This document shows, in pieces, positions 1-64,000 of a DNA stretch of 64,000 bases. A model generated the notes under the pieces. It had not been told where the DNA came from. It did not search any database and was given only the letters and a program-made list of their open reading frames with translations. The DNA lies in contig CM060732.1 of NCBI GenBank assembly GCA_030704615.1, positions 80,104,001-80,168,000 of the forward strand, read 5' to 3'. Position numbers and translations under genes: made by a program. This DNA is from Takakia lepidozioides (taxonomy: Eukaryota; Plantae; Bryophyta). How positions within the stretch are numbered: position 1 is the stretch's first letter; the number at the start of each line of letters is the position of its first letter.

Positions 1-359
1 AGAAGATCTTTGAACATATTCGGGATGGAAAATTGCTTCTCGAAACGTCAGTGAAGGCAGCAATGATCAACAACTGGTCGATCATGGTGCTCGTGTCTTC
101 TTCTGAGGACTGCTCTGAGAGTAGACCTAAACTTGAGAAGACAAATGCGATGTTGAATGACTTGGTAAGTACTTTCCCTCCAGATGAACAAACCCGTTTT
201 TTTGAGAATTGGTTGACAGCGGTCGATGACCTTCACACCACCCATGGCGAGTTGAGCATCATGGAGAAGTGCATGAATAATTACAGGCCATGGCCTGATC
301 TAACAGCTGCACAAAATGCTTGGCTAAGCCAAGTGCGACAGTCTCTCTCTGATGTCTAG
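1..359 (+). CDS. 3' end of BTB/POZ-domain protein paralog (gene starts before the window)
   Basis: Nearly identical to the 3' part of ORF 6445-7911 (KIFEHIRDGKL.LETSVKAAMINNWSIMVLVSS). It continues as FPPDEQTRFFENWL...WPDLTAAQNAWLSQ, which resembles the conserved C-terminus of plant At3g50780/At1g63850-like BTB proteins. Confidence 0.8.
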   Translation, partial: KIFEHIRDGKLLLETSVKAAMINNWSIMVLVSSSEDCSESRPKLEKTNAMLNDLVSTFPPDEQTRFFENWLTAVDDLHTTHGELSIMEKCMNNYRPWPDLTAAQNAWLSQVRQSLSDV

Positions 360-1303
360 TCTTAAGAAGGAGGAACCTGCCTCAGCTGAGACTCAGACGA
401 GATGGCAACAAGGTTAGGCACAGAACCCCTGATAGCACCAAAAGATTGGATCAAAGTGTTTCTTCCGGATGCAAAAGAAATAGAAAAGGGACCAGATTCA
501 AGCATGCTGTTGATTTAGACTTGGGGCCTTGGAGAGAATGACAGAAAAAAGGGAGACGAAAGAAGTGCACACCAGATCCAGTCCTGGATATCCAGTACCC
601 CAACTTTGTATGCTAATTTTGGAGGGCATTTTCATTTTCCCATGGGACCAGAGGAGGAGGTGGCTTTTGCTCATCATACTCTTCTATCCCGCCCCACAAT
701 ATCTGTAATACAATCATTTTTGGGTTGCCTTACAACATACACCCTCATTATCCCTATTGCAAAGTGTAACCCAAACTTGTTAAGTATGAGCATTTGCTGC
801 ACCATGATCTACTAAATGCAAGGGTTGTGCAAGAACATACATTTTGACAATCTCCCTTTTCTTGTCTTTGCCACTGAGACGTATGTGCAAGCTATGTTGT
901 CCAATTCACAGGGATTCAAGCATGCCTTCCTGTTTTGGAATTCCCGTGTTAGTTTTTAGTGTCCCTCTTTGCTCAACGTTCCAGCTTTGGTTTTTCCCTG
1001 TGGCTCAATACCTCGCATGTCACCCCCAAGAAGTTCTGAGTGGATACCTGTAGGGCGTCATATCAGAATGTTCAGAAACAGCACGACTCATCCAGTCTTC
1101 ACAAACTTTTAGAGCTAACAGTTTCATGAAGTTGCAGTTGATCCCACTATGCATTGTTAAGTAGGTTCCTGCTTTGCATTTTTTTCTATTCTGTTCAAGC
1201 TTTGGTCATCCTTTGAAGTTCCTGGTCCTTGTCTTTGTATGGTTCATCTTAGTCCTCATTTTATCCCTCAGAAAGTACTCTCATTTGATTGCTAGAGCTT
1301 TTC
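1..1303 (+). repeat. Direct duplicate of about 7679-8929 (BTB 3' coding region and 3' flank)
   Basis: Colinear high identity by eye. Homology ends at gattgctagagcttttct in both copies. Confidence 0.92.
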
Positions 1304-1309
1304 TACCCC

Positions 1310-3030
1310 CCCACCGGAGGAAAGACGATTGCAACTGTTCCAAAAAAATTCACACCAGGAAACTTGACTTCCACAGCCCCCATGGGCAGCCCAAGGGCCA
1401 TAGGAGACATAAGAATGACACCGAACAACAAGATGATCTCGAAGAATGATTCAAATCCCCAATGTTGCACAGCAGATAATTAAAACTACTTTACAAGAGA
1501 AATAAAATGAAATGGCACTCCAGAGCTGAGGGCCCTCGACAAGCAGCCCAAAACACAAGCAGCCCAAAAAAAGGAGACTAAAAGATACTACAGTTCAACT
1601 CACCATTAAAAAGTGAATGGTCACTATAGTAGAAAGTGGAAGTAACTAAATAGATCGTAGAGATCTAAACACTAGGACCTTAATGTCTAATCTTGGGGGT
1701 GAAGCCAGTAGTCGACATCAAGAACATCACATCAAGAACATCAAGAGTACGATAGTGGTTTCTATGATTGGATTGGAGAGCTTAAACTTTAGCTATCAAT
1801 TCTAACATGGTCTTAGGGCCATTCTTCTCTAGGTGAGAGTTTGTGGTTGAGTTGAGAGAATTTAATCATGGCTGAAGTATCATCTTCTGGCAATCCTGCT
1901 CAAATGTCTGTTACCACTACATTAGACGTGAGAATAGAAAATCAGTTCAATGGAACTAACAATCAAACCTATAATTTTGGAATAGAGATGGTCCTTCTAG
2001 ACAAAGATCTATGGGGAGTAGTTGATGGATTAATCTCATGACCAGACACTTTTGTTGGCCAAACTATATGGGATAGAATGCAAGAACTAGTATCATTATT
2101 GAGAGACAAGAACTATAAATGAGACAAAGTATATCACATCGCGGGTGTATGCGACATGAAAGTGTGCCATTAATGATGTGGGTGCTTGATGGCGGAGATG
2201 AATTTGTAATGACCAGGTCATAATCCATGACCCTGAAGTATTTCTAGCCCAATTTGACGGAAGAGGCTGAGGAGTATGTCAAGACATGCACCACATGTCA
2301 GGCAGCCTAAATAATACAATTCCCTTCTCTTTCTCTCAAGGCCCTCGGCTCCCTGTGGACATTTTAAAATTTCCTCGTCTCTTGACATTTCTATGGATAT
2401 TATATGTTTTGTAATAAGTGTGAGTATCATTTCATTTCTATCGAGAGACATTCATGGTCCGCTGTGATGATAGAATCATGTGGCCTAACTACATGTCTAT
2501 GGCTCTATCTCTATCAAGGGACAACAAAAGGGAAATAAAAAGTAAACAACTATTGTCTGTTATAAGATAGCCAATCTCTCACAAAGGTCTTTCATAGCAG
2601 CATATCCATATGAGACATTAACTCTTGGACAATCTCCTGAGCAATACATGGTTTATGGGCTGAAGCTTCAATATTTCTTGTTTCATTCTTTCTCGTATAA
2701 GCTCTTTGAACTCTCTACGGACATTGTAATCATTTCATTTCGTTTCTTCATTCCAATCAACTTTTTGGGTTTCTCTGTATGCTTTGGACGTTTGTGACTT
2801 AGACACTTTTGAAACGGGGATAAATTGATTTTCACTACTGATGGTAATGGCCCATACGTCATTTGTTCATCTCCCATAATAGAGGGTGCATAGCCAATCT
2901 ACGACGCGTCAGTACATTCTCATAGTGGAAAGATCTACTCACACATTATTCATGGTTTGTTATAATTTTGTTTTCCCAACAAACAAAGGGCTTGGAATGG
3001 GCAACCGTCATGCGTATTTGGGCCAACGAC
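1310..3030. pseudogene. Rearranged partial copy of the UvrD helicase gene segment ~13240-14570
   Basis: 1310-1555 matches 13240-13465 (direct), 2167-2232 matches 13683-13749 (direct), and 2297-3030 matches the reverse complement of 14570-13765. It includes QTKGLEWATVMRIWAND versus helicase QAKGLEWAAVILVRANE. Confidence 0.88.
1600..2150 (+). mobile_element. Ty1/Copia 5' remnant (LTR end, PBS, start of gag)
   Basis: ctaaca-TGGTCTTAGGGCC at ~1808 resembles the tRNA-iMet PBS TGGTATCAGAGC. The ATG at ~1868 leads to RIENQFNGTNNQTYNFGIEMVLLDKDLWGVVDG, a copia gag N-terminal motif. Confidence 0.7.
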
Positions 3031-3196
3031 TCCGTTTCTTTATTTTGGATCCGCCGAGTATTGCCTCCACTTTGTACTCGGGTTCATTCTCGCGATTCAG
3101 AAGCACTGGTGGTGGACGCAAGACCCTTTGCCGAGTTGGACTCGCTTCATCTTTTAAATAAGGCTTCAAAAATGAGACATGAAACATTGGTTGCAC
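3030..3196 (-). mobile_element. Ty3/Gypsy chromovirus integrase C-terminus / chromodomain fragment
   Basis: QPMFHVSFLKPY...PPPVLL...EPEYKVEAIL matches the HPVFHVSxLK...EYEVExI motif. Confidence 0.75.
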
Positions 3197-3204
3197 ATTG
3201 TGCC

Positions 3205-5884
3205 GCCCATGCCAAAACTGAACATGCCCTCATGTTTGAGGGCATATCTGACATTTGGCAAACATCCGGGGGGATAAACCGTATGGCAAACATCCAGGGG
3301 GGTAAACCGTATGAAGGTAATCCTACCTACTTCAGGAACCTACTGTAAAATTTTCAAGTGATTTCGCCGTGTCATCAGGAAGATTATAACAAAAATGTAA
3401 GCTGTAAATATTTATTGTGCTCTAGTTTTGGAGTGAAAAAATGGTTTGACCAAGCAATTGGCCTGGCAAAATGATTTTTCATTGATACAGCATACCCAGA
3501 TTCTAATTGGCTGGCATGTACAGCACCTGGGGCCAAGATTCCAGAACCAAATTCCAAAACCACATGAGGGTTGCTTTGTATGGGAAAATCGGTGGGTCAA
3601 AAATGCTCTCCATTACAATTGACCCCAAATCTGCCTCAAATGTGTCCAAATTTTCATCACAATGTCAATTCCTCTGGTCATATTGTTCCTTGCGTGGAAA
3701 CTCACCACCATAACAAAATTTGGAAACATTCTAACCACTCTACATGCATAGATTTCCATTTGGGCCTATTTCTACTTGAATCCAAATTCCGGGGAACTCA
3801 TGCCTAAGCCGACAGAGGATTCCGGCACAAAAAATCGGGCTACGTCATCGACTCATGGGGAATTGCCGGGCACCCGAAACGCAGCACCCGACGAACGCGA
3901 AGGCAGGCCCTTTCTTTCATCGTGCGAATCTGCAAGTAACCAACTGCCAACCGTCTGAGATGTCAGTGCAGAATACAAGGGAGGCATTTTCCGGACAAAG
4001 CTCCTGCAGCAGCTCCTCCACAGGTCGAGGTAAAAGAAAATTCGTGCGTGGGCACACAGCTTCCTTCTGTAACCTACATCCGCTGTGGAGTCGTAGTGAG
4101 AGACGAGGGCTGCAGGAGATTGCCACCAACACAAACCAGCAGCTTGTTCCTCATTTCACAGCCGTTCTCGAAGCTTCAGTACACAGCCCGAAGAAGAACA
4201 AAATTCCCTGCGTTGTCACGGGTGATGGCAGCATCACCTACAAGCAACGCTGCTGAACTGGCAGATCTTTGGGGTGCAGACCCAGGCTCCGTTAGTGAGG
4301 TCAACATCTGGCAAAGAGACTGTCTTACATTCTGAAAATGGAATCCAGAGCTTCCCTGGTTACCGCCCTGCCAGTAAGGGCTCACTCCAAGCAACAGACT
4401 AACTCTCTTCCGAATGTCTATCTTCCGATCCACCTAAGAGGGACCTATCCAAACATCTAATCCTGATAGCTACATACATTGCAAGAGAGCACAGAAAATC
4501 ACCAGGAAAGGGTTGAACTTCAAGTATTATGCGGAGGTCAGTAACCAATTCCCCTTGAAGTCTGGGTCTGATGCCAACAATACTTGGACAACCTTCTTTT
4601 CACAAGGACTTGGACTCCAAGCTTCAGGTGAGTTGAGGGTACCTAAAAACCCTATCTAAGAACATCAGAAGAATACAGTTACCTACCTTACAAATCAAAC
4701 CAAAGCTGGACCTCTGCATCCGTCAAGGTGGCATCAGTCACGAGCCTCAAGAGCTCTGTTATCTGATTCCCTGTGGCTTCCAATTTCTGAATCGTGTCCC
4801 TACTGATATATTTACTAGGCAAGTCCGTGCACGGAATGTGACCCTTTTCCTTCATACTTGGTGCCAATATTTCCAATTTTGACCTGACAAACTGTAAGAA
4901 GCTTGACATGGGGGTTGTGGCCACCTTGTTCGTCTGATAATTTTCTCGATAGGCTTCATACTGACTGCCTGCCAAGTTCAGAACATCCAGTTGGTGGTGG
5001 CTCACCTGCATCCAAGGCTTTGCGTTTAGGTGCCATCCATTCCCTAACCCCCACACAGATCACCCCAACTCACCCCAATGAATGCAAGCCTATGTAGAAA
5101 ACAGGCGAGATGAAGATACAGAAATGCAGCACACATGAACACACACAAAATCAGCGCGCATTAGCATCTGTGACGGCAGATAGTACAAGCAGCAACGCCT
5201 CCAAATTGAACCCTAACAGCATCGTCAATGCACAAAATGCAGGAAGATCAAGTTCCAAGGCCATATCTCGCAAAACGGAACAGCTCCCGCTGGTTTTCTG
5301 CATGGAAAATGTGTGGCTGTGCAGCTCGAGCTACGCTCATAATGAGCACACATAGAAACCCCCCTGCAAATCACCTACATGCGACGATAGCAAAAACAAG
5401 CGCAGCAAAAACATAAAGCAGCGACAATCGAGAGAAATGCCCGTAAGCAAGGTGCAAGGAAGGCTGGAGAATGTGCCCGAGAAGATACCCAGCCGCTCCC
5501 GCCACCTCGGGCCCGTCATCATCATTATCTCGGGTGCCTGGGTGTGTCCGCACGGGCGGACATGCAGCCCCATGCCTAAACCCATCGCCGGCTTTTGATC
5601 GCCCCCTCACCCCTTTAGCCTGCCACGTCACTCGGTCAAAGGTGCTGGAGGGCCGTGAACCACCCAATTTTGGGTACCCCTGCACATTAAAAAAATCACT
5701 GACGGCAGGGATTTTATTATCTTAGGGTGCCATAAAGACAGGCGGGTGCATAACATCAAGGCGCACAACTTTCGTTCAGAATATTTTTTCATCTGATGTC
5801 ATCGGACGAAGTTACATCGTGGATGAATTCTGCAGCCCACCCTGACGCGACCCGAAACGGGTCGCCTCGTCCATTAGGGGTTAA
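3205..5884 (+). mobile_element. Left-truncated TIR element of the TTAA/CCCC (piggyBac-like) family with internal cargo
   Basis: 3210-3955 is homologous to 9500-10180. The right end ctcgtccattagggg|ttaa (5866-5884) is the reverse complement of ttaa|cccctaatggacgag, 17/20 identical to the left end at 9463. Confidence 0.75.
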
Positions 5885-6444
5885 CACACCAATGAGGATA
5901 ATCCCTTCATTCATTCATTTGCACAAGAAGAAAGTTAGTTGCTTGCAGTTGCTTGGGCCGAGGGTGAGGACCTCAGGTCTGGAGGAGAGAAAAACTGCAG
6001 TCTGAATCATTCGAAAGGGCACAAATGGGCGCTGTTTGCATGACCTCCACACAGCTTTGTGGTCCTCGTACATACATGAGGTCTCTCTGTTACAACACAA
6101 GGTACTTCACAGCTGCAGAGATACTGAAGTTTGGTTGATCCTTTCCATGTGGTCGCATGGGTTGTACCACTCTTGTCTTTCATTCATACATAGACCGACG
6201 CTGCCAATTCTAACCTCTAGCACCGATCATGCATTTGAGAGGTGTACCGTCGGACCACTGCAAGATCAGGTGGATTTCCAAGTACATCGGGAAGGATCCA
6301 GCAAGAGGGAGGGATTCTGCCCAGCACACTGAGATTTGGAGCTCCTTCATCTACAGTCAGTAAGTTCCTGTCTTTGGTTCGGAAATGCTCTTGAAGTCAA
6401 TCAAAACAAACACGTTCATAAGCTTTTAGGTAGACTTTTCGCTC

Positions 6445-7911
6445 ATGGCATGCACAGCGATGGCAACAACGACGGCAACAACGACGCCGATGGAAAAGGA
6501 GCACTGGTATGGGAACAGGGAGACGAGCGACGTGGTTCTCTTCTTGGTTCAGCCGAAAGGGTCTATCGAAGAGGGAGATAATGTCTGTCCGCCCCCTGTC
6601 AAAAAGCAAAAGAGACCACTGAGAAGCGAGGTTGTTGAAGTGACCCATCGTAATGGACATGAAAGAGGTATTGCTACAGGATATGTATATGGTCGTACCA
6701 AAAGAAACACAAACACAGTTGAAGTGCATCGAGATGTAGATTATTCAGTTGCTAGTGACCCAAGAAACACAGTTGGAGGAGTTGGGGATGTAGGAGACGA
6801 AGCTGATGATGGTGGTCTCGGGACGGACAAGCGACTCATGACATTGCATGTACACTCGAAAGTGTTATGCCGCCACAGCAAGTACTTTGACTCATGCTTC
6901 AGCGAAAGATGGAGGAGCGACTGCAATCAGCCCGTTAAACTTACTCTGAACACACAGATCACAGCATACACAGACTGCATCAAATCCTTTTACTCACCAT
7001 TCTCCTCCGCTCTTTTCAAATCCGTGACACATACACTTAAAATTTTTCGAGTAGCTTCGCAGATCATGTATCAAGACTGTGTGGATGCCTGCATGCGCTA
7101 CCTGGCACTTGTTCCATGGACATCACAGGAGGAGAAGAGGATTTGCACATTTTTTTCAGCTCCCCAATTTCAGGTTTTCATCGCTGAAAAACTCGCTTCG
7201 CGCATTGCAACGTTGAGACCCAACACAGACACATCTAAGATGCTGATGACGAAGCTATTGACAGATTGTTTCCGTAAGTGCGTACATCCAACGTCAGAAA
7301 TAATCAGTTGCGGCAATTTTCGGAGCCGCGAATTATTCAAGAAAGTTCTAATGGAAAATGTTCATGGTCCTTCATCGTTGTTAGGTCTGGCCAAGCATAG
7401 CATGGCAATTGTAAACCACGAGTGTAAGAAGTTCATTGAATCTGTGAAGATTTGCTTTAAGCACTTGGATGACTATGACCGCTTAGGCGATTTTGATGGA
7501 CTTCAGTGGATTGTTTGTCTTATGTTGGATCTTTCTGTGGCCGAAGAGGTCGTGGAGCTGATTGCCTTGGAGGAAACCTGGCCAAGGATCATGAAAGGAG
7601 TATATTACGACGAATTCTGGAAGAGAAATAATTCTCATGTGATTATCTACTGGGCTGTTAGATTGTCCATTATGCTGCAAAAGATCTTTGAGCACATTCG
7701 GGATGGAAAATTGATTCTCGAAACGTCAGTGAAGGCAGCAATGATCAACAACTGGTCGATCATGGTGCTCGTGTCTTCTTCTCAGGACGTCTCTGAGAGT
7801 AGAACTAAATACGAGAAGACAAATGCGATGTTGAATGGCGTTGTTAGTACTTTCCCTCCAGATGAACAAACACAGCGGTGGATGACCATTACAGGCACGA
7901 TCACGACTTGA
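6445..7911 (+). CDS. BTB/POZ domain-containing protein (plant At3g50780/At1g63850-like family), C-terminus altered by deletion
   Basis: 488-aa ORF with TSDVVLFL...LHVHSKVLCRHSKYFDSCFSERW and CMRYLALVPWTSQEEKRI motifs. No introns are apparent. Confidence 0.85.
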   Translation: MACTAMATTTATTTPMEKEHWYGNRETSDVVLFLVQPKGSIEEGDNVCPPPVKKQKRPLRSEVVEVTHRNGHERGIATGYVYGRTKRNTNTVEVHRDVDYSVASDPRNTVGGVGDVGDEADDGGLGTDKRLMTLHVHSKVLCRHSKYFDSCFSERWRSDCNQPVKLTLNTQITAYTDCIKSFYSPFSSALFKSVTHTLKIFRVASQIMYQDCVDACMRYLALVPWTSQEEKRICTFFSAPQFQVFIAEKLASRIATLRPNTDTSKMLMTKLLTDCFRKCVHPTSEIISCGNFRSRELFKKVLMENVHGPSSLLGLAKHSMAIVNHECKKFIESVKICFKHLDDYDRLGDFDGLQWIVCLMLDLSVAEEVVELIALEETWPRIMKGVYYDEFWKRNNSHVIIYWAVRLSIMLQKIFEHIRDGKLILETSVKAAMINNWSIMVLVSSSQDVSESRTKYEKTNAMLNGVVSTFPPDEQTQRWMTITGTITT

Positions 7912-9462
7912 GAGGCCTAGAATACTGGGCACAATGCTTGGCTAAGCCAAGTGCGACAGTCTCTCTCTGATGTCGAGTTTTAAGAAGGGCCTGCGACTGG
8001 GCACCTGTCTCAGCTGAGACACAGACGATGGGTTCTGGTAGCACCAAAGTTTGAATCAAAGTGTTTCATCCGGATACAAAGAAATAGAAAAGGCACCAGA
8101 TTCAAGCATGCTCTTGATTTAGACTTGGGGCCTTGGAGAGAGTGACAGAAAAAAGGGAGACGAAAGAAGTGCACACCAGATCCAGTCCTAGATATCCAGT
8201 ACCCCAACTTTGTATGCTGGCATTTTCATTTTCCCATGGGACCAGAGAAGGAGGTGACCTTTGCTCATCATGCTCTTCTATCCTGCCCCACAGTATCTGT
8301 AATACAATCATTTTTTGGGTTGCCTTTACAACATACACCCTATTGCAAAGTAAAACCCATGACGTGAAACTTGTTAAGCATGAGCATTGCTGCACCATAA
8401 TCGACCAAATGCCCGGGTTGTGCAAGAACAAGTTATATTTTGCCAATCTCGTCATGCATAGGACAATGACACTGAGATGAGTATGTGCAAGCTATGTTGT
8501 CCAATTCACGGGGATTCGGACATGCCTTCCTGTTGTGGAATTCCCTTGTTAGTTTTTAATTTTAATTTTAATTTTTGTTTTTATTATTCCCTTGTTTGTC
8601 CCTCTTTGCTCAACTGTCCCGGCTTTGGTTTTTTTCCTTCGGTTCAATGCCTTGCATCTCACCCCAAGATGTTCTGAGTGGATACCTGTAGGGCATCGTA
8701 TCAGAATATTCACAAACAGCACGACTCTTCCAGTCTTCACAAGCTTTTAGAGCTAACAGTTTCATGAAGTTGCAGTTGATCCCACTATGCATTGTTAAGT
8801 GGGTTCCTGCTTTGCATTTTCTTCTGTTCTGCTCAAGCTTTGGTCATCCTTTGAAGTTCCTGGTCCCTGTTTTTGTAGGGTTCATCTTTTCCTCATAAAG
8901 TACTCTCATTTGATTGCTAGAGCTTTTCTTATGTTGTTTGACTAATCCTTCTGGAAAGATAAACTCCATACAGGTAGACGATGCAGAGGGAGCCTTTAGA
9001 GCTTGTCAAATCCTTCAACATATGGTGTAACTGACTTAAAAATACAACGGGCAGTCTCTTTCTTGGTTGCATTGCATTTCTTTGTGGTCAATTTCTATTT
9101 CTGCTCCAATGGTGCGCCTATTTCCTTACCTTTATAAATTGAACATTCTCTCCCCCCTCTTTCTAGGTGTCCTTAGAGCCCGGGCCCACCTGTCTACTCA
9201 ACAGCCCCCTGCGTGTCCTTCCCCACTTCATCGTGCCAGCTTCTCACTCGCTGATTTTCCTTGAAATGAAACTTGGGTTTACATATTCTCATTTCGCTCC
9301 TCTGTTTATTGGGTCTTTGCTTGTAAATTTCTTACACCAGTTAATATGGGTACCAGTGTTGGGCAGTTATCATGCTTTTTTCATAACCGGCGGTTCAGGT
9401 TACCTATTTCAGATGAGAATGGTTCCAGATTTGAAAACTTTTAATATCAGATAACTTGCCGA

Positions 9463-10507
9463 TTAACCCCCAAAGGACGAGCCCGTTTTTGGTGGACCCA
9501 CTCCAAAACGGAACATACCCTCTTGGATAAGGGTATATTTCTCGTTTGACAAACATTCCCAAGGATAAACCATATGAAAGACACCCTACCTACTTATCCA
9601 CCTGCTGTAAAAATTTCAGGTCATTTGACGGTGTCAGATTAAATTTGTAGTGTACTCCAATTTGAGAGTGAAAGAATGGGTTGACCAAGCATTTGACCTA
9701 CCACAATGATTTTTCATTGATACAGGCCACCTAGATTTAGATTATGAGGCACCTAAAGCATGTTGGCCCAAAATTTCAGAGCCCAAATCCAAAATCTCAT
9801 AAGGGTTGCGTTGTATGGAAAAGTAGGGGGGTAAGAAAACTACAATTGACACCCAAATCAGCCTTAGAGTGTCCAAATTTTCATTGGAACCAGAATTCCT
9901 CAGGTCATATTGTTCCTTGCCTGATTACTCACTACCTTGAAAAAACCATCCATCATTCTAACCCATGTACAGGCAGAGATTCATTCTTTCTGACTTCCTA
10001 CTTGAATCCCAGCTCAAGCCAACTATTGTCTGAGCCGGCAGACAGTACTTTCTGCCAAAAAAAAAACGGACAACGTCATCATTTTGTGACCAAACGCCGG
10101 GGGGGGGGCGAGAAGGGCCCCATAACACCTTGTGGTTTGTCGTCTCGAACTGACGCAACCTGCAACTGTCAACCGTCTTACCTGCTTCCCGTGTGTATGC
10201 TTCATGCGAGCACCTGCATCACCCCCAACCCAGTAAACAGCAAAACAGAGCCATATGTGATTCCCAGACTGGGGGCGGGCTGGGGGGGGAGTTAAACCCC
10301 CCCATCTGCCCAGTGTGCAGACAGTCCTGCCCCTCAAGTATCACCCCAAAAAACACAAATCACAAGCATGAGCTACACTGACCCCCCATTCCAAAAATGT
10401 GAAACCACCGAAACACAAACCTTACACACCCATGTCACCCACAGCCCCGCGACCATCATGGAAGCACAGACGATGCGATTTAGGTTGTTTCGTCCAGTAG
10501 GGGTTAA
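9463..10507 (+). mobile_element. Complete non-autonomous piggyBac-like element (~1037 bp) with TTAA on both sides
   Basis: Left end TTAA|CCCCCAAAGGACGA (9463); right end TCGTCCAGTAGGGG|TTAA (10490-10507). No transposase ORF seen. Confidence 0.82.
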
Positions 10508-11675
10508 TGAAGACATTTCCTCTTACCGCCCCGGTCTTGCTTGGATGATAACTAATTATGTAATGTAGAATCCTCTTGATTACATCTGTAGGGGACTCAC
10601 CTTTCTGCAATTCAGAAACTGGTGTCAAAGAGTCATTAAAGAGTCTTTGCAAAAATGTGCATCACAAGCAGTCTACTTTGCCAAAGCAAGCTGACTGAAC
10701 TTCTTTATGACAGATTCCAAATTGAGCAATGTTTTTCCCTAGGAACACACTAGACCGTGTCTGGTGTCCATACTCTCTTTTGATTTTGTTTCTTGGCCCT
10801 GTATTTTCATTAAGTCAGGGACTATGCATCGGTTGGAGTCCTTTAGATCTCATATCATGGGTTGGAGAAGGGAACGTTGTTCTTATTATTGAGAGAACTA
10901 AATATGAGGATGGACGAATGCACTACATTGAAGATACATTGAACATTACCTGCTAGCATGCATCCATGCATCTTCTCTGGAAACACCCAGAGACAGCTCA
11001 CTCACTATATTTGTAGAGAACCATACCCAACCCCATAGGTTGTTAGGTTATCTTTCATTGATAGACGGGATATCAATGTCTCAATTCCAGTTACCAGTTA
11101 TTTTATCCTTCCCAACTGCCCGCTCCCAGTCAGTGGTATGTAACTAGATTGATAACTAAAAGTTTTCTGGTTCGAAAACTAACAACCACTAGATCAGTGT
11201 TGCATAGCTGATATTTTGAACAGTACACCTAATGTCTCCAATCATTCTATTCTGATGTTGTTTGAAATATACAATTAACTAGGTTGCTATGCTAGCTAAC
11301 CAATCAATCCAAGTTTAACAAGAAAAGGACAACCTTCAACTTCTAAACAATCTTTTGACTCCACTATATTATCTCCAGGGCTTTCCACTACGAAGTTATC
11401 TTGCAATGGACTATAGACTATGGACCGAGATATGGTCCCCTTATAACATTGATTGCCTGTACTATCCCCACTTCTGGACCCCAGCATATCACATACCTGT
11501 TTGGTTGGATGGAAGACATGTCCCTTGCAATTGAAGATGATTTTTCTCATTCTCAACACTGGTCTCCTCACTGCTGAAAGGAAACTTCTGTAGTGGAGGT
11601 TGATGCATCCCAAACCATTCTCTTGTCGGCACTGACGTTTCCATTTGATTATTATTTCCTCCAAATACCTTGTGG

Positions 11676-14600
11676 TCAGAACTGATTGGCACCCCTTCGC
11701 ACCCTCTGTTGGCCACTAGTTTTGGTGTTCTTTGAGAGTTTGCCACTGTTCCCAAATACATCACCACCCTTCTGCCCACTCATTAAACTTCCAGTCTGCA
11801 CCAACTTCCTCTTCTCATTTTTGCAAGACTGTTTTTGTAAGAGAGAAGAACTAGGGGCTTCACGTGGTGAAGGCTTGCTCCGCACAGCCGGTCGGTGTGT
11901 GTGTGCTCTTTGTGAAGGAGTGGGGGATGCCGGGGCTTTAGTTGACATCTGGGAGAAGGAAGGAGCTGGTGCTGTCGGGTCATAGCACTTGGTCCTCTGA
12001 ACCAGCCCTGGAGACATAAACCATCAGTAGTTTCCCAACCTAGCTCAATGCTAAGTTTGAAGCTGCCTACTCTCTCACTGGCCATAGTATTGACGTGCCC
12101 CTCACCTTGGAGACAAGGTGTCGTCAGATAGAGTATGTTGCATCAACCCTGGCTGTTCTCTCAGAAGACAATAATGTCCCCCTGGGACCATCTCTGCCTC
12201 TACAAACCTGCAGGAAGCTTGTGAGAGGAAAACATTGGACCTGGAGGGATGTCTGCAAGAAATCGTGAGGGGACATTATGCTGGCCACCAGCCATCATCA
12301 AATGTGTCACCTGCAGAACACCCAGCCTTTCTTCTGAAAGAGGTCACATTATCGAAAGGAAATTATTCTATAACCTGTCGGAAGGCATACAAATTGTTTT
12401 GGTAGATTACATTACAGAGATACATATGCTTGCTGGATCTGGAGAATAAAGGCGCAAAGGGAAAGGCTAGTGATGTCATAATGATCATCCAGCAAAAACC
12501 TAATCATTTCCACTCTCGTCCTCACCAAGATTCTTCAACATTGCTAATGGAAGATTTATGTGGACGTTTCCTCTGGTCTCACCTTCCTCTTTCCCTTGTT
12601 CCATAACAGGAGGTATGGAGAGACGCACCATTACAAACCGTTTGGCACGTGTCAGTGCAACATACATGAGCCGCCTCTGGAGGAACCAACGAGAACCTTC
12701 ATCAATACCTCTTTTCGTGAAAGCAATCTCTCTTTCTTCCACAACAGACCCAGTGATTCCAATCCACACAAAATTGAGAATCCAGCAAGCTCCTTACTCA
12801 TACAGGAAGTTACTATTGAAGGAGGAGAGCTCAGTTCTGACCAAATATGATTGAAATCCACTATCTAACAAGCTTGCTGGGTGAGATAGTCACTCAAGAA
12901 CAGAAGAGGACTAATGCTGGCTGGAACTTACAGTAGCAGATGGGATACTGCCTCTTTGCAAAGTCAGCACTTCTTAATTGCAATAAAATAGGAATCAGGG
13001 CACCCTGAGCACATACTCGACAAGGTAATGTCTGGGTGGATTTCATTGCTCACAAAGGCATGCTTAAAAAAAAAACTCTATAATTGAACATGAAGAGGAA
13101 CAAAGATAGAGAGGAGAAATCGGACTGGGTATAACAAACGAAGAACTACTTCAAAATACACCAAGTGCCACCAGACGACAAGTGCCTAGAGCAGGTAGAG
13201 TGAGATGAAATAAATGAAATGTTACTTTATAACGTCCGCGGAAAGATGATGGCAGCGGTTCCAAATTTTATATACTCCAGGAAACTGGACTTCCCCAGCA
13301 TCCATGGGCAGCCCAGAAGGGCCATAGGAGACAGAAGAATAACGCAGAACAACAAGATGAACTCAAAGAACAAATCAAACCCCCAACATTGCACAGCAGA
13401 CAAATTAAGAAACTTTATAAGAGAAATGAAATGGTACTCCCGAGAGGGCCCTCCACAAGCGGCCAAATAAGAGAGAAAATCAATGAGTCCACTTGCCTCC
13501 TCCTCGAGTCCCTCACTCTCAAGGCAGCCTTCATCCCCAGCCCTGCTTGCCCGTATGTGACCACCTTCAGTGTCCTTTGTGGCCCCTAGCACAAATACTT
13601 CAGTGTTTTCTCCCTTCTCCAAGACAGCCGGTATGCATGAATTTGTTTCTGACAGCAATCCTCTCTGATTTGGCACAGTTCCACCATTAATGATGTGGGT
13701 ACTTGATGGCAGAGGTGAATTTGCAATGACCGGTTCATAATCCATGACCGGTAGCACTCCTTCGTTGGCCCGAACAAGTATGACGGCTGCCCATTCCAAA
13801 CCCTTTGCCTGTTGGGCAAGCAAGATTATGACAGACCAGGAGTAGTGCATGATCAGATTTTCCCACTATGAGAAATCGCACTCATGCATCGTAGCTTGTG
13901 GCCATGCACCCTGTGCTAGGGGGAGCGGGACAAGGGACGTATGGGCCATTGCCATCAATAGTGGAATTCAAATTATCCTTGTTTCAGAGTGCCGAAGACT
14001 GGACTGTTAAAGATGCCCAAAGAGTAGAGAAACCCAAATTGGTCAATGAAGAAATGAAATGAAATGGTTCCAACATCCGCAGAAAGCTCAAAGAGCGAGC
14101 AAGAATGAAACAAAGAAAGAGAGAGGCCCCCACAAGCAGCCCAGAACCCCACTATTGCTCAAGAGATTGTCTAAGAGTCAACACCTCATGCAGATATGCT
14201 GCTAAGCATTTCTGATCCTCGAGATGGAAGACCTCTGTGAGACATTGGCTATCTCAGAACAGACAATCTCCGACGGTCTCATAGTAGAAAGGACCATCAA
14301 AGAAGAAATGTTCTTCACTTTTGATTTCCCTCCTGTTGTCCCCTGATAGAGGTAGCTGCAGACAGGTAATCAGGCTGCAAGATTCTATCATCACAGAGGA
14401 CCATGAATGTCTCCCGATAGAAATGAAAAGAAATGGATACTTATACCTACTACAAAATGTACAATGTCCAGGGGAAGGTCACAAGAGAGGAGGATAATTT
14501 AAAAAGTCCACAGGGAGCCTGAGGGCCCAGAGGGAAAGAGAGGGGAATTGCACTTTGTAGGCTGCCTGAACCTGTGGAGAACTTGTGCAGCAATGGAAAT

Positions 14601-17600
14601 TATAACCATGCAATAGACTGCTTACTTTCTAGGCTGCCTGAACCTGTGGAGAATTGTGGAGCATGAAAATTTAACCATGCAATATGCTGCTTATTCCAGA
14701 CTTTGCTCGAAGGCCACCTAGCTACCATCCACATTTTATTTCTCCCCTTCCAACAGCCAAAGTAGGCCAAAGGTATCACCTGATGTATGGTAGAAAGTGT
14801 CAACCTGTCTGGCGGACTGAAAGATGCTAACGCTTGTCCAGCAGGGTTTCCTTTGGTATCCTCATCCCGTATAACAGCTGAATAACTGGATTCTCCCAGC
14901 TCATGTCCATGCAGTCTTAGAGCCACCTGATCCACAAATGCCCTGAGCCTCCCTATTGCAGACATCATAGAATCTTCTGAGCTCTTGGACGGAGCTGGAG
15001 ATGGAGGAGGGCACATGGCAGCGATTGCTGACTTGGTGGGTGGGCCAGGTCTCCTTCCTTTCCGCAGCTTCATGTCCATGTAGCTTCCAGGCTTGACTGA
15101 TTGGGTGCCTACCAATATAAGAGGTGAATTCCAGGAAAATTTGTATTTAATAAGTAGCATACCGGTCAGGGCTTATTTATTTTGCAATAACTGTCAACTT
15201 AATTTAAGCACTTCTGAACATTTTGCAACAGAAAAGTCCCAAAACCCACTTGTTAAATAGGCTCACATCAACTTGGTTGGATGAATTTGGTTGACCACTG
15301 CTTTGAAATGATATGGATTAAATAAGGTAATCATTGACAGGGTGACTCGTCAGTTCCAGCCAAGGGGCTGGTTTATAGGCTCCCAGTCAACAATCATGTA
15401 GTACATATTGTCGATCACAAGTGAGCTGTGTGCGCTATATCATAAAATCTACTAGATCCCCACGAGACAATCACAAATACATCATGTCATATCATCACTG
15501 TCTGCGCATGCACACATGTCATCCATGGATGATAGAAAGTTTGGACTACCGAGTTCTGCAAAAGATACGTCACGGAGTTTGAGACAATTGGAGGAAGCCT
15601 ATGCTGCAACTCACAGAAACCGTCATTTGCCGAGTAAGAAACTTCTAAAACAATTACTCTTCCTGAGAACCAAAGTGTCAAATCATTCATGCAAATATTG
15701 GATACATCACTGTTGCACACACCTTTTCCTTTTTGCAGCGACAAATGATTGATTACTCAGAGCCACATAGTAGTTCAAACAATAGAAAATAATGGCCAGT
15801 GTGAGTCCAAAGGTCTTACCAGGAGGCATGGCTACAGTGCGATCTCTCTTCTCCTTAGCCACAATGTCTGCATCAAACATTGCAGCCTCTTTCAACAAAG
15901 CTTTGATACCTGCAAATTCATAACCTCCACCATCACCTTGACCCTGCCATCTCAGCCTCTGCCCCACATTTAACTTTCCCCCAGAAGTAGCCTTTGAGCA
16001 CTCGAGCAAACTGCCATGATCCCTCCCTGCCTGCTTATCTCTGTATCCTTCACGGTATGGAGCAATCTGCTGGAGAATATTCCTCACTATGTCCCTCATG
16101 TCCAGGTTCTTAAACACCTCGTCTCTGGCAGCTGAAACAATTCGAAGCATAGTGTGCATGCCCCCCAGGACTTGTTGCTGTTCAGCATCAGAATTGTGAG
16201 AACCTTCCATAGTGGTTCCAATCAGGTTGAGCTCTTCACAGATCAGTAGGCCTAGAAGATGTGAACGTGTGCATTTGATGGCCTGCACATAGCATGCTAT
16301 TCAACTGCTGAGATCAACCAATAGGAGGGACAAGAATTACTGTAGTTGGACCATCAGAGATGGAACACATATAGTACAGTAACAGAAGCAAACATTGACA
16401 CAACGAAAGTGTCCATCCATGATAGGACTTACAGACATTGTCTCAACCAAACATGGCAATGTGCTTGCCTGTAGTAAAGGCATGCCCTTACTGAGCTGAA
16501 GGTGCCTCAGGCATGCAGAGATGGTTGGTCCAGGGGTCTGGCAAACCAGATTCATCAGCTGCTGACAGGCATAATCATCACCTTCGGTTACAACTAACCG
16601 CAAGACGGCAATGACATCATCAAATGCTCCCCCCGTAGTATCGCATCCCTTCCCTGGATCCAAACCCCATTCTGATTGGCCATTCCCTTGAGGGAACCCC
16701 CCACTCCCTTTTATCTCACATGCAAGTCCCCTGGCCGTCAAGTTATGAAGAAGCTCTAGTCCCACTCGCTGCAAACGGTACAGAATCACTATGTCGTGTA
16801 ATGGAATGCCTTGGTTCTGAACAGAGGTTATGAAATCTATAACAGCAGCTGCCTCACACTGCTCATTCCTGCATTCACAGACCCTGATAAGAGCTCCTGT
16901 TGGGGCCAAAGTCCTAATGCTTTTTGCCATCCGGTGTTGGTTGCGGTTAATCACACGCCGTGCAGCTGCTACAATTGCCCCCGTGCTACGAAAATTCTGC
17001 TCCAGCTTCACCAACATGGAATCTGGAAACTTGCCCTGAAACCGATGTAGGTTGTGGATGCCAGCGGCCCCCCGCCACGAGTAGATTTGTTGGTCATCAT
17101 CTCCCACAATTGTCAGACATTTGTGAGGCCCACACAGCAGATGGAGGAGTTCAAATTGTGCAGTGTCTGTGTCCTGGAACTCATCCACTAAATAAAGTGT
17201 TATTTGAGAGAATTTCAAAAGACAGGAACAACGTTCACACCATTTTGAGCCAACCGTAAGGAATCCATGATCAATCATCATGGACCGTTGGAAGAAAATT
17301 AGACCTTATCAACGAGTGAGATGATGTATTCAGTGAACATTCTCGTGTGTGATGTGACCTTAAGGGCATAGTTCCAGCTCTCAGGGAGCCATCGTGGGGT
17401 TTTAGCGCACCGGATATGAACCCAGCCTGAAGTGGCCATAGTGATTGCGCACACTCTATCACACATGTGCCTGTGGTTGCACTGCCAGTCAAACTAGAGT
17501 AAGGCATCTATGGAGAGAGAGGTAAGCTACCTACCTAAGACAAATTGGGCCTGCAATCCAACGGTCTGCAACACCGCAGGAGATCCTCGCAGTAGTCTGA

Positions 17601-20244
17601 CAGTCAGCCTGATACATTACCAAGCAGAGATTACATCGAAAGGGCAGCAAGAGCATCCAACTGCTTTCTGAATTCAGTAATATGAGAAAATCTGAAGCTA
17701 GTGCAGTAGACCATCACTATGGCCAACATAATGTTCCCATTCTAGCATAATCAATCTTGGCAGTAGCAGAAGAGGCCTGCTACTGCCAAGGCCTACTTGA
17801 ATGTTTGAGATACTGCATTTGTAAGGAGGTGGGTACCCTTTAATATAAACTTACAAAGCAATCAAGGCATTTTTGGTTGAACAATTTTCCCCTAGGAATT
17901 TGGAGAAACTTGGGTACCCAACCCAACCTGGTGTGTCAATGACAGGGTAGGCAACCAACAGTGTGACCTCAAACATGGGACATAAGTGGATTTGAATGAG
18001 GACCACCTACAGTGTGACTCATTGCTCCACTATCAGAAGCTGGATGATACTCAAGTCCACTGGTAGCACCTCATGTTGGTCTAGGCCACGCTATGGCACC
18101 AGCACGCATGGATTCATTTTGAAATACCACCTGGAAATGTTCTCCAAGAAGAGGAATATTGCTAACCCACCAGACAAAGCTGTTAAAATCAATCGCATTG
18201 GCCTCCCTCAATCGGGAGCAGTACTTTGGGTATACCCAGTCAAACAAGCTCCCATCGCTTTCACCCTGGCTACCACTGTTGTGAGTGAGATCCTGTCGCC
18301 TCTGTAGGTGCTGTAGTAGGTGATAAGCTTCCTTCGTGAACAATGCCTTCTGCTCCATTGTCACTTGAATTGGCTCTCCCTGGTCAGCCACTTACAACAT
18401 GAATTAGAATGTCCAATCTTTCAGCATCAATAAGCATCAAACAGTGTCCATGGGGATTCCTGGTGAAGGACAGCAGAGCCTAACAGACAAGAATCGTTGC
18501 AGAGCAAAGGGGTAGACTAGAGCACTTGTATGGTACAGGAAACTGGTCGTGGAAATAACTTCCAAACAGCAACACTGACCTACGGAGCAATGGTTGAAAG
18601 AAGAGGAAACGGAGAAATACCTTGATCACTTGAGCATGTCTTGACGACCCATTTGCAGGTCTCTGTCTCTGACCACTCCTTTCACTGTACCAAGCTTCCA
18701 CGAGCTCCTGCAGCAACTCCAGCTGCAGAAAAGAAGCCGCCATGAGTAATGCTTGTGTGCAGATTTGCAAAATTGAACTGCCGAGTACACAAACTTATTC
18801 TCTCGCTCTCTTCTGGCCCCTCTGTCTTTCTTACAGTTCCATTTCATTTCATTCCATTTTTGTTTCTTGTTCCTCTTGTCCCATAAGCTCTTTGAGCTTT
18901 CTGCAGATGTTATAAAGTACCATTTCATTTCTCTCTCTTTGTGACTTCTTGGGTTTGAATTCTGTGAGGAATACTTGCATCAAACAGATGCCATGGTGGA
19001 TTACTGTCTTCAAAAGCAGGAGGCCAAAATCAACTCCATTTCTAATGGTAAGTTCCAATACTGGCACCAGCATTCTGCACTGTAGGAGCTCCACTTCTGC
19101 TCTCCCATCCCTCCCTCCAACTTTTCCTGCCCAGTTCAAGGCAAGCACAGAGTCCAAGTCTAGTGAGTACATCTCCAGATTCCAGTAGTGATAACGTCAC
19201 CTGGGACCCCACCTGCATCTTGGGTGTGAAGATCACAAAATTGGGTCCCAACCCTGCTTGAGTGGGTAAGGCACGGAGGACCGAGAGGGCAAAGGAATGG
19301 AAGGTGCTAACACGGATGCCCTCCAAGCAGTGGTGTTTGCCCTTGCTAGCTGTAGCTGCCAGATTTTGCAGCCTGTGAAGCAGATCCTGGCCAGCTCTAC
19401 GTGTGAACTGCAATTCCAAAACCCCTGGAACATCTTGTCAAGCAATACAATGTTTATTTTTGTCTCTCACAACACTATTGAGAAAGACATGCAGTGCTCC
19501 CCATGATGCACCTTGAAGGGTAGGGACCCTGTACAACAGCAACCCTCACGGAGCCGGTCATGGGTTTCAACTGAAGTATGAAGCTTAGCCCAGGATTGTG
19601 ATCACAACTGACAAATCTGCAAGGAAAGACAGAAAGAGATTTGGCAGTCACCACACTCCCTCCATAATCCATCTCTCAACTACCAACAGAAGTTTTGTAA
19701 ACAATGAGACAGAACACCGTACCGTGACTGCAAGTATATTGTTGGCCGCCACACCCTGTCACATCAGTTACAATCCAAGATGAAAACCATCCCGCGTAAC
19801 TTTAAATAACATCATAGTTTCTGAACAAATCACTTCTGTTCAAGACCAACCAATTGACATCAACATCTTCAAATACTTTGTAGGTTTCTCCAAACCCACC
19901 TCACCATTATACACCGTCAAAGTTTAGTCTCAGGACAACGTTGAGTAAATACCTGACAGAGCAAGTGTAAAATTCGGTGGCACAAAACCAGTGTCTTCCC
20001 TGACCCCTGCAATATTGTCAAGGGACCACTTATCAATTGTTCCAATCCACAAGCTCATATTTTGAAAGTTCGAGGGCCCATTGCACAAGGTGTGACAAGG
20101 TGGAGAGAGAATGTGAATGTGCTAACTCACTGCTGCAGCTAGGATCAGCAGGGGTTGGTCGATCGGTGCTTTGATGGCCATCTGTTGGGATTCGCTCAAA
20201 GAAAGCATTGCATCCACCTTCTCCGATTTCTGTGAAGAACCCAT
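11676..20244 (-). CDS. UvrD/PcrA/Rep/Srs2-family SF1 ATP-dependent DNA helicase, multi-exon
   Basis: Spliced motifs in order: LSESQQMAI...QPLLILAAA|GSGKT (20244-20131, 20006-19953), LQFTRRAG and VSTFHSF (~19420-19212), AIDF (~18200), LVDEFQDT, VGDDDQQIYSWRGA, LEQNFRST (17190-16470), LSTIHQ|AKGLEW, GLEEE|RRLMYVALTRAK, VPSRFLADIP, and a last exon ~12009-11676. The start codon is inferred. Confidence 0.92.
18873..18930 (+). repeat. Short interspersed hairpin + (CATTT)n repeat, likely a LINE/SINE 3' end
   Basis: ttgtcccataagctctttgagctttctgcagatgttataaagtaccatttcatttc. Related copies lie at 13205-13245(-), 14050-14097(-), 24853-24915(-), 2695-2740(+), and a degenerate one at ~52838(+). Confidence 0.7.
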
Positions 20245-21210
20245 CGGAAGTACAGGAAATATCTGCAATCAAGGGGTCTTGCCAGCATGAGATGGCGACA
20301 GTTTTAGGGCGCCACCTAGAACTTTCTAAAGCGTGGCAGCCGAATTAATTAGTGAAGCTGTAACTGAGTCAAACCTATGGGTCAATCCCCTGGTTTGAGA
20401 TAATTTCGACAAGTCACATTGACACCTAAAACAGTGCGGCCAGACTTGATATAGCACGGGGGCTTTTGCTTCAATTGGAGACAACGGCTACGGATCCATG
20501 GATACATATTCAGGACACCCCACGCTGGTGTAAGCAAGCATCACAAGATACATCAAAATCGTATAACTGACACTTACAGTACAGAGTTGAAAACTCAAAC
20601 GATGTCCTGGAGCATCTTGACGAGGCAATTCCAAGCTCAGGTGAGCTGCCTACACCACTCTTCAGTCTGTCGACGCAGCATTTCAATACCTGGCTGAGAA
20701 TGGTTTGTACTGACAACAAAGCACAGGTCTGGAAGCTGAAATAGATCAGTTCGGACCTAATTTCCACATCGCATCAACACTGCCTTTCACGCAACAGTAG
20801 TATACAGGCCCCAGCTGGAAAACCTAGTTCAGCCCTAACCCTCCTCTCCTCCCAACCAACGGGAGCGGTGCAGATTACACTTCCACCATAGCCACTCACA
20901 TGGTGCATTCAAAGCCGGTTGATTGAGATGCCAATGCCATCCCTGCCGCTGCAACAACCCGCCAGCAACCTGAAGTCCATTTTGTCTCGAATCTTTCACC
21001 AGAAAACCCTGGTTCTTCTCACCCTAATGCTCTCCTCTCCTTCCACGCATCCCTCCTCAAAGAATTCATCACTTCCTTCCGCATAGGCTGCACATTACCT
21101 TAATGAAGGTATTGCTCCTTCTCGCCTTCTCTCACTCCCTTTCACTGTCTCGCTCCTTCCCTTCTGGACTCTGAAGCTCCTCTTGTGAGTCCTTCATATT
21201 TTTGAATTAT

Positions 21211-21400
21211 GGCGGGAGACTCTAGCTTGGATGGATGATAATACTATATGGATGAAATATGAAGTCACATGACACACCAGCAATCCGGCACATCAGACAA
21301 ATTTAGACTTATCATCAAATATCAACCACGTGGCGAGAACTTACAGGTGTTGATCTCTACCATGTGACACTTGGCGAGGTTCTGGTTCTGGTGACGTGGC
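21211..21400. promoter_or_regulatory. Divergent promoter region: E2F-like site TCTCCCGCC (21219-21211, minus) and two ABRE/G-box ACGTGGC (21328, 21394)
   Basis: Exact motif matches lying between the head-to-head helicase and remorin-like genes. Short motifs can occur by chance. Confidence 0.45.
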
Positions 21401-22269
21401 GTGGTGACGGGGTCGTCTTCCTCCCGCTGCCTGCGTGAGTCTCTCGTCTCCACCTTACGGAATGACCATGGAAAAAGTTTCTCAGAAAGAATTTCAGGAT
21501 ACAGAAGTGGGGCCCCTAAATCAGCCCACTACAATCACAAAGTACTTCGGTTGATCTTCGTAACTCAAATTGAGTTTCAAGTTTTTTCTATCGAAGCCAG
21601 ATAGAAGAGAGAGAGAGAGGTCGATAAGATCTTTCAAGGGCTCCCCCTGTCCAGACGGAATAAAGTTACTTAAGGGTAGATTACCTTAGAAGCTTTTAGA
21701 CTTTCTTTTTCTTTCTTTCCTTCTAAGTTTTCGTGCGCAGTTTTGTCCTTTTGCTGTTTCTTCCTCGAACGATCTGCTTGGATCGGTGTTCGGAAAGTTT
21801 GTGCAGACTTTTGCTATAGGGAGATCTCCAGGAGTGTTTTGTTTTATCGACTCTAAAGTGCATCCCCTCTCCATCCGATTGAGAAAATTTCGGGAATTTC
21901 AATTGATCATGCGCTGATCTTATGAGTACGGGCTCATATTTCTCTACCTCCCAGAGCTGCAGGTTGCGAATTTCAGAACTTCTATTGTGTCGGAACTCGG
22001 AACGTTCTTATAGAAGCTTGCACCCACTTCACATCAGATTTAAGGAGGTGATCTTCTTTTCACCTTCACCTGCTGCGATCACTGTGCATGACTCCAATTT
22101 TGTAATACCGGTTGTACCTTACCAAGGCACGGTACATTAAAACTCTTTTGCAGTGTCTGGATTAGTAATTCGATCTCCAGGTCTTCTGTACTGAACACAT
22201 CCAAGGTTTGGAGATCTCTCCATTTGAGCTCAAGGCCTTCTAGACCTTAACCTGTGAAAGATAGTAGAT

Positions 22270-24448
22270 ATGGCTACGGCCGTGCGTGACCCACCAGTTC
22301 TTCCGCGCCCAACAGAACCGACAAAACCAGAAACAAATTACCAGGCACAGACACGGCCAGCGCCCGAAGTCCAACAAGAGGTGCCCAGTCCGAAAACGCC
22401 TCCTACTGGCGTTCAAAGCGATACTTCGAAGGATGCCTCCAACCTCGAAGCTCGAAAGGGGCCTAACGTTGAATCACCAAGGGGTACTAGTATGGAAAAT
22501 CCAAAGGAAATTGCCAGCAATCTCCAGTCACCGAAGGCAGCCCAATCAGGGCCGTTATCTCCTGCTGCTGCTCTTTCAGCAAGGAACCTGAAGGCAGAAT
22601 CATATGCTGAAGCTCACAGGCAAAGGGTGGAGGCTGAAGCGCTAGCATACTTGCAGGCGGAGATTCGAAAAGCACAAGCTCGCTCACAAACAGAATTTGT
22701 ATGCATCGAGGCATTCCACCAAATGGCAGTGTTTTAATGTTGTAAGTTAGCACTTGTGATCAATTTGGTATTTGCAGGGAACATTTTAACAAACTCTTCA
22801 GAGTTGAAAGGTCAATCCTGGCCAAGATTCCGTCACATCAAGTTTGTGGAGACCTGTTCTTTGCAAGTTCAGGGCCACCATCGTCTAGATTATAAGTTCT
22901 ATAGAGGGTAAGTACAATAATCCTCAGTGCCCGCTACGATGAATTTTGTAGATTATAGACTTAGTTTTATAGCAGCCCAGGTACAGGTAATCGGATTGCC
23001 GTTCGCTTTGTGCGGTCGCTTAGCAAGCTTGGATTGATCTCAGGTTGTCTCTTGTGATTTTCCCTGGTGGGTGAGGATTGATATCCCCGGAGACCAAGCC
23101 TCGAGCATAATTGTGTAGCTCAGACGGCACGCACTTCGAGCATTTTCATCCCAGGCAATCAGCTAGTTAGGTACGAATGGCGTTACACATATTCCACCCA
23201 GACTGCTTAGGCTCTGCTAGCTTCTGATTAATATTGCGATTCACTGGGGTTGACCTGAGCAGGCAAGGGTCGAGCAGAAGAGAGTTAAGGAGGAGGCAAA
23301 AGCAATTGAAGTCAAGAAAAAGGAGGAGCTGCGCGCTGAAGAAGTTATTCACCTTGCTGAGGTCTATCGCTATCCCTCTTTCAGAAGCTGCTCACTGTAC
23401 ATTTAGCATAGGGTACATTTTCCAGGCCAGGAATGTTTCGACGTCCTGCGATTGATCATCACCAGATTTATCTATAGTTTTCCATACCTTTGTTTACTGC
23501 AACTGTGCAACTCGACTGATGTAGCATTTGGAATTGCAACATGCCATGCGGGCAGATCAAAATTAACAAGATAAGAGCAAAAGCGACTGAGGAGGCAATC
23601 CGAATAAAAGCACATGCCAATGAGGAAGCTGAGAGACTCATAGCTGAAGCTTACGTGCGAGCTGAACGGGTATGGGCTTCTTCTCAGTCTACCCCTCTGT
23701 CAATTGAATTGAAGTGGCGGCTTGCTCAATTTGCTCAATTCGAAACCGACCAAGTGGAGAATACATCTAGATAAGTCTGATTTACATGCTTATGATGAGT
23801 GACAGACCTGTAGCTTTGTCGGAAAGCTAGACCTGTAAGGTGTTTCCCATCACCGAACCCACGAAAGAAGGGCGTCCACTTAGGCGGCATTGGTACAAAG
23901 CGGTGAATGTCCTAGTCGAGGTTGTATATAGTGCAGGTCATGCAAGCTATCAAGGATATTTCTCAAATATCTCTGAACCGAAAGGCCTGATGCGTTGTAT
24001 ACTGCAAGACACAGTAACTAGCCCAGTCACGGAGTTTGAAAGTCAGCTAGCCAAGAACTGTTACTGTCCTTGAGCTGATCGTGCAACTCCTTTTAAAGAT
24101 GGCGGTACTGTACTAGAAAATACTTTTGAATCTGTACTCGTGCTTCAATCAATTCTAAATGTCGAATATGATGTGATGGGCTCACGTCCGAGTCTGGAAG
24201 GAAGGAGTTGATGAAATCATGTCCCTGGAGACAAATTCATTTCGAGGGTAAGAGTGGTCTCTTTTCTGACGAGGGTACCGGGTGATGGACTGCAGGAAAA
24301 AGCAGAGATAGAGGAAAGGAAGAAACGAGAGATTGCAGAGCTACAAGATCGTGTGGAGCAAATGATAGCTATGGGCCAGATCCCTGAACCTGAACACAAG
24401 GGGGTAGTCCACCGTGTGAAAAACACACTTACCTGCCGCCATGAATAA
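22270..24448 (+). CDS. Remorin-like protein (Pro/Ser-rich N-terminus, coiled-coil C-terminus), 4 coding exons
   Basis: Exons ~22270-22699, 23263-23361, 23557-23669 and 24296-24448 with GT-AG borders in phase 0. The protein ends EKAEIEERKKREIAELQDRVEQMIAMGQIPEP...TLTCRHE, similar to a remorin C-terminal anchor. Confidence 0.62.
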
Positions 24449-24852
24449 CCTCTAGAGCTTGCTTCGTCCGTTCTCTCCCCTCGGGAGAGAAAATGTGGTC
24501 CTGTATAAGAACGTGGACAAGTTAGATGCACAATGACTGCAACGAGTACGTGATCTTCTCTCGCTCTCCCGGCTATCGTGATCCTTCAACTCATTTCAGC
24601 TCAAGTTTGGTGCCTGCAGAGCAATGGTTCCATGATGGGCCATCCTCCAAGCTCCAGCTCTTGACGACAGAGACCAAGACTATAGCCATACCATGTTACA
24701 TAAAAGTTTGAAGACCGTTTAGTTCAAATTTGTGAGTTGTTTGTTGCATACAGAGAAATGTTGAGCATTTTCTTCTGTCAACGTGTGAAGTGAAGATGGG
24801 GATACTTGAATGATACATCGTAGCGATATCGAAGCAGTCTCTGGCCTTTTCA

Positions 24853-24915
24853 CAAATGAAATGAAATGGTGCTTTATAACGTCCGCGGAAAGCTCATAGA
24901 GCTTATGGGACAAAG
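24853..24915 (-). repeat. Copy of the hairpin + (CATTT)n repeat
   Basis: Reverse complement reads tttgtcccataagctctatgagctttccgcggacgttataaagcaccatttcatttcattt. Confidence 0.7.
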
Positions 24916-25035
24916 GAAAAAAAAAAGTTCACAATGAACTCAAATGCTGAATGTATGACATACACAAGCTCAACATGACTGAAATGGCAATGATAACAGA
25001 GAATACTGTTGCTCCCTTCTTTTGTGCGCCTTATA

Positions 25036-25850
25036 ATGGCACTGCAAGGAAGTTATTTCTTCCTTGCTTTAACTCTATCAACAGGGCTCCGTGTGTATAT
25101 GAAAGTCAGTGCACACGGAAGCTGGGAAGTTCTAGTAGATGCGGGAATAGCTGCTACGCATATTGCCATAACACACTATGACACAGCGATCATGCTTGAT
25201 CGGACAAATACCGCGGCCTCTTTCATCCATCTTCCAAATGGAACCTGTCGCGACGACCCGCAGGATCTTGTCCTCAAGCATGACTGCACCTGCACATTCT
25301 GTCATGTTCGAAACGAAGTCGAATACAGGTGCATTCAAACAGACACCTGGTGCTCGTCTGGGCATAGCATGGTGCAGACCGGAGGTGACTGTGACGGAAA
25401 CAAAAAGATAAGAAGGCTCACACCATGCCCAGCCAATGGCCAATGTGAGTGGGTTGAGTCCACAAACGAGAACCTGTTCGAGGGCAAGTGGTATTCAACC
25501 AACCAACTACTACCAAGAGGGACGCCAGATCCTGTGGGAGCGCAGTCTTCACTTATTATGAGTTTGTGCCCAAAAGAAGTGCAGGAGAAGGCTCGTTCCC
25601 TTTGCAGCTCCTGAAGAACACGAACGACGTCGAGAATGATAACTACTACTTAGTTACCCCTTCGTTCTCTTGTTGCCTGATGAAAATCTCTTTGTCTTTG
25701 TCAACAGGGACTCGGTTCTTCTCAACTATCACACCGGCGCAGTGCTGAAAACCTTCCCAACTATTCCTGGGGAGCCCCGGAACAACCCACACAGCAGGAT
25801 CGTCGGTTCTGTTGCCCTCCCAATATGGACAACATCATTCCACTGGCACT
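25036..25850 (+). pseudogene. Glyoxal/galactose oxidase-like (GLOX) pseudogene, N-terminal half
   Basis: Signal-peptide-like start, then GSWEVLVDAGIAATHIAITHYDTAIMLDRTN...LKHDC, TDTWCSSG, WYSTNQLLP, YEFVPK and LPDENLFVF...FPTIPGEPRN. These are spread over three frames (frameshifts and deletions). Confidence 0.88.
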
Positions 25851-27310
25851 AACCTCCTTTCCGACCATTGACGTTAAGTTTTGTAAACTTGTGAAGTATT
25901 GGCACTGAAAAGTGTGCAAAATGTCTCATGTAATGAGCTCAGAGTTGAATGTGAAGTGACTCTATGTTCGCTAACGACTTGTACTTTTGTTTTCAAACAT
26001 ATTACCACGCGGATTGCGCTTAATTTTTCCCTGTGAATCCCAACCCCATGATCTACTCCAAATTTGTTAGGGGCTGTTATGTCAAAAGAACTAATGCTAA
26101 AGTAGATTCCCCATTTATATATGGCATCTCCGTCTATTTACTAATACAATCTGACCAATCTACATGGCCAGTTTATTGCTTTCTTAGATCCGTGTACTAG
26201 TGCTTGCTGGGCAACGTCTGTTCTCTATGGTCATGTGCAGCAGACGCATCAGTGGATTCAGAGAGGCATACTCTCCCATATGCTGTCGTTTGTAGTCTGT
26301 CCCATCATCCATGAAAGCACTCATGGTCCAGGTAGGTGTTATATTGTAATAGGAATTTGCGAATTCACGTAGGTACGTAAACAGCTTGAAGTGGTGTGCA
26401 TAACTATATTATGGGCCAGGATCTATAAATGTTTCCTCAGCAACAACACATTTGAAGACTGCATAAGACCTTAAAGAATGGTGCACCCTCAAAGGGTCTA
26501 ACGATAATCCCCTTAACAATGAGTTGATCGAGCAAGCTGCTTGCAGTGCATGCTCATTATGGAAGGCAGTCAACAATGTCTCATTACATTTTCAGATACC
26601 AATAAATTGAACTATTATATTTCTACTTCAAAGAGGTGTTTTTATTAAAAAAATTAAATGGAAAGGCGAGCCTCAGGTGTAAATCGTACAAGGAAAACAT
26701 AACCTTGTGGGTGCCATAAGCTTATAAGGTAAAGGAAACTTCCAAGGAGCCACAATATGATGAAATCCAGTACAGCTTTATTTACATGAGGTATTTAGAA
26801 AAACCCCAAAACCTGGGAAATGACAAAGAAGGGAGGAAAGAGAAGCAAGCTAAACTAAGCTATTCAAACTGATCAGGCATCCCAACCTACTGCCTGAAGC
26901 CACACGGGCTGCACAACAACTAAAGGAGCTAACATCGACCACAAAGAGCTGCCAGAAAACCAGGGCCCACACCGGGCAAATACCCCACCAAAGACTCCCA
27001 GAGCGAGAACAAATAGCCAGTCTCTAGAAGGAAAATAATCAGGAAGCAGCTGAGGCCAAAGGCAACAGCCTATCCGTGCAGTGCTCACAACAATCCTGCG
27101 CTTTCTCTCCGATCCTCGTGAATCTCGACAAGGACCGACAGCCTCGACGAGAACAAACTCCCAAGGGGAGAGCAGAGAGCTAGCAGGACAGGCACGAACG
27201 AGCGTCCATTTACAGAATTCCTGTTTTTCACGACGATGACGCCAACTTATGTCATTGTCTAAATCCACATGTGAGATTGGAGACCCTCTAGCTGCAGTCG
27301 GGAATGCAAC

Positions 27311-28060
27311 TCAAAGTTGGAACATGTGCAGGTCGGCGGGATGTAAATACTTATCAAGTTCAGCCTGGGAGTTGAAGAGTATGGGTATATCCGGCAGCGA
27401 AGGTAAAGCTGTTGGTTCAAAAGCCCGGCCATGATCCGTGTTCCAAGTTGAATCAACCTCATCCTCATCATCTGACCATGCACCCTCAGTGGAGTAGCTC
27501 TGCATATTTACAGAAGCTTCACTTGTTGTCGGGCCGCCATCAAGATGCCAGTCATAGTCGGTTTGCGCAAATCCACACTCGGAGGATACCTTGATCGATG
27601 CATACGAAATTGTTTCAATATCAACTTCAGTGTCCTCATCACCTGACCATCCAATGATCACGGAAGCCTCAGCCTCCAGCTGCTTGGTGAAGTGGTGCAT
27701 GTTTATAGAAGCTTCACTTGTTGTAGGCCTATCACCAACAATCCAGTCATCTGTTTGGCCAAATCCACCCTGCAGCCGGTTCGCAGCCATAAAAGCTTTC
27801 GTTGAGGGTAGAAAAAAGGCCGACGAGGGTGCTACTTCAGACGCCCCACTAGAAACGGGATGACCAATGATCAGCTTCCTCTTCTTCGCAGACTTCACGA
27901 CAATCATATTTGCAGCTTCACTTGTTGTAGGTCCATCACCAACAATCCAGTCATTGCTTTGGCCAAATCCACCCTGCAGCAGGTTGGGAGCCATAAAAGG
28001 TTCCGTTGAGGGTCCAGAAAAGGCCGACTTCCTCTTCTTCGCAGACTTCCCGAAAATCAT
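27311..28060 (-). CDS. Orphan protein with three internal repeats (GFGQxDxW.xGDxPTTSEAxxNM) and two KSAKKRK NLS-like motifs
   Basis: The 286-aa track ORF probably starts at MIFGKSAKKRK (~28060). The repeats are visible at both DNA and protein level. No family recognised. Confidence 0.4.
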   Translation of the reverse strand: MIFGKSAKKRKSAFSGPSTEPFMAPNLLQGGFGQSNDWIVGDGPTTSEAANMIVVKSAKKRKLIIGHPVSSGASEVAPSSAFFLPSTKAFMAANRLQGGFGQTDDWIVGDRPTTSEASINMHHFTKQLEAEASVIIGWSGDEDTEVDIETISYASIKVSSECGFAQTDYDWHLDGGPTTSEASVNMQSYSTEGAWSDDEDEVDSTWNTDHGRAFEPTALPSLPDIPILFNSQAELDKYLHPADLHMFQL

Positions 28061-28669
28061 ATTTGCAGCGTGCAGTTCAGTATTGAAAGAGTGGAAGAGA
28101 AGAGGAGTAATTTGGACAGAAACTATAAAGTACTCTGGCTGCTCACGAAGTCTGATTCTGATGAAAACCACGCTAAATTCTTACACGAATCTCTATGAGG
28201 TGTGTATAGCGAGTGGCCACACACAAAAAGCCTCCTGCTTTTAGCTCCTGACAATCGCAGAAATGGATGCTGATGGAAATGACTTCAAATGCTAGCGAGC
28301 ACTTGTATGCGGGTAGCAGCAGATTCTTACAGCCACACTAGGAAAAGTCCTATCTGCATGTATCGGCAGCAGCCGTGGGAAACAGTGAATATATAGAGCG
28401 AGTCCTGCCCTTGAGAAAGCCGTTTATAATTAGAAGAGCGCCCAACTTTTTCCACTCTGAGTCAGGCCACAAAAAGTAAAAGTAAAAGCAAAGTAAGGGT
28501 AGTCTTTTCTCAACGATGAAATAATTCGTCACAGGTCGTTCATTTTCGTTCGTCATCTGACGCTTTTCTTTCTTTTATTTGTTTCTTAAAGGGAAACACC
28601 TGCCACCTGGGAGCGACAACTCACGAATCAGGCCCAGCGTTTCTTTTTTTGGAGATTTGGAAAACAGCA

Positions 28670-28900
28670 CGAGTGGCTACAGAGTTTTGCGTACATTCTG
28701 TTCATCCACTGAAATTAGGATAGAATCATCCACATCCGTACTTTAGTCTATCGTCCATACATGGAAAATTCATCCATTATTTATTTTTTATTTGGAGAAG
28801 TTTGGCGATTTCATGAAAAAACAGGGAATTTGCGACAGAATATCCCCCCCACCTTTTTTTCTTGGGTCGAAATCTGGCGAAAATTGGCCGATAAAAATAA
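28670..28900 (+). repeat. Dispersed repeat, second copy at ~56940-57130
   Basis: Both copies share gttcatcca.tgaa(a)attaggatagaatcatccac and atttggagaa.tttggcgatttcat. Confidence 0.65.
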
Positions 28901-31699
28901 TAAATGGACTCCGTCGAAATAAATAGACTGTTTCTGCTGGACGGAATAAATAGACTCCTTGTTTCTTTTCATGAGTCTGGTCTTCCTTCATGATCTTTCT
29001 TCATGATCCTCAGTATTTTCAGCATCTGTTGGTGTTCATCTTCAATATCATTATTGAGTTTTGATGAGGTACTGTTGTCTTCATTCATGATGTTGTATCC
29101 TTTTGCATCATGCTTTGTCTTTCTTCTCCACATCAGTCTGTTTCCAGCATACAAAAGGGGAGAGAGAGAGAGACTCAGTCATTGTTAGAGAGTGAGTCCC
29201 TTGCATGTGGTGGCTATGGCGCCTTCAGGGATGCCATTCAAATTAGGTAATAACCCCAAACACTTCGTGGTTTCCTTTTTGGGTACCTGTGTTGTATGTA
29301 TCCCGCCATTGGATACAGGCTCAGAATTATCTTTGGAACAATTGAGCAGAAACGAAGGTTCTCGGGGCAAAGAAGCAAGAAAACGCACAGCATCGTTGGA
29401 CAAGGCCGATAGTTCGTACATCTGCACGTAGGTGAACGATGGAGCATGGAACAGTGCTGGTCGGAGTTCTATAAAGATCCTTCGCAATGGTGGGACAGTA
29501 GCCTTGACCGAATTGTACCCCTAGTTGTTGAGTGAAGTTAGCAAAATCAAAAATCAAAAGTTCACGAGGCCAAAATCTTGTTTTGACTGGCATGGGAGCA
29601 ACAGTCAGTGGCAGCAAGCCAGGAATGCTTCATACCTTCCATAGAGTCTCTCGGATCAGTTCTTTTGAAAATACTACTGGCCTGGATATGATGGGCTATG
29701 TATCTACTGGACCTGACCACTGCCTATGGTTTGAGCTATGGTTCCTACTGTACAAGAATTTGCAAATCAGTCGCCCTTGGAAGAAGACAAAACTGTGTAA
29801 ACAAGTTGAGGAAGACTTAACAAAACCCTTCTTTGCTAACATCATATATTAAGAGGCTGTGTCCTCCACTTCAGAACGGAAGACGAAACTGGGAAAGGTT
29901 GTTGTAATGTCCCTGCATAGTAGAGATGACCAGATTATTGCTAGGCCTGTAGCAAGACCCACATTCTGGGGTATGATGGGGCAACTGCCAGAGAGGTGAA
30001 AAACTTTAACAGCAGGGTCCACACAAGTCAGTAATCATTTACCAAACCCAGATCAACGACTAGCTACCAACTAGACTGATTATACCTTTTATATTATCAC
30101 TTGGTTTACCATGTATAGAATTACTTACATATTCAGGAGATCACAGCATTTTGCTGTGAAAAAAATTGCTCTGAAAACATGGTCTGTGTTTACTCCATTT
30201 GCATGAAGTGTATAGCTCGAATAAACATTAACATGGACGACTCCATAGTGAAAGGAGAGACAGAGATACAGAGAGAGTACTTCAGGTAATGGAGTGTCAT
30301 GTTCTTCATGAGAGACGGGTGGTGCAACACCAAGTTACACCACTCCTCTTTGTCAATGCGACCGTCATTCTTTGTGTCAGCCTCTGCAAAGGTCTGTTTT
30401 CAACATGTTACCACAGCACAAACATTGTAAGACAATGAGTTCATGAAAAGGTTTATACCAATGGGAGAACCTTGTAAAAAACCTCAAGGAAAGACACAAG
30501 GAAAAGAAACAACGAAAACAAGGAAACCAGAAAGAATGATATCTCATCACTAAGAGAGTCAATCCAAGAGGAAGAAACAAATCAACTACATCACATATAA
30601 CAGTGACCAGCTACCTAACCCAACCCTGACTTCATCAGTTCCTGACTCCATCAGCAGGTAGGTGTGATATCGTAATAGCAATTCACGTAGTTCCGTGACT
30701 GTAATCTTCGACGTTGAAGATGAAACTCGACCCTACTGTACTGGCCCTGAGGCTGGTTTGTGCAGAGGCACAGACCGCTACTACTTAAGTTGCGTGCTTT
30801 CCAGCCGGTCCTTTGTATGCAGCATGGGGACCCAGTTATTTGTTTTTGGATTCGCTATGATCCAGTACTAGGCACCACAGAAACCTAGGAAAAACCTTTT
30901 CATGGGACGTGATGATGTTGGGGATTATGCAAGATGCTCCAGGTGCTCTTGTGTTGCTCAGCAGCACGGCTGCTTAACTTTTCTTGTCCTAGACATGGGT
31001 TGACGGCCTCTAGATTAGTGAGTCTCAAGCATCAATTCACTCATTTTTCAACCTTGTCAGTATACTCTCCAAGTTACTTCGGGTCCAATCTGCTTTACGG
31101 ACATCACTCTTTCTGCTTGAGAGCTGCTCGACCCATCACAATTACAAGTGTACAATTTGAGTAATTACTGCTGCTTCGAGCTCATTCACCAGGCTCCCAG
31201 GAGAAATTTTAGGCCTTCTCAAATCTTGATTACTTTCTTCTTCACAAGGTTGTGTAGCTTGACTATAGTTTCATAATGCACTTAGAATTCAGAAGCAAAC
31301 AACTTATTTGCAATCGGCTGCAAATATTGTCATACCAGAGTTGTGATCAGAGCCTCATCTTGACCGAACACTTCAGGCATTTTTACACCTTCTCTGAGCC
31401 ATTCAATCGAATGCATGAAGATGGTCACCAAATTTTCATCTCCTATTCCTTCCGACAACACAGGCCCGGCTTCCTACCTCAATGTTGTTGTCTTCACTCG
31501 CCATGAGAGGTTCAGCCTCCTCTACAGCAGATTGATTGAAATTGTAACATGAATCACCTCTTCCACATTTCACATTCCAACCCTTGAGCTAGCCAAGCTC
31601 AGCAGGTCCTCGGTGGCCCTCTCGATGTCATTGTCTAAATCCACACGGGTTCCAAAGATTTGGGGACCCTCCAGCAGTTGGGAATGCTGGTGGCCCAGA

Positions 31700-32460
31700 G
31701 TCCGAAAGTCTGGTGCGGAGAATGATACACCAAGCCCATGAGGAGTCGAAATAATTGATAATATCGAATCTCCTGCTTTCAGAACAACAGACAAAACTCC
31801 TCAAGCCTTATGCCCCGCAGTAATTAGATCAAAAAATATTATGAAGAATGGAAGGCACACCTGGAGGAGAGAGACAAGACACAATCACAGCAGCATTTCC
31901 CACAGATGCCAGAGAGTCAGAGTCCTGACGCAAGACCAGACCCCACATAAACTCCAATTGCTACCCTGGAAAATGTTGAGCAAATGAAGTCAATACAACC
32001 AAAATTAAACAATTTCCAGGCAAAGTAGCACTGTCGAATCTTATCGCAAATAAAAGAAGCAAAGAACACTAAAAAAGACAATGCTCCAAGGCCTCAGATA
32101 TGTTAGAGAAACCAGGAAGCAAGTCCTCCCATTTCCTCCGCCACTTAAGATTGGGTTGGTACGAAACCAGGGAGGGGAAATAACCGAGCTTAGCTAAATA
32201 GTTGAAGAATGGAACCCCCTGCCAAGACAACTCACCAAGGTTGAAACACGGACTAGAAAGAGGGAGAGGGGTGACTGTCCTACAAACATGTTCAGAGCAA
32301 CATCTGAGTTGGCAAGGAGACTTGCTCCAATGATTAATGATCAGATGGGGTTTGGGCTCCTAAGAACAGAAAAGCGATCTGTTGTTCTAAGTTGGAAGTA
32401 CAAGCTTCCATTACATTGTCTTGGTGGACCCAAGAGACAAAAACTAACTCCCAATTAAAA
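31700..32460 (-). mobile_element. Highly degenerate LINE (L1-like) ORF2 C-terminal fragment
   Basis: Minus-strand EALEHCLF*C and LWHLW resemble the zf-RVT and downstream LINE motifs. Many stop codons. Confidence 0.35.
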
Positions 32461-34362
32461 AGACATTATATGGAGGCGCATTTATGTTAAGCATTTCAAC
32501 TCTCACTCCACCGTTCATCTCATGGAAACACAGGTGAGAATGGTACTGTCTACTCGAGTATCTCTTTCTCTTTTCTTTTTTTTCAAGAGGGGACAGTATC
32601 TTCACGACCCCAGGTGTGGTCTTCCTTCATGATGTCGTACTATCTTTCTTTGTGATCCTAAGTCTATTTTCACCATGTGGTGTTGTTCATCTTCAATACC
32701 ATTTTTGTGTTTTGATGAGGTACTGTTGTCTTCATTGATGATGTTGTATCCTTTTTCATGATGCTTTGTCTTTCTTCACGACATCAGTCTGTTTTCAGTA
32801 TACAAATGGGGAGAGAGAGATAAAGAAGTGAAAGATCAAGAGAGTTGTATAAAATGGAGTAGGACAGGCACCCAAAAATCACACCTGATAACAAGAGCCC
32901 AGCAAAAGCCAAACACATGACAGTTGTATTATTTATGCGTGAGTATGACCAGAACTGTGACTTGACTAAGAGACCAGCCCTAGATATTTATGCAGCCTCA
33001 GTTTTCCCTACCTATAACTCTTCATAGCTAATACAATGACGCCGAGTGGGAAGCAGCATGTCACTATTGTAGGTATAAGGCATGTGAGTTGACATTCTTT
33101 GGAGTTTTAGAGAATGACTCGTACATTCCAGCTCTTACTAACTGGAGAGGTTTAGAAACCAACAAGGCAAAGCAAAGCATGTGGAGAAGTACTGCTTTCA
33201 GGCCCTCTGAATCCTTTTCGTCCACATGGTTGCTGACAATTGAGGGACTGTGTGGCAGACCTTAAGAAGGGATACAGCTCTACCAGCTGTATCAGTGTAT
33301 TGGTCAATGTTTGGAGAAGCTGACTGCACTATTCCTGCCACATTTGAGGTAAATGCCTAGGATGGGATGCTTTCGAGTGTTGTCCATTGGGAGCTCAGTC
33401 ATTATCAGAGATTCCATACACTACTCCAACACCCTGCTTTCACGACAATGGCCATTTTGCAGCCGTGACTCATTTGACTGAGTATATGACTACCGAGACA
33501 CGAAAGCCGAATTGCAGCTTGGCCTCCCCCATTATAGTGACCATCACAACTACACACTACAAAAATTGCAGGATCGATAAACGACTATGAAATATCAACT
33601 GATACGGCAGTGGCAAGACTGCCAAAAAACAACCAGCCTCTCCTTTTGGTGACATTTGGGGGACAGGAGGAGAGAGAGATGATTTGTCCTTGGAAATGAC
33701 AGAAGGAAAGAGACGTAAGAAATGCGGCAGCAAATGATGATTCACACCCATCCATGTACCTTGAAGCTGGATGATCATTTCCCATGTATAGAGGAGCCTC
33801 TGGTTGCAATCGTTTCTGGCATCGGGGTTGCAAGTACACGGACCAAGACATATCTTCCTGCCTCTTTCTCACTCACTGCAGCCTCTTCCCACGTTCTCCT
33901 GCACGTACATGCCTAATCCGTACCCAAGGCCCTGCTCCCGCTTCAGTCATGCGAGAGGCATCGTCGTGCAGCGGATTAAAGGGCTGTGCTGTGGAGCTGA
34001 AAGCGGCATCCTCCTTGGCATGTGCAGAGGGCGGAGTCTCTTGCATGTGGTGGCTATGGGGCCTTCAGGATGCCATTCAAATTAGATAATAACACGAAAC
34101 ACTCAGCGGTTTCTTTTATGGGTCCCTGTGTTGTATGTATCCCGCCGTTGGATCCAGGCTCGCAATTGCCTTTTGCACAATACAGCAGGAATGAAGGCGG
34201 AGCTCCCCTCCAAAGCCTCTATCCAGCACCCTAGATGCAATCAAGCAATGTTTAGAAAGCATCAGGCGTTTCCATCCTTTAACCTCAAGATAACTGCCTT
34301 TTGGACAAAGAAAGGTTAAGCCAAGAGAAACAATCTTTTGGGATGAGGCAGGTATAACAAAG

Positions 34363-36367
34363 TCAGTTGGATTGCGAAGAAGAGTGCCCTAGGATTGGAA
34401 TGGGAGGGCCACTCTTCTTACCAGGCAAAGGTGGCTGCCACTGATACAAGGTGGAAGGAGCTGACTTGGCAAAGTTAAAGTATCGTGTCCAATTGTATTG
34501 TTCACCAGCCTGCCGTCTTGTCTCAGCAGCAATGGTACGCTTGTGAGAGAGATGTGCAGTGGCACAACCGGCTGGCAATGAAGCAGAGTTGAGCTGCACC
34601 TTGTGGGGTGGGGAGCTGCCACCGGCAAGCCACATTATGTTTTCAACCACATCAATTTTGGCCCCTGCAGCACACATCCAATCCAAGCCCAACAGCAAGT
34701 TAGTGTAACCGACTTGCAACTGACCTTGATAGGGATGGTGACCAAACCTAGGGGCTCATAACGCGTGCCATCTACAATGGTCACCTGCAGACCTGTGGCT
34801 GGAGTGAGCTTGAGACCAAGTAGTCTAACCACTGACAATGGAACAGCAGACATGGTGCAAGTGCAGCCTGTGTCAACAACACATGGAAACGAGAGGTGCC
34901 CTATGTGACATTGAGTCATGAGAGGGTGAACTCTTTCCTTCCTAAGCTTCCTGTTTGCTTCACAATGCATCAATTTGAATTCATTGGACAACATCACAGA
35001 AACAACAGATTCACCTGTGGTAGGGTTTTTGGGATACTGACCGCTTGGCCCCTTTACAAGCGATCTACTTCGTGTAAAGGCTGTTTACCCTTCTGTTCAC
35101 GTTGGATTCGTTTGCATTCTTCAATCATACCAGGGACAAGATCGGCATAGGTGCAGAATCGGGTCCAATGCTCAAGTGACCCACAAATAAAACAGGCCGC
35201 ACGTTTACCTTTGACCTCATAGCGTGTGCCAATCTGGGTGTGGCCACGATGAGATTCAATAGGAGGAGGCTTGGCAGGTGCTACCTTCCAGGATCCTTCT
35301 GCTCTGATAGCCTGAAGTGAGTATGCAGCTCTTGCTGTAAGGTTTTTTAACCTCCTCCAGTAATGTGGGAGAGGCCTATGTAGAGCCACCCTTAACCATA
35401 GCAACCCCATGAGAACATTCGGAAGTGTTGAAGAGCAGAATGAGCGACAGGCAGACAGCTCTTGCCTAGTTTAGCATTTCTTAACCTCATGCGCTCATCC
35501 ATCATCTCTACCATATGCCTTTCATTCCGATAAGGATGCTTTTGCAAGTAGACCTGATCTGAGGCAGGTAAACCAGTAATGAAGTAGGTTTTAAGTATTC
35601 AAAGGGTACCGGAATGGCCTTCACGACCGTAGTTTTCAAGTCAGTGTAGTATTTCCAGATACTCTCACCAGGTTGATAGGGGCGATCGGGCATGGTGTAG
35701 TTGATGGGTGTGTCTGCACGAAACAATTGAGCGCCAATTGCTTGGCCACTCTCCATCGCAACTCACCCTGATCCTTGATACTAGCTTCAAAAAGGTCACA
35801 AGCCTCACCTTTGAGACAAAAACGAAACAAATCAGTGATCATGGAAGCTAGCAGCTCATTGAATTTTACACTCATCTCAAAAAAATTGAGGAAGTTGTCA
35901 AAGTCTTGGCCTACCTCATAGTCAGGATAAGGCCACTTGTGAGCACGATGCACCTCCTTGGGCTTGGTGACAGAGGACGAACCTACTTGCTTATACAAAA
36001 AGAGCTGCATGAGAGGAGGACAACTAGACAACGTAGCCATAGCATCACAAATGCCCTGAATATTGAGGTTAGGCACATTATCAGAAGCTGAAGTGACCCC
36101 TTGGGTAGGATTGGCATTACCATCTGGCCATTGCTCCTCAAGAGACAAGGTTTCAGACATCGGCTCAGGAAGAGTGTCACCATCAACTTTCACATCATCA
36201 GTAAGATCTACATCATCCAAGTCACCTAACATATTCCCTCCTTGCTCCCTGCCAGATCGAGTAGTGACAGGCATTGTAGTTCGTTTGGCAAAAACAAAGT
36301 TGTTACCTTCTGCCTGAGGATCGTGCAGGCCGCAATTTGGACTCCCAGTCTTTAATGCAATAGCCAC
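34363..36367 (-). mobile_element. Ty3/Gypsy-type gag-protease remnant without RT
   Basis: FRFCLKGEACDLF (gag), YQPGESIWKYY, CCHC knuckle CFICGSLEHWTRFC, and aspartic protease VVDTG...LLLGLDWM. The reading is frameshifted. Confidence 0.8.
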
Positions 36368-37889
36368 TTATGAACTTGTGTTTGTGAAGCATGTAAACAC
36401 CTTTACCCAAAAAGTGCCATAGTTCCTCGTCTACTTTGAGCCAGAAAGCCACTCGAACAATGAGTCGGATGAGCTTCTCCTTGGCAAGCAGGGTGTGCAC
36501 GGGGTAATCAGTGACAGGAATTCCAGGTAGGTAGTAACCCAATCGTTAAACCCTAAACATAATAGCAGGGAAAATCAAGATAGCATGCACAGTATGAGGG
36601 AAGCGAGAGACAGGAATGCCTGCAACATGGTCTTCCTAGGTTGTGTCCACATTGTAGTCAGGTTTCCAAGTGGGCCTCAGATTGGCCAAGACAAGAGAAG
36701 TGCCACCTTTCACCAGCTCCCACAGACGATGCGGAATGGGCAAATTGGGCGGAAGGAAGTTCTCGCACTCTCCAGAAACCTCCCTCCCCAAACTGTGAAC
36801 TGCGGACCACCAACTTCAGTCCACGAGAGCCGTCAGCCCTTCCATAGTTTGTCTTTGGCCTCAGTTAATGGAAGCCTACGCGCTATCTCCGCAGCAAAAA
36901 GACACTGCAGGGCTTTGGCCGCTCTGGCCCTTTCAAACGCTTGGATGCATTCCGGAGCATGGGTGGGCTTAAGACCCTCCAATGCAGCGGTTAACTCATA
37001 CTGAGCCACCCAGTGATCAGAAGGGGTGTCTAGGACCAATTCAACCGGAGCACCAAGTGGCGGATAATCGACTTCAACCACCAGGCTAGGATCCCACCGA
37101 AGTACGCACAATGCTGGAAAAAATAGACTCAAAATGAGCGGGGGTTTCTTTGTACGCGGTAAGCTCAACTTCAGTCTAAGGATTAGAAGACGAGGCCATC
37201 GTTGCAAGTCACAGAACACTACCGCAAAAAGGAGGGGTTAGTGACGGCAGCCACGCACCCCCGCCCCGCGCGGCGCTGAGCGTGCGACAACCGTAGCTAG
37301 AGTCGGCCATCAGCGCAACGCCCTTGCGTGGGTTTCCTCGACGCGCTGGCGTTTGCTTTCTTTATATTCAATCAAAAAATGAAACACGTGCTCAGGCAGG
37401 GTGGTGGGATCCGCGACGCCAGTGGCGTCGCGGCTTGCGAACCCCTAGACCAAAAAACACACATCGCAAGGAGGGTCGGCGTGCTTGCCGCCTGCCTGCA
37501 AAAGGGATTTGCGACATCCCCCGCTTCGTCGGGGCTTGCGACCCCCGCCCAAAAACACGTCGCCAATTCCAACGCCCCCCTACAGTCGCGAGGGCCAGCC
37601 TGGTTGGAAGAGGGTTGGGGGTTTTTTTTTGTGGTTACTTGAGGTTGGTTTTTTTTTTTTGTCTGGGTTGTTTTTTGTTTATTTGAGATTACATACATAC
37701 CTTACAGCTTCCATTTCTTTGATTTTCGCAGGTACAACAATTGAGCAAGCATGAATCGAGGGTAAGGACGGTGCGACACATGAATAAGATGGAAGATGGA
37801 AAATGGAAATATATTATACAAGAAATGAGCTGTAAAGCTCACAGGGTTCAGTAGGCTAACCCTGGGACCCTACATGGACTATTACTAGT

Positions 37890-40036
37890 CATCCTCATCC
37901 TCATATTCATGGAGGACTCAGAGCTATCCGATGAAGCCTGATGACTTCCGCGCCCTTGGCCAGAGCACCTAAAGGAGGTGGCGTTCCCCTAAAGTCCCAC
38001 AGAGCTCTCATCCAAGCCCTGGCCATAACCCCCGCCCTTTCCATACTAGTGCCCTGTAGTGCACTCATTCCCTCCGTGTTTGGCCATGTTCTTCATGAGG
38101 GATTGTCAACCCATGCCTCTTGGCGTAGTTGTACTCTACTACTGAGATGGCTTCCTCTCCAACCACACGCGTTGCCTACAACACATTCCACAAATTAAAG
38201 TCAGTTCTTCAAGTGATGGAGCTAGAAAGAAGACATAACAAAATACATAAGGAAGTAGTGACTTACAAATCGCAAGATAAAACCCTGGATCCGTCGGCGC
38301 GCCCCCCTTGTGTGTGGATTCATGCTTGTCAAGGCGGACTGTTGTTGTTTCGCGTGCCCGCTCAAATTTGGCCTTGTTTGCTGCATCTTCTCTCTCTCTC
38401 AATCCGCAAGAGTGCATCCCACTGATACCTATGCCCCCCCCCCCCCCAACAATTAGTGAATTACACACACATACGTTGCATCGAATCCACCTCATTAATG
38501 TACATGTGACAAATGGAGGTGAAATGATTCAGGATTTGCCAATCTGTGTAATTCCATAAGGTGGTTTGGGTATGGCCGCCATTTTCCATTGCCCTCCGAA
38601 TGATCTGTCTGGCACGTACCGTCCTGTCCTTCAAGTTCGCCCCACCACTCCATCACCCTTATGTCACTCCAATTGCCCAGAAACCCGGCGGTCTAACTCA
38701 CAGGCATAACGCCCGCTTGCGCCAAAGTACTGATCAGCCCATCAATGTGCAAAGGAAACCTGCACCTCATTGCGAGTTCGAAGACTGCTTCTTCTTCATA
38801 GCCTCCCAGACGCACCGCAGGGGTCACCATGGCGATTCAACCTCCACCGGTTGTTCCACGATCTTTGCCAACACTCCACGTCCTCTATCGCCAAGGCCAT
38901 GTTCTTCTTCTTCCCACCCTCTCCCTTCTTTGTAGCCCTCCTTCCCCTGCTCCTTTGTTACCCCACTCTGCCCTCCCCCGCATACACACTCACTCCTTCC
39001 TCTCCATTGGACTTTTCTTCTTCTTCTTCTTCTTTTCCTTCCCCTTCTGCACGACCATCTCCTTCCCCTTTCCTCGCTACTTCCTCTCTCTCTTCTCCCC
39101 TCTCCTTCTCTCTCTCTGGCGCCCCTTCATTGACGGTAAAAGGGATCTCGGGAGGTCGAGGCCTCTTCTTCTTACCTTTGGTGTTCGGGTCCTTCATGAA
39201 CACCACGTGCTCTCCCTCATTGGAAACCCCATCGGACTGCACCAATGAGGCCAGCCATGTTGCTTGCCTCCTGAAGACAAATAACCCCCCCAAATTCAAA
39301 AAAAGAAACAAACAACAAAGAAAATCATGCATGCAAAGAAAGGACAAAACATGGAACAAGGTGCGATGTCCAGTTGTACCTTTGCAAGCTTGTCCAACTC
39401 ACCTCCGGTGTCACCCAATGTGGCAGCAATCCCCGTTGCCGGATGTGCCCGCGCTATCCCCTCCGGAGCGCCACTGGAAGTAGGTTCCAGATGTGGAGCA
39501 TAGCCAGTGGTTGCGCCCCGTAGTCTAGGCCCTTCTTTGCTGATCGCTCAGGCACAGGGGGCGGCGTCGCTGATCGGCTAGGCCGCTCCAAACCGGCCCA
39601 TACCTCCCTCCCCCCCCCCCCCCCAAATGCGTAGTAGGGTTCGAAGCCCTCACCCACCCCTGCTTGACTACTTCGAGGCGCTTTGGCTATCTCGGCCACT
39701 TCATTGGTCCTCCTTCATCTCCTCCTCCCTCATCGCAAACATTGGGCTAGCAACGCCATTTTCAAAGGCCCTTGAACTACGTTGGGCCTTGGCAAGTGCA
39801 ACCTTCGCTGCGGAGGAAGGGGTCGTTATGGGGGTGACATCCCAAAGTTGCCCATACCGGGCCCCCGAACGGGTGATGTGTTTGCCTAGGTACATTTCAC
39901 CCGTCTTGGTGGCCGAGGGTGTGCTCAACTGAGCATCCGACTCAGCAACAACCTCCCGAATACGAGAGCTGGCTGAGCCGGCCCCTAGCGCATCCAAGAT
40001 GGGGACAAGAGGGGGGGTACTGGCCTTAGGGGGCAA
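37890..40036 (-). pseudogene. Degenerate unknown ORF(s), possibly an accessory gene of the adjacent element
   Basis: Broken ORFs 39701-40036, 39454-39699 and 38958-39359 with an acidic/basic low-complexity tract. Same strand as gag. No family recognised. Confidence 0.3.
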
Positions 40037-40384
40037 ATGAGCCCTCCGGCTGCAGCTCTCGACGGGGCTGATAAATAAACCGTGAGACGCCCTGGCACGT
40101 CACACGTTCTGGCAGAGCAATATATTGTCCGCCCTTTTCTTTGGGCAAGGGACTTCTTTTTCTTCTTTCCCATAAGCTCGCACCTATCATGCAAACCCAC
40201 AAGTTGGCCTCATTAGAAAACAACCTCTACATTCCAGATCCAAAACAAAAAAAACCAAGCATGTCGGGGGCTGAGAGCAGCAAGTGTTGGGGGTCTCGAG
40301 AGGAGGCAACCCCGAGAAAAGAAAAAGGTTCTTGGCGTGACTGAGCAGCAGCAGCTGCTGCTGAGCACCACTTGCTCAGTCACT

Positions 40385-40450
40385 CCCCCCCCCCCCCCAC
40401 ATTTTTTTTTTTTTTTTTTTGTTTCCTGATCTCTCCTCTCTCTCTGTCTA

Positions 40451-40543
<93 letters not shown>
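40385..40543. repeat. Poly-C / poly-T tracts and (CT)n microsatellite
   Basis: Directly visible in the sequence. Confidence 0.95.
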
Positions 40544-40545
<2 letters not shown>

Positions 40546-41349
40546 CTGCTCACAAAAATAAACAAACCACAAAGGAGAGAGGGTGTAGAAAAAGTTAAAA
40601 GATATACTTTTTGTCATGTCAAGACAAAGACAGGACCCCTAGGGTCGTTGTCATGAATAAGAAGAATAATCAAACATATCAGCCACTTAACAGTGGCACC
40701 ATCCATCAATCATCAAGCTTAGAAAATCCAGAATTACATCCATGCACAGTAATGTGTTCATGTCAGTATTATTCATAACCCAAAGAGTATTCCACTGATG
40801 TTGATTGACCATGATACACATTCAGAGGTCTGGGTGGGATGGCGGGTACTTGGCCATATTTTGGCCTTGATGTGGTGCAGGTCATGGTCATATTTACTGT
40901 CCGTAAGCTGTAATCCAAGCATACTTACTCAAACCCCATGGGTGTCATGGAGGTTTTTTTTTTTTTAAAAGGAAAAAGAACACTTGGATATCACAGATTT
41001 AAATACCTTGCCCTGCCAGTATTTGTTTAAACTGGTCTGCAGCACAGCTTGCCCCCATAGGGAAGGGGGATATGTCTGGTAAGTTTTCCAGTATACCCCC
41101 ATATCATTATTTCTTGCTACAGCTGAAAATCAAAGTTCATGAAACAGCAAGGTAAAAATAAAGGACTGCATACACAGTATATGATACTGTCAGCACACCC
41201 TACTCACATCATTCCACATTTGACCATGTCATTGCACCATGTCCAGGGGGTATTTCCACTTAACCACCCTGGCTGCCTCAAAAACCAATTATATTGCTGT
41301 CATATTTCAGCGTCAGCCGAATAGCCATAGGCAGAATCTTCACCATACC

Positions 41350-44296
41350 CTAGCCTAAGCATCTAGCTAACAGAGCCATGGATGGCAAGAAATGGAAAGA
41401 GGCAGAGGACGAACAATACAATGCCCTGATGAAAAATAATACGTGGGAACTCACCAAGCTCCCTGAAAGACGCAAAGCTGTTGGTAACAAATGGGTCTTC
41501 AGCATCATGAGAAAAGCAAATGGTGAAGTTGATCGGTACCGTCCGATTGGTAAGGGTTCTCCCAGACACAAGGTATTGATTTTTACGAGACATTTGCTCC
41601 AGTGGCAAAGTTTGCATCAATTCGCACAATGCTAGCCATTGCCGCAACACTTGACTTGGAGATACAACAAATGGACGTCAAGAGTGCCTTCCTCAATAGA
41701 GAACTGTGTGAGACTGTGTTCATGGAACAACCCGAAGGTTATGAAAGCTGTGAACACAAGGGGCTCGTTTGTAAGCTAAAGAATGCCATTTATGGCTTGA
41801 AACAGGCTCAAAGGGTGTGGAACGACAAGATAAATGATTTCTTTACACGTCTTGGTTTCAGAAGATGCCACTCGGATCACAGTGTTTACAAGTTCTCAGA
41901 TGAGAAAGGTGTGCAGCTCTTTTTGGCCTTGTATATAGATGACCTACTGATTTTTGGGAAAGACATGAATGCCATTAACGAGGTGAAGGAAGCACTCTCT
42001 CGTGAGTTTGAGATGAAAGATATAGGTGAACCAGAGTACTCCATAGGGATCCAAGTGGTGAGGGACAGAAAGAGAAAGAGCATCAGTCTCGGCCAACCAA
42101 AGTATGTGGGAGAGATTCTAAGTCGCTTTGGCATGCTGAACTGTAAATGTGTGAGAACGCCCCTGGACATCAACATGAAGCTTGTCAAAGGAGAGCAGAC
42201 AAGGAAACAAGAGGAGATTAATGCCATGCAAGGAGTGCCCTACAAGGAGGTCGTCGGCAGTCTCATGTTTGCTATGGTCGCCACTAGACCTGACCTTGCT
42301 ACACCGGTAGGAATGGTGAGTCAATATATGCAGGATCCAACCTTAATGCATTGGCAGGCTGTGAAGCGGATCTTGAGATACCTTCAAGAGACAAGGGATT
42401 ATTGGCTTCATTACTCTGGGGATGGAGTAATTCTCTCTGGCTTGTGCAATGCTAATTGGGGAGGCGATTTGGACACTAGGAGGTCCACCACTGGATTCGC
42501 ATTCCTTCTCAACAATGCTGCAATCACTTGGTCAAGCCGGAAGCAACCCACTGTGGCTCTGTCAACAACAGAGGCGGAGTACATGGCTGCATCCCAAGCC
42601 ACTCGCGAAACAATGTGGTTGCGGAGATTCTTATGTGAATTGGGTTTAGAGCAAAAGGGAGGGACTGTCATCTCCACTGATAGTCAAGGAAGCCTCGCTC
42701 TTATCATGAACCCGGTGCATCACAAAAGAACCAAGCACATAGACATCCAACACCACTATGTGCGCGAGATGGTGGCTGCTCAAGAAGTCAGATTTGAATA
42801 TTGCCCTTTCTGAAAGGTTGGGTGCAGATATTCTTACAAAGCCCCTGTCTGGACCGATGCATTGGCGATGCCTAGAATGGTTGGGTCTGCGACATCTCAC
42901 GCTTGACACTTGAGTGGGAGTGTCAACGGTCAAGTGGTCAAACTGAGATTCCAGCCACTTGGAACCTTCATCGTAGGCATGAATTGAGGAGCGAGCGGTG
43001 GGCTCATCGTTGCAGCTATAGTTTTGGAGAGAGAGACGTGCACCGCTCAGGGATATCTTCAGCGAGATAGACATGCACCGCTCAAGGATTTTTAGCAGGA
43101 CTGGCTCATGTATATAGTGTGTTGCTTTATCAATGAAGGATGTGCCTTCATCTAGGGAATTCCAAAAAGGCCTTGATGTGAAATGCATCGCAATTCACTT
43201 GATCACCCCCTAAAAGTGCGCAATTCAATTGAACTAACCCTAATTTGCAATTCAATTGAATTGTCGGCACACGATTCAATTGAATTGCGAATTGGCAATT
43301 CAATTGAATTGTAATCTATAATTTTTAACTTATTTTTGTATATAATATATAATATATAATATATATGTACATGTATATATTCAAACTATATTTATACACA
43401 TATAAGAGTATAAGCTAAAAATACATGTTGCCCGTCTATTCTTGCTGGCCCTCTTTCTTGTGCCCTTGAGGAAATTGTGGAGCTGTGAAACCACCCTCAG
43501 CCTCAGCGAGAAAGGGAGAGCCAGAGACGGAGACAGATCAGCAGCTTCCTGTGATTCATTGGCAAAAGAAACATGGCTGGCTCCGAAAAAAACAGACAAA
43601 ATCAAACCTGACAATTGATGAAAGGCTTCCCCTGCATCACCATGTAGTCCCCTAACACTAGTATCTGGCCCAGGACAAAGAAAACAAAAAATATGTTCAT
43701 CTTGAGAATTATCAAAAATTTGGATACCCTTACAAAGGTATCATGTTGAAGTTGGGATGTGTGTTCTATATATATCAAACTCTTACACGTTGATACTCTT
43801 ACATTGGTATCATGTTTGGTATATGTACATAGCCATATATTGGCACCAACATCCACAAAGCTTCGTGACTTCCCCTCTCTCTCTCTCCCTCTCTCGCTCT
43901 CCCTTAGGCTTATCTTGGGCTCAAGCCTTACCACAGGCAAAGGATTGACAGACGGACAGCAAGAATAGACAGGCAACATGTATTTTTAGCTTATACCTGT
44001 GTATGTATATATGTATAATTTAAATATATACATATATATATTATATACAGAAATAAGTTAAAAATTATAGATTACAATTCAATTGAATTGTAGTCAGCAA
44101 TTCAATTGAATTGCGAGTTGACAATTCAATTCAATTGCGCACTTTTAGGGGGTGATCAAGTGAATTGCGATGCATTTCACATCAAGGCCTTTTTGGAATT
44201 CCCTATTCGCCTCCAAAACTTTCTACTTGTCTAGCACCTTGCACACTTTAGCCTCTGCTCAAGCTCCTCACCATGGGGGACTCTGAAAGCTCACAA
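41350..44296 (+). mobile_element. 5'-truncated Ty1/Copia element: RT-RNase H, PPT and interrupted 3' LTR
   Basis: WKEAEDEQYNALMKNNTWEL, QMDVKSAFL, LKNAIYGLKQA, LYIDDLL, ALSTTEAEY and RTKHIDIQHHYVRE motifs, with a frameshift near 41570. PPT gagtgggag at 42912-42920 is followed by TG at 42921. The LTR may end at ...aagctcaca (~44296). Confidence 0.9.
43153..44205. mobile_element. Long-TIR foldback element with TA target duplication and ~510 bp internal cargo, inserted in the Copia LTR
   Basis: TA|GGGAATTCCAAAAAGGCCTTGATGTGAAATGC... versus ...GCATTTCACATCAAGGCCTTTTTGGAATTCCC|TA. Arms span 43155-43447 and 43957-44203. Confidence 0.9.
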
Positions 44297-44568
44297 CTTA
44301 CATGTATTGCTCTTGATAAAGCTTAGTCCTCTTTCAAATGAACGATCGGATCGGTTCCTTCTTGATCATAAAAAAAATGTACACATGAATTGCTGATCTG
44401 AAGAGGTGGTTTTAGCTAACTAGTCGATATTGTACATTGATCAGCTAAGTTGGTCTCAATCAAGACCATCGACTTTGAATCATGACATGAATATACTACC
44501 ACTACAGGTCAAGTAGTTAACTTGTAACGGATGCAGGCCTATTGCCGCTGGAAGCTTATTCTACAAAT

Positions 44569-46764
44569 CTAGCAGTCATGGGCGAAAGGCCCGGGAGTTC
44601 CAGTCCAACCTTCAACACACTTGAGGAGAGGAGTCACAAGTTTTCCCTCTGAGATGGCCTCATACACCTTCTCAATCTCTTGGCCAGGAGACACACTTCT
44701 CAACCCTGACAACAACTGGGTGCCCAACTCTGACCGCACAAACTTGTAGAGAGGGTAAGTTCTGCACTCCTCAATCCGGTTAGGTACCGGGGAGTATCCC
44801 TTGTTATCGTAGGCCTCACGGACTAGAGGTACCTTAGCATTCAGGCATGTCGTCAACTCCTCTTCAAAGGCAGAAATCCTGTGGAACACAGAGGTGGATT
44901 CCAATTTCTCGTTCTTGGGGTTTTGAAGAGCGTGTTGCACCAGCACTTCCCTCAACTTTTGCATCAGGGGGTAAGATAGACTTGTTGCATCGTCGATGTA
45001 GCTGAAAACAGGTTGGCAATTCACCACGCGCAACAGATCTTTCTCGCAGAACCGTGCTGGCAAAAAGGCACCGTTACTGCTTGTGAAGAGCGTCTTCTTA
45101 GCAACCTGGGAAACAATTTGTCTGACTGTCGTCTGCATTGTCTCCTCGATGTGACGAAGGTCGATGGCCTGGCACAGACCTACCAAGAATGTGGAGCTCA
45201 TGAGCTTAAGAATCTCAATAGATTCCTCAGTCTTGCGGGCGGACACCAATCCCAGCGAGTTCACATCCTGGTTGTGCTGCTCAGCACTTTGTACATGGGT
45301 GGTCACTGGGTTGGCCAAGTAGTTCAGTTCTGAGAGGTAGGAAGCCATGGCTATCTCCCCTCCCTTCATGCCATAGTCCAGGCTGGGGTTAGGTCCTCCG
45401 CTCAGGTTTGAGGGCAACCCATTGTTGTAGTAGTCGTTGACTAGCTCAGAGAACTGTGCAAACATGAGCTTCCCAATCGCAGCGATGGCCAACCGCATGT
45501 TGTCCATGGAGACTCCAATCGGGGTTCCCTGGAAGTTTCCGCCGTGAAGGGCTCTGTCCCCGGCAGCGTCGATGATGGGGTTATCGTTCACAGAGTTGAT
45601 TTCTCTTTGAATGGCGTGTGTGGCATTGCGAATTACCTCCACCTGCGGCCCCAGCCATTGTGGGGAAGTACGCAGCGCATATCGATCCTGCTTGGGTTTC
45701 GTCAATGGGTCAGTCTCATGCAGCTGTGCAGCTGCCTTCATGTAGGAGCTTCCATCGAGCACCCACTCCATAATCGCAGCCGCCTCCATCTGGCCTGGGT
45801 GGTGCTTTAGTTTGTGCGTCAGCGGATCAGCGAACTCGGGCTTCCCTTGCATCACTTCGCAGAACAGCGCAGACAGAACTTCAGCGAGTAGCACCATCAC
45901 ATTGGCATCAAAGCAGACGGTGGAAGCCAAGGCTGACCCCACCGCTGTTCCGTTGACGATGGCCAGGCCTTCCTTGGGCTGCAATTCAAACGGTTTCTCG
46001 ACCCCAGCGAGTCGTAGAGCTTCCAAGGCAGACACCTCCTTCCCGTCGCCAGTCACGGCTCTGGAGTTGGGTCTATTCGTAAGTAGTCCCGCGATGTAAG
46101 ACAAAGGAACAAGGTCTCCCGAAGCAGTAACGGTCCCTCGCAGTGGCAACTTGGGTGTGACATTTGCATTTAGAAGCTTTTCCATGGCTTCCAGAATCTC
46201 CCACCGAATTCCTGAGTATCCCTGCATCAATGTATTGGTGCGCACAAGCATGGCTGCCCGCGTGGTGCACGTCGGGAGGGTGTTGCTATTGCCCTTACCG
46301 AGGACTCCCGCATTCAGAAACCTAATTAGCTCTCTCTGGAGCTCCACTCCTTGCTGTGTACGCCGGTGAGAGGTGGCTCCAAAACCAGTTGTGACGCCAT
46401 AGATATCACCCCCGTTCATGATCTTCTGGAGAACCCAGTTGGAGCTTTCATCTACTCGATTCTTGGCATTGGCGGCATCCAGCAACACTCTCACTTCTGG
46501 TCGGCGGGCCACGGCTGCCACCTGACCTACCGTCAAAGTCACCCCTTCAATGGCTACTTCAGTTGCCTCGTAAAATGTCTTCACCATATCTTTAACCTCG
46601 TCCAAATGGCTGCTTCTCATGGCTGCCGCTGCTCTCGCCCAGTTTAGAGGGTCCGCAACCTGGACGTGAGCAGAACAAAAAGAATCATCTCCAGTATGGT
46701 AGTGCAGGGATTTCGCTGCATTTCCGTTCATGGTCACCTGAGCTTCGTGGGCCATCTGCACCAT
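44569..46764 (-). CDS. PAL: Phenylalanine ammonia-lyase, intronless
   Basis: [29 protein letters not shown] (Phe at the specificity position), MIO motif [21 protein letters not shown] and [11 protein letters not shown]. The first ATG is at 46764, with an alternative at 46755. Confidence 0.97.
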
Positions 46765-46882
46765 TCTGCTGCTGGAATTAGAGCGAGACCCTTCGAGAGG
46801 TTGTAAATTGGTATGGATTAGACAATGCAACACTGATTGCACAACCTGGCAACGACTAACTGGTGCTGGAATGAGGGAGCGG

Positions 46883-46891
46883 TATATATAT
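46883..46891 (-). promoter_or_regulatory. Probable PAL TATA box
   Basis: TATATATA about 120 bp upstream of the ATG. AC-rich MYB-like motifs (CTAACC, ACAACC) lie further upstream at ~46985-47140. Confidence 0.45.
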
Positions 46892-48671
46892 GCCGATCAG
46901 CTCTGAATGCGTAGAGAAAACTGGGGAGGCCGGGAGAGATCACAGACTCTATTGTTTTCCCATCTACAACTCAGCTAGATGAGGTTGTTGTGATGGTGAG
47001 AGCAGGAATATGAAGCTGCTCTTTATACGTTGTTTGAAGCTACAGTCAAATTGGCCTACCAGTGGGTGATCGCCATGGTGGCTAGCTGATTTGACTTAGT
47101 CCGGGGTGAGAGAAACGAGCTGAGAGAGAGAGGTTAGTCAAAGTTGTCGCCTTCGTTTTCATCCATATCCGACTGATGTTTCATCCAACAGTGCTTTGAT
47201 TGGCTCAGGTTTTCGAAGGATGATGCTATTTGTCATCCATGGGGGCGTAGTCAGTGTCAAGTACGCGTGGTGCGATCCGTCAACAATCTCCGCGCTCAGC
47301 ACTCCTGCTTTGACTGCAGGTATCCAACTCAGTCTCTGGACGCCTGCACTCCTCTTTGAAGAGACTATGGTCCATGCGAGACTCGGTGCACACCACAGTG
47401 GACCTGCCAGGTTGAATTGGGAATACTTGAACACACCCTAAGTAATTTAGTTATAGTAACGAAGTGTATAAGACTGATCACATGAGCACTAGATTGGTCA
47501 TGCCAGAAGGAGTTTGATACTTGAGATCAAAGTTGTAATTTCTAGAAAAATACTCACTAGAGTGACTGGTGCACTGGAAATATGACAACAGGTATCAATT
47601 TAGGCTGTTACATCCGAAAAAGTAGCATTTCAAGGTCATATTTAATGGCAGAAATGGTGAATTGAAATCTTGTTTGACATCCAGTGTTCAAGATTGGCTG
47701 TCATAGTTAGAAAGACTTAAGATGCAGGTTTGGTTAATGTTAAAGCAACATCAACCGTTCAGCAGAGCTAGCGGCACATTGGACTCTAGATAGTCATTGC
47801 ACTGTCGTTTTCAGGTCCGGAAGAGGCCGCCTGTGAAGTCCAGGGGCTAGTGTAGTATTCTGGACATTGAAGCTGAACCTGATTCAAGGATGTAAGACGA
47901 CCGTCCCCTGATCTGTACTCATTTGTGCTGGCAAGCTGGGGACAGCCTGTGGACTTTTCTGGTCAAGAGCTCGTCAAACATCTCAAGCTGAGCACTGCAA
48001 GTTAAAAGACGCTGCAACCATTCGCATATTTTTTTACTTCATCTAACGTCACTTGAGTAAGTTAAATTCAGAGAGCTCTTGATCATGTTGTTAATTTCTC
48101 AGCCATCTTGTAGACAACTGGTTCTTAATCAGATATAAATGTACCTACACAATCCTCGAGATCTATCAATACAACAGAGGAATTTTATTTAACATGCTCA
48201 GATGTCAATTGGCCTGCGAGGTCTGATCAACGTCCTAGCACATCTGGCTAACATTAAAAAGATTTGGAGAATGATAGTCAATGGAAACTTTGATAATTAT
48301 CTACTGTCATTCTGGTGACTCGGATTATAATATGACTGTGGTGTTGCAAAAGACCATGTACATAAAACAAGGCAGTTGCAGAGTTTACAGAGAAAAATTT
48401 GTGAAACGTTTCATCGTAGGTTCAAGCAGTTGCCTTTCAATCTTCAAATGTGACCATATATTTTCTTGGTCACCTCTTAAGAAGCCTGCCACTACCCACT
48501 AGGATTAAATTGCCACCACTACGTAACACCGATGTGAGGTCTGTTTTTGAGCAGGCTAGCTAGTACGTCACGGAAAGCTAATGGAATCTCATAGATTTGC
48601 TAACCCTATGCTTGATAACAACTTCAATAGAATAGTACACTTGATTTCTATCCTAGAATATAGCCCTATCC

Positions 48672-49280
48672 TCAATATGGATCCATATCGTTGGTGAGAT
48701 TCATGGTCGCTCTTAGCTGCCGCAGACGAAATAGCTTTTCATGGATAGATAGTTCTTCCCCCGAGGCATTGTGTGTGGCCATGCCAGCCTGGACCTTCAT
48801 ATGATACGCAGCTTTCTTCTTGGGGCTGACAGGCTGAGGTATCAGACCAGCCTTCTTTTGAGTTGATGCAGCAGCCTGAGATATGCCTGTAGTAAAATCA
48901 GGTTCTGCAACTGGTACGACATCACCATGCATGCCTCTGCGTCTTTTGCGCAATTGTCCACCCAAAGTGAACGTGAATTTCTCGCAATGTCCACTCTGAC
49001 ATATATAGCGAGGTTGACCTTTCGCCCCATTGTTGAAATACAGGAATTTGATCTTATCCGAGAAACAACGCGGGCAACACTTATCACCTGAGTGGTCCGT
49101 AGAGGTACTTGGAAGCTGGGTGTCTTCAGGCTCTCTCCTTCGTGTCCTTCGATTTGTCGTTTCTCGACCAGAACCGGTCACTGATCCTTTGCGCTCCAGA
49201 ACATACTCCGAAAAATCGGTCTCGCCCACCTGGTGGCCGTAGTATCCATGTCCAGTATCGCAAACCCTCCCGCGAGTCAT
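48672..49280 (-). CDS. Divergent Dof-type zinc-finger protein
   Basis: CPRCFSDKIKFLYFNNGAKGQPRYICQSGHCEKFTFTLGGQLR aligns to the Dof consensus CPRCxSxxTKFCYYNNYxxxQPRxFCxxCxRYWTxGGxLR. The first in-frame ATG is at 49280. Confidence 0.75.
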   Translation of the reverse strand: MTRGRVCDTGHGYYGHQVGETDFSEYVLERKGSVTGSGRETTNRRTRRREPEDTQLPSTSTDHSGDKCCPRCFSDKIKFLYFNNGAKGQPRYICQSGHCEKFTFTLGGQLRKRRRGMHGDVVPVAEPDFTTGISQAAASTQKKAGLIPQPVSPKKKAAYHMKVQAGMATHNASGEELSIHEKLFRLRQLRATMNLTNDMDPY

Positions 49281-49874
49281 AATATTCAGCACGACTCTGG
49301 GATCCAATCAATTGTTTGATTCTACAGTGCAACAGTCCCTTCAGAAGTAGACAGAGATGTCTGCTAGTTGCAAGAAGCTGGATAAGATTATGAAAGAGAG
49401 ACGATCTCGCGGATCTTAGAGTGCAACAGCACAACAATCGCGTACATATACATAGAGGAAAAAAGAAAGGCTCCTTCTTTCTCATCACCTATTTCGGGGT
49501 TTCCGTTCCTATTTTCAGATAAAAGAAAAAAAAAAGTTAGAAAAATAACCCTTTTGGGGCCGCTTTCTCAGCACGTTTCGCAGCAGAAACAGAAAAACAG
49601 ACCAAAAACAAATAGACACTGCCTTTAAGTAGTGTAGATTGAATTGTAGTGAACATCTGCCCAGAAGATTCTCACCACCATTCCTACATGCATCGAAGAG
49701 CGAAGACAACCCACAATCGTAGTCTACCAGTTTGTATTGAGTAATTCGTGTTCAATTGAAAGACTCTAGACTGCCTTGCAAGCTCAAAGAGAGATTTGAA
49801 ATCATGCAGACTCCCACATGACAACGTATGGAACACTCGCTGAATCCATTGTTGATTGTTTCCAGGTAGGACAG

Positions 49875-50196
49875 CCAAAGGCTTCAGTTTATGTCAGCCC
49901 CCACAAAGATGAACTACAGTCTTGAAAACATTCACTGTTACCTTCACAGCTGCAGTAAGGGAGGATCCATTTCAAGTCAAGAGGATGAGTGCTCCATATG
50001 TCACACATTCTTATGCTCAGGGGCAAAGGATGTTGAAGCTGGAGGTCTCAACTCCACTGCCAGTGAGGGGTGGCTACTTAGTCACCGTCACCGCCCCTCC
50101 CACTGCTGTCTTAGCTCCTCCATCTTCCTACATGCTGTTCCCTGCCCAGGCAGGCACACCTGGTGTAAAGCTGTCTGGATTCACATTGGAGAGTAA
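49875..50196 (+). pseudogene. Glyoxal oxidase-like pseudogene, C-terminal (DUF1929/Ig-like) fragment
   Basis: SAPYVTHSYAQGQRMLKL...VTAPPTAVLAPPSSYMLF...GTP and KAVWIHI, in shifted frames. Confidence 0.85.
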
Positions 50197-51420
50197 TCTC
50201 ACATTCCATCAGCTGCAGGTGCACAATGAAGGGTAGAACATGGAACACTTATCTAAATACAATCATCTACAGGGTTTCCGCCATATACAGAGCGTTCACA
50301 ACCGCTCCAATGTTAGTATCACAACCTTTCAATTTGGGCTGTCCAAATACTGCAAAGCAGTGGGACAATTGCCCCTTAAGGCCTCAAAGCGCTATACATC
50401 AAAAAGTGTCTGTATCTCATTTCTCTCCCTTGAACAATCGTCAATTGAAAGGGAGGTAGAAATCACTGCCAGTGCCACAGCAAGAACGATAATACTCGTC
50501 ACTCAGTCAGCTTTGTTGTTGTGTATATCACTACAAGACAATCTGTTGTCGGGCACCAGTGGCAACTGGGTGGAGGTGATACAACTGTTTTTGAGATGAT
50601 CTCAACATACGAGTTCAACAGTCCCATTCGGACAGCACAGCTTTGTCATATGACTTTGAAAAAAAGAAGTTTCAGTGCATGTACTCAAAACCTAATTTGC
50701 TAGGCTACGTGTACTCCTCAATGTGTCAGGTGTGGGGTGAGCCCACCAAGAAAGAATATCATTCTCAAACCAATTGCCATGCTCATGCACAGCACGTAAC
50801 TATCGAGGGAGAGAATGTACTCATAACACATTGTTGCAGTAGCTTTGCGGACATAAACCCCAAGCCCAGATTCGGCAACAGACACTGCCTTTGTGAAGAG
50901 CTCACTCCAGTAGTGGGACTTACCGTGAGGTAAACAACAAACACCAATTATACGAGAGAGTAGAATGTACCAATGAGACATTTGCAGTTGCAGCAATGTT
51001 CCAGAGAGAAAGAGAGAGAATATACTCATGAGGCGTTGTTGCCATCGTAGCCTTGTTGTGGCCCAAGTGTTAAGCATGCAACTGCCCGCTTGAGTGGAGG
51101 GGCTGCCCCCAAGCAGTAGGGATCCGCGTGTTACCATTCAGAGACCATCACTCCATAGGAGCTGCAGGGAATGGCCTGTGTAGGCATATCCTAAAGAAGG
51201 AGACCCCTTCTCTCCAACTAAATCAAATGTACTACCTTTACTCAAAGCAATCTGGCATGTAGGGGAGGGGTCACAAGGCTGGTCTTGCTTCACAGAGACG
51301 TTAAACATCTACTCCCATGGGCAGGGACAGCGAGAGACAGAAAGGATCAGACCAAAGAACTTACATTTTACAAGCTTAACAATTTAAGTGTAAACAAGAC
51401 CATTGGTTCTTACATGCTTC

Positions 51421-54400
51421 TCAATAGTAGATGAGGGGTGGCATCTTTTTCGGTTTGGTCTTTTGGACAGTGTTGCATGTTGGGCACTTCTTGCTCTTTT
51501 TGAGCTTAGTCCAGATATTATGGGAACATGGATAGCAGACATTGCAATGCTTGCACTCTTCATAAAGAGCACGAAACCTTGTTTTGTCGAAAGCCTCAAA
51601 GCAGACAATGCACGTCAATTGACTTTCATCCAGCTGTTGGATATGAGATTCCTGCACCAGAAGCCACAACTTTGTTAGAAAGACTGCACCTACTTTCTTA
51701 GGACCGGGAAGGCGATGCATTAAATCGACATTAGTGCCTCCTCAAACTGTAATTGTGCTTCTCCCTGTTCACAGTGGCACTTTCAATGGTTACCAACATT
51801 TCGGTGGTGCAGTTCTTCCCCTACATACTATAAATTCCGTGAGATAAAATTAAGGGATCACATAGCATATTCTCCACAACAAGCCTATGTAATGTACACC
51901 ATGCAGTGCGGCCACAGGCATCTCTTGGAAGCTCTCATAGCAACATCTACATGCATATATGCATCATGTAAAGAACGAGAATCCTGCTGCATTACTCTAC
52001 ATGGTGAAGATCTCTTTTCCCCTCAGCCCTATCTCAATGGAACAAAGCTAATGCCCTCAATCCTTGCTGATGAGCAATTCAAAGTAGTTCTGAATGAGCC
52101 CCTTGAAATACCAATGTACTCAGCCTACGAGTCAATGTAACAACAGACAGATACTTAGGACATCCATGCATACATCACACACTTATACCTGCTCAGATTC
52201 TTGTTTCCGGCGGAGAGTTTCCGCCATGGCATCCTTGGCTTCTTTCTTCAGGGCTTCTTGCTGCGTCAATTGACTTTGAAGCAGCTCCTCTCTTTCCCTC
52301 TGCTTCTCAGTCTTCAACTGGCGCAGTGCAACAGAAATAAGTTACATACTTACCAGAACACACTGGAATGAGCATCGATCCCCTACCTGACACTTGAGGC
52401 CTAGTGTTTGTTTGGGAGCCACCAACCTTCATAATCTCTCCTTGCTGTTGTTCCTCGAGTTTTTTCTCCATGGCCTGCTTCTTCTCCTCCAGCTTTTGAA
52501 GCCTATCCTCAATAGCTGCCCGTAACTCTGAGTCCTGCTTCATTTGTTCCATGGCAAGCACTTGCCGCTGCTGTGCTAGTTTTTTCCTGGCAGAGCATTC
52601 CATTGTGTTAGATGCTGAAATTGGGGTCTACTTCCTGTTACGAACCAAAGCTTGCCAGTAGAGAGAACTGTACTTCTCTGCTGCCCTGTACATTAGGAGA
52701 GTAGAGTGTTGAGGCTGCTCATTCTTGGCAAAGGTATGAAGCTAGATCAGGCCACTACCTGAAGCACTCCCTCTTTGAGCAGAGATTTACAGCTGGAGGA
52801 GTTTGCTGATGTTTCTTTGTTTGTTACGAGGTTTATCCCATAAGCACTTCAGGCTTCCTCTGGACGTCGTAAGGTCCCTTCCTGTTTTCCTTTCTCTCTC
52901 TGTTTAAAGTACCGCTTCATTTCTGCTTTTCCCCTTAGATTTCCAAAATTATGCATGATCTATAATAATCTGGTTGCAGGGATCAAAATTTTATTTACAA
53001 GAGCTGTTGAGATCATACTAGAAAGCATAATATTGATTCAAGCATGGATCTTGTACCCGCTTATCTTTAAAACTGCAGCAAGTTTGACCATACTGTGGGT
53101 TTTGTGTAACTTACTGGTGATTTTCTAACTTTTGATTGATGCCCTCTTGCAGCTTGCTGACCTCCTTGGCCTGGACCAGGCTCTCCTCTTCCAATTTAGC
53201 TTTATACTCCTCCAGTTTCATTCGGACCGCCTCCTCTTTCTTCCGAGCCTCATGTTTTCGGGAGGAAATCTCTTGCCTGATGCTGGTTCTCCTCAGAATC
53301 AGCTGTTCCCAGATCTCCCATCACAGAAGTTGTCAATGAGCATGGCTTTACTAAGGTGCCCACCAAGTTACAGACCACAGACTGCTTTAAAACGAAAAAA
53401 GGAGTTTTGTAGTTGTCTATCGCATACAGATGCTTCTCAAAATGTATGCTTACGTCTTCTTTGTGTTTGTTTTGAGCCTTCTGCTCACGCTGTTTGCCAA
53501 CTTCAATCTCTTGGTCAATTGATTTGACCTTCTCACTCCACTCGCCGAAGCCACTGCGATTGACCTCAAGCTTTTGAGCTTGCTGCAGTTTTTCTCTTTC
53601 CAGTTCCATCAGCCTTGCCTGTGCCTCTTCTCTGACCTGCATGCATGCAATCTGTTAATACCTCTGAAATGTCCAGCACTAGGCCTTGTTCACAAAGGAT
53701 CAATAACAGACAAGAAATCAAAAGAGGAATGACCCCCACCTTTTGCCGTTGCTTTTTCGGGATTACGACTTTTTCATTATAGCTCTCAATTGACCACCGC
53801 TTGACAATCTTCCGATTAGGATCAATCTCCCGCATGTCCACTGGCGATGCAAGATACCCATATAGAATTCGTTTGCCATCCGCAGCCACCAGGTTGGGGG
53901 TGTCCCACCCTTGCATTGTCCACAGGTTCCTACCAGGGGGCTTCACCTGCACGAAGTCACATGGAGAGAAGAAAATGCCTGTCAGAACCAATGTAACTCA
54001 AAGCCCAAAGGAGGTCAAATCCTCTTCTGAGAGAATGCAGCGATTGGAGGGGGAAGCTGAGAGAATCGAGTTGTGATCGAGAGAGTGTTACTGGAAGGCA
54101 GAGATTATTATCAACCGAAGAAACACAGGATAATTGCAGAAAAGAGGATGATGCGCCATCCAAGGCAAGGGTAATGAAGTTCATGTGTGTGCGCATGTGA
54201 GACATACAGAGGAATAGCCTTACTTCAAGCCACGTCTGTCTCCCTCGACCATTTCGCTCCAACCGAGTGCTCAGATTTTCAGCATCCAGATACCCTTCGT
54301 CTGTTGATGGAAATGTCACAATACTTTTTCCTCTATGCCCATGTGGCCCATACAAACATAGGACCCGGCCGTAGTCCTGATCCTTCATGCTCTTAAGAAA

Positions 54401-55393
54401 ATGGCGAATCTCGTCATTCTCCAACCCCTTCCACTTCTTGCTCTCCTCATCAAATATCACCCGTGTGTTTTCAATGATTACTACTGGCGGCCAGGCAATT
54501 GACTTGTCCACAAACATTGTAGTTGCACCTGGACCTGGAAGAGCAGCCTTGATATCGCCAGCTCTCTCATCTTCCAATTTCCTTGGAGGGCATTGTACCT
54601 CCATCTCCCTGTAAGGTGAGAATCTTTGAGCATCCTTGGATAGAGATCTTTGCTTAGCCTTTCCATAATCCCCCTTGTCTCTCTCCCTTGAAGACGTTAC
54701 CTCCTGTCGTCCCGGGGGAGAGCAACTCCTATTTTTCTGTCTCGAATGCCTGCCCGGCTCACTTTGTGGCTCTGTTTCTCGCTGCGTGGAGTGCTTGCTC
54801 ATAGAGTCCCATTCCGACCCCTTGTCTCTCTGCCTTGAAGACCTTACCTCCTGTCGTCCTCGAGGAGAGCAACTCCTATTTTTCTGTCTCGAATGCCTGC
54901 CCAGCTCACTATGTGGCTCTGCTTCTCGCTGCCTGGAGTGCCTGCGCTTAGAGTCCCATTCCGCTCCCTTGTCACTCTCCCTTGAAGGCGCTACCTCCTC
55001 TCGCCCTCGTGGAGAGCAACTCCTATTTCTCTGCCTCGAATACCTGCCCAGCTGACTTTGTGGCTCTCTTTCTCGCTCCCTGGAGTGCCTGCGCTTAGAG
55101 TCCCATTCCGATCCCCTGTCACTCTCCCTTGAAGGCCCCACCTCCTCTCGCCCTCGTGGAGAGCAACTCCAATTTCTCTGCCTCGAATACCTGCCCAGCT
55201 GACTTTGTGGCTCTGTTTCTCGCTCCCTGGAGCGCCTGCGCTTAGAGTCCCGTTCCGCTGAAACATCCCTAGGGCGTTTGCGACCATACTTGTCATTTCT
55301 GAAGAGGTCCCTCTCTTCCTCCCTCCGTTCTTTCCTTAAGACAACGCTCTGTTCACCCCTCTCCTCCGCCGCAATTTTCAACGAAGACTGCAT
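51421..55393 (-). CDS. RS-repeat + SGS3-type XS domain + coiled coil + C-terminal C3HC4 RING protein
   Basis: Phase-compatible GT-AG exons at ~55393-54224, 53946-53740, 53636-53454, 53303-53115, 52587-52427, 52317-52189 and 51651-51421. XS motifs: WPPVVIIENT, YGPHGHRG, GYLDAE, RILYGYLA. RING: CIVC-x15-CKH-x3-CYPC-x13-CPTC. Confidence 0.85.
54672..55258 (-). repeat. Four coding tandem repeats of 147 bp (49 aa, Arg/Ser/Glu-rich)
   Basis: gagcaactcc recurs at ~54720, 54867, 55014 and 55161. The unit reads DSKRRHSRERE.EPQSQLGR.SRQ.NRSCSPRGR.EV..SRE.DKG.EW. Confidence 0.92.
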
Positions 55394-55897
55394 TGAACTC
55401 ACCTGAAAATATCGAATTGCATTGACCAAGACACAAACACGGGATTACAACGGTAGGCTACTCAGAACCTCTGATTCTATGCTCCAGCACAGCGTGTAAG
55501 TAAACGTAGCTCAAAAACCTCGTCAAACGCTACCGAAAAGAAGACAGAGAATCACCTGCGTTGCGACTGAGGAACGCTACCGTAAGAACTGAGATAATAT
55601 AATGACAGCAACACAACCGAGGAAGACAAGTCCCAGAGAGAGCGCGAGATCGCAAGAGAGAAACACGGGCCTTGTATTGTTGGCGAGACGAGCTTTCCCT
55701 TCGGTGGGACCGTGAGCCTCTACAGACCTAATACGGTGTCACTACTGCTGAAACCCGAGAAAAACCCTCTTGATTATGTTAGTACGGTGGAAACGTCACC
55801 CCTTCAAGGCGGCTACACGACGACAAAAATGCGGCGGGCCGTCTATATTTTTTCATCTAGTGGATGGATGGACGTTTGGTTCTTTGAAAATCACTGA

Positions 55898-56680
55898 TTC
55901 AATCGGCTATTTCCTTTGTAGTTTAAACGTGTAAACATTCCTCTGGATGAATTTCTGCGGACAGGAGCAAGGCATCCCCCAAAGTTGGATGTACATATGA
56001 CTTTCTACAGATGAAATTGTTGGCAGAAAGAGCAGATTGTAATTATAGTCCATGCAAGCCCTGCTGGCAAATTGTAATTATAAATTCAATCAGCTATTTT
56101 CTTTGAACATTTCTTTCTGGTTTGAACATTCTTCTGGATGAATTTCTGCGGACAGGAGCAAGGCATCCCCCAGAGTTGGATGTACTTATGCCTTTCTACA
56201 GATGAAATTGTTGGCATGAACAGAGAACGAGCAGATTGTAATTATAGTCCATGCAAGCCCTGCTGGCAAATTGTAATTATAAATTCAATCAGCTATTTTC
56301 TTTGAACATTTCTTTCTGGTTTGAACATTCTTCTGGATGAATTTCTGCGGACAGGAGCAAGGCATCCCCCAGAGTTGGATGTACTTATGCCTTTCTACAG
56401 ATGAAATTGTTGGCATGAACAGAGAACGAGCAGATTGTAATTATAGTCCATGCAAGCCCTGCTGGCAAATTGTAATTATAAATTCAATCAGCTATTTTCT
56501 TTGAACATTTCTTTCTGGTTTGAACATTCTTCTGGATGAATTTCTGCGGACAGGAGCAAGGCATCCCCCAGAGTTGGATGTACTTATGCCTTTCTACAGA
56601 TGAAATTGTTGGCATGAACAGAGAACGAGCAGATTGTAATTATAGTCCATGCAAGCCCTGCTGGCAAACTGTAATTATAA
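55898..56680. repeat. Tandem array of ~4 copies of a 199-bp unit
   Basis: ctggatgaatttctgcggacaggagcaaggcatcccc at 55943, 56134, 56333 and 56532. Copies 2-4 are essentially identical. Confidence 0.95.
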
Positions 56681-57159
56681 GTTGGTTGTGAAATGATTCA
56701 CATAATCTGGAAGTTTAAATGTTAAGTAAATGCATTTGTGATTGGTCCAGTATGCCTTTTTTTCTTTTTTTCTTTTTATTGCTTTCTTTGTTCCAGCCAA
56801 GCAAATGTTGAGTGGGTGAAGTAATCCATATATGATTTAGTTAAGAATTATGATATGTTGTGGGTTCCTTGAAGACGGAAGTGGTAGTTTGTCATGAACG
56901 AATCAGATTCAGCGCAGCAATTTTTTGCAAATAGTACGAATGGCTACCGCAAGAAATAGTTGTATATTATGTTCATCCATTGAAAATTAGGATAGAATCA
57001 TCCACCTATGTACTTTCATCCCTAATTTATATTTTATTTGGAGAAATTTGGCGATTTCATCCGTTAAAAAACAAGACAAAATATTCCATTTCGTTTTTGA
57101 GGTCAAATTTTGATGAAAATTCGCCAAGAAAATAAACGCTCATTCATCATTGCGTTTGT

Positions 57160-60125
57160 CAATATTGATATTAAGATCTCCAATGTAAATCGTTGGCCAA
57201 ATTTGTGGGTGCTTGATATATAAATATTGTAATGAATTTTACAAATGAGGTTTATATATTGCAATCACATGCATAGCTCTGCGGGAATTTAGATTGAAAG
57301 TCGCAGTGATGAATTATGCACCATTGTGTGTTTGAACTTTGTAATTTTGGAGCACTTGAGGTGGTTTCATTGTATAAAATTATCGTGTTGTGTCTATTGT
57401 AACTCACTAGTTTTGAGAAACGATCGATAGGTACATATAATGACCAATTTTGATTATATGGGATGTAAGCGGGTTTCATTTAAACACAATATATGAGATG
57501 TTTGTAGGTTGTAATTGTTCATAATGTCACAATAGTGATTGTGCATTAAATGAACATTTAACGATTGAGTGATTACGTGTGTGCGATGTAGCAATTGCAA
57601 ATTTGGCGTGGATAGTTCTCATCTGGCAGTCATTTGTAGTCTCTCTATTTTTTCCATGTATGGTATCATCCACATGAAAATTCTTGTCTTGTAGCATAGT
57701 TATGAGATATAAATTTGTTCTTGAGAAGGCTCTGTATATTAATCCGTGTTTCTTTACGGTTCTTGGATCAAATGAGAGACAATATGTGGTCAATCATTGT
57801 GTTGTGTGTATAGTACCCCTCTTGCGAGTTGAATTGGGAACTCAGTACGTTTTGTTACGTGGTCATGATGTGGGCCATTTGAAAGACCTCGTTTAAGCTG
57901 GACCGGCTCTGCTTCAGCTGGTGATCGGCATCCTTTGGCCTGCTGCAGGAGCACCCCCAAGATGATCACCCACCTCCAAAAGCACGAACGCTCTCATCAC
58001 CACATGAATTGAATTTCTTTGGTTTTGGTTGCAATTAGTGTCCAAGATTTGCATATATCGTTTTTGTTGTAATATTTGTGTGAATAAGAAGCTCGCGTTT
58101 CATGTCTTATTCATGCGTCCAAAAAATATATCCAAACCAAGCGGGTATGGCGGTGAAGTTGTGTCGAGTTTGAAAATCCCTTCAACTCCATTTATTAAAC
58201 CATCTTGAAACCATCTTGAAGATTACAATTGTCTCCATGTAAATATTCTACTAGCATGTTGGGTTTCACACACTGAAGTATATGTAAACCCGCAGTTTTG
58301 TTGGCATCTAAAGGAGATTTGATGTATGTAAGACACGAAGAATGATGGACGTCTATGGTTTTGAATGAAAACAATTGGTCCTTCAGTTCGATTGAAAATG
58401 GTTTCATTGTGTGGCTAAGTACGTGCACTTGTGACAAACAAATGAGGGAGTTTTGGATTTGTCACGGTGGTCTGTAGCATGGACTATTCATCTTATTAAT
58501 GTCATCAGTGTGGTGTGTGATGTTGTTCGAAATTGATTTAAGATTTCAACCGAGGAGCGTAGATACAAGCAGTCATCACGTTGTGCCCCACATGATATTT
58601 AGCCAAAAGAAAGTGTAGACCACGGAGGAGCAGAGCCCCTTGGCACCCGCTCTTTGAGAATAGAAGTTTCTGGATAGCTACCATGATAATTTGTGAACGC
58701 TGAAATGGACGGGAAAAGTGGACTGATGATGACTGGAGCAAGGTGTTCGCTGGACAGGACGAGATTCAAACGAAGACTGTGAAGAAACTTCTGAAGAAGG
58801 ACTCCCTGGATGCCAACCAACAAATCCACGACACGGAGGGTGTTGGAGACTTTTCTGTTGACGAATTTACCGTCATTGGCTTTGAACACTCCTTGCACAA
58901 TATTGGAATTGAAATTTACAATTGAAAATTTGTTCTAGCCACATTCCTTCTTGGGTCTTCTCTCAATCTCTCTCGCCGCTCGTGGATGGCAGCGTGCTCT
59001 CCGCGCTATGCAACGCATAGGAAGAGGCTATAACGAAGGGCCAGGTTTCTTCTCCATTGATACATTGGGCGGGAGGCCTCACAACATGCAGCATGCTATA
59101 GGGTCAGGCTATGGAGCTGAATTGCGTGGCCACCTTGGCAATGTCGGGCCAGCTCCTTGCCAGCGACGGCCGAGCGACTTCCCCAGCCTCCTGGGAAACC
59201 CAAGCAAGGTATGGAACTGGGGATTACATGTATCTTCTTTACATGAGAGAGATAGAAGAAGGATGCAAGCCTAGTATTAAGGCTTGTCCTTGGATGAGAT
59301 AAGCATTATGGTTGGCGACATTGAAGCGGATCGACAGGCTTGGATGTGGCTGTTTAGATTTTCTTTTCCCACAACGTATGAAGCAGAAAGCGATGATTGC
59401 TGCTATTAATCAATTTATCTCATGATATTTGTTAGTATGTAGCATCTCATTATATCATGCCAAAAATACACCGCATATTTATTTCATTTAGTCTTTATTC
59501 ATCATAGAGGAAAAAAAACGTGTTGGTGATGTAGAGTACACAATCCTAGATACGTCTTTTCCCCCCTTCTCAATCGTACCTCTCTCGATCTTCTTTTATG
59601 CTGCTGGCTGACACGGCCACTCTCCACATGCCACACCATTCCGCCCCCATGCCTCGCATCCGCCCATGCATCCATACCATTGGTGATCACTTGTTTTATC
59701 CAAGTATCTCTAACATGAGAGACTTGATAAAAAAAACTACCACTTACAATGACATCTAAATTTCCAAAATGTTTGTTATGTATGCGTTTCACAGAACGTA
59801 ATCTTTTGTCTATAAATGAAAACATGCTACAATAGAATATAAACATTAATTGTAATTTATCGTATTGTTTGATTAGTGTATCACGTTTATCATCAGTAAG
59901 CGACGTCGACTTTTTATGATTTTAAGGTATGTCTAAGCTTGAATGGATTGTGTTTCCTTCAATGTTGAATGTTGTTTTTTCCTATATATGTCATTTTTAT
60001 AAAAACTTGCCCTTTTCAGTCTTGCTAGTAAGGAATTTGATAAACTGAGATGCGGCATGAGAATCAATATCAGTCATGTCATCCCCCATACAACAACACA
60101 TCCAGTGATGAATAAATGCGTGGGC
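57160..60125 (-). mobile_element. Degenerate Helentron/Helitron: PIF1 helicase followed by AP-endonuclease, with internal insertions
   Basis: Minus-strand motifs: PTHLFITG, FNIEGNTIHSSLDIP, IDKRLRSVK...FGNLDVIVSG.FYQ..VRDTWI, NKTAGL...MLVE...DG, TKRTEFPIQLA and FDPRTVKKHGLIYRAFSR. These are followed by CSFNAQSL, VIAIYKP and IYIGDLNIN (endonuclease). Confidence 0.8.
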
Positions 60126-60410
60126 AAGTTCTAGAATTTGAAGCTGGTTCATAGCACTACTCTGTGGGGAGCCCCTTTCAAAGCATCAAACTTTACCAGT
60201 TTTCTCTAAGTACCAGACATTCGGATACAATTCACTTGCAAATGAAAGGAGACGATATTCCAAAACCATGATATTCATCATACGAAACCAGCTGGTCCTC
60301 AACTCAATTGCATTTAGACAAAACATTCTCTTTTTTTTCTTGGGAAGGATGAATCGAACAATTCCTTGCAAAGAGAGTAACCATACAAAGCTGCAAGGCC
60401 AGTAAACAGG

Positions 60411-61130
60411 TGTCATGGTTTTGTTTGTGATTAGTTAGAAATAGTTATTTCTAACCAATTAGGACATTATACATTTATATTTGTATTTTGTTGGCATTGG
60501 GACTTCATTTGGTTCCATGTGCCAAGTGAGGTGGTGAACCTCACTTGGGACGTGGAGAGGTTATCTCCACGTGAGACGTAGGCAGACTCGTCTTCTTCTA
60601 GTTGAGCCTCCCGAGGCCTCTCTCGCCGCCATAGCTCTAGTACTTGAGATGGAGAGTGGGTGAGGTCTGTATGGTGGAGTTGTCGTGCACCTAAGCATCG
60701 TGCCACAACATACATCGCTGTCCACCATACATTCTAAGCACACAATCCTAGAAAGCTATGCCACAATGATAATGGAAGTGAACACCCTCACCACACTCCT
60801 TCTCAATACCTAGAGCTATGGAGGTGGGAGAGGCTCGTGGAGGCTCAACTACAAGAAGATGAGCCCTCCTCAACACTCACAAGGGGAAAACCCATCCCCA
60901 TGTCCCAAGTAAGGTTTAATACCTCACTTGGCATGTGAGACCAAATGAAGTCCCAACACACAAAATACAAATATAAATATCCAAAATGTCCTAGTTAACT
61001 AGAAGTAGGTAATTCTAGTTAACCATGACTAAAACCATGATAGCTGTCGTGCACCTAAGCATCGTGCCACAACATACATCGTTGTCCACCATACATTCTA
61101 AGCACACAATCCTAGAAAGATATGCCACAA
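60411..61130. repeat. Nested LTR-like repeats: inverted pair (60411-60667 / 60785-61042) interleaved with an ~85-bp direct repeat (60681-60765 / 61045-61129)
   Basis: Alignment by eye. The direct repeat reads TGTGGCA...GCACGACA on the minus strand and follows the Gypsy PPT (aggggggcgat). Confidence 0.8.
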
Positions 61131-64000
61131 TCGCCCCCCTAGCTGGTAATTAGGTCCCTCTAACACCGGATAGCTGACAAGTATCAATCTCGATAAAATC
61201 ATCGTTTGGTCTTCAATCGCACATGTCCCAGTATCTAAAGTCAATAGATCAAGAGGCAGGGTGCAAAAGTAGCCCCATCGTTACTCGCCTTCCTGCAATC
61301 CATGATCTTCAATTAAGTATCCATGGCGTTGAGCTCCCATCAGCTAGACCTTGGATCACTTGTCAATTCCACCATTGTCATGCCCACTACCTATGTCCAA
61401 GGCATCGTGGACACAACCATTCTCCACTAGGAACCTCCTCAAGTGGCGGTGTCAAGCATCCCATGTGCCACCCCCTTGAGCATTTGTCACACACCAACAT
61501 GGTCGCGGCACCACCAGCATGCCCACATAGCATGCAACGCAACCGTGCAGGTACCACTGCAAGGTTGGGATCTATCCTCCTATCCACATGTGGAAGGTGA
61601 CATGGCGCACAATTGTGCACATGGTCCTTCCATACCATGCCATCTCGACCCTCCAGAATCAACACTCTTGAAGGCAACACCTCTCGGACCCTTAGAATCA
61701 CACGCCCTGCTGTGACATCCAAAGTCGTAGACGCTGTCTGCTGCAAATACACATAGTCCCCAGGGTGGAAACGCCAAACACCTGGCCGATATCCCCCTCC
61801 ACGTATAGTGGCGTATCTCAACGTGTCTCGGTGTTGGGCAATAGCAAGGTTCTCAAAAGCCATATGCATGACTCTCTTGAACAACTCTGCCCGCTGGGCA
61901 CATGCTTGTGTCCACACATCCGGATCATCAAGGTTGAGAACTAATGTAGTCTCTTTGCAAATAGATGCAGGCAAATTTGGCTCTCGGCCAAAGAGAAGGA
62001 AATACGGCGAGAACGAGGCAAGTGATGCTTGTTTGCTAAACCTGTAGCCCATGGCCAACCAAGGTAGCTGAACCCAATACTCCAACGATAGCCGAAACCC
62101 ATAATGGGTAAAGGATGCAATTTGTGGAGTAGGTGCATTGAAATAAGCACCATGCACCTTGCCACTAACTGTTGCACATCCGTGTGCATGCCCCGCCACC
62201 AGTACTGTCCTTGCAGCAAACTATGAGTGCGTCGCACCCCAAAATGTCCCAATTCCTCATGGGCATGGTGTACCAATGCGCTCGTTGTGTTGGATGAGGC
62301 ACAATCCTCATTCGTCCATCCTCCCATACTCGGAGTAGGTGAGTCCCCTCCCACTTGAACTTTTTGGCTCGTTGTAGGATCCGATCTCTCTCCTTAGCAG
62401 TCACACTGGCTGTTGTCTCTCCAGTACAAAGGTAGGCCAACACTGCTGCATCTTCATGTTCATCCTTAGCACCACCAAGCTCCTCACTGATCTCCGGATC
62501 GTCATGCACACCATCTACATGACCAATGTTATGGGATGGACCAGCTTGAGCTCCCATTGCTAGGATGCACAAAAAGGCAGATGCATGTCATCCTGGCACC
62601 ATCTCCTCATCCGTCTCACCATGCCACCGAGCTCCAGTATCATCATGCTCGCTCGTGCATGGATTATGACTCAATCCATCTGCATCCCGATTGACAATAC
62701 CGGCTCGATGTACCACCTGAAAGTCGTATTCTTGAAGCATAAGTGCCCACCGTGCAAGCTTCCCTGTAAGCTTGTCTGACTTCATCAACCACTTCAGTGG
62801 TTAGTGATCCGTGACAAGGGTGAAGAGATTGCCATAGAGGTAGCATCTGAGATGTGTCACTGCCCATACCGCAGCTAGACACTCCCCTTCATATGAACTA
62901 TACTTCGCCTCGGCATCATTGTTTGAGTGGCTAGCATATGCCACTACAAACTCTCTTCCCTCATCATCCATCTGTGTGAGCACTGCTCCAATCCCCAGCA
63001 TACTCCAATCCGTATGTAGTTGGAAAGGCTGCCCCCGAATAGGCCGCCTCAAAATAGGTGCAGAAGTCAATCGAGCCTTGAGTTCCTCAAAGGCTTCCTC
63101 CTGCTCCTCCTCCCACTGCCACTCCTGACCCACCTTGGTCAACTTAATAAGAGCCTTTGCAATGCTGCTAAATCCCTTGACAAACCGTCGATAGTAGTTT
63201 GCCAACCCCATGAAAGCACGAACTCTGCTAACATCTATGGAGCGTGGAATGCGTGCAATGGCCTCCACCTTCATCTTTTGAACACCCAATCCTCTAGGGT
63301 ATATCATGTGGCCCAGATACTCAATCTGGTTGTGGAAGAACTTGCACTTCCCAGGGTGCAATTTCAACCCATGCGCTCTCAAGCGCTCAAACACCACCTG
63401 AAGGTGTCTCTCATGCTCCTCAACCGTGGCACTAAAGACGATGATGTCATCAATGTAACACCGGGCAAAGTCTAGCCCCGCGAGAATCCTATCCATAACC
63501 CTCTGAAACTCTGCAGGAGCATTCTTCAACCCAAATGGTAGGAAGCGCCATCGGTACAAGCAATCTTTCCCATGTTGGTCAATTCTCCAGAATGTCGTCT
63601 TTTACTTGTCAGCCTCTTTGATTGGCAACTGGTGGTAACCGGATCGCAAGTCCAATGTGCTAAACACCTTCGCATGTCCAATGGCATCAAAGATTTCCTC
63701 TGGAGTTGGCATGGCATATCTATCGGACTTAGTCTGACGATTCACAGGACGATAGTCCCCATACATCCTTCTTTCTGTCCAATTGCCATAGATATCCTTC
63801 TTAGCTGACATCACCGTTGCCGAGGCATAATCCCCGCCTGACAACTCCACCAATCCAACTTCGAACAACTCCATAGTCCGTGACTGGATCAATGACCTCT
63901 CCATGTCACTATACCGGTAGGGCCTTCGAAAGATTGGCGTGTCATTTGTCAAATCAATACGAAACTCCTGGCCCTTCAAACTCCCCAAATCCTTCAAACC
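61045..64000 (-). mobile_element. Ty3/Gypsy element (RT, RNase H, deleted integrase, C-terminal PHD finger), runs off the window
   Basis: FSTLDLRSGYHQ, LPFGLKNAPAEFQ, CYIDDIIVF, LHTDWS, YEGECLAAVWAV and HEELGHFG motifs. PHD: CMLC...CDKCSRGWHMGCLTPPLEEVPSGEWLCPRC. Contains stops and frameshifts. Confidence 0.93.

What the first reader, a model, noticed from the sequence alone, without database searches (positions are those of the whole stretch)
51421..55393. Spliced gene fusing an SGS3-type XS RNA-binding domain to a C-terminal RING E3-ligase domain
Seen: seven phase-compatible exons with no stops link RS-rich repeats, an XS domain, a long coiled coil and a C3HC4 RING of the CxHxxxC (IAP/MGRN-like) type. 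Known: SGS3 (zf-XS, XS, coiled coil) and IDN2/FDM (zf-XS, XS, coiled coil, XH) bind dsRNA with 5' overhangs in silencing, and neither has a RING. No zf-XS is visible here. Inference: this may be a dsRNA-sensing ubiquitin ligase linking RNA silencing or antiviral sensing to protein degradation. I do not recognise it as a described family.
Basis: partly seen in the sequence, partly recalled or inferred. Interest (0 to 1): 0.88.

Follow-up and report, generated by a model that had tools for sequence, protein, structure and literature searches.

The report
Moss XS-domain RING ligase gene
This is a real, expressed seven-exon plant gene joining an SGS3-like RNA-binding (XS) domain through a long helix to a RING ubiquitin-ligase domain; it belongs to an unstudied family present from bryophytes to conifers and not found in flowering plants, which may be why nobody has characterised it.

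Summary
On the minus strand, 55393-51421, seven exons encode 755 residues. Transcript contigs from two independent studies show all six introns (GT..AG) and link the XS exons to the RING exon. Pfam finds XS (8.8e-16) and zf-C3HC4_3 RING (29.7 bits, cut-off 27). No zf-XS or XH occurs in the window.

The architecture is not unique. Collinear XS / long-helix / C-terminal-RING proteins exist in lycophytes (Diphasiastrum, Selaginella), ferns (Adiantum) and conifers, all annotated as hypothetical or misnamed. One 2018 paper notes the Selaginella protein in a single sentence.

In an XS tree these proteins, the window gene and RING-less liverwort relatives form one clade (97/93). It is separate from SGS3 and from a seed-plant XS-only clade, and it holds no angiosperm. 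One liverwort carries a frameshifted RING relic downstream, which suggests secondary loss.

All eight zinc ligands and the usual E2-contact residues are invariant. The XS of an orthologue folds like IDN2's. The reading as an RNA-guided, probably dimeric, E3 ligase is plausible but untested.

First-reader notes of this scan list three more XS-coil-RING loci elsewhere in this genome; I could not check them.

Exons were never joined; whole-protein tests used an orthologue.

The parts
55394..55646 (-). 5' UTR (minimum extent); unspliced; one 7-codon uORF starting at 55422
   Evidence: A contig of run X1 lies unbroken on 55185-55646, with some depth up to the 55592-55755 bin. There is an in-frame stop upstream of the ATG, and one uATG.
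54224..55393 (-). Exon 1 (390 codons): ATG, an R/S/E/D-rich disordered region, and the first ~90 residues of the XS domain
   Evidence: Open frame; donor GTAAGG; joint 53946/54224 in an X1 contig; Pfam XS 8.8e-16.
54671..55257 (-). Four tandem 147-nt (49-aa) repeats inside exon 1, each ending in a ...NRSCSP(R/P)GR... motif; lineage-specific N-terminal extension
   Evidence: TRF gives period 147, 4.0 copies, 91% matches. Peptide repeats are listed. Lycophyte and fern orthologues have no N-terminal extension.
54230..54508 (-). XS domain, N-terminal part (motifs WPPVVIIENT and GHRGKSIVTF)
   Evidence: Pfam PF03468 residues 296-388. 42% identity to the SGS3 XS. 57-59% identity to the nearest orthologues.
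53740..53946 (-). Exon 2 (69 codons): C-terminal part of the XS domain (ILYGYLA motif) and a conserved extension (WSIESYNEKV)
   Evidence: The XS HMM built here hits this block at 2.6e-15. It is 49-64% identical to orthologues. Joints on both sides appear in X1 contig 3.
53454..53636 (-). Exon 3 (61 codons): start of the long helix, including the conserved Gly-containing hinge
   Evidence: Joints 53636/53740 and 53302/53454. It aligns to P0003 residues about 175-235, where the AF2 helix breaks at 198-204.
53115..53302 (-). Exon 4 (62 codons + 2 nt): helix
   Evidence: Joints 53302/53454 and 52586/53115; phase check; collinear with orthologues.
52427..52586 (-). Exon 5 (1 nt + 53 codons): helix
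   Evidence: Covered whole by X1 contig 3 and X2 contig 7, so it is the overlap that chains the XS exons to the RING exon. 40-42% identical to orthologues.
52189..52317 (-). Exon 6 (43 codons): helix
   Evidence: Joints 52317/52427 and 51651/52189 in both runs.
51421..51651 (-). Exon 7 (76 codons + stop): RING finger and conserved C-terminal tail (K-x4-P-x2-I-Y-x-end)
   Evidence: Pfam zf-C3HC4_3 29.7 bits. The family RING profile against PDB gives RNF4 7.7e-7, TRIM32 7e-6 and MEX3C 1e-5. The AF2 model has pLDDT 80.6 and its structural neighbours are all RING E3 domains.
51475..51612 (-). RING core, from the first to the eighth zinc ligand
   Evidence: C14, C17, C33, H35, C39, C42, C56, C59 and W47, P57 are invariant in 11 family members.
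51193..51420 (-). 3' UTR (minimum extent)
   Evidence: Contigs lie on 51193-51374 and 51366-51650 with 0-1 differences.

Best explanation
This is an intact, transcribed member of a conserved land-plant family whose core is an XS domain, a helix of about 225 residues and a C-terminal RING.

Shown:
- The gene model and its expression.
- The two domains.
- Collinearity with orthologues.
- A separate XS clade.
- Intact zinc ligands and E2-contact residues.
- An IDN2-like XS fold in an orthologue.

Inferred mechanism:
- The XS head binds RNA, by analogy with SGS3 and IDN2, which bind double-stranded RNA with 5' overhangs.
- The long helix pairs two chains, as the coiled coils of SGS3 and IDN2 do. 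This brings two C-terminal RINGs together, as in RNF8, Rad18, Bre1 and TRIM ligases.
- The RING pair recruits an E2~ubiquitin and ubiquitinates proteins sitting on or near the bound RNA. That would make it a plant counterpart of animal RNA-binding RING ligases.
- The moss-specific R/S/E/D-rich 49-aa repeats are a disordered tail. They may serve localisation, condensation or phospho-regulation.

My odds: about 0.97 for gene, architecture and family; about 0.7 for an active E3; about 0.5 for RNA-dependent targeting.
For: Gene model: six GT..AG joints in contigs of two studies, with introns uncovered; phases checked.

Domains: Pfam XS 8.8e-16 and RING above the gathering score.

Family:
- Orthologues with XS and RING in Diphasiastrum, Selaginella, Adiantum and conifers.
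- All seven exons align collinearly with them.

Clade: 21 rows, support 97/93, apart from SGS3 (96/95) and the seed-plant XS-only clade (100/99).

Structure:
- AF2 of orthologue P0003 (pLDDT 81) gives XS 13-158, helices 159-197 and 205-385, and RING 390-447.
- The best PDB fold match is 4E8U, the IDN2 XS with adjacent coiled coil, E 2.7e-8, followed by RRMs.

RING:
- All 8 ligands, the I/V after C1, and W47 and P57 are invariant.
- Sequence and fold neighbours are active, mostly dimeric RING E3s, among them RNF4, TRIM32, TRIM25, RNF8, Rad18, RNF20 and the RNA-binding ligase MEX3C.
Against: - No biochemical data exist for any member.
- RNA binding is extrapolated from SGS3 and IDN2, which are 21-42% identical.
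- The residue after the last Cys (the 'linchpin' position of many active RINGs) is variable, and is N in the window.
- Heptad periodicity of the helix is only moderate, so a single stable helix rather than a dimeric coiled coil is possible.
- The RING homodimer prediction gave no verdict.
- Liverwort relatives do without the RING, so the XS part has a function of its own.
- The runs are labelled RNA only by guess. Continuity from XS to RING rests on overlapping contigs, not on one molecule.
Confidence: 0.6

Rival explanations
1. It is an SGS3-like scaffold rather than an enzyme. XS plus helix would organise RNA-protein bodies, and the RING would serve only as a zinc-stabilised dimerisation or docking module without E3 activity.
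For: - The linchpin position is not conserved.
- Liverwort relatives keep XS alone, so XS is functional without a RING.
- SGS3 itself works as a non-enzymatic partner of RDR6 (established knowledge).
Against: - All eight ligands and the three classic E2-contact positions (I/V, W, P) are invariant from moss to conifers. That is the pattern expected of a working E2-binding surface.
- The nearest solved RINGs are active ligases.
Confidence: 0.2
2. It is an active RING ligase whose XS domain no longer binds RNA. XS would instead serve as a protein-binding or oligomerisation domain, so the targets would be chosen by protein contacts.
For: - The XS is divergent. It gave no PDB hit by sequence and no hit in the word-based search.
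- It forms a clade of its own.
Against: - The signature XS motifs (WPP..I.EN, GH.G..V.F, LYGYLA) are kept, with 42% identity to the SGS3 XS.
- The fold matches IDN2 XS and then canonical RRMs.
Confidence: 0.15
3. It is a gene-model artefact: the RING exon would belong to another gene, or the locus would be a decaying duplicate.
For: - Contigs, not single reads, carry the joints.
- The runs are 'RNA?' by guess.
- The N-terminal repeats are young, at 91% identity.
Against: - X2 contig 7 joins E7-E6-E5, and X1 contig 3 joins E5-E4-E3-E2-E1.
- The frame is open throughout.
- The same order of parts is found in proteins of at least four plant lineages.
Confidence: 0.03

Closest known systems
SGS3 (SUPPRESSOR OF GENE SILENCING 3; zf-XS + XS + coiled coil)
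   Same: An XS domain of the same type (42% identity to Hibiscus SGS3), followed directly by a long helical region. Both are plant-specific.
   Different: - No zf-XS anywhere in the window.
- A C-terminal RING, which SGS3 lacks.
- Its XS falls in a separate clade (97/93 against 96/95).
IDN2 / FDM proteins (zf-XS + XS + coiled coil + XH)
   Same: The only solved XS structure (4E8U, XS plus coiled-coil start) is the best fold match of the orthologue model (E 2.7e-8).
   Different: - No zf-XS and no XH.
- A RING stands in place of XH.
Selaginella moellendorffii XS protein with C-terminal RING (XP_002979112, noted by Morozov et al. 2018, PMC5907777; current records XP_024525141.1 and XP_024519004.1)
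   Same: The same architecture and the same clade. P0034 and P0122 align over XS, helix and RING.
   Different: - The Selaginella proteins are 416 aa with no N-terminal extension; the window gene adds about 290 residues with four 49-aa repeats.
- None has been studied; the paper gives one sentence.
Animal RNA-binding RING ligases (MEX3C: KH + C-terminal RING; CNOT4: RING + RRM; TRIM25)
   Same: The same logic of an RNA-binding fold plus a RING. The MEX3C RING is among the best sequence and fold matches. CNOT4 (NOT4) also appears.
   Different: The RNA-binding domains are unrelated, the lineage is different and the domain order differs. This is analogy, not membership.
Coiled-coil RING ligases with paired RINGs (RNF8, Rad18, RNF20/40-Bre1, TRIM32/69)
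   Same: The RING model's nearest solved structures. A long helix runs directly into the RING.
   Different: Their substrate-binding heads (FHA, SAP and others) are unrelated. Dimerisation here is not shown (one search gave no verdict).

Membership tests
XS domain proteins (Pfam PF03468) | Match to the XS profile above the gathering score | tested here: met
   58.7 bits against a cut-off of 25, E 8.8e-16, on exon 1 alone. Exon 2 carries the rest.
XS domain proteins (Pfam PF03468) | RRM-like XS fold as in IDN2 (4E8U) | tested here: met
   Tested on orthologue P0003, not on the window protein, because the exons were not joined. 4E8U is the top hit at E 2.7e-8, prob 1.00.
XS domain proteins (Pfam PF03468) | Binds double-stranded RNA with 5' overhangs | not testable with these tools
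   Needs a binding assay.
SGS3 | zf-XS zinc finger upstream of XS | tested here: not met
   No zf-XS in the gene or anywhere in the window. All 15 SGS3-clade rows in the tree have one.
SGS3 | XS groups with SGS3 in a tree | tested here: not met
   The window lies in a separate clade, 97/93.
IDN2/FDM | C-terminal XH domain and N-terminal zf-XS | tested here: not met
   Pfam on every exon finds neither.
RING-type E3 ligases (zf-C3HC4_3, PF13920) | Profile match above the gathering score and eight correctly spaced zinc ligands | tested here: met
   29.7 bits against 27. The C3HC4 ligands are invariant across the family.
RING-type E3 ligases (zf-C3HC4_3, PF13920) | Hydrophobic E2-contact residues (after C1, the Trp in the helix, the Pro after C7) | tested here: met
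   I/V, W47 and P57 are conserved in all 11 rows. Their role is taken from established knowledge of c-Cbl and other RINGs.
RING-type E3 ligases (zf-C3HC4_3, PF13920) | Ubiquitin-ligase activity with an E2 | not testable with these tools
   Needs an in vitro ubiquitination assay.
RING-type E3 ligases (zf-C3HC4_3, PF13920) | RING homodimer | tested here: inconclusive
   Complex prediction on exon 7 x2 gave score 0.00, 'no answer'.
XS / helix / RING family of non-flowering land plants (unnamed) | Collinear XS, long helix, C-terminal RING and the K-x4-P-x2-I-Y tail | tested here: met
   All seven exons align in order to Diphasiastrum, Selaginella, Adiantum and conifer proteins.
XS / helix / RING family of non-flowering land plants (unnamed) | XS in the family's clade | tested here: met
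   Clade of 21 rows, ultrafast bootstrap 97 / SH-aLRT 93; SH-aLRT 95 in the 106-row tree.

The most novel reading that the evidence does not exclude
XS-helix-RING proteins are an ancient land-plant class of RNA-guided ubiquitin ligases. They would recognise the same kind of RNA as SGS3 (duplexes with 5' overhangs) but answer by ubiquitinating associated proteins, such as silencing factors, viral proteins or stalled RNPs. On this reading the class was lost in flowering plants and lost its ligase half in liverworts, so non-flowering plants would have a branch of RNA silencing or RNA surveillance that Arabidopsis cannot reveal.
Probability: 0.3. Interest if true: 0.7.

Novelty: new variant of a known kind. 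Interest (0 to 1): 0.48.

Why it matters
XS proteins (SGS3, IDN2/FDM) are central to plant siRNA amplification and RNA-directed DNA methylation, and none is known to be an enzyme. A third XS lineage wired to a ubiquitin-ligase domain would link RNA recognition to protein turnover. It is conserved across lineages that separated early in land-plant evolution, and it was not found in angiosperms.

Its distribution would explain why genetics in Arabidopsis and rice never found it. The family is testable in transformable non-flowering models. The practical result of this check is a verified gene model, a defined family with its phyletic range, and a list of misannotated database entries ('vicilin-like', 'SGS3 homolog', 'hypothetical').

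Tried and rejected
- Word-based homologue search with exon 1 (region 275-390): no hit. This is uninformative, because the 755-aa protein lies outside the tool's length range for a 390-aa query.
- Metagenome scan with the XS exon: 152 pattern matches, none confirmed.
- phmmer of the XS exon against PDB: only chance-level hits, and IDN2 was not found by sequence. The link came from the fold search.
- Protein atlas: the nearest cluster is 'XS domain-containing protein', score 0.86. This is a lead only.
- Complex prediction of exon 7 as a homodimer: score 0.00, no verdict. It counts neither for nor against dimerisation.
- RNF4-like C-terminal tail: I recalled that RNF4 ends in a similar P-I-Y motif used in dimeric RING activation. 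The profile alignment to RNF4 stopped before the tail, so this stays an untested recollection.
- Extra upstream coding exon or a hidden zf-XS: rejected. The 5' UTR contig is unspliced to at least 55646, there is an in-frame stop upstream, and no zf-XS occurs in the window.
- RING belonging to another gene: rejected.
- Marchantia locus look-up: not on record.
- Literature: no paper combines 'XS domain' with 'E3 ligase'. 'XS domain' with 'RING finger', PF03468, and 'XS domain-containing' with moss gave nothing relevant.
- There is therefore no whole-protein Pfam scan, fold or exact look-up of the window's own 755-aa product. The organism stayed coded; earlier notes call it a moss or bryophyte.
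Full report
**1. The observation**

The minus strand between 55393 and 51421 holds seven stop-free blocks. These can be joined through GT..AG introns with matching phases.

Contigs of two public runs from two studies (X1, X2, same coded organism) were laid on 51000-55900. They match the exons with 0-1 differences and skip exactly six stretches with CT..AC ends on the plus strand:
- 51652-52188
- 52318-52426
- 52587-53114
- 53303-53453
- 53637-53739
- 53947-54223

Depth in introns 4 and 6 is zero. So although the runs are labelled RNA only by guess, they behave as transcriptome assemblies.

The contigs chain the XS exons to the RING exon:
- X1 contig 3 carries E1 (40 nt)-E2-E3-E4-E5-E6 (20 nt).
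- X2 contig 7 carries E5-E6-E7.
- X1 contig 2 carries E6 (74 nt)-E7-3' UTR.

The one correction to a naive model is the E4 acceptor, which is 53302 rather than the in-frame AG at 53314. The coding sequence is 2268 nt, 755 codons plus the stop.

The 5' UTR is unspliced to at least 55646. It has an in-frame stop upstream of the ATG and a single 7-codon uORF.

**2. Domains**

Each exon was scanned on its own by reference. The exons were never joined, so there is no whole-protein scan of the window's own product.

- Exon 1 gives Pfam XS at 8.8e-16 (residues 296-388, profile positions 1-89 of 113). Exon 2 carries the remainder of the domain.
- Exon 7 gives zf-C3HC4_3 at 29.7 bits (cut-off 27) and zf-RING_2 just under its cut-off.
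- Exons 3-6 have no Pfam family. They contain no proline and are 50-63% charged residues plus Gln. Heptad hydrophobicity is moderate.
- The N-terminal 290 residues are R/S/E/D-rich and include four tandem 49-aa repeats encoded by 147-nt units at 91% identity.
- No zf-XS and no XH are present in the gene, and no zf-XS in the whole window.

**3. Relatives**

An exhaustive phmmer search with the XS part of exon 1 found 104 proteins, the best at 57% identity. Typing their architectures gave three kinds:
- zf-XS + XS, the SGS3 type. P0016 is annotated SGS3 of Hibiscus.
- A long N-terminal region with XS at the very end.
- XS + long helix + C-terminal RING.

Named members of the third kind are:
- Diphasiastrum complanatum KAJ7548047.1 and two paralogues.
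- Selaginella moellendorffii XP_024525141.1 ('vicilin-like seed storage protein') and XP_024519004.1 ('SGS3 homolog').
- Adiantum capillus-veneris and A. nelumboides hypothetical proteins.
- Cryptomeria japonica SUGI_0420560, whose gene model is cut inside the RING.
- A Ginkgo fragment.
- Many unlabelled transcriptome proteins of 480 or 640-700 aa that group with the ferns and the conifers.

The seven window exons align one after another along the full length of these proteins. The core of the family is about 450 residues. The N-terminal extension is lineage-specific: absent in lycophytes and ferns, and different in conifers.

**4. Phylogeny**

A careful IQ-TREE run on 49 XS domains (160 columns) gave three clades:
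- The window, all RING-bearing proteins and a group of liverwort proteins form one clade (ultrafast bootstrap 97, SH-aLRT 93).
- SGS3 forms a second clade (96/95).
- A seed-plant 'XS at the C-terminus' clade forms a third (100/99). It includes Panicum, Juncus, Aristolochia and a second Cryptomeria gene.

The 106-row quick tree agrees.

No angiosperm protein falls in the RING clade. Gymnosperms have both this clade and the XS-only clade, so the two are paralogous, and the RING clade appears to have been lost in flowering plants. No other moss protein turned up. I cannot tell whether that reflects real absence or the limits of the searches.

**5. Liverworts**

Marchantia, Riccia, Calypogeia and two transcriptome proteins have a long N-terminal region plus XS. 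They stop a few residues after the point where window exon 2 ends.

In the Calypogeia fissa genome (L003), a splice donor sits at that same point. About 3.3 kb downstream on the same strand lies a RING-homologous stretch (15004-15208). It scores E 1.8e-10 to window exon 7 and 4e-10 to the Diphasiastrum RING. It is split between two reading frames and preceded by E/K/Q-rich open pieces. Riccia shows nothing within 10 kb.

I read this as a relic. The helix-RING half is probably ancestral to the clade and was dropped in liverworts. An assembly error or an unannotated isoform is not excluded.

**6. Structure**

AlphaFold2 on Diphasiastrum P0003, using the family alignment, gave mean pLDDT 81. The model shows:
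- an alpha/beta XS domain, residues 13-158;
- a helix at 159-197;
- a short low-confidence hinge at a conserved Gly-containing spot;
- an unbroken helix at 205-385;
- a RING at 390-447.

Foldseek against the PDB puts the IDN2 XS domain with its coiled-coil start (4E8U) first, at E 2.7e-8 and prob 1.00, followed by canonical RRMs.

The window's own exon 7, folded with 10 orthologous RINGs, gave pLDDT 80.6. Its neighbours are all RING ligase domains: Rad18, TRIM69, Ring1b, RNF8, RNF20, TRIM32, TRIM25, IDOL, MEX3C, XIAP and cIAP2. TM-scores are 0.5-0.64, with weak E-values as expected for 76 residues.

A profile of the family's RING hits RNF4 (7.7e-7), TRIM32 (7e-6) and MEX3C (1e-5), then RNF38, MGRN1, MDM2 and the IAPs.

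All eight zinc ligands, the I/V after the first Cys, Trp47 and Pro57 are invariant from moss to conifer. So is a C-terminal tail, K-x4-P-x2-I-Y-x-end. The position after the last Cys varies.

**7. How it most likely works**

Shown:
- One transcription unit.
- An SGS3-type XS domain.
- A helix of about 225 residues.
- A RING with an intact zinc and E2-binding signature.
- Conservation across bryophytes, lycophytes, ferns and gymnosperms.

Inferred from established knowledge of SGS3/IDN2 and of coiled-coil RING ligases:
- XS binds RNA.
- The helix pairs two chains.
- The paired RINGs activate an E2~ubiquitin.
- Proteins on or near the bound RNA are ubiquitinated.

The dimer test gave no verdict, and the helix could be a single stable helix. 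The rival readings are a non-catalytic scaffold, and a ligase whose XS binds protein. They are scored in the report sections.

**8. What is known**

Searches of about 8.4 million papers found no work on an XS-RING protein. The exception is one sentence in Morozov et al. 2018 (PMC5907777). [quoted passage not shown]

The family is therefore seen but not described. Database names for it are generic or wrong.

First-reader notes of this scan list three further XS-coil-RING loci 9.3-9.7 Mb away on the same piece of this genome. I could not read them.

**9. Verdict**

- I rate the gene a new variant of a known kind: an XS protein with a ligase module, and an RNA-binding RING ligase of a plant-specific type.
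- Interest is moderate. The value lies in a clean, expressed gene model, a defined phyletic range with apparent loss in angiosperms, and direct testability.

Noticed in passing
same genome, 9.3-9.7 Mb before this window (notes s1-488619, s1-479821, s1-481975): Three more first-reader notes describe XS + coiled coil + RING loci, so this genome probably holds a small paralogue family. These are unchecked notes; I could not read the DNA.
   Followed up: no
L003:14296-15208 (Calypogeia fissa, GCA_965154635.1): Downstream of the RING-less liverwort XS gene lies a RING-homologous stretch split over two frames, preceded by E/K/Q-rich open pieces. It is likely a relic of a lost helix-RING half. Riccia (L004) has none within 10 kb.
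   Followed up: partly
window 55934-56680: A 199-bp tandem repeat, 3.8 copies at 97% identity, starts about 200-300 bp beyond the last transcript coverage at the gene's 5' end. Any role in the promoter is unknown.
   Followed up: partly
window 54034-54213 (intron 1): Both runs hold contigs that match this intronic stretch with 14 differences and 2 gaps, and run on into unrelated sequence on both sides. It is a repeat transcribed from another locus, not retained intron.
   Followed up: no
window 44572-46764 (-): An intronless open frame for phenylalanine/aromatic ammonia-lyase (Pfam Lyase_aromatic, 2.5e-146).
   Followed up: partly
window 48675-49307 (-): A 211-aa open frame with a Dof-type zinc finger (Pfam 7.3e-12). 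Whether it is a complete gene was not examined.
   Followed up: partly
window 61390-62199 (-): A retrotransposon integrase-like open frame ends in a PHD finger (Pfam 2.4e-11) where many plant Ty3/Gypsy elements carry a chromodomain. It sits next to the element noted earlier at 62588-64000.
   Followed up: partly
public records XP_024525141.1, XP_024519004.1 (Selaginella); SUGI_0420560 (Cryptomeria): Two allelic or paralogous Selaginella XS-RING proteins carry unrelated automatic names ('vicilin-like seed storage protein', 'SGS3 homolog'). The Cryptomeria model ends in the middle of the RING, so it is probably a truncated gene model.
   Followed up: partly
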